A DNA stretch of 64,000 bases. Source: Eledone cirrhosa (taxonomy: Eukaryota). Positions 1 to 64,000 of the stretch are shown piece by piece. Each line of letters opens with the position of its first letter. The first letter of the stretch is position 1. Where the stretch lies: NCBI GenBank assembly GCA_964016885.1, contig OZ024762.1:23622001-23686000 (forward strand). Reading direction: 5' to 3'. A program made the translations under genes and the position numbers. The notes under the pieces are model-generated. The model worked only from the letters and a program-made list of their open reading frames with translations, made no database searches and had not been told where the DNA came from.

Positions 1-30823: not shown

Positions 30824-32458
30824 GTGATACCAAAAGTCAAGCAACACGCCCGACTTAGCCTATGGATCAACACCCAGGAAGTAATCTCATGGTTCAGCAA
30901 TATGGAGGATAAACGAGACACTAAATTCATACAGTTCGACATAGAGAGCTACTATGCTTCAATCACCTTACCGCTACTTACTGCCGCCTTGGACTTCGCC
31001 GAAGCACTTGTGCCCATCACCGACCAGGAAAGAAAAATCATCCTCCACGCCAGGAAGACAGTCTTACTCTTTGACGACTCTAAATGGATAAAAAGAGCTC
31101 TCGACTCACCCTTCGACGTCAGCATGGGCGCCACGGATTCGGCGGAGGTCACAGATCTTATAGGATTATTCCTAATAGCCAAACTCACTGATATGTTTCC
31201 TGCATTCGGTGGTGGATTGTACCGTGGTGATGGGCTCCTTACCCTTAAAGGGTACAACCCCAGTAGTACAGATCGGGTCCGGAAACAATTAATCAGATTC
31301 TTCCGCGACTGGGGATTTAAAATAACCCTACAAACGTCCCTGACCCGAGTAAACTTCCTGGACGTGACCCTCGACCTCGAAAACGACCTGTACTACCCAT
31401 ACAGGAAACCTAATGACAATCTGCACTACATCCACCGCCGATCAAACCATCCTAGGAACATCACAAACAACCTGGTCAAAAACATCTCCCTCCGCATATC
31501 CCGTTTGTCAGCTAATGAGCGGATATTCGATGAACATGCGCCTTATTACAACCAGGCCCTCAAGCGGAGTGGTTTCCGGGAGGATATATCCTACTGTCCA
31601 GCTCCCATTAGCGGAACCAGCAGGAGACTCCGCCGCTCACGCAATGTAACATGGTTCAATCCTCCCCACAACGCAGAGGTGACAACTCCCATCGGGAAAC
31701 TATTCTTTAGGCTCATTGAAAAACACTTCCCATTACAACACCGCTACCACAACATAATTAACAAAAATACCATCAAACTCTCTTACAGCACTACACCAAA
31801 CTTCGCACAAAACATCGTCTCCTCTAACAACAAAAAACTCAACCCCGATGGCAGAAATAACCTAAATAGCAGTGGAGAACCGACCAGGAGGTGTAACTGT
31901 CCGGATAGATCCATTTGCCCACTCGACAATAGATGCAGAGACCGTAATGTGATCTACCAGTGCAACGTGAGGACGGATACCTCCAACAAAGCCTATATAG
32001 GACTTACCGCATGTGACTTCAAGACCCGGCTATACCAACATAGACATACCTTCCGAAACCCGGCCCGGCGTCACGCCACTACACTTTCGGGCCACATATG
32101 GGACCTCAAGGACAACAACATCACCTATGATCTCACTTGGAGATTACTGTCCAGAGCCAATTCTTACACGGGAGGACGCCGTCCGTGCAATTTATGCTCG
32201 GAGGAAACTTTACAAATGCTGTTTTCGACGGACCAACTCCTAAACAAGAAAGATGAACTGGTTACTGCATGTAAACATAGATTGCGTAGGACTTACCTCG
32301 CCCTCAAACCCTATAATGACCCGGGGGGGTATACTAGGGCTATAACACCCCACTTGCCGATTTTGCAATGGGTAACCCCTGCTTGCCAAGGGAGACGTAA
32401 GATCTTCTTTTTATTCTTTTATCGCTTCCTTTATTTCCTTCCCCCCTTCCCTCCTTAG
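30824..32458 (+). pseudogene. PLE reverse transcriptase + GIY-YIG endonuclease, N-terminally truncated, catalytic YxDD altered to YRGD
   Basis: FDIESYYASI, VSMGA, LYRGDGL, VNFLDVTL, WFNPP, KLSYS, CNC-x5-CPL-x3-C, VIYQC...AYIGLT...FKTRLYQH, CNLC...LLNK...CKH. Confidence 0.9.
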
Positions 32459-33440
32459 TCCTTCTACCCCAGCTCTTCTCCTTTGTCGGCGTCTTTTCTC
32501 GCCCACCCGAGGCTGCCCTTTGGCCCCTTGTAGCCTTAGTACCCCACCCCCTTCCCTAGTCTAGGATAGATCTGGCGGACTCCGCCTTTTATAGCAGTTG
32601 GTTTAGACCCCGGATACTTGCCCCCTTTTTCCGACCGCTCCCACTATTCTCCGTGCCTTCTATATTTCTTAGTGGCACTTATGCCTTATTTTCTCGTTTC
32701 AGTATTTCTTTCTTCGCTTTTCTTTTGGGCGGGGTGGATTCTGATTTTATTTTTCCGTATTCTACCTTTACTTCGTACGAACTTTCATGTAGCTTGTTTT
32801 AGATCTTTTAGAGTTAGCATTAGTATATATTTTTTCGGGACTCAGAATTTTTATCTCGTACTAGTTCACTTTGCTGCACTGGGTGGCTGCTGGCATTGTG
32901 CCCGGGATAGAAACCTTTATTATTTATTTCGTGGTAGTCTCTTTAGTATTTTGGCCCCATTTGTTGACCCGTCACCGTATCATTTACGTACTTATACCTC
33001 TTAAAAGGGTCCTTGCCTATACCGTCCCACCTAGTTCTTTTACTTATTTCGTTATTTCTTTATTTCTTTCTTTACTTCTTTCTTTCTTTATTTATTTATT
33101 TAGTCTAGCCTAACAGTAGCTAGAGACCTAGGTCGTAGAACTTGCTTTACTTTTTTCTTTACACTTATCCGCTTTTCTTCACTCTCACTATTTTTTCTTT
33201 CATATATATGTTTACCCCCATTGTTCTACCTACCGTTCCGACTTCCTCCCTTTCCCCCTCCCCAGTATCTTCTTTGACCTCATGCCCAGCTGTAGCTGGC
33301 ACTACCAACGCTTGATTGGGTCTACTCCACCCCCTCCCCTCTTTCTCCTACTGGCAGGTTTAGCCACCATCTCCCCTACTAATTTGCAATCACTGAATTA
33401 CTACTGATTTTTGACAATCACTTTGACCATATATGGAATT

Positions 33441-33555
33441 ACCCCTTGAGAAGATCGGCTATTTAAATACCAGGATAAATTTTCATTTAGTCCAGAATTA
33501 GCCGTCGAAACGGCTTGAGCTCAGCCGTCTCTTATAAGAAAAAAGAAGAAGGGGT
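33441..33555 (+). ncRNA. pLTR hammerhead (U3:A8 core) interrupted by a 21-nt insertion at the cleavage site
   Basis: ACCCC-TTGAGAA-...GGCTA...TAGCC..-GAAA-CGGCT tgagctc AGCCG-TC-[21 nt]-GGGGT. Confidence 0.75.
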
Positions 33556-33568
33556 CTTACTGGTTCCT

Positions 33569-34681
<1,113 letters not shown>

Positions 34682-35030
34682 TAATTATAATCTCCCCGTC
34701 TGACAGTTCACTTTCAAACAAGGCTCCCTCTGATAAGGATTTACTTTAACCGTAATAAATTCTTTGATACAACTTAATTACATTATAAGCCATATATATA
34801 TCTGACAATACAATCCTTTCTTATATTTAGACGTCCATTGACAAAATACCTTTATAGCAAAAGCTCTCTCTAGCAATGTTCACTCGAATCTAAGTTCTTT
34901 GACCACAACACTTCACTAATATCATAAGCTCTGTAACAATAATGAATTATATCATACGCCGTTCCATAATAATATTTGTCTATTCATTGCAATGTTGTTT
35001 GCACAGTCTGTCTGTATAAAATGTTTGACA

Positions 35031-35400
35031 GTCATTTCATAGTCGTAGTTTCGAATCCTTTTGATTTTCAGCCGCCAGCCTTTACATACAATTTGGGAGT
35101 CATTTCATAGTCGTAGTTTCGAATCCTTTTGATTTTCAGCCGTCTGTCGTTACATACAATTTGGGAGTCATTTCACAGTCGTAGTTTCGAATCCATTTGA
35201 TTTTCAGCTGTCTGCCCTTACATATAATTTGGGAGTCATTTCATTGTCGTAGTTTCGAATCCATTTGATTTTCAACCGTCTGCCCTTTCATATTATTTGG
35301 GAATTATTTCACTGTCGTAGTTTCGAATCCATTTGATTATCAGCCGTCTGCCCTTAATTCCTATATGGAATTCATTTCATAGTCGTAATTTCGTATCAAT
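35031..35400. repeat. 68-bp diverged minisatellite, ~5.5 units
   Basis: GTCATTTCATAGTCGTAGTTTCGAATCC recurs at 35031, 35099, 35167, 35235, ~35303 and ~35371. Confidence 0.9.
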
Positions 35401-35605
35401 TTGATCAGTTTTGAATCGCTTTTATATCCAGCCAGCTTCCCTTTCATGCTATATAATTTTGGGTTATTCAAATCTTGTTAAAATGACCAAGAAACGCCGT
35501 ATGTCAATACGACACCCCTACGACTCTATCATGAGTTAGGGACTATACATACATACATACATACATACATACATACATACATACATACATACATACATAC
35601 ATACA

Positions 35606-36212
35606 TGGTGGCTGCCAACTCAGTTTCGAGTACGGCCACTACTTTATATCCATGTAGGAGAACCCCTACCGATGCGCTGAACGAGTGTGGCTTTTTAGTC
35701 CAGCCAGCAACTTGAAAACTCTGGTACAAACACTACACTTGTGACAATTATTGACACATAGTGCTGGGCCCATGGTACCATGTGACGACAAGTTCAGAGA
35801 GATCTCCAGATATAAAGCAATGCCTGTGCCGTGAAGCTTTTATAGTGAGCAAAGGCACTGCACAAAGCCAGTCCCACTCTCTTAATCAAGATGATATTTA
35901 CCAAAAAGAAGAACAAGTCAACATCATTGGATAACATCAGAGTTGCACGTGTTATATCAGAGTTTTCCTTCTCCTAGAATGCTGCCTTGACAAAGGCTAA
36001 GGGGTCATCTCACCCGGTGATTTTGGATGGCCATTGACTCTTAAGAGCTCTTTTCCATTTGACAGGTTTTGTTTTTAGTCCTGCAGGATGTCGAAAGTCA
36101 CCCTCCTAACCAAGAAACCTTGGTGGGGTTGCCAGTTTAGTCGCCAACGACCCAACGATGAGACAGGTTGTACTGGGATACATGTTACCAGTAGCACCAA
36201 CTGGTGACCTGA
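35606..36212 (-). mobile_element. RTE-derived non-autonomous element, full copy
   Basis: Reverse complement of 14788-15386; CATA repeats at both ends. Confidence 0.8.
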
Positions 36213-36236
36213 CATATGCATATATACATACATACA

Positions 36237-36716
36237 TGGTGGCTGCCAACTCGTTTTCGAGTACGGCCACTACTTTATATCCATGTAGGAGAACCCCTAC
36301 CGATGCGCTGAACGAGTGTGACTTTTTAGTCCAGCCAGCGACTTGAATACTCTGGTACAAACACTACACTTGTGACAATTATTGACACATAGTGCTGGGC
36401 CCAATGTACCATGTGACGACAAGTGCAGAGAGATCTCCAGCTATAAAGCAATGCCTGTGTCGTGAAGGACTAAAATCAAAACCTGTCAAAGGGCGAAGGA
36501 GCTCTTAAGAGTCAATGGCCATCCCAAATCACCGGGAGAGATGACCCCTTAGCCTTTGTCAAGGCAGAATTCTAGGAGAAGGAAAACTCTGATCTAACAC
36601 CTGCAACCCTGATGGTATCCAATGATGTTGACTTGTTCTTCTTTTTGGTAAATATCATCTTGGTTAAGAGAGTGGGACTGGCTTTGTGCAGTGCCTTTGT
36701 TCACTATAAAGCCTTC
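36237..36716 (-). mobile_element. RTE-derived non-autonomous element with 5' inversion
   Basis: 36237-36466 is the 3' part (minus); 36466-36716 is the adjoining upstream part in opposite orientation. Confidence 0.8.
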
Positions 36717-36735
36717 ACATACATACATACATACA

Positions 36736-36769
<34 letters not shown>

Positions 36770-36842
36770 CATACATACATACATACATACATACATACAT
36801 ACATACATACATACATACATACATACATACATACATACATAC

Positions 36843-39479
<2,637 letters not shown>

Positions 39480-39553
39480 ATACATACATACATACATACA
39501 TACATACATACATACATACATACATACATACATACATACATACATACATACAT

Positions 39554-40187
39554 GATGATTGTTGCAAACTTTTCTAAGAATATTGCAATCACTCGTCAGA
39601 TTATAGAGTTTGGTGCACTTTTAAGCTACGGTCAGCCACACAAACCTGTAACAGACCCTGAACAAGCAATGCCTGTGTTTTGAAGGTTTTTTAAGTGGGG
39701 AAAGGCTTTGCAGTCGACCAATCCCACTCTCTGAGCATCAACAACACTACCCGAAAAGGAGAACTGGTCAACATCACCGGATGCTTCCGAAGCTGCAGGT
39801 ATTTTTTTTTTTTCAGAGTTTCCCTCTCATAGAAAGGTGTTGCGACAACAACTGGGGGCCTTTTCCTCGTATACATTAAAACATACATGATGGCTGCAAA
39901 CTCTGCTAAGAGTATTGCAATCGCTTGTCAGATTATAGAGTTTGGTGCACGTTTAGGCTACGGCCAGCCACACAAACCTGTAACATATCCTGAAACAATG
40001 CTTGTGTTTTGAAGGTTTTTTAAGTAGGGGAAGGCCTTGTACTCGACCATCCCACTCTCTGAACATAGAAAACAACACTACCCGAAAAGGAGAACTGGAT
40101 ATTTCCAAAGCTGCAGGGTTTTTATTTTTTTTTCACTACTTCCCTCTCCTAGAAAGGTGTTGTGACAACAACTGGGGGCCTTTTCGT
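39554..40187 (-). mobile_element. Two tandem, shorter, diverged relatives (~300 bp) of the RTE-derived element
   Basis: 39554-39870 resembles 39888-40187; share GCAATGCCTGTG, TCCCACTCTC, GTCAACATCA and CAGAGTTTCCCTCTC blocks with the 600-bp family; CATA-flanked. Confidence 0.6.
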
Positions 40188-40784
40188 CACATACATATAT
40201 ACATATATACATATATACATACACATATATATATATATATAGATATATATATATGCATATATACATACATACATAAATACAAGAGATAATGAACTACAAC
40301 AGGCGTATGATAACTGTCATAAGTATGAGCGGTCGTTAACCGAATTCGTTGTTGTCGTATACACAAACAATTGATAAACAAAGCATGATCGCCTTTGATC
40401 ATTGAACTTCTAGATCAGAGCTAGCATTCGGCATCAGCAATAAACAACAACAAGAGCAACAACAAGAGCAACATCTAAAGATACTCCAGTGTTTCTGATA
40501 ATATCAATTCTATGAGTAATATGGAATTCTATATCTCCTCCAAGTCAAGCTATTATTTATCGTGCTATTTCACATTTCTAAAAACCTTGTTTCATATAAT
40601 CCGCCATTGAAAGGATAACAGAGGGTTTGGCTGTCATTTAATATAATGTGTGTTGTGTGTGGGAGAGAGTGTGTGAGCGTGTGTCTTTTGAGTGTGTGTG
40701 CGCGGGGGGGGGGTCGTATATATATATACATATACATATATATATACATGTATATATATTATATTATATATTACACATACACAC

Positions 40785-40896
<112 letters not shown>

Positions 40897-40899
40897 ATA

Positions 40900-40971
<72 letters not shown>

Positions 40972-41033
40972 TTATATATTATATATTATATATATATATA
41001 TATACGTGCATGTGTGTGTATGTATATATATAC

Positions 41034-41076
<43 letters not shown>

Positions 41077-41626
41077 CATATAATGGCAAGTCCTCTTCTT
41101 CCTTAGTGTCATCCTAATAAGATATCGTGGTTTTGTTGAACTCTATATATGTGTGTGTCTGTGTGTGTCTGTATGCATAGGTGTGAACATATATATATAT
41201 ATACAACACACATATACACACACACACAGACACACACACACATATATATATACACACATATATATATATATATATATAATGGCGATATATTTTGTGAATA
41301 TACAAGATATACAAACGAGAGAAAAGACCAGTCAACACAATGTAAAAGTGGAGAATGCTAACATACATGCACTTCTACATACACACACATGCGTACACAT
41401 ATACACTCATACACACCAATACATATACACACACATACACACATACATATACACACATATACACACACACATACACAGAGACTCATTGGATCCATGAATT
41501 ATATAGATATTATATATAGATATTATATATCGGCTCATTCCTGGATTCATACATTCTATTAACGGACTCAATATAAAACCAATAGTGAAAAAAGAATTGT
41601 ATATCGATTCCTAGAGGTATATATAT

Positions 41627-41804
41627 ATAGGAAAAGAGTCTGCACCCCAACGGCTGAGCTCCGGCGTTTCGACAGCTTGATCCGAAACGGCCAGAGCTCA
41701 GCCGTCGGGGTCCTGACTCTTTTGCTATTACCCACTCTACTAACCTAAGTATCGAGTACTCTGGTGCGTTATGGTCCACCTGGTTTCTTACCACACCCTC
41801 TTTG

Positions 41805-41806
<2 letters not shown>
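41627..41806. mobile_element. Diverged family B hairpin derivative
   Basis: Inverted short arm plus sense arm GAAACGGCCAGAGCTCAGCCGTCGGGGTC and tail. Confidence 0.8.
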
Positions 41807-41858
<52 letters not shown>

Positions 41859-41884
41859 TGTGATCTTGTCCCTATTTTGTACTC

Positions 41885-41912
41885 CTGAAGACGGGCGGAA
41901 GCCCGACACGTC
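41885..41912 (+). ncRNA. Degenerate hammerhead core (GAAA>GACA)
   Basis: CTGAAGA-c-GGGC ggaa GCCC-GACA-CG-TC. Confidence 0.4.
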
Positions 41913-42024
41913 AAACTTTCTTTCCCCTTTTCCATATAAAGTGTGAAACTAATAAGACCTTTTCTACCTCTATTTGCTACTTTTTTTAAATTATACACAC
42001 ACACGCGCGCATATATATATATAT

Positions 42025-42432
42025 ATATGAAGATAGACATAGAATATTCGAAAATATTCTGTATGTTTATAATAAACATTTTGAAGACCTAATCGCTATA
42101 GAATAGAATACGTCACGTATTACAATTAGATTCTCGATAAAAGCAAGGGAAGTAACCTACGCGTTTCATTCTTATTAGAAATCTTCAGGATTACATATCC
42201 AGTGCTTTTATCGAGAATGACACAGCTAGAGACTTATAGAATACTTAGCTGTGTACAGGAACTGGTTTGAAAGAGCGGTTGCTTTTATCGAGAATCTAAT
42301 TGTAATACGTGACGTATTCTATTCTATAGCGATTAGGTCTTCAAAATGTTTATTATAAACATACAGAATATTTTCGAATATTCTATGTCTATCTTCACAT
42401 ATATATCGCTATTTCAGAGCATTTAATCCAAT
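42025..42432. mobile_element. Inverted-repeat PLE-terminus element
   Basis: ~42025-42146 inverted against ~42279-42403, plus a short tail. Confidence 0.7.
42152..42194 (-). ncRNA. Canonical minimal type I hammerhead
   Basis: Minus strand: GTAATC-CTGAAGA-tTTCT aata AGAAt-GAAA-CGCG-TA-GGTTAC. Confidence 0.75.
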
Positions 42433-42450
42433 ATATATATATATATATAT

Positions 42451-43008
42451 AAAATATTTAAAAAATAATGAATAAAACAATGAAACAGTTCCTTATATTA
42501 AACAAAAAAAGTTCATTATTTAACGATCGTTTCTGGGATATATATGTGTTAGAATTGGCATGTATATTTAACAGATCTATGTACAAAATTATACAAAATT
42601 ATACAAACTATCAAAATTAAATATACATACCAACTCATATATATGCCGTCTTCAGAAATAATTATTTCTGAAGACGGCATATATATGAGTTGGTATGTAT
42701 ATTTAATTTTGATAGTTTGTATAATTTTGTATAATTTTGTACATAGATCTGTTAAATATACATGCCAATTCTAACACATATATATCCCAGAAACGATCAT
42801 TAAATAATGAACTTTTTTTGTTTAATATAAGGAACTGTTTCATTGTTTTATTCATTATTTTTTTAATATTTTATCTTGACTCTGTATTCCGTTTATCTTT
42901 CACCGAAAGTGATTTTTCATTGCATCTCTTCTTTCCATGATATCCGGATTACATTGAGTTCTTCATACGGATTGGACACTACCGTAAACTCTTGGTAGAT
43001 TTATCTAC
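42451..43008. mobile_element. Spacerless ~420-bp palindrome plus tail (family D) with a hammerhead in each arm
   Basis: 42451-42660 mirrors 42661-42872; homologues at 50830-51011 and 56013-56357. Confidence 0.8.
42661..42808 (+). ncRNA. Type I hammerhead with 115-nt stem II region
   Basis: ATTATTT-CTGAAGA-...-GAAA-CGATC(G/A)-TT-AAATAAT; 7-bp stem I; palindromic loop III in the mirror arm. Confidence 0.65.
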
Positions 43009-43031
43009 ATATATATATATATATGTATATA

Positions 43032-43071
<40 letters not shown>

Positions 43072-43077
43072 TATATA

Positions 43078-43157
<80 letters not shown>

Positions 43158-43340
43158 TATATAATATAATATATATATATATATATATATAAGCGCTAGT
43201 TTCGATTATTTGTCGGAGATTCCTTCATAGAAGCCTCATTCGTATAGCCTGGTCTATTCGATTTTTTTATATAGTTAATTATGCTAATTGGGAAAGGAAA
43301 TAGTATATATTTTATCTTGTGATTCTATAGACATGTTTTA

Positions 43341-43405
<65 letters not shown>

Positions 43406-43906
43406 TCGTATTTCGGCTATTGGAAATTAGCGAAAAACAACTTCCGAGATGTGTGGCAAGCGCTCAATAGATTCTAACGAACCAGAGCTACAGCATACGT
43501 TAAAAGGCCAAACACACTGAGACGATGGTTCAACCATTATGCGCACAGCCATAGAAACGACCAAGTAATTCGGGTCAAACAAATAAAAAAAGTGATTGAA
43601 AAATTTACCCGGACCCCTGGATGGTTGGTAAAATCCAGCATTTGGGTTTCTGCGACTCCTAAATCAAGTACTGTCCGCTTAGACAAATAATGTTAAGCTT
43701 TTGGTAAGATGATTGAACGAGGGCGTCACTTTCTCAACAGGTTTTAGTTCAAGTGCCAGGCCAAGGATTGACCGTTATCAATACCCACGTGGGGCTCGGC
43801 AAGGGAGCTAACCCTTATTTTTTTGCGGAAGAATTCAGTGTGTAATATTGCAATATATATATATATCCACTGACTCATATGTACATACCTGCATACCTCC
43901 ACACGC

Positions 43907-43945
<39 letters not shown>

Positions 43946-44384
43946 TTCCAATGGCAAATGTGCTGACTAAACGTACACTAACATACATATATACACTCTC
44001 ACATACATACTTACATAACTACATACATACATATATATATATATACAAATACATGTATCATATGTCTAAATCACACAATCATTTATATAGATCGTAATAG
44101 TTTCTTCACAACCTTACACAACCTTCAACGTTACACAACTCTGCAGGGAGTGAAAAGTTAAGTTTCTTGACGGAAGAAGTATTTTTATTTAAAAACCAGC
44201 TTGAAATGTTTAATCTACTTAACGAAATACCATGACAGAACGGATTTTCACCCACCACCCCCTCTCATCACCCTCACCTGCTCCAATCCCTGCCCCTTCC
44301 ATTGCCGAAACCCCACCTGCCTCGCCGCCTTAAAAAAATCCGTCAACCTTTTTCAATGCATCTACGTATTTTTGTTGATCTTTT

Positions 44385-44934
44385 TGTGGTGGTGATGATG
44401 TTGGTGGTGGTGTTGGTGGTGGTGTTGGTGGTGTTGGATGTGTTGGTGGTGGTAGTGGTGGTAGTAGTAGTGGTGCTGGTGGTGGTGGTAGTAGTGGGGG
44501 GGTGATAGTAGTGGTGGTGGTGATGGTTGTGATGGTGATGGTGGTGGTTGTGGTAGTGGTGGTAGTGGTGGTAGTAGTGGTGGTGTTGGTGGTGGTGGTA
44601 GTAGTGGTGGTGGGATGGGGTGGGGGTGATAGTAGTGGTGGTGGTGGTGATGGTTGTGATGGTGGTGGTGGTGTTGGTGGTGGTAATGATGGTGGTGGTG
44701 GGCTTTTTTGTGTTATTCCGACAAGATTAGGTGTTTCTAAGTTTGTATGTGTGTGTGTGTGTGTGTGTAAATTTATAAATATATATATATATATGTGCGT
44801 GTGTGTGAGTGTGTGTTGTGTTGTTGCTGCTGTTGTCGTTGCTGTTGTGGTGGTTGTTGTTGTCACTGTTGTTGTTGCTATATTGTTATTGTTGCTGATC
44901 CTGTTGGTTTGGTTGTTGTTGTTACTATTGTTGC

Positions 44935-44983
<49 letters not shown>

Positions 44984-45312
44984 GCTATTGCTGCTGTTGC
45001 TGTTGATGTTGTTGTTGTTGTTATTGTTGTTATTGCTATTGTTGTTGCTATTGCTGCTGTTGTTGTTGTTGTTATTGTTGTTATTGCTATTGTTGTTGCT
45101 ATTGTTGCTGTTGCTATTGTTGCTGTTGTTGTTGTTGTTATTGCTATTGTTGTTGCTATTGTTGCTGTTGTTGTTGTTGTTGTTGTTGTTATTATTGCTA
45201 TTGTTGTTGCTATTGCTGCTGTTGCTATTGTTGCTGTTGTTGTTGTTATTGTTGTTACTGCTGTTTCTGTTGCTATTGTTACTGCTACTGTTGTTGTTAT
45301 TGTTGCTGTTGC

Positions 45313-45351
<39 letters not shown>

Positions 45352-45352
45352 C
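44385..45352. repeat. (GGT)n and (GTT/GCT)n trinucleotide repeats
   Basis: Direct reading. Confidence 0.95.
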
Positions 45353-45550
45353 TTTAACATGAAATCGCTTAACTCCTCCTGCTGGAAGGAGAAAGCACAG
45401 AAAACGTTTTTCCACGAGTTTTCAATGAAAAGTTTTGATAATGTTTTTTTTTTATTTTATATTTTACTTATTTATTTATTCATTTATTTATTTATTTATT
45501 TGCGATTAAGCTTTCGATATTGTTGTATATACACTAATGTGTATACAATA

Positions 45551-45624
<74 letters not shown>

Positions 45625-45648
45625 ATATACACTAATGTGTATACAATA

Positions 45649-45694
<46 letters not shown>

Positions 45695-45712
45695 ATATAC
45701 ACTAATGTGTAT

Positions 45713-45847
<135 letters not shown>

Positions 45848-45856
45848 TATATATAC

Positions 45857-45888
<32 letters not shown>

Positions 45889-45905
45889 CACTATATATGT
45901 GTGCG

Positions 45906-45961
<56 letters not shown>

Positions 45962-46092
45962 CATGCATGTGTATATATGCATGTGTATATATATGTGTGT
46001 GTGTGTAGTGATGATATAATGCATAAATGTTGTGTGTGTATGCTGTGGTTTTATACATTTTTCTCATCTGAACACTTAAATACATCATAAAC

Positions 46093-46200
<108 letters not shown>

Positions 46201-46302
46201 AGTAGTTTGTGTTGACATGTTGGATGGATTTGAAGGAATTCTTTTTAAAGAGTTAACTCGGAATAAAATGTGCATGTACATATATATCTATATCTATCTA
46301 TC

Positions 46303-46333
<31 letters not shown>

Positions 46334-46633
46334 ACGTATGTATATATGTATATGTGTACGCATGAGTGTGTATATGTATGTATGTTCGTACGTATGTACG
46401 TATGTATACATGCATGCATGCATGTATTTATATAGATTTATGCATGTATCTGTATGTATATATATGTATGTATGTTTTTATGTATATATATGTATGTATG
46501 TATCTATGTATGTATTTGTATGTATGTACGTATGTGTCGTTTGGTTCGATGTGTAGATGGTGAGGTAGATTGATACCTGCATATATCTGGGGAATGGATT
46601 GATGGAGGGAAGGTCCTATTGATTGATCAGGTG

Positions 46634-46711
<78 letters not shown>

Positions 46712-46712
<1 letters not shown>

Positions 46713-46851
46713 TTCTTTATTTGCCACTAGGGCACAAGAGAAAGGGACAAATACACAGGGGGGAGTTTACATAAATGCGAGTAAAGAAAAAGGCATAACA
46801 ATAAGAATAATATAATAATAAAAGTCCTCAAAAGGGAGGGGGCGTGTTGGG

Positions 46852-46911
<60 letters not shown>

Positions 46912-47616
46912 TGTTTCTTTATTAGCCACAGGGCCACAAAAGAAGGGGTTAAATACAAAGGGGAAGTTTACATACAATAAAAACGTGTAAAATACTATCA
47001 CAAATGTAATTTTAAAAAATTAGTCGATTTTCCCCAATAGGGGGAGACAGTTCATATGGGTAACACATACCCCCGGAAAAATGTTCAACCCTCATCTCCA
47101 GGAGTATGAAGAGTTTGTACTCCTTTCCTCTCCTCCTCCTTTTCCTCAACCTACAGGCTGATATAGAGAGAAGGCCCATTCACGCGGGCCATTCTCGCCA
47201 CTTTCACCCACCTTTCATAAAACTTGCTGGGGTACAGCACCTCTCTCTCCATCCTGATTCTTCTTCCAAAGTGGTATTTGAAAAAAAGAATCAGTTGTTG
47301 GCGGAGAGAAAGGTGTCTGACCTCAGCCCTTTTAACCTCGTCCACCATACAACCTCTTTTGCCATAGCTATCACACAAAGGAAAACCGCCTGTCCATCGT
47401 TTTTGAAGGAGGGTGGCGGTTTGATCATGACAATGGACTCGGTGGTCAACCGGATTGGTCCCACCCGCGACAATAGTCGTTCTACATAGCCCCACAGGAC
47501 AGTGACGCCCGGGCAGTGTATGAATGCGTGCGTGACGGTTTCTTCGTCTCGCACACACCTCGGACAGATCTTTTTTGCAGGGTCCCTTCCCGGGCGCCCA
47601 TGTCTGTAGAGCTTAT
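46712..47616 (-). mobile_element. Tx1/L1-like LINE 3' fragment, plus a second short 3' end, bounded by (GATA)n
   Basis: Minus strand CPRCVRDEETVTHAFIHC knuckle...LW...AKEVVWWTR; both 3' ends GTGGC(T/A)AATAAAGAAA run into (TATC)n. Confidence 0.75.
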
Positions 47617-47722
47617 ATAGACAGATAGATAGATAGGACCCGCTTCCTGCTATTTCAAGCGTTAAACTAATATATTCCTTCCATATACTGTATCGATTGT
47701 GTTGTTATTTCTGTTTACCTTT

Positions 47723-47790
<68 letters not shown>

Positions 47791-47793
<3 letters not shown>

Positions 47794-48922
47794 TAATCCC
47801 CCGTTTATCGCGGGGGATACGTTCCAGAACCAACCGCGATAAATGAAAATCCGCGATATAGAGAGACCATAAAGACAACAGTTGTTTTCATAGTTTAAGT
47901 CTTCAAACACCTCTCCTTCACGTTTTAAGTACATATGAACTCATTAAAACAAACATTTGTATCTAAACACCAAAAACAGTCAGTAACGATCGTACAGAAA
48001 CTACCATCAACCATCGTACCACTGGTTACCAATGAGGACCATTGCCAGCCACGGTAGCCACTTGGTAATACACTGCACATCTCCCGTCCATCTATGAAAG
48101 GTTTGTAGTAGATTAGAGAAAAACAAAATCAGTAAAACAGTAATTAGATGAAAAATAAAATTGTTTTTATAATTAAAGCCTGAAAATGCTCCTTCCTCGC
48201 GATAGACACTTCATTCACATTGAAACTTATTTAACAAGTTTAAAATGTAAACACTTTTTATTCAGATGTACGTACTGCGATAAGAAAATAGATATTTTCT
48301 AACGAAAAATCCGCGATGTAGCGAGGATTACCGCGAGAGGAAATTAAATATGTTCCAAAGAAAAATCCGCTATGTAGCGAGAATTACCGCGAGAGGAAAT
48401 TTGATATGTTCCAAAGAAAAATCCGCGATGAAGCAAGGATTACCGCGAGATGAAATTAGATATGTTCCAAAGAAAAATCCGCGATGAAGCGAGGATTACC
48501 GCGAGAGGAAATTAGATATGTTCCAAAGAAAAATCCGCGATGAAGCGAGGATTACCGCGAGAGGAAATTAGATATGTTCCAAAGAAAAATCCGCGATGTA
48601 GCGAGGATTACCGCGAGAGGAAATTAGATATGTTCCAAAGAAAAATCCGTGATGTAGCGAGGATTACCGCGAGAGGAAATTAGATATGTTCCAAAGAAAA
48701 ATCCGCGATGTAGCGAGGATTACCGCGAGAGGAAATTAGATATGTTCCAAAGAAAAATCCGCGATGAAGCGAGGATTACCACGAGAGGAAATTAGATATG
48801 TTCCAAAGAAAAATCCGCGATGTAGCGAGGATTACCGCGAGAGGAAATTAGATATGTTCCAAAGAAAAATCCGCGATGTAGCAGGACAGCGAAGTGAACC
48901 GGGATATAACGAAGGATTACTG
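47791..48922. mobile_element. Tigger/pogo-type (Tc1/mariner) non-autonomous DNA transposon
   Basis: TIRs CAGTAATCCCCCGTTTATCGCGG / CCGGGATATAACGAAGGATTACTG, flanked by TA. Confidence 0.85.
48304..48882. repeat. 56-bp tandem array (~10 units) inside the MITE
   Basis: AAAATCCGCGATGTAGCGAGGATTACCGCGAGAGGAAATTAGATATGTTCCAAAGA, period 56. Confidence 0.95.
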
Positions 48923-49049
48923 TATAACCAAATAAAGAAATATATATACAGGGAGAGAAAGAGTGATATATCGTATGAGAAACACGGTATATGGTTTATA
49001 TACCAAATATATATTCTATAGAATACGTACACCAGTGGAATCATAAGTA

Positions 49050-49210
49050 AAACCTTATAGCGCTATTTCATACCTGGAGTGTATGGCTAAAAATCGATCT
49101 ATGTATTCAATCATTGAATGAAAAAAAAATCAATCAATATATTCGATCATCGAAGACAAACTATCGATTATGATTAAACCACATGAGACTCAGGTACTTA
49201 TCAGAGGTTT
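49050..49210 (-). ncRNA. Type I hammerhead-like motif with 128-nt stem II region
   Basis: Minus strand: AAACCT-CTGATAA-GTACCTG...CAGGTAT-GAAA-TAGCGCTA-TA-AGGTTT. Confidence 0.65.
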
Positions 49211-49229
49211 AGTTTCACCATTCTAAGGG

Positions 49230-49314
<85 letters not shown>

Positions 49315-49356
49315 GTATGTATGTATATGTATATATGTATGTATATATATATATAT

Positions 49357-49640
49357 ATTGTTATACTTGGGAAGGGTCATATTTGTGTAATATTGCCAGA
49401 ATTAATAACAGAACACACTCACTGTTTGGTTGGTTTTCGCTTTTCGCTTCTGTGTCTTTTATATCGGTAATCTAATTTATTCGGTCCTCAATGTTGCCAT
49501 TGACTGACCAACGGTCAAAAATAATACAGATACAATATAGACACAAACACATATTTATAGTTTATCAAAGTTCTTTCGTTGCACATCTGCAACATCGTCA
49601 GTAGTGCTATTGTTTCCTCCCGTTACATTGTATGTCTACG
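49357..49640 (-). mobile_element. Solo family C pLTR-like unit with hammerhead core
   Basis: Homologous to 28505-28790; minus strand CTGACGA-t-GTTGCA gatg TGCAAC-GAAA. Confidence 0.7.
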
Positions 49641-50460
49641 CCATCTTTATTTAGTCTGTTTATATATTTATTTATTTATTTGTTGTGTTTGTTTATTTTA
49701 TTTTGTCAATTTTCGCATGCATTTGCGTGTGTGTATAGTGTTTTGTTTGATGTGTGTTCGTGATTGGGTGACTGTGTATTGGTTAATGTATTCTATCTTT
49801 ACTAGTGTGTGTTTATATGTGTTTGTTGTTATTGTGCTTGTGTATGTATTTATTTATTTATTTATCTATTTATTTATTTATATATACTTCTCTTAGGTCA
49901 GTGTTGTTTGTTTGGGTCTTGTTGTTATTCCATTCATTCTGAAGCCCTGAACCTTTCCATCATAACTTAATATAAGAAACTTTGCTAAGTTATGTTCCAA
50001 ACAGCAGTTTAATAATGAGAAATTTAGCCTCTTCCAAAGTAAATTCCCTCTAATATATTTGAAGGCAGTTATCCTTCATATTATAATCGTAAATACAAAA
50101 TAAAAGATTTCAAATTGTCTGAACATTGTCTTAACTCAGGCCGCAACTCATGGTATATGTCGCTCTTACCGGCTACATAGCCTCTTCCGCAAATAAATGC
50201 CGTGAGAAGTATTATTCCAATGTTTAATAAAAGATCTTCAGAGAATAGCGAAATAAGAATTAAGTAAAAAAATATTTTAAAAAACCCGACAAGAAACCGC
50301 CATCTTACGATCGTCTGCTTCTTCCAAAATAACTTCGTCCCATTAAGTTATTCATGTTTCTACTAAATCAATTTGTTCTCGTGTTTATTCAATCAATTTC
50401 TGTGTGTGTTTGTGTGTGTTTGTGTGTGTGTTTGTGTGTAGGTGTGAGTGTGTTTGTGTT

Positions 50461-50528
<68 letters not shown>

Positions 50529-50728
50529 AACATCGTTGTATTTTACACATACAACATCTTCCACAAGATTTAACAAAAGAGAGAGGGAGAGTGTGTATGT
50601 GAGAGAGAGTAAGTGAGAAGAGGTCAGGAGAGAGAAGGGGAAAGAGAGAGAGAAGGGGCGAAGGTGAGAAAGAAAGAGAGATACAAAGTATGTATATGTA
50701 TATATATATATACATGCATATATATATA

Positions 50729-50825
<97 letters not shown>

Positions 50826-50829
50826 TAAT

Positions 50830-51011
50830 AAAAATAATGAATAAAAACAAAGAAACAGTTCCTTATATTCAAAAATTCATCATTTTACGATCGTTTCTAG
50901 GATATATATGTGTGTGTTGGTATGTATATCATATAGATCTATGTAAAATTTTTACGAACTATCAGAGGGAATATACATACCTACACATATATATGCTGCC
51001 TTCAGAAATAA
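50830..51011 (-). mobile_element. Diverged family D unit
   Basis: Homologous to 42460-42660. Confidence 0.7.
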
Positions 51012-51035
51012 TATATATATATATACATACATACA

Positions 51036-51599
51036 TGGTGGCTGCCAACTCGTTTTCGAGTACGGCCACTACTTTATATCCATGTAGGAGAACTCCTACC
51101 GAAGCGCTGAACGAGTGTGACTTTTTAGTCCAGCCAGCGACTTGAAAACTCTGGTACAAACACTACACTTGTGACAATTATTGACACATAGTGCTGGGCC
51201 AATGGTACCATGTGACGACAAGTGCAGAGAGATCTCCAGATATAAAGCAATGCCTGTGCCGTAAAGCTTTTATAGTGAGCAAAGGCACTGCACAAAGCCA
51301 GTCCCACTCTCTTAACCAAGATGATATTTACCAAAAAGAAGAACAAGTCAACATCATTGGATACCATCAGAGTTGCAGGTGTTATATCAATCAGAGTTTT
51401 TCCTTCTCCTAGAGTTCTGCCTTGACAAAGGCTAAGGGGTCATCTCTCCCGGTGATTTTGGATGGCCATTGACTCTTAAGAGCTCCTTTGCCCTTTGACA
51501 AGTTTTGTTTTTAGTCCTGCAGGATGTCCAAAGTCACCCTCCTCACCAAGAAACCTTGGTGGGGTTGCCAGTTTAGTCGCCAACGACCCGACCATGAGA
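51036..51599 (-). mobile_element. RTE-derived non-autonomous element, slightly 5'-truncated
   Basis: Near-identical to 38881-39430; (CATA)n on both sides. Confidence 0.8.
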
Positions 51600-52100
51600 T
51601 ACATACATACATACATACATACATACATACATACATACATACATACACATACCCACAAACATATATATACTTTATACGTATATACATACAACACACATAC
51701 GTGTATGTATGTGTGCGGGTCAGAACACAAACGTTTTCTTCCTGAAAATGATAGAAAGTATAAAAGAGATATAGAGGTTAATGACCTCCCGGTACTCGTC
51801 TGGTAGTTTATGGATTGACCTTGAAAGGTTGAAAGGCAGAATTGGCCTTGACTGGAGTTGATCTCAGGGCCCAGATAGCCCGGGATAAATGTTGCAAGGG
51901 CATTCTTTCTTTCCGACGTCCTAATGACTCTGCTAATTCACCTTCTGGGTGTGTCGCGAGCTGGAATGGCTCTTCCAGCGTCTCACCCTTACCAATTTCC
52001 GGAGAAACACCTTCTCTATTCTGTCCGCCGGGGCCGCGGGCCGGCCAGGGCGTGGGACCCCATTTGCTCATAATAGTGAGAGATCAAGAGAGCGGGTTAG

Positions 52101-53748
52101 ACGGAGAGACGGAGACTGTGACAGTGGGAGTTTGGTTCCTTTGTGTTCGGTCCTAGTGTATATATTAGATATGGGGAGTGCGGGAGAGACGGGGGCTGTG
52201 ACAGTGGGAGTTTGGTTCCTTTGTGTTCGGTCCTAGTGTATATATTAGATATGGGGAGAGCGGGAGAGACGGGGGCTGTGACAGTGGGAGTTTGGTTCCT
52301 TTGTGTTCGGTCCTAGTGTATATATTAGATATGGGGAGAGCGGGAGAGACGGGGGCTGTGACAGTGGGAGTTTGGTTCCTTTGTGTTCGGTCCTAGTGTA
52401 TATATTAGATATGGGGAGAGCGGGAGAGACGGGGGCTGTGACAGTGGGAGTTTGGTTCCTTTGTGTTCGGTCCTAGTGTATATATTAGATATGGGGAGAG
52501 CGGGAGAGACGGGGGCTGTGACAGTGGGAGTTTGGTTCCTTTGTGTTCGGTCCTAGTGTATATATTAGATATGGGGAGAGCGGGAGAGACGGGGGCTGTG
52601 ACAGTGGGAGTTTGGTTCCTTTGTGTTCGGTCCTAGTGTATATATTAGATATGGGGAGAGCGGGAGAGACGGGGGCTGTGACAGTGGGAGTTTGGTTCCT
52701 TTGTGTTCGGTCCTAGTGTATATATTAGATATGGGGAGAGCGGGAGAGACGGGGGCTGTGACAGTGGGAGTTTGGTTCCTTTGTGTTCGGTCCTAGTGTA
52801 TATATTAGATATGGGGAGAGCGGGAGAGACGGGGGCTGTGACAGTGGGAGTTTGGTTCCTTTGTGTTCGGTCCTAGTGTATATATTAGATATGGGGAGAG
52901 TGGGAGAGACGGGGGCTGTGACAGTGGGAGTTTGGTTCCTTTGTGTTCGGTCCTAGTGTATATATTAGATATGGGGAGAGCGGGAGAGACGGGGGCTGTG
53001 ACAGTGGGAGTTTGGTTCCTTTGTGTTCGGTCCTAGTGTATATATTAGATATGGGGAGAGTGGGAGAGACGGGGGCTGTGACAGTGGGAGTTTGGTTCCT
53101 TTGTGTTCGGTCCTAGTGTATATATTAGATATGGGGAGAGCGGGAGAGACGGGGGCTGTGACAGTGGGAGTTTGGTTCCTTTGTGTTCGGTCCTAGTGTA
53201 TATATTAGATATGGGGAGAGTGGGAGAGACGGGGGCTGTGACAGTGGGAGTTTGGTTCCTTTGTGTTCGGTCCTAGTGTATATATTAGATATGGGGAGAG
53301 TGGGAGAGACGGGGGCTGTGACAGTGGGAGTTTGGTTCCTTTGTGTTCGGTCCTAGTGTATATATTAGATATGGGGAGTGCGGGAGAGACGGGGGCTGTG
53401 ACAGTGGGAGTTTGGTTCCTTTGTGTTCGGTCCTAGTGTATATATTAGATATGGGGAGAGTGGGAGAGACGGGGGCTGTGACAGTGGGAGTTTGGTTCCT
53501 TTGTGTTCGGTCCTAGTGTATATATTAGATATGGGGAGAGTGGGAGAGACGGAGGCTGTGACAGTGGGAGTTTGGTTCCTTTGTGTTCGGTCCTAGTGTA
53601 TATATTAGATATGGGGAGAGTGGGAGAGACGGAGGCTGTGACAGTGGGAGTTTGGTTCCTTTGTGTTCGGTCCTAGTGTATATATTAGATATGGGGAGAG
53701 TGGGAGAGACGGAGGCTGTGACAGTGGGAGTTTGGTTCCTTTGTGTTC
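52101..53748. repeat. 80-bp tandem array (~20.6 units) directly upstream of an RTE endonuclease relic
   Basis: ACAGTGGGAG recurs exactly every 80 bp from 52121 to 53721. Confidence 0.97.
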
Positions 53749-54732
53749 AGGGAAGCACTGCTCACCCTCGCACGAGGAGCCCTAACCAAATGCTCGTCCC
53801 ACACAAAACCGGCCAGTCTACCGCGGCCTGCGGTTTTACCCTTCCAAGCGGTCGAAACCAACATAATAGAAAGAACTTGATTCTTGGCGCATGGAATGTG
53901 CGCACCCTCATGGATAGGGCGTCCCCTCGTGAAGGGCGTCCCCCCAAGCGATAAACTCATCCTACTGGGGTACTTCAACGCAAGAGTCGGGTCTGACAGC
54001 AGCAACTGGAGAGGCATGCTGGGACCTCACTACACAGGGAAGCTGAACTCTAACGGCCTCATACTGTTGAGTTTCTGCGCCGAGAACGGCCTCACCATCA
54101 CCCGCACACTGTTCCGCCAGGCAGGCAAGTTCAAGACGACATGGATGCACCCCAGATCCAAACAGTGGCATCTGATTGACTTTGCCATATGCCGCAGGAG
54201 GGATATCCGTGACGTCACAATCACCAGGGCCATGCGTGGTGCAGAGTGTTGAACCGACCATCGCCTTGTCAGGACCTCCTATCACTGCACATCACCCCGA
54301 CGCATCGCAAGACACCGAAAGTCTGTAGGCCAGAGCATCGTGATGAGTTCGCGGAAGACCTGGACGGCCGGCTGACTGCCCATGGACCACTGACCGGAGC
54401 CCCAACTCAACAGTGGGACCAGTTCAGGTCGCTGGTGACAGAGTCAGCCAAGGCAACCATCGGGCCGAGGAAAAGAGTCCACCGGGACTGGTTTGATGAA
54501 AACGATGAGCGCATCAGACAACTCCTGGACAAGAAGAGGAGGGCTTTCATTGAGTGGCAGAATGACAGCTCCTCCACCTCGAAGTGCGACCGCTTCAAGC
54601 ACCTCCAGGGGCAGACCCAAGCAGCGCTACGCAGAATACAGGACAAGTGGTGGGAAAAGAAGGCCGAAGAAGTAGAGAGATACGCTGACACAAAGAACTC
54701 CAAGATGTTCTTCAGCGCCATCGGGGACGTCC
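53749..54732 (+). mobile_element. RTE-clade LINE fragment: APE endonuclease and linker, with deletions, a stop and frameshifts
   Basis: LILGAWNVRTL, LLGYFNARVG, NSNGLILL, TTWMHPRSKQWHLIDF, C*TDHRL, DWFDEND. Confidence 0.9.
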
Positions 54733-54736
54733 ATAT

Positions 54737-55290
54737 ATATATATTGTTATACTTTGGGAGGGTCAAGTTGCCAATAAGAAACACACGCACCAGTTGCTTT
54801 CACTCCAATTTATTATAAATTAAATTATAAAATTTAAAAAAAATTATAAATTTCCGGTTGGTTGGAGGGTTCCACAACCGGACGGTTGTTCATATATTGT
54901 CAAAGATCTTTCGTCACACATTCTGTGACCTCATCAGTGACCGGGATTCTTTTCTTTGTTTTATGCCTCTCCTTTGTTCTGTCCTACGCCATCTTGTTTT
55001 TGTGTGTTCTGTTATATTGAACACACACGAAAACAAGATGACGTAGGACAGAACAAAGGAGAGGCACAAAAACAAAGAAAAGAATTCCCGGTCACTGATA
55101 AGGTCACAATGTGTGACGAAAGAACTTTGACAATATATGAACAACCGTCCGGTTGTGGAACCAACCAACCAACCGGAAATTTATAAAAAAAATTTTTAAT
55201 TTTATAATTTAATTTATAATAAATTGGAGTGAAAGCAACTGGTGCGTGTGTTTCTTATTGGCAACATGACCCTCCCAAAGTATAACAATA
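54737..55290. mobile_element. Inverted pair of family A pLTR-like units
   Basis: 54737-55011 (minus) and 55020-55290 (plus), homologous to 6045-6330. Confidence 0.8.
54899..54941 (-). ncRNA. Canonical minimal type I hammerhead with palindromic GATC loop III
   Basis: Minus strand: GTCA-CTGATGA-g-GTCACA gaatg TGTGAC-GAAA-GATC-TT-TGAC. Confidence 0.8.
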
Positions 55291-55297
55291 TATATAT

Positions 55298-55435
55298 ATA
55301 GGAACGAGTAGGACCCCGACGGCTGAGCTCAAGCCGTTTCGACGGCTCGTTCCTATTACCCACTCTACTACCCTAAGTATTGAGTACTTTGGTGCGTTAT
55401 GGTCCACCTGGTTCCTTACCACATTTCCTTCGTTA
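55298..55435. mobile_element. Family B short inverted derivative
   Basis: Inverted short arm, then sense tail ending CCTTCGTT. Confidence 0.8.
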
Positions 55436-55516
55436 TATATATATCATTTTATCAAACTCTTGAAACTCTGACTTTACCACATAGCATGTATTTCATTTTC
55501 TTATAGCATTTTAAGA

Positions 55517-55603
55517 GGGTCCGTCGAGCTGCCGATTATTGAGTCGGGTAGGATCGATATAGATAGAACCTTGAGCTGATCAGTGGCGAAACGCGCGTCA
55601 CCT
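55517..55603 (+). ncRNA. Degenerate hammerhead-like motif
   Basis: GGGT-CCGTCGA-GCTGC...GTGGC-GAAA-CGCGCG-TC-ACCT; two core substitutions. Confidence 0.45.
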
Positions 55604-55685
55604 ATCAATAAATGCAATGAAGGAATAATCAATCGTCCTTTTTATCCTTTCTATATATATATATAGAGAGAGAGAGGGAGAGAGA

Positions 55686-55788
<103 letters not shown>

Positions 55789-55819
55789 AGAACAAAAGAT
55801 GGTTAAAGGAGTTCCGTGT

Positions 55820-55888
55820 ATTTTATTATGCGCATTTCAAAAACAAATATCATCATGCAATAATATTTGTGTTTTCATCAGATAAAAC
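55820..55888 (-). ncRNA. Canonical type I hammerhead
   Basis: Minus strand: TTTTAT-CTGATGA-AAACACAAATAT...ATATTTGTTTTT-GAAA-TGCGCA-TA-ATAAAA. Confidence 0.75.
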
Positions 55889-56012
55889 AGGAGGACATGA
55901 TATGAAGGCTAAAAAACACTTGTGGATAGTGCAGTTTTAAATCAACATATCTGCATTGCTTTATTGTACTACAATAAAACTCACCTCCTACATATATATA
56001 TATATATATATA

Positions 56013-56357
56013 TGTAGATAAATCTACCAAGAGTTTACGGTAGTGTCCAATCCGTATGAAGAACTCAATGTATTCCGGATATCATGGAAAGAAGAGATGT
56101 AATGAAAAATCACTTTCGGTGAAAGATAAACGGTATACAGAGTCAAGATAAAATATTAAACAAATAATGAATAAACAATGAGACAGTTCCTTATATTAAA
56201 CAAAAAAAGTTCATTATTTAACGATCGTTTCTAGGATATATATGTGTTAGAATTGGCATGCATATTCAACAGATCTATGTACAAAATTATACAAAATTAT
56301 ACAAACTATCAAGATTAAATATACATACCAACACATATATACGCCGTCTTCAGAAAT
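56013..56357 (-). mobile_element. Solo family D unit with hammerhead and tail
   Basis: Reverse complement of 42664-43008. Confidence 0.8.
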
Positions 56358-56514
56358 ATATATATATACAAACAGGACAGAGCCAAATGTAGAAGCTGCA
56401 ATGAAAACAACAAAACAACAATGACAACAACAAGAAAAAACATCTCTTAATCATTTATAATTGAAAACATCGGGAAGACAGTAGAGTTTATTTGGTACAC
56501 TGAGTGTATATTTG

Positions 56515-56521
56515 CTACTAT

Positions 56522-56571
<50 letters not shown>

Positions 56572-56665
56572 TTACTACTACTATTACTAATACTGCTGCT
56601 GCTACTGTTGTTGCTGCTGCTGCTGCTACTACCACTACTGTTGCTGCTGCTACTACTACTACTAG

Positions 56666-56702
<37 letters not shown>

Positions 56703-56745
56703 ACTACTACAACTACTACTACTACTACGACCACCGCTACTACAA
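56515..56745. repeat. (CTA)n/(CTG)n trinucleotide repeat
   Basis: Direct reading. Confidence 0.95.
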
Positions 56746-56859
56746 CTGTCAAAGCCAGATATTTACAATATTTACAATACACCCCCTCCTTATTCCACTC
56801 CACCCCACCCTTAAACTAATACTTTATTTATCGACCCTGTACAATGGATAGACAGTACC

Positions 56860-57248
56860 GGCGGAGCGTCGGACAACATGCTTCATGGGATAGAGTTACG
56901 GCCCTTTACGATCTGAGTTCAAATCCTGCCGGGGTTAACTTAGCCTTTCATCCTTACGTAGCCGATAAAATAAAGTACCAGTAATGCACTGGTTCGATTT
57001 AGTCGACTTTCCCTTTCCCCAAAAATTGTTGGCCTTGTGCTTAAAGTAGAACTATTATTGTGGATTGGCAGAATCGGTAGAGGGTCGGACGCCATGCTTT
57101 GACGCATAGAGTTACGGCCCTTGCCATTCTGTGTTCAAATCCCGCCGAGGTTAACTTTGCCTTTCATCCTTACGGGGTTCGGTAAAATAAAGTACCAGTA
57201 ATACACTGGGTATTTGCTGGCCTTGTGCCAAAAGTAGAAACAATTATT
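56860..57248 (+). mobile_element. Two tandem tRNA-SINE copies
   Basis: TGGCAGAATCGG A box, GTTCAAATCC B box, central domain. Confidence 0.8.
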
Positions 57249-57259
57249 TTTAAAATTCT

Positions 57260-59340
57260 TGATGATGATAATGACTAAGATGATGTTGGTGATGGTGTTG
57301 TTGTTGTTGGTGGTGGTGGCTGTGGTGTTGTTGGTGTTGTTGTTGTTGTTGGTGGTGGCTGTGGTGTTGTTGATGTTGGTGATGTTGGTGTTGTTGATGG
57401 TGGTGGTGGCTGTGGTGTTGTTGATGTTGGTGATGTTGGTGTTGTTGATGGTGGTGGTGGCTGTGGTGTTGTTGGTGTTGGTGGTGTTTGTGGCTGAGGA
57501 GTTGGTGGTGTTGTGGTGTTGTTGGTGTTGTTGTTGGTGGTGTTGGTGTTGTTGTTGTTGTTGGTGGTGTTGGTGTTGTTGTTGGTGTTGGTGGTGTTTG
57601 TGGCTGAGGAGTTGGTGGTGTTGTGGTGTTGTTGGTGTTGTTGTTGGTGGTGTTGGTGTTGTTGTTGTTGTTGGTGGTGTTGGTGTTGTTGTTGGTGGTG
57701 TTGGTGTTGTTGTTGTTGGTGGTGTTGGTGTTGTTGTTGTTGGTGGTGTTGGTGTTGTTGTTGGTGGTGTTGGTGTTGTTGGTGGTGTTGTTGGTGTTGT
57801 TGTTGGTGGTGTTGGTGTTGTTGTTGTTGTTGGTGGTGTTGGTGTTGTTGTTGGTGGTGTTGGTGTTGTTGTTGTTGGTGGTGTTGGTGTTGTTGTTGTT
57901 GGTGGTGTTGGTGTTGTTGTTGGTGGTGTTGGTGTTGTTGGTGGTGTTGTTGGTGTTGTTGTTGGTGGTGTTGGTGTTGTTGTTGTTGGTGGTGTTGGTG
58001 TTGTTGTTGTTGGTGGTGTTGGTGTTGGTGTTGTTGGTGGTGGTGGTGTTGTTGTTGTTGGTGTTGTTGGTGGTGGTGGTGTTGTTGGTGGTGGTGTTAG
58101 TGGTGTTGTGGTGTTGTTGGTAGTGGTGTGGTGTTGTTGGTGTTGTTGTTGTTGGTGGTGTTGGTGTTGTTGTTGTTGGTGGTGGTGGTGTTGTTGTTGG
58201 TGGTGGTGTTGTTGGTGGTGTTGTTAGTGGTGTTGTGGTGTTGTTGGTAGTGGTGTGGTGTTGTTGGTGTTGTTGTTGGTGGTGTTGGTGTTGTTGTTGT
58301 TGGTGGTGGTGGTGTTGTTGTTGGTGGTGGTGTTGTTGGTGGTGTTGTTAGTGGTGTTGTGGTGTTGTTGGTAGTGGTGTGGTGTTGTTGGTGTTGTTGT
58401 TGGTGGTGTTGGTGTTGTTGTTGTTGGTGGTGTTGGTGTTGTTGTTGTTGGTGGTGGTGGTGTTGTTGTTGTTGGTGTTGTTGTTGTTGGTGGTGGTGTT
58501 GTTGGTGTTGGTGTTGTTTGTTGCTGTTGTTGGTGTTGTTGTTTGTGGTGTTGTTGGTGTTGGTGGTGTTGGTGGTGTTGTTGTTTGTGGTGTTGTTGGT
58601 GGTGGTGGTGTTGGTGTTGGTGTTGGTGTTGTTGGTGTTGTTGTTGGTGGTGTTGTTGGTGTTGTTGGTGTTGTTGGTGGTGTTGTTGTTGTTGGTGGTG
58701 TTGGTGTTCTTTGTTGGTGGTGGTTTGTTGTTGTTGGTGTTGTTGGTGTTGTTGGTGGTGTTGTTGGTGTTGGTGTTGGTGGTGTTGTTGGTGGTGTTGT
58801 TGGTGTTGTTGGTGTTGTTGGTGGTGTTGTTGTTGTTGGTGGTGTTGGTGTTCTTTGTTGGTGGTGGTTTGTTGTTGTTGGTGTTGTTGGTGTTGGTGTT
58901 GGTGTTGTTGTTGGTGTTGTTGGTGTTGGTGTTGGTGTTGTTTGTTGGTGGTGGTAGTGTTGCTGTTGCTGTTGATGGTAGTGTTGTTGGTGGTGGTGGT
59001 GGTAGTGGTAGTGGTGTTGTTGTTGTTGGTGTTGTTGGTGTTAGTGTTAATGGTATTGTTAGTGTTGTTGTTGGTGATGTTATGCTTGTAGTGTTGCTGC
59101 TGGTGTTGTTGGTGTTGTTGGTGTTGTTTGTCATTGTAGTAGTGGGTTTGGTGGTGACGATGGTGATGGCGATGATGATTTGGTGCTGATGATGGCGATG
59201 ATGATGATGATATGTTTGCGATGACGAAGATATTGGTGGTGGTGGTGGTGGTGGTGGTAATGGTTGCAATGATCTGTTATGATGAGGATGGTAATGGTGG
59301 TGGTGGTGGTGGTGGTGGTGGTGGTGGTGGTGGTGACAAT
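57260..59340. repeat. 2-kb (GTT/GGT)n compound trinucleotide repeat
   Basis: Direct reading. Confidence 0.95.
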
Positions 59341-60122
59341 GATGCCTGCGATGATGATAATGATAACAATGACGTCAACGCGAACAACAACAATAACATT
59401 GTCATCATAAATATAGTTTTTACTTTACCGGAAGTAGATTCATCATCTTAAATGTTGTTTTTGTTTGTGTATTTATGTATTTATGTATTTATTTATTTAT
59501 CCATTCCTCCCTCTCCCTTTTTTCTCTCTCCCTCTCTTCCTCTCTCTTTCACTCTCTTTCTCTCTCTCTCTTCCTCTCTCACCATTCCTCTCTCTCTCCC
59601 AGCACTCTCCCCCCTCTCTCATTCACCCTCTCACCAGCCCTCTCTCACTGGCCTCTCTCCATCTCTCACCTACCTGTCTCTCCTTCTCTCCTACTCCTTC
59701 TCTCTCCCTCTATCCTTCTCTCTCTCTCCCTCTATCCTTCTCTCTATCCATCTCTTCATTTCTCTCTTCATCTCTCTCTCTCCATCTCTCTCTCTGTCTC
59801 CATTCCTCTCCCCCCCCCAGCTCGCTTCCTTATTCTCTCTTTGTTCCTCTCTCCCTTTCTCTCTCCCCTACCCCCACCCCTCTCTCTATATATATCCCTC
59901 TCCCCCTCCCTCTCTCTCTCTCTGTCTGATATATTTACTACTGTCGAAAGTAATGTGTAACACAAAAAGGAAACAAGCAAAATAAGAAAAAAATGAAACG
60001 TTTGCTCTCACGAACCAGCGAGGCATAGGTGTCTAACTTCCTGTACGACAAGGTAGCTACCGGAAGTACTTTAAACCAAACTGGGGTTAAAAAATAACCT
60101 TCCATTTCTTTAACAATTGCCA

Positions 60123-60188
<66 letters not shown>

Positions 60189-60260
60189 TGTAAGTTAATT
60201 ACTGGTATGATTCGGTTTGTTATATGATTTTAGCAGAAAGTTAAAAAAATAGACATTTCA

Positions 60261-60329
<69 letters not shown>

Positions 60330-61211
60330 TATTTGATTGATTATGTTGTGGTGTATACGTTTTTTATATTTTCTGGTACATATGCTTTGGTTATGTGTAT
60401 ACGGGAGTTTTGCGTCAGCGTGTGTATGCAGGTTCGTACGTATGTAGGGTGTGTGTATATGTGTACTTCATGTTTTGGCTGACTTACGTCTTCGAACATT
60501 TGTGTATTTACATGTAGGTATGTGGGTGCGCTTGTTATATATGTATTTATTTATTTATATACGTTTATTTATTTATTTATTTGTATACACGCACACACAC
60601 ACACACATATTTATATGTGCGTGGTTTTGTATACCTATGGCAAGTGTTTTGCGTATGCTTGTGTATGTACGTATTTGAATGTGTGTATGCATTTATTTAA
60701 TTTCTATTACCCCTGTATTTATTTACTTTATTCTTAACTCTGAAGCGGAGATTCATTCGGTTTCCTAGTTAGAATTTAGTCTACGACTTCAGCTATACCA
60801 TTTACGTGGTTTTGTCTTTGCGTGCAATTGTTCTCCACGCTCCACATATGACGTATTATCTTCGTTTTTTGCGTTCATTGCCAGAGAACGTCTCTATGCA
60901 CCACCTAAGAGAACATTAGTCTACGACTTCTTTTATACCATAAACGTGGTTCTGTCTGTGCGCGTAATTGTTTTTCACCGCTCCTATTAATGACGTATTA
61001 TATTCGTTTTTTCCCGTTCTTTGCCAGGGAACGTTTCCTCGAACCAAAGTATCGTCTTCCTGTCTTCCTCCGGTTGCAACGTTTTTTGAAATATCCACTT
61101 CTGCGTTTACAGATTGACTTTGTTAGTTTCAGAAGATCCCGTTAAGGGTGAAAGCAGCGATTCTTTGCTTAAACTTTAACCTGTTATTTTAATATATATA
61201 TACGTTTTATA

Positions 61212-61564
61212 GTTTTACCCTTCATTGTTCTACTTACCGTTTCGACTTCCTCCCCCTCCCCAGTATCCTCTTTGACCTCACGCCCAGCTGTAGCCGGCAC
61301 TACCAACGCATGAATGGGTCTACTCCACCCCTCTCCCTTTTTCTCCTACCGGTAGGTTTAGCTACCCCTTCCCCCACCAATTTGCCATCACAGATTTACT
61401 ACTAACTTGTGATGTGACCAATCCTGGTGATTATCTCTTTGACTATATATGGAATTACCCCTTGATAAGCTCGGCTATTTAAATACCAGAATAAATTTTC
61501 ATTCAGTCCAGCCAGAATTAGCCGTCGAAACGGCTTGAGCTCAGCCGTCGGGGTCTTACTTGTT

Positions 61565-61567
<3 letters not shown>
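61212..61567 (+). mobile_element. Solo 3' end/pLTR of the Naiad-like PLE family
   Basis: Colinear with 33210-33568; ends TTCCT then (AT)n. Confidence 0.85.
61457..61554 (+). ncRNA. Intact type I hammerhead, U3:A8 core, predicted cleavage after GUC 61549
   Basis: ACCCC-TTGATAA-G..GGCTA...TAGCC..C-GAAA-CGGCT tgagctc AGCCG-TC-GGGGT. Confidence 0.8.
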
Positions 61568-61629
<62 letters not shown>

Positions 61630-61726
61630 TCCGTTCTCGCAACCATCAACATGATTCAACATCAAAGATGAATGAGTTGCATAACGTCGAGTGCTTTGAT
61701 CATATTACATTACGATATATATATAT

Positions 61727-61820
61727 ATAGGAAAAGAGTCAAGGCCCCGACGACTGAGCTCCGGTCGTTTCGACAGCTAGATCCTATTACCGAGTAGCTT
61801 GCAACACCTTCTTTGTCATA
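61727..61820. mobile_element. Diverged family B derivative
   Basis: TAGGAAAAGAGTCAAGGCCCCGACGACTGAGCTCCGGTCGTTTCGAC inverted arm plus degenerate tail. Confidence 0.6.
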
Positions 61821-62189
61821 TATATACGGACACACGACGGCTTTTTGCAGTTTCCGTCTACAAAATGCTACTGTTAAGGCATTGGTTAAACTGAGAAAGT
61901 CGTAGAGGAAACTAACCCAGGTGACCGCGCAGCATGACTGATTCTGCTGCCACATAGTTACTAAGCGAACTCATTCACCACGCAGCCATGCTTATATATG
62001 TTAACTATTTATAGTGGCAATAAATTATCACATTGCTATAACGGTTAGTCCGGTTTTTGTGAGTAAGATTACTTTCATTAGCAGCATAGTCAATTAATGA
62101 CTTACTAATTAGTGCATGTCGCATCATATATATTATATATATATGTATGTATGTGTGTGTGTGTGTGTGGGTTGTGTGTGTGTGTGTGT

Positions 62190-62290
<101 letters not shown>

Positions 62291-62714
62291 TGTGTGTGTG
62301 TCTGTGTGTGTGTCTGTGTAAAATTAAGAAAATTAACAAAGAGAGGACCAGACATCGAATGGAAACAAAACGAAAAACGAAAAGCAATTTTTTAAGGGGA
62401 AACCTTAAAATTGAAAGACCAATGGAAACATTGTTTCCTTGGTCCGATAGGACAATCAGCTCCTTTGTTCAGCGAGGAGTTGTGACCAACAGATAGTATC
62501 AACAGAAAGACCAGTGGAAACGCTGATTCCTTGGTCCAGTCCGACAATCAACTCCTTTCTTCGGGCAGGATAATGTAGTATTTTTCTTCCTTTTTCTTAC
62601 CGTTTGTTCATAGATAGATAGGTAGAGAGAGAGAGGAGGAGGGGAGACAGACAGACTGACAGACAGACAGACAGGCAGGTAGCTAGCTAATGAGTTAGAC
62701 ACACGGGTAGATAA

Positions 62715-62782
<68 letters not shown>

Positions 62783-62899
62783 ATGAAAACATGTCAATTT
62801 ACCCATCTCTCTCTCTCTCTCTAATCTATGTCAACTTGTTCAACCCTCCACCCTGTCCATTCCTGTTAACCTATCTGTTTACATAATACATGTCACAAT

Positions 62900-64000
62900 T
62901 TTACACTAACTTCTCCCCTCCTCCTTCTTGTTCTTTTTCTTGTTGCTGTTTTTTTTCTCCTCCTTCTTGTTCTTCTTGTTCTTGTTTTTTTTCTCCTGCA
63001 TTTTTTCTTCTTCTCCTTTTTCTTCTTTTTCTTCTTCTACTCCTTCTTCTTCTTCCTCCTCCTTCTCCTCCTCATCCTTCTTCTTCTTCTTCTTCTTCTT
63101 CTTCTTCTTCTTCTTCTTCTTCTTCTTCTTCTTCTCTGTCTACTTCCCTCTCTTCTCTCCCCCTCACTCTTTCTTCCTCTATTTCAACCCTCTCTCCTTC
63201 CTCTCTCTCTCTCTCTCTCTCTGTCTATCTGTCTCTTACCTATTTTTCTCTCTATCTCCTTTCAGTCTCTTCACACCTCTCTCTCCCCTTCCTCTCTCTT
63301 CGTTCTCTCAATTCCTTTCTCCGATTCCTCTGTCTTTTCCTCTCTCTTTCTCTGTCTCCCTTTCTCTCAATCTTCTATCTCTCCCTCTCTCTGTCTCCCA
63401 CTCTCTGTCTCCCACCCTCTTTCTCTCTCACTCTGACTTTCCCTCTCTCTCTCTCTCCCACTCTCTCTCCTCCCTCTCTCTATTCCCTCTACCTCCTCCC
63501 ACACCAAACAACTATAAAAGGCTCCTGACACGATTAGTTTACATACAATGTCCTTTTGCTGTCGTCAATCTACCTGACTATCACCCAGGGGCTAGGGCTG
63601 GCTTAAGTTTGTAAAGAGAGCAGGAGACCCCAGGCTGAACATTTCATGGGATGGTGGTGGAGGTGGAGATTATGGGCCCTTCCCCGCCTCCAACACGCAT
63701 TTTGTTTAAACTAGCAAAGAAAAAATTATTTCAGGATGAGAAGAGAAAATGAAAGAGTACAAAAACAATGGAGACAGAGAGAGGGGGGGGGTAGAGGGAG
63801 AAAGTGAGGGGGGATAGAGGGAGAGGGAGAGAGAAGAGGGATAGATGGAGAAAGAGACGTAGAGAGAGAAAGAGAGAGAGGGAGAGAGAAGAGGGATAGA
63901 GGGAGAAAGAGACGTAGAGAGAGAAAGAGAGAGAGGGAGAGAGAAGAGGGATAGAGGGAGAAAGAGACGTAGAGAGAGAAAGAGAGAGAGGGAGAGAGAA
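62900..64000. repeat. CT-rich low complexity, then a GA-rich 55-bp repeat at the window end
   Basis: GACGT anchor at 63856, 63911 and 63966. Confidence 0.85.

Follow-up and report, generated by a model that had tools for sequence, protein, structure and literature searches.

Non-templated A-rich inserts at the predicted hammerhead cleavage site of a Penelope-like element resemble copied 3′ tails of cut, linear element RNA

Introduction

The closest described systems are Penelope-like elements (PLEs) that carry a hammerhead ribozyme. A U3-A8 covariant core is known from PLE hammerheads (PMC4209133), and an internal promoter is known for Penelope of D. virilis (PMC2377424). The function of the hammerhead in endonuclease-bearing (EN+) PLEs was termed unclear, and inserts at the cut site are not described in the consulted parts of that report (PMC8557442). 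In vivo cutting by PLE hammerheads and its role in transposition were both stated to be open (PMC8557442, PMC4209133), and in vitro the hammerhead cleavage of an anole PLE was dispensable (PMC11167929).

An open-access literature search found no mention of tails at the hammerhead sites of PLEs; an earlier mention elsewhere is possible. Related events are U6/LINE-1 chimeras made by RtcB ligation, L1 twin priming and the end-to-end jumps of retroplasmids. These belong to different elements that have no hammerhead; their likeness to the present case lies in two-primer inverted insertions and in an RNA-end junction that becomes fixed in DNA. Here we describe a PLE in a 64,000-nt stretch of DNA (the window) with an insert at its predicted scissile bond, and the copies of its family that bear on the origin of this insert.

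Results

The element and its insert

The host element appears to be a Hydra-clade PLE, judged from motifs read by eye and set against the published description of the clade. The unit, taken from a tandem array elsewhere, is 3542 nt long from cut to cut and carries a 717-aa ORF from +191. As in the Hydra clade, this is a single ORF with the reverse transcriptase (RT) followed by a C-terminal GIY-YIG EN. By-eye reading of the translation found DKT, the CxCX5C linker, CxxC and CxH, no CCHH, and RWR instead of RWK. The ORF had no match in Pfam or, by sequence, in the PDB; its Atlas neighbours scored 0.96–0.99, some of them with GIY-YIG and RVT_1. The (TA)n target, the hammerhead and the inverted arm, all three of them traits of the clade, were present.

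The window copy runs in the order inverted arm, truncated ORF, 3′ UTR, ribozyme, 20 further bases and (TA)n (Table 1), and the inverted arm joins the ORF through a 5-nt microhomology. Copies have two fixed ends in (TA)n, at +20 or at approximately +100, and therefore any cDNA that reaches the ribozyme must cross the scissile bond.

Table 1. Features of the element copy in the window (positions within the window)
Feature	Position	Strand	Remark
Inverted arm, element +103 to +3	30721..30821	-	starts in (TA)n, stops at cleavage site
5′-truncated element body	30817..33529	+	unit positions 829-3542; 95.8% identity to tandem-array unit
Truncated RT and GIY-YIG-type ORF	30818..32458	+	CxC-X5-C linker, CxxC and CxH by eye
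Hammerhead stem I, 5′ strand	33441..33445	+	
Hammerhead core, U3-A8 variant	33446..33452	+	position 7 varies among copies (G, T, C, A)
Stem II with 37-nt loop	33453..33506	+	from fold
GAAA, stem III, GTC	33507..33529	+	predicted cleavage after 33529
21-nt insert, putative RNA 3′ tail	33530..33550	+	non-templated; pyrimidine-first, then A-rich with G
Element +1 to +20 (3′ strand of stem I, short primed end)	33551..33570	+	runs into (TA)n

The initial annotation had reported a 21-nt A-rich insertion exactly at the hammerhead bond with no loss of flanking bases, and this was confirmed: the 21 extra nt lie between GTC (33527-33529) and GGGGT (33551-33555), and both flanks are complete. Rereading of the window likewise upheld its statement that GTC-GGGGT is uninterrupted in all four copies at 7505, 17862, 41705 and 61547. 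By exact-sequence search, the window insert occurs once in the genome and the exact intact junction 26,964 times. A propagated subfamily as the source of the insert was ruled out by this single occurrence. The element is covered by contigs of four other runs (word share 0.38-0.51), whereas the window insert lies outside their coverage.

Other copies and fragments were seen along with this element. Short two-armed hairpins that represent three or more subfamilies of this element family lie at 7301-7534, 19834-20064, 41618-41834 and 55288-55444 of the window. A second PLE endonuclease fragment (18582-19043) has 35% identity to that of the element itself, a non-LTR RT fragment with RVT_1 (36960-38525) has a downstream ORF that by eye resembles a restriction-like endonuclease, and another retroelement-like fragment lies at 21319-21906. 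Elsewhere (L089/L090/L107; G000:C1:91.47-91.50 Mb), a tandem array holds an inverted arm and five junctions spaced at 3542-3543 nt, all of them intact. The 717-aa ORF is open in the translated unit of this array, which fits rolling-circle copying or long read-through.

The predicted hammerhead

The element has a type I, U3-A8 hammerhead at its 3′ end, and the insert interrupts the bond at which this ribozyme is predicted to cut. No part is missing from the window copy, which has both strands of stem I (ACCCC/GGGGT), the core (TTGAGAA), stems II and III and the GAAA, and the minimum free energy fold of an intact junction is this three-way junction (-22.8 kcal/mol). The core boxes, three stems and NUH triplet of a type I hammerhead were all found, with U3-A8, GAAA and GUC. 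A scan of the window against Rfam at gathering scores gave no match; the core is a variant and loop II has 37 nt. In three tailed loci (L039, L046 and L100) the core is C3-A8, which is expected to pair poorly. The C3-A8 subfamily (these three and L103), at approximately a quarter of the contig depth in the four other runs, nonetheless has tails. Further hammerhead-like motifs, belonging to several families, were seen in the window at 6137, 6560, 28741, 28842, 29898, 41885, 42188, 49601 and 54937, the first two with a spacing of 423 nt.

Inserts recur at the predicted bond

Differing inserts abut the predicted cut at 19 loci. In an unbiased search for insertions of at least 3 nt across a 19-nt interval there were 161 matches, and the 100 that were listed were classed by eye as local duplications or rearrangements (81), G-run expansions (4) and non-duplicated inserts (15). 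Among these 15, 12 were exactly at the bond, two ended there but lacked 5′ bases, and one was elsewhere; for 12 inserts out of 15 to fall at a single bond among 20, the corrected binomial p is 2e-12. The enrichment across family copies that the initial annotation had proposed as a check was thus found, since 14 of the 15 non-duplicated inserts among the 100 of 161 matches listed end at the bond. The lone case off the bond was an A/T-rich insert with a 6-nt duplication in loop III (L103).

A bond-specific search found 27 arms, which comprised 16 inserts of at least 5 nt (at 15 loci), nine single-base inserts, one two-base insert and one duplication. The 19 loci are these 15, a G-starting case, a case from another subfamily (L189) and the two trimmed cases; the tally covers inserts of up to approximately 30 nt at an intact bond and, for G-starting ones, the 100 matches listed. 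The 17 inserts exactly at the bond were all distinct, and the two further ones lost 5′ bases and kept all four G. Assembly error is unlikely to lie behind the inserts because the 19 differing inserts share a coherent architecture. The subfamily search gave 17 matches, with one new tail (L189), two known ones and a remainder of mostly duplications. In one subfamily there were nine tailed compared to 2,036 intact long arms (0.44%); the tailed route is minor, at approximately 0.4% of long copies.

In a second U3-A8 hammerhead family of the same genome, at most one of 65 insertions was non-templated near the predicted cut, and there was no clear enrichment. This family (L217-L228) is an abundant short repeat in which several duplications restart near the predicted cut site. 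In many of the duplications among the 100 of 161 matches listed, the second copy begins at approximately -45 to -30 and resembles an imprecise jump; such jumps would run from the RNA start to the 3′ ribozyme region.

Opposite arms stop at the cut

At 14 of the 19 tailed loci there is an opposite arm primed in (TA)n. It stops within +1 to +8 in 12 of them (microhomology allowed) and at +13 in one. In L047 the opposite arm crosses the cut, and an identical 5-nt insert is found in both arms; intact crossing by the opposite arm occurred at 0 of the 14 tailed loci. In contrast, 0 of 40 intact long control elements stopped within +8 and 37 of 40 crossed intact (p = 3e-10). The controls came from 64 elements, which correspond to the first 100 of the 2,036 intact long arms listed. 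In 28 of these elements each arm was long and intact; these pairs, assigned mostly on coordinates, supply 28 of the 37 crossing controls. The other 36 were singles, of which nine had a crossing arm, three had a stop at +12, +57 or +64, and 24 were without such an arm. The nine single-base inserts behaved as intact copies, with an opposite arm that crossed in eight and was missing in one.

Genome-wide, 535 arm stops were found at +1 compared to 86 at -4 under a matched filter, and crossing arms numbered 14,687. Among the 100 of the 535 stops listed, 27 were explicable by the palindrome CCCCGGGG and nine by G-run slippage, and the excess at +1 after this discount is roughly fourfold. Of 22 sampled loci, 15 have their two arms joined head to head at +1 or +2. 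Run-off additions look short because 12 of these 15 joins hold 0-5 nt.

The stop of the opposite arm at the cut in 12 of 14 loci points to a linear template, and a closed template crossed by all cDNA does not agree with these second arms. The intact long copies, with 37 of 40 crossing, would fit either a circle or an uncut multimer. The initial annotation had proposed that a cleaved RNA was tailed and then re-ligated or circularised, in which case the insert would lie covalently within the template. L047, with the same insert in both arms, favours this; exact 3542-3543-nt tandem arrays occur, and circular RNA has been put forward for PLEs (PMC4209133) and demonstrated for metazoan retrozymes (PMC7229834). 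However, a circle has no end at +1, where the opposite arms stop, and a tandem repeat of the insert was absent among the 27 arms of the bond-specific search. Joining of a 3′-OH tail to a 5′-OH requires extra end chemistry, which also counts against it. An origin at the RNA level at the cut site was retained from this proposal; ligation or a circle, which fits 1 of 14 informative loci, is decidedly unlikely for the tailed copies.

The RNA end at +1 might also be real and not made by the hammerhead, arising from an alternative start, from a protein nuclease cut or from a strong RT stop. For an anole PLE, cutting by the hammerhead required protein and read ends were absent from the cut site (PMC11167929), and in the present genome three tailed copies have the C3-A8 core and the second family is without the signal. 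Nevertheless, such a source would have to provide a 5′ end at +1 as well as a 3′ end at -1, exactly at the bond predicted for the hammerhead, and core position 7 varies as expected for a working core. We consider it highly improbable.

Composition of the inserts

The 17 exact inserts (233 nt) contain A 64%, T 25%, G 8% and C 3% on the RNA strand. A exceeds T on this strand in 14 of the 17 (p = 0.006), and three are T-rich throughout. Pyrimidines account for 25 of 51 nt in the first three positions compared to 40 of 182 later (p = 3e-4). The properties looked for in host RNA tails, namely non-templated sequence, this 5′-to-3′ order, an A/U-rich RNA strand and varied 3′ ends, were all found. From their sequence, the inserts resemble the U-first, mixed A-rich tails made by terminal nucleotidyltransferases and are unlike locally templated repair. 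Two long A runs, in L032 and L209, both open with AC.

Repair scars at the DNA level would arise if already integrated copies tended to break at this spot and were rejoined, with or without a template, and the initial annotation had offered locally templated repair as an alternative, citing a TCTTA match in the flank and a palindrome. The first 5 nt of the window insert do match the flank and a short palindrome is present, but they carry no signal of local templating. The best local match was 6 nt compared to a shuffle mean of 6.3, and the 17 inserts together scored 93 against the flanking 100 nt compared to 95.5 for shuffles (p = 0.80). Matches to the whole 3542-nt unit did not exceed the shuffle level either. 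The A/T-rich insert with a duplication in loop III of L103 also speaks for such scars. Against this explanation, the A bias tracks the element RNA strand, later repair does not account for the stop of the other arm, which lies up to approximately 2.7 kb away, at this very bond, and the single-base inserts act as intact copies. Repair of integrated DNA is scarcely credible as the source of the inserts.

Putative tails on 3′-truncated RNAs

When A-rich sequence preceding +1 was sought, 23 matches came up, six of which were known loci. In five of the 23, +1 adjoins element sequence that breaks off at 246, 836, 925, 956 and 2034, with approximately 0, 15, 2, 54 and 3 extra nt, respectively. The 15-nt tail is T-rich, and the 54-nt tail is T-rich first and then has A with G. 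The presence of similar tails on 3′-truncated RNAs indicates that tailing is not confined to the -1 end. In four of these five joins the copy runs back to +1 to +9 and then stops, and therefore the acceptor RNA often starts at the cut. L199 and L205 return to +1 and halt without a second round, which is a further point against a tailed circle. L203, a tailed 3′-truncated copy, is also without unit positions 160-337, by deletion or splice. Among the remaining matches, two had A runs only between two arms and ten were ordinary joins or ambiguous. In L209, more than 20 A lie between two arms and the acceptor sequence is absent; this A run could also have been added by RT or a repair polymerase.

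The same case bears on the possibility that, after the ribozyme had cut the RNA, RT or a repair polymerase extended the end of the cDNA with the extra letters and the cDNA then jumped to an untailed 3′ end. The RT of R2 adds non-templated nucleotides at run-off and jumps between templates (PMC3774820), and this possibility explains the position of the inserts and the arm stops equally well. It requires, however, T-rich additions to cDNA of up to 54 nt with the order of composition reversed, whereas head-to-head joins mostly hold the few nt noted above, and the insert of L047 is identical in both arms. Of the suggestion in the initial annotation that RT added nucleotides while jumping between cleaved ends, the jump between cut ends is kept, and RT as the source of the nucleotides is rather unlikely.

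Other RNA templates and an internal promoter

After three arms from selected loci were dropped, 16 of 18 incidental arms ended by -45 and none ended between -46 and -112; in 25 of 31 arm pairs the span does not exceed 94 nt. The entire ribozyme was present in 16 of 19 tailed arms compared to 2 of 18 incidental arms (p = 1e-5). Two motifs lie inside loop II, where short arms stop, at 33460-33467 and 33483-33492, which we take to be TATA-like and initiator-like, respectively. They suggest a candidate transcription start near -45, with a promoter apparently nested in the ribozyme. Since these motifs lie at the -45 boundary, most copies probably come from RNA starting there; approximately 80-90% of copies are short hairpins that end by -45 and likely have this origin. 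Such RNA probably cannot form a whole ribozyme at its 5′ end.

Long intact copies likely derive from RNA that is continuous across the bond, as an uncut multimer or a precisely ligated circle. When one arm is long the other is usually long as well (the 28 pairs and most of the nine singles), and therefore length is a property of the template. LTR-like strand transfer through the redundancy of -44 to -1 was rejected as a source of long intact arms because the arm lengths covary.

Discussion

The feature is real and recurrent, occurs in a known kind of element, and provides new evidence on an open mechanistic question. The insert was probably copied from the 3′ tail of a linear element RNA with ribozyme cuts at both ends. 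In the mechanism that we propose, a tandem read-through transcript would self-cleave to give a unit RNA with its start at +1 and its end at -1, and the cyclic-phosphate end would be opened and sometimes trimmed. Host terminal transferases would then tail the opened end with U or C first and then A with some G. The element protein would nick both strands of (TA)n, and two cDNAs would be primed at +20 and +100. Both cDNAs would run off at +1, and one of them would jump end to end onto the tail and copy on through the ribozyme into the ORF; the other would be left at +1, and the two cDNAs would be joined bluntly or by microhomology. The cleavage, the tailing enzymes and the RT jump are all steps that we infer.

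A broader and more tentative possibility, about which we are somewhat doubtful, is that PLEs use three templates: RNA starting inside the ribozyme, which would give abortive hairpins; continuous or circular RNA, which would give intact long copies; and a cut linear monomer, which the telomerase-related RT would complete only by jumping onto a host decay tail. If this is true, host surveillance tails rescue transposition and turn into heritable DNA, and the genome is a readable archive of germline RNA tails.

The signals at this bond are paired, with tails on its 5′ side and cDNA stops on its 3′ side, linked per locus. They offer a cheap assay of in vivo cleavage that uses only the genome and is applicable to any PLE family.

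The element shares with the Hydra-clade PLEs (Craig et al. 2021, PMC8557442) the C-terminal GIY-YIG-type EN, RW[K/R], DKT, CxC-X5-C, CxxC and CxH without CCHH, the hammerhead, the (TA)n target, the inverted 5′ arm and the two ends; its unit is 3.5 kb, compared to 'generally <3 kb' in the clade. With the PLE hammerheads of Cervera and de la Pena (2014, PMC4209133) it has in common a type I ribozyme in the pLTR, the U3-A8 covariant core, and successive cut sites that define the unit. The tailed class looks linear and jump-crossed, and in this it differs from the circular template proposed there and from retrozymes (PMC7229834).

As in R2 (Eickbush et al. 2013, PMC3774820), junctions would record a ribozyme cut, non-templated bases and template jumping by RT. 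The R2 ribozyme is HDV-like, however, and in R2 the extra bases are added by RT where the element meets target DNA. The present inserts are instead internal to the element, placed where its own 3′ end adjoins its own 5′ end, and have the look of RNA tails. Tailing by TENT4 and TUT4/7 (PMC7988573) likewise yields uridylated and mixed A-rich tails, among others on LINE-1 RNA; uridylation blocks 3′-end priming in that system, whereas priming is internal here and the tail would serve as a landing site.

The anole Poseidon PLE (Frangieh et al. 2024, PMC11167929) also has two internal RT starts downstream of the cut and an AT-rich target of which both strands are nicked and extended, in vitro in that study. 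Its RT starts are 30-40 nt apart, compared to approximately 80 nt here. The tailed inserts are indirect evidence for in vivo cutting by a PLE hammerhead, an activity that was dispensable in vitro in that system, and the present family differs in that a minority of its genomic copies apparently came from cut, tailed, linear RNA.

Follow-up and report, generated by a model that had tools for sequence, protein, structure and literature searches.

A U3:A8 hammerhead in a Hydra-type Penelope-like element of Eledone cirrhosa and a probable genomic record of its cleavage in vivo

The window analyzed here is a stretch of 64,000 nucleotides from the Eledone cirrhosa genome (contig OZ024762.1, positions 23,622,001 to 23,686,000). 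On its plus strand, at positions 61201-61569, lies a 5'-truncated, single-arm copy of the pseudo-long terminal repeat (pLTR) of a Penelope-like element (PLE). This copy belongs to a subfamily that we call A, is located between (TA)n runs, and ends at the +20 priming site; copies that are 95 to 98% identical to it align from base 12 of the query. A preliminary description of this DNA had proposed a hammerhead motif within the stub at 61457-61554, and direct reading of the sequence confirmed it. The 5' strand of stem I (ACCCC, 61457-61461) is unchanged in 14 of 14 aligned copies and is followed by the core TTGATAA (61462-61468), read as U3-U4-G5-A6-U7-A8-A9. The 5' strand of stem II (61469-61477) consists of G10.1, two unpaired bases, and the first strand of a 6-bp helix, and the 3' strand with C11.1 (61519-61526) doubles as the 5' arm of a rival hairpin at 61520-61535. 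After the core triplet GAA (G12-A13-A14, 61527-61529) comes stem III (61530-61548), in which ACGGCT (61530-61535) and AGCCGT (61543-61548) form 6 bp closed by a 7-nt loop. U16.1 and C17 occupy 61548-61549, the A15.1:U16.1 pair is present, and the 3' strand of stem I (GGGGT, 61550-61554) completes the motif. All of these features are on the plus strand. The predicted scissile bond, between C17 and G1.1 (61549-61550), is also the place where the family's nontemplated inserts and arm ends are found.

The composition of stems I and III, the GUC site with cleavage after 61549, and the pairing of positions 3 and 8 are thus as first described. The palindrome said to cap stem III is there as well, but the loop has only 7 nt (61536-61542) and the 8-nt palindrome overlaps the last A of the stem; apart from a single additional T, the whole stem III hairpin forms an 18-nt palindrome. 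Stem II was absent from the earlier account. It is made up of the G10.1:C11.1 pair, a 2-by-1 internal loop with a C·U mismatch, 6 bp, and a 41-nt loop, and G10.1 stands directly after A9 without an unpaired base between positions 9 and 10.1. A 4-nt duplication within loop 2 (61508-61513) is private to the 61457 copy.

A copy of 2.7 kb has a sister hammerhead of subfamily B at its 3' end (33441-33570, plus strand), whose core does read TTGAGAA from 33446, as had been noted. This hammerhead copy is not intact, as it carries a nontemplated, U/A-rich insert of 21 extra bases (33530-33550) exactly between C17 and G1.1. Further upstream in the same insertion is a 5'-truncated open reading frame (30818-32458, plus strand), which by its motifs encodes a reverse transcriptase (RT) followed at the C terminus by a GIY-YIG endonuclease of the Hydra type. 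An inverted partner arm (30721-30824, minus strand) runs from +103 back to approximately +3 and thereby adjoins the cut site. The full unit of the element, as found elsewhere in the genome, is 3,531 bp long, occurs in tandem, and contains one hammerhead and a 717-amino-acid ORF. In the tandem arrays at loci L041 to L050, hammerheads flank 784-codon open frames, i.e., they are present in both repeats that flank the RT-endonuclease ORF. One such array (G000:C1:437198500-437218300, loci L041 and L042) consists of near-identical 3,531-bp units with intact 717-amino-acid ORFs, a sign of recent activity. The frame at L041 contains the motifs DKT (position 184), YRDD (415), CNCPDRSIC (639), YIGLT (673), CNLC (737), and CKH (765). 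The YRDD of this full copy reads YRGD in the ORF of the window, and the position of the RWK motif reads RWR in the L041 frame, as it does in Hydra-1_Crog. The insertions lie in (TA)n. A Pfam search of the PLE ORF gave no match; the motifs and the (TA)n targets, together with a likeness to Hydra-1_Obim judged by eye, fit a Hydra-type PLE.

Seven further short stubs of the same PLE family are present in the window, at 7337-7584, 14419-14572, 17754-17924, 19812-20036, 41618-41811, 55288-55439, and 61715-61779; most are two armed, arranged head to head, and they represent several subfamilies. The window also contains LINE-type reverse transcriptase fragments at 36652-38525 on the plus strand (RVT_1 E values of 9e-12 and 4e-5, with a weak zf-RVT match). 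Another repeat contributes minimal hammerhead-like motifs with a 1-bp stem III at 6133-6175, 6556-6598, and 55091-55131 on the plus strand and at about 54899-54941 on the minus strand, with the cores CTGAAGA, CTGAAGA, CTGATAA, and CTGATGA, respectively. A long inverted repeat (54961-55069) separates the last two of these motifs.

Genome-wide, exact patterns matched 18,317 3' halves of the ribozyme (subfamilies A and B) and 4,100 5' cores (subfamilies A, B, and E). The motif is not due to chance, as it belongs to a repeat with thousands of copies, reversed-pattern controls gave 0 matches, and the three helices are preserved across subfamilies. With G10.1:C11.1 included, 99.2% of 252 cells in the helices around the core were paired in an alignment of 14 copies, compared with 14 to 60% in slid controls. 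Covariation gives these helices weak support: a change of both partners is seen in 1 of 18 pairs, a level reached by 161 of 500 shuffles, and the covariation score was equaled by 12 of 500 shuffles. The sole double change is from G:C to A:U in stem II of subfamily C. No hammerhead match was obtained when 61380-61575 was searched against Rfam at an E value of ≤10, which is to be expected given the long loop 2 and the variant core. A search of the whole window returned 369 Rfam matches; no hammerhead was among the 150 listed, which were microsatellite-driven microRNA and snoRNA noise. Taken together, the sequence supports the assignment of the motif as a type I hammerhead of a PLE, with predicted self-cleavage.

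From the sequences at 61457 and 33446 it had been proposed that only the free position 7 varies, which does not hold for the family: among the first 100 of the 4,100 cores, read by eye, 84 had U3:A8 and 16 had C3·A8. All 100 thus had one of these two combinations, and none had a canonical hammerhead core. Both positions 3 and 8 were changed in only 5 of the 4,100 cores, 2 of which had C3:G8. U3:A8 is present in subfamilies A and B, in the distant subfamily C, and in part of subfamily E and was thus kept while loop 2 diverged. The share of C3·A8 cores indicates that a copy can be spread without the 3:8 pair. A C3·A8 sublineage is spread within subfamily E, for example, at loci L121, L141-L145, L202, L211, L214, and L216. 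In four public contig sets, subfamily variants were visible and no change at position 3 or 8 was listed. A tree built from 39 pLTRs after masking of positions 3 and 8 set subfamily C (U3:A8) apart; in it, the older copies of subfamily E were mostly C3·A8, and the young copies of subfamilies A and B were U3:A8. Support for the branches in question is weak (81/96 or lower), so we do not claim an order of core changes.

The U3:A8 core had also been put forward as a variant missed by CUGANGA searches, but it was already in print. Cervera and de la Pena (2014, PMC4209133) describe Schistosoma PLEs that carry U3-A8, with approximately 1,300 matches, and their supplement contains UUGAUAA and UUGAAAA rows. 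Natural U3-A8 hammerheads were described even earlier by Perreault et al. (2011, PMC3088659), where in vitro activity is cited. The tabulated Hydra-clade ribozymes are different: in File S2 of Craig et al. (2021, PMC8557442), all 26 Hydra-clade rows show CUGANGA together with a 3- to 4-bp stem III. As read from the sequence, the U3:A8 core is therefore new for the Hydra clade as tabulated in that file, and the 6 bp of stem III are indeed longer than usual, being compared with 3 to 4 bp in 26 of 26 rows.

Evidence for cutting came from the copies themselves. A pattern that covered subfamilies A and B and tolerated 3 to 30 additional bases at any point of a 16-base interval about the site identified 64 copies with such an insert, compared with 18,317 of normal length. 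Of the 62 distinct contexts that these represent, a script assigned 44 to templated local duplications and 13 to nontemplated inserts and classed the other 5 as complex. Every one of the 13 nontemplated inserts is located unambiguously between C17 and G1.1, and none is at the other 16 junctions; the chance that all 13 fall on a site named beforehand is (1/17)^13, or approximately 1e-16. The 13 inserts are all different, are 5 to 30 nt long, and are spread over nine contigs. Their combined composition is 130 A, 49 T, 15 G, and 7 C (89% A/U); eight of them start with T, and one contains a run of 28 A residues. Ten of the tails are in subfamily B. The whole ribozyme is kept in 12 of the 13 tailed copies (2 of subfamily A, 9 of subfamily B, and 1 E-like), all of them U3:A8, whereas in the genome as a whole the 4,100 5' cores are far outnumbered by the 18,317 3' halves. 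By analogy, the inserts look like the U/A and mixed tailing carried out by terminal transferases, which has been reviewed elsewhere (PMC7988573). The same review describes how a cyclic phosphate shields U6 RNA from tailing, so that the C17 end would have to be healed before it could be tailed.

The outer ends of the insertions are fixed at two positions, +20 and +103 from the site, a pattern that Frangieh et al. (PMC11167929) link to internal priming by the RT at two sites. Under a filter of equal strength, 263 arms stopped at G1.1 before foreign sequence, versus 17 at the one control position used (-4), a comparison in which microhomology of the C run can inflate the G1.1 count. A tally by eye of the first 100 of 740 rows, from which joins explained by stem III microhomology were excluded, placed approximately 36 ends at +1 and 2 to 4 at each other position seen between +3 and -10. 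As a rough estimate, 5% of arms end at G1.1. The tailed insertions are distinctive in this regard, as in 9 of 13 the partner arm ends close to the site (at +1, +1, +2, +1, +6, +2, +1, -1, and +3); the partner has the same tail in 1 of 13, and no partner was found in 3 of 13. None of 71 untailed long-arm controls had a partner end between -1 and +6 (Fisher's test, P = 2e-9), and P was 3e-9 when only the approximately 42 controls with a visible partner were considered. The 71 controls are the insertions behind the first 100 of the 4,100 core rows, of which approximately 29 show no partner arm; 28 two-long-arm pairs were judged from coordinates, 42 were inspected in the DNA, and 1 was taken from a 3'-half match.

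Several individual cases are of note. At L188 (G000:C1:372150500-372154100, position 3314) and L135, unrelated sequence is joined to arms that begin at G1.1 or close to it; L188 does not count as another tail. At L073/L074, the same 5-nt insert is present on both arms, which a circle, a shared tail, and a fold-back fit equally. One extra G in the G run of the cut site was seen in 14 of the first 100 of the 740 arm-end rows and can be a homopolymer error or a base added by the RT. A covalently closed, tailed circle was considered as the usual template and is disfavored, given that partner arms stop near G1.1.

Loop 2 contains words that resemble a promoter. A TATA-like word at its start (61476-61483, plus strand), 29 nt before an initiator-like A, is a putative promoter element that is absent in subfamily C. 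The word at 61503-61508 (plus strand), which we take to be initiator-like on the strength of the initiator consensus, lies at -41 in typical copies and is preserved in all subfamilies. Most short arms end there: 174 of 307 contexts, in a set that includes loci chosen for other reasons, had short arms ending at -35 to -45. An extra G precedes 11 of 19 ends at -41, a count that is confounded by head-to-head microhomology and that we do not take as a cap mark. A bacterial promoter scan found nothing, and its model is not applicable to this host. In light of the arm ends and of these words, -41 likely marks the main transcription start, which would place the promoter inside the ribozyme, and most transcripts would then carry only its 3' half. 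For the two halves of the ribozyme, assembly in trans is predicted (-24.5 versus -12.1 kcal/mol).

Folding predictions do not favor cutting by the 61457 copy on its own. The 3' strand of stem II is identical in sequence to the 3' strand of stem III, and this gives rise to the rival hairpin. In the minimum-energy fold of the 98-nt monomer, 61520-61525 pairs with 61530-61535, and C11.1-G12-A13-A14 is buried in a tetraloop. For the 61457 copy, the predicted fraction in the rival hairpin is 0.94 and that in the active fold is 0.002 to 0.01, at odds with its earlier designation as monomer competent. The predicted active fraction is 0.015 to 0.07 for a typical subfamily A copy and 0.27 to 0.30 for subfamily B, whose minimum-energy fold is the active monomer, so that monomer cutting is possible in that subfamily. 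On the folding models, therefore, the long stem III does not make the 61457 copy a predicted monomer, whereas subfamily B may be one. Nor is the 61457 copy the best candidate for a test, as had been suggested: it is a 5'-truncated stub with a private duplication in loop 2, and subfamily B folds better and holds 10 of the 13 tails. The minimum-energy fold of the homodimer is a double hammerhead (-59.3 versus 2 × -23.9 kcal/mol), 11.5 kcal/mol more stable than two monomers. A double-hammerhead dimer was predicted for 10 of 13 distinct sequences of subfamily A, 9 of 11 of B, 7 of 10 of U3-type E, 1 of 2 of C, and 3 of 7 of C3·A8 E. When nine loop letters were shuffled, the dimer gain was equaled in 21 of 200 shuffles and a double hammerhead was formed in 38 of 200, so that a special role of the palindrome is only modestly supported. 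The sixth pair of stem III is lost in subfamily C (5 bp) and in the variant at 19812-19897, and the word GAGCTC is kept in both. With a 5-bp stem, the stem III loop of subfamilies A, B, and C consists of 2 bases, GAGCTC, and 1 base, which is presumably the layout of a retroviral dimer initiation loop. These models leave out tertiary contacts and Mg2+, and on their predictions, gating of cutting by dimerization is slightly favored.

The data presented here indicate that RNA of this family likely self-cleaves in vivo at the bond between C17 and G1.1. With somewhat less assurance, but still on the side of probability, we propose that a U3:A8 PLE hammerhead does the cutting and that it is gated by a dimer or by protein-assisted refolding rather than acting as a free monomer. 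Read-through transcripts would hold the whole ribozyme, while most transcripts would start at -41, inside loop 2, and comprise just the 3' half. A lone RNA would be mostly in the rival hairpin, and two RNAs would pair via the palindromic stem III into a double hammerhead. Once the RNA is cut, its C17 end would sometimes be healed and then U/A tailed by host terminal transferases. The element's RT would prime at +20 and +103 and run off at G1.1, the 5' end created by the cut; one of the strands would end there, and the other may jump to the tailed C17 end and continue, by which the tail would be fixed in DNA. It appears that a minority of templates are cut, unless more are hidden by seamless rejoining, which would be invisible. 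Relevant precedents are an Anolis PLE hammerhead that cuts only with the element's protein and whose RT initiates internally at two sites (PMC11167929) and metazoan PLE hammerheads that act as dimers with low activity (PMC4209133). In the Anolis study, ribozyme mutants were without effect on in vitro insertion, and no transcriptome sequencing (RNA-seq) ends were found at the site (PMC11167929). A bolder version, which we regard as possible but doubtful, is that cutting is a regular, dimer-switched step of transposition. Paired RNAs in a particle would prime both break ends, and the RT would jump from G1.1 to C17, building pLTRs and tandem units across the cut; the 13 tailed copies would then be rare host-tailing scars of jumps that are otherwise seamless.

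Other explanations have to be weighed against a gated hammerhead. The closest is an efficient monomeric ribozyme that owes its activity to the long stem III, whose 6 bp close the junction. It draws on the subfamily B minimum-energy fold, which is active and belongs to the holder of 10 of the 13 tails; on PLE hammerheads of fungi that have a large helix III and cut as monomers (PMC4209133); and on tertiary contacts, which could shift the equilibrium toward the active fold. Against this stand the predicted fractions (0.94 rival and 0.002 to 0.01 active for the 61457 copy and 0.015 to 0.07 active for typical A copies), the 11.5 kcal/mol by which the dimer is more stable, and the loss of the sixth stem III pair in C and in the 19812-19897 variant while GAGCTC was kept, and we therefore hold an efficient monomer to be unlikely. 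It is also conceivable that no RNA is cut and that the RT stalls before stem III, adds untemplated bases, and resumes or drops off. At G1.1, the RT is one base away from the 3' strand of stem III, and retroelement RTs do add nontemplated bases at template runoff (PMC3774820). On the RNA strand, however, A makes up 65% of the inserts, which would require the RT to add T for the most part, in runs of up to 28, and no such insert is found at the 16 other junctions, those of stem I and other stems included. Furthermore, 9 of 13 tailed insertions and 0 of 71 controls have a partner arm that stops near G1.1, as a physical 5' end would cause. The CG at the site permits head-to-head joins, and 13 perfect ones are among the first 100 of the 740 rows, but the filter behind the 263 ends at G1.1 leaves out perfect CG joins. 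Stalling is, in our judgment, quite improbable.

Two further explanations make the hammerhead a bystander. In one, a protein nuclease or 3'-end processing cuts the RNA, or a transcription start at G1.1 is combined with a poly(A) site at C17, and the hammerhead is a passenger. The C-G step at the site agrees with the pyrimidine-purine preference of transcription starts, one insert is nearly pure oligo(A), and loop 2 of subfamily A contains AATAAA (61490). That word is 56 to 60 nt upstream, however, and reads GATAAA in subfamily B, the holder of most tails; the main 5' ends are at -41 and not at +1; and the two ends required, 3' at C17 and 5' at G1.1, would have to fall exactly at the bond that the hammerhead predicts. 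We consider a protein cut or a start at G1.1 very unlikely. The other is that the motif is decayed and inactive, is kept by recent amplification, and has acquired its inserts through DNA repair or assembly errors. The lack of an Rfam match, the weak covariation, and the spread of the C3·A8 lineage would agree with decay, as would the finding that four public contig sets are without cover over the 33530 insert, a gap that proves nothing. Decay is hard to reconcile with 13 different inserts on nine contigs at one exact bond or with a core and helices that were preserved between C and A/B although loop 2 diverged, and it seems to us extremely improbable.

Hammerheads are found in nearly all PLEs, and their role is stated to be unclear (PMC8557442). 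What is new here is genomic evidence, read from sequence, that points to in vivo cutting; the U3:A8 core itself was already published. In a search of the accessible literature, we found no account of tails preserved at the cut site of a PLE hammerhead. The genome likely keeps a statistical record of a bond that was broken in the germ line and of a cut RNA that was tailed and still served as a template. Such a record would also give in vivo support for the activity of a natural U3:A8 core. Counting insert positions is cheap and portable to any PLE family, and the C3·A8 sublineage provides a built-in control.

Several known systems resemble the element described here in part. The closest ribozymes are the metazoan PLE pLTR hammerheads, including that of Schistosoma Cercyon (PMC4209133), which share the type I topology, the place in the pLTR, a 5-bp stem I, G10.1:C11.1, a palindromic helix III, the U3-A8 core, and a predicted action as dimers. 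They differ in that their stem III has 0 to 2 bp, compared with 5 to 6 bp here, and in that the extra base between A9 and G10.1 is absent in our motif. The 37- to 41-nt loop 2 with promoter-like words and the sequence shared by stems II and III, with the resulting rival fold, also set the present hammerheads apart, as do the genomic cut marks, of which none are reported for PLE hammerheads in the portions of PMC4209133 consulted. By its protein, the element is like the Hydra-clade PLEs, e.g., Hydra-1_Obim (PMC8557442), with a C-terminal GIY-YIG domain, DKT, a CxCX5C linker, CxxC, CxH, and (TA)n targets. Its unit of 3,531 bp exceeds the size of generally <3 kb given for that clade, and the ribozymes of File S2, with canonical cores, a stem III of 3 to 4 bp, and a loop 2 of ≤10 nt, differ from the one found here.

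Similar to our proposed course of events, PAc, a Poseidon element of Anolis (Frangieh et al., 2024, PMC11167929), has two internal RT initiation sites downstream of the hammerhead, which makes a tail optional. The PAc ribozyme is inactive alone, and the monomer of the 61457 copy is predicted to be mostly inactive. The two priming sites are 83 nt apart here and 30 to 40 nt apart in PAc; for PAc, no RNA-seq ends were found at the site and cutting was not needed in vitro, whereas here, genomic copies serve as the record. U3-A8 covariation is likewise known from the natural U3-A8 hammerheads of PMC3088659, which are stated there to be active in vitro, and activation by dimerization through helix III, predicted here, is described for the double hammerheads of newt and axolotl retrozymes (PMC7229834). 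The motifs in both of these studies are outside autonomous PLEs, and the need for a dimer arises in amphibians from a helix III that is too short and would arise here from the predicted rival hairpin. R2, with its HDV-like ribozyme, is a different element with a different ribozyme, and its added bases lie between target DNA and element rather than between cut products (Eickbush et al., 2013, PMC3774820). It does parallel the kind of record described here, as in R2, too, genomic 5' junctions mark the cut site and carry nontemplated bases.
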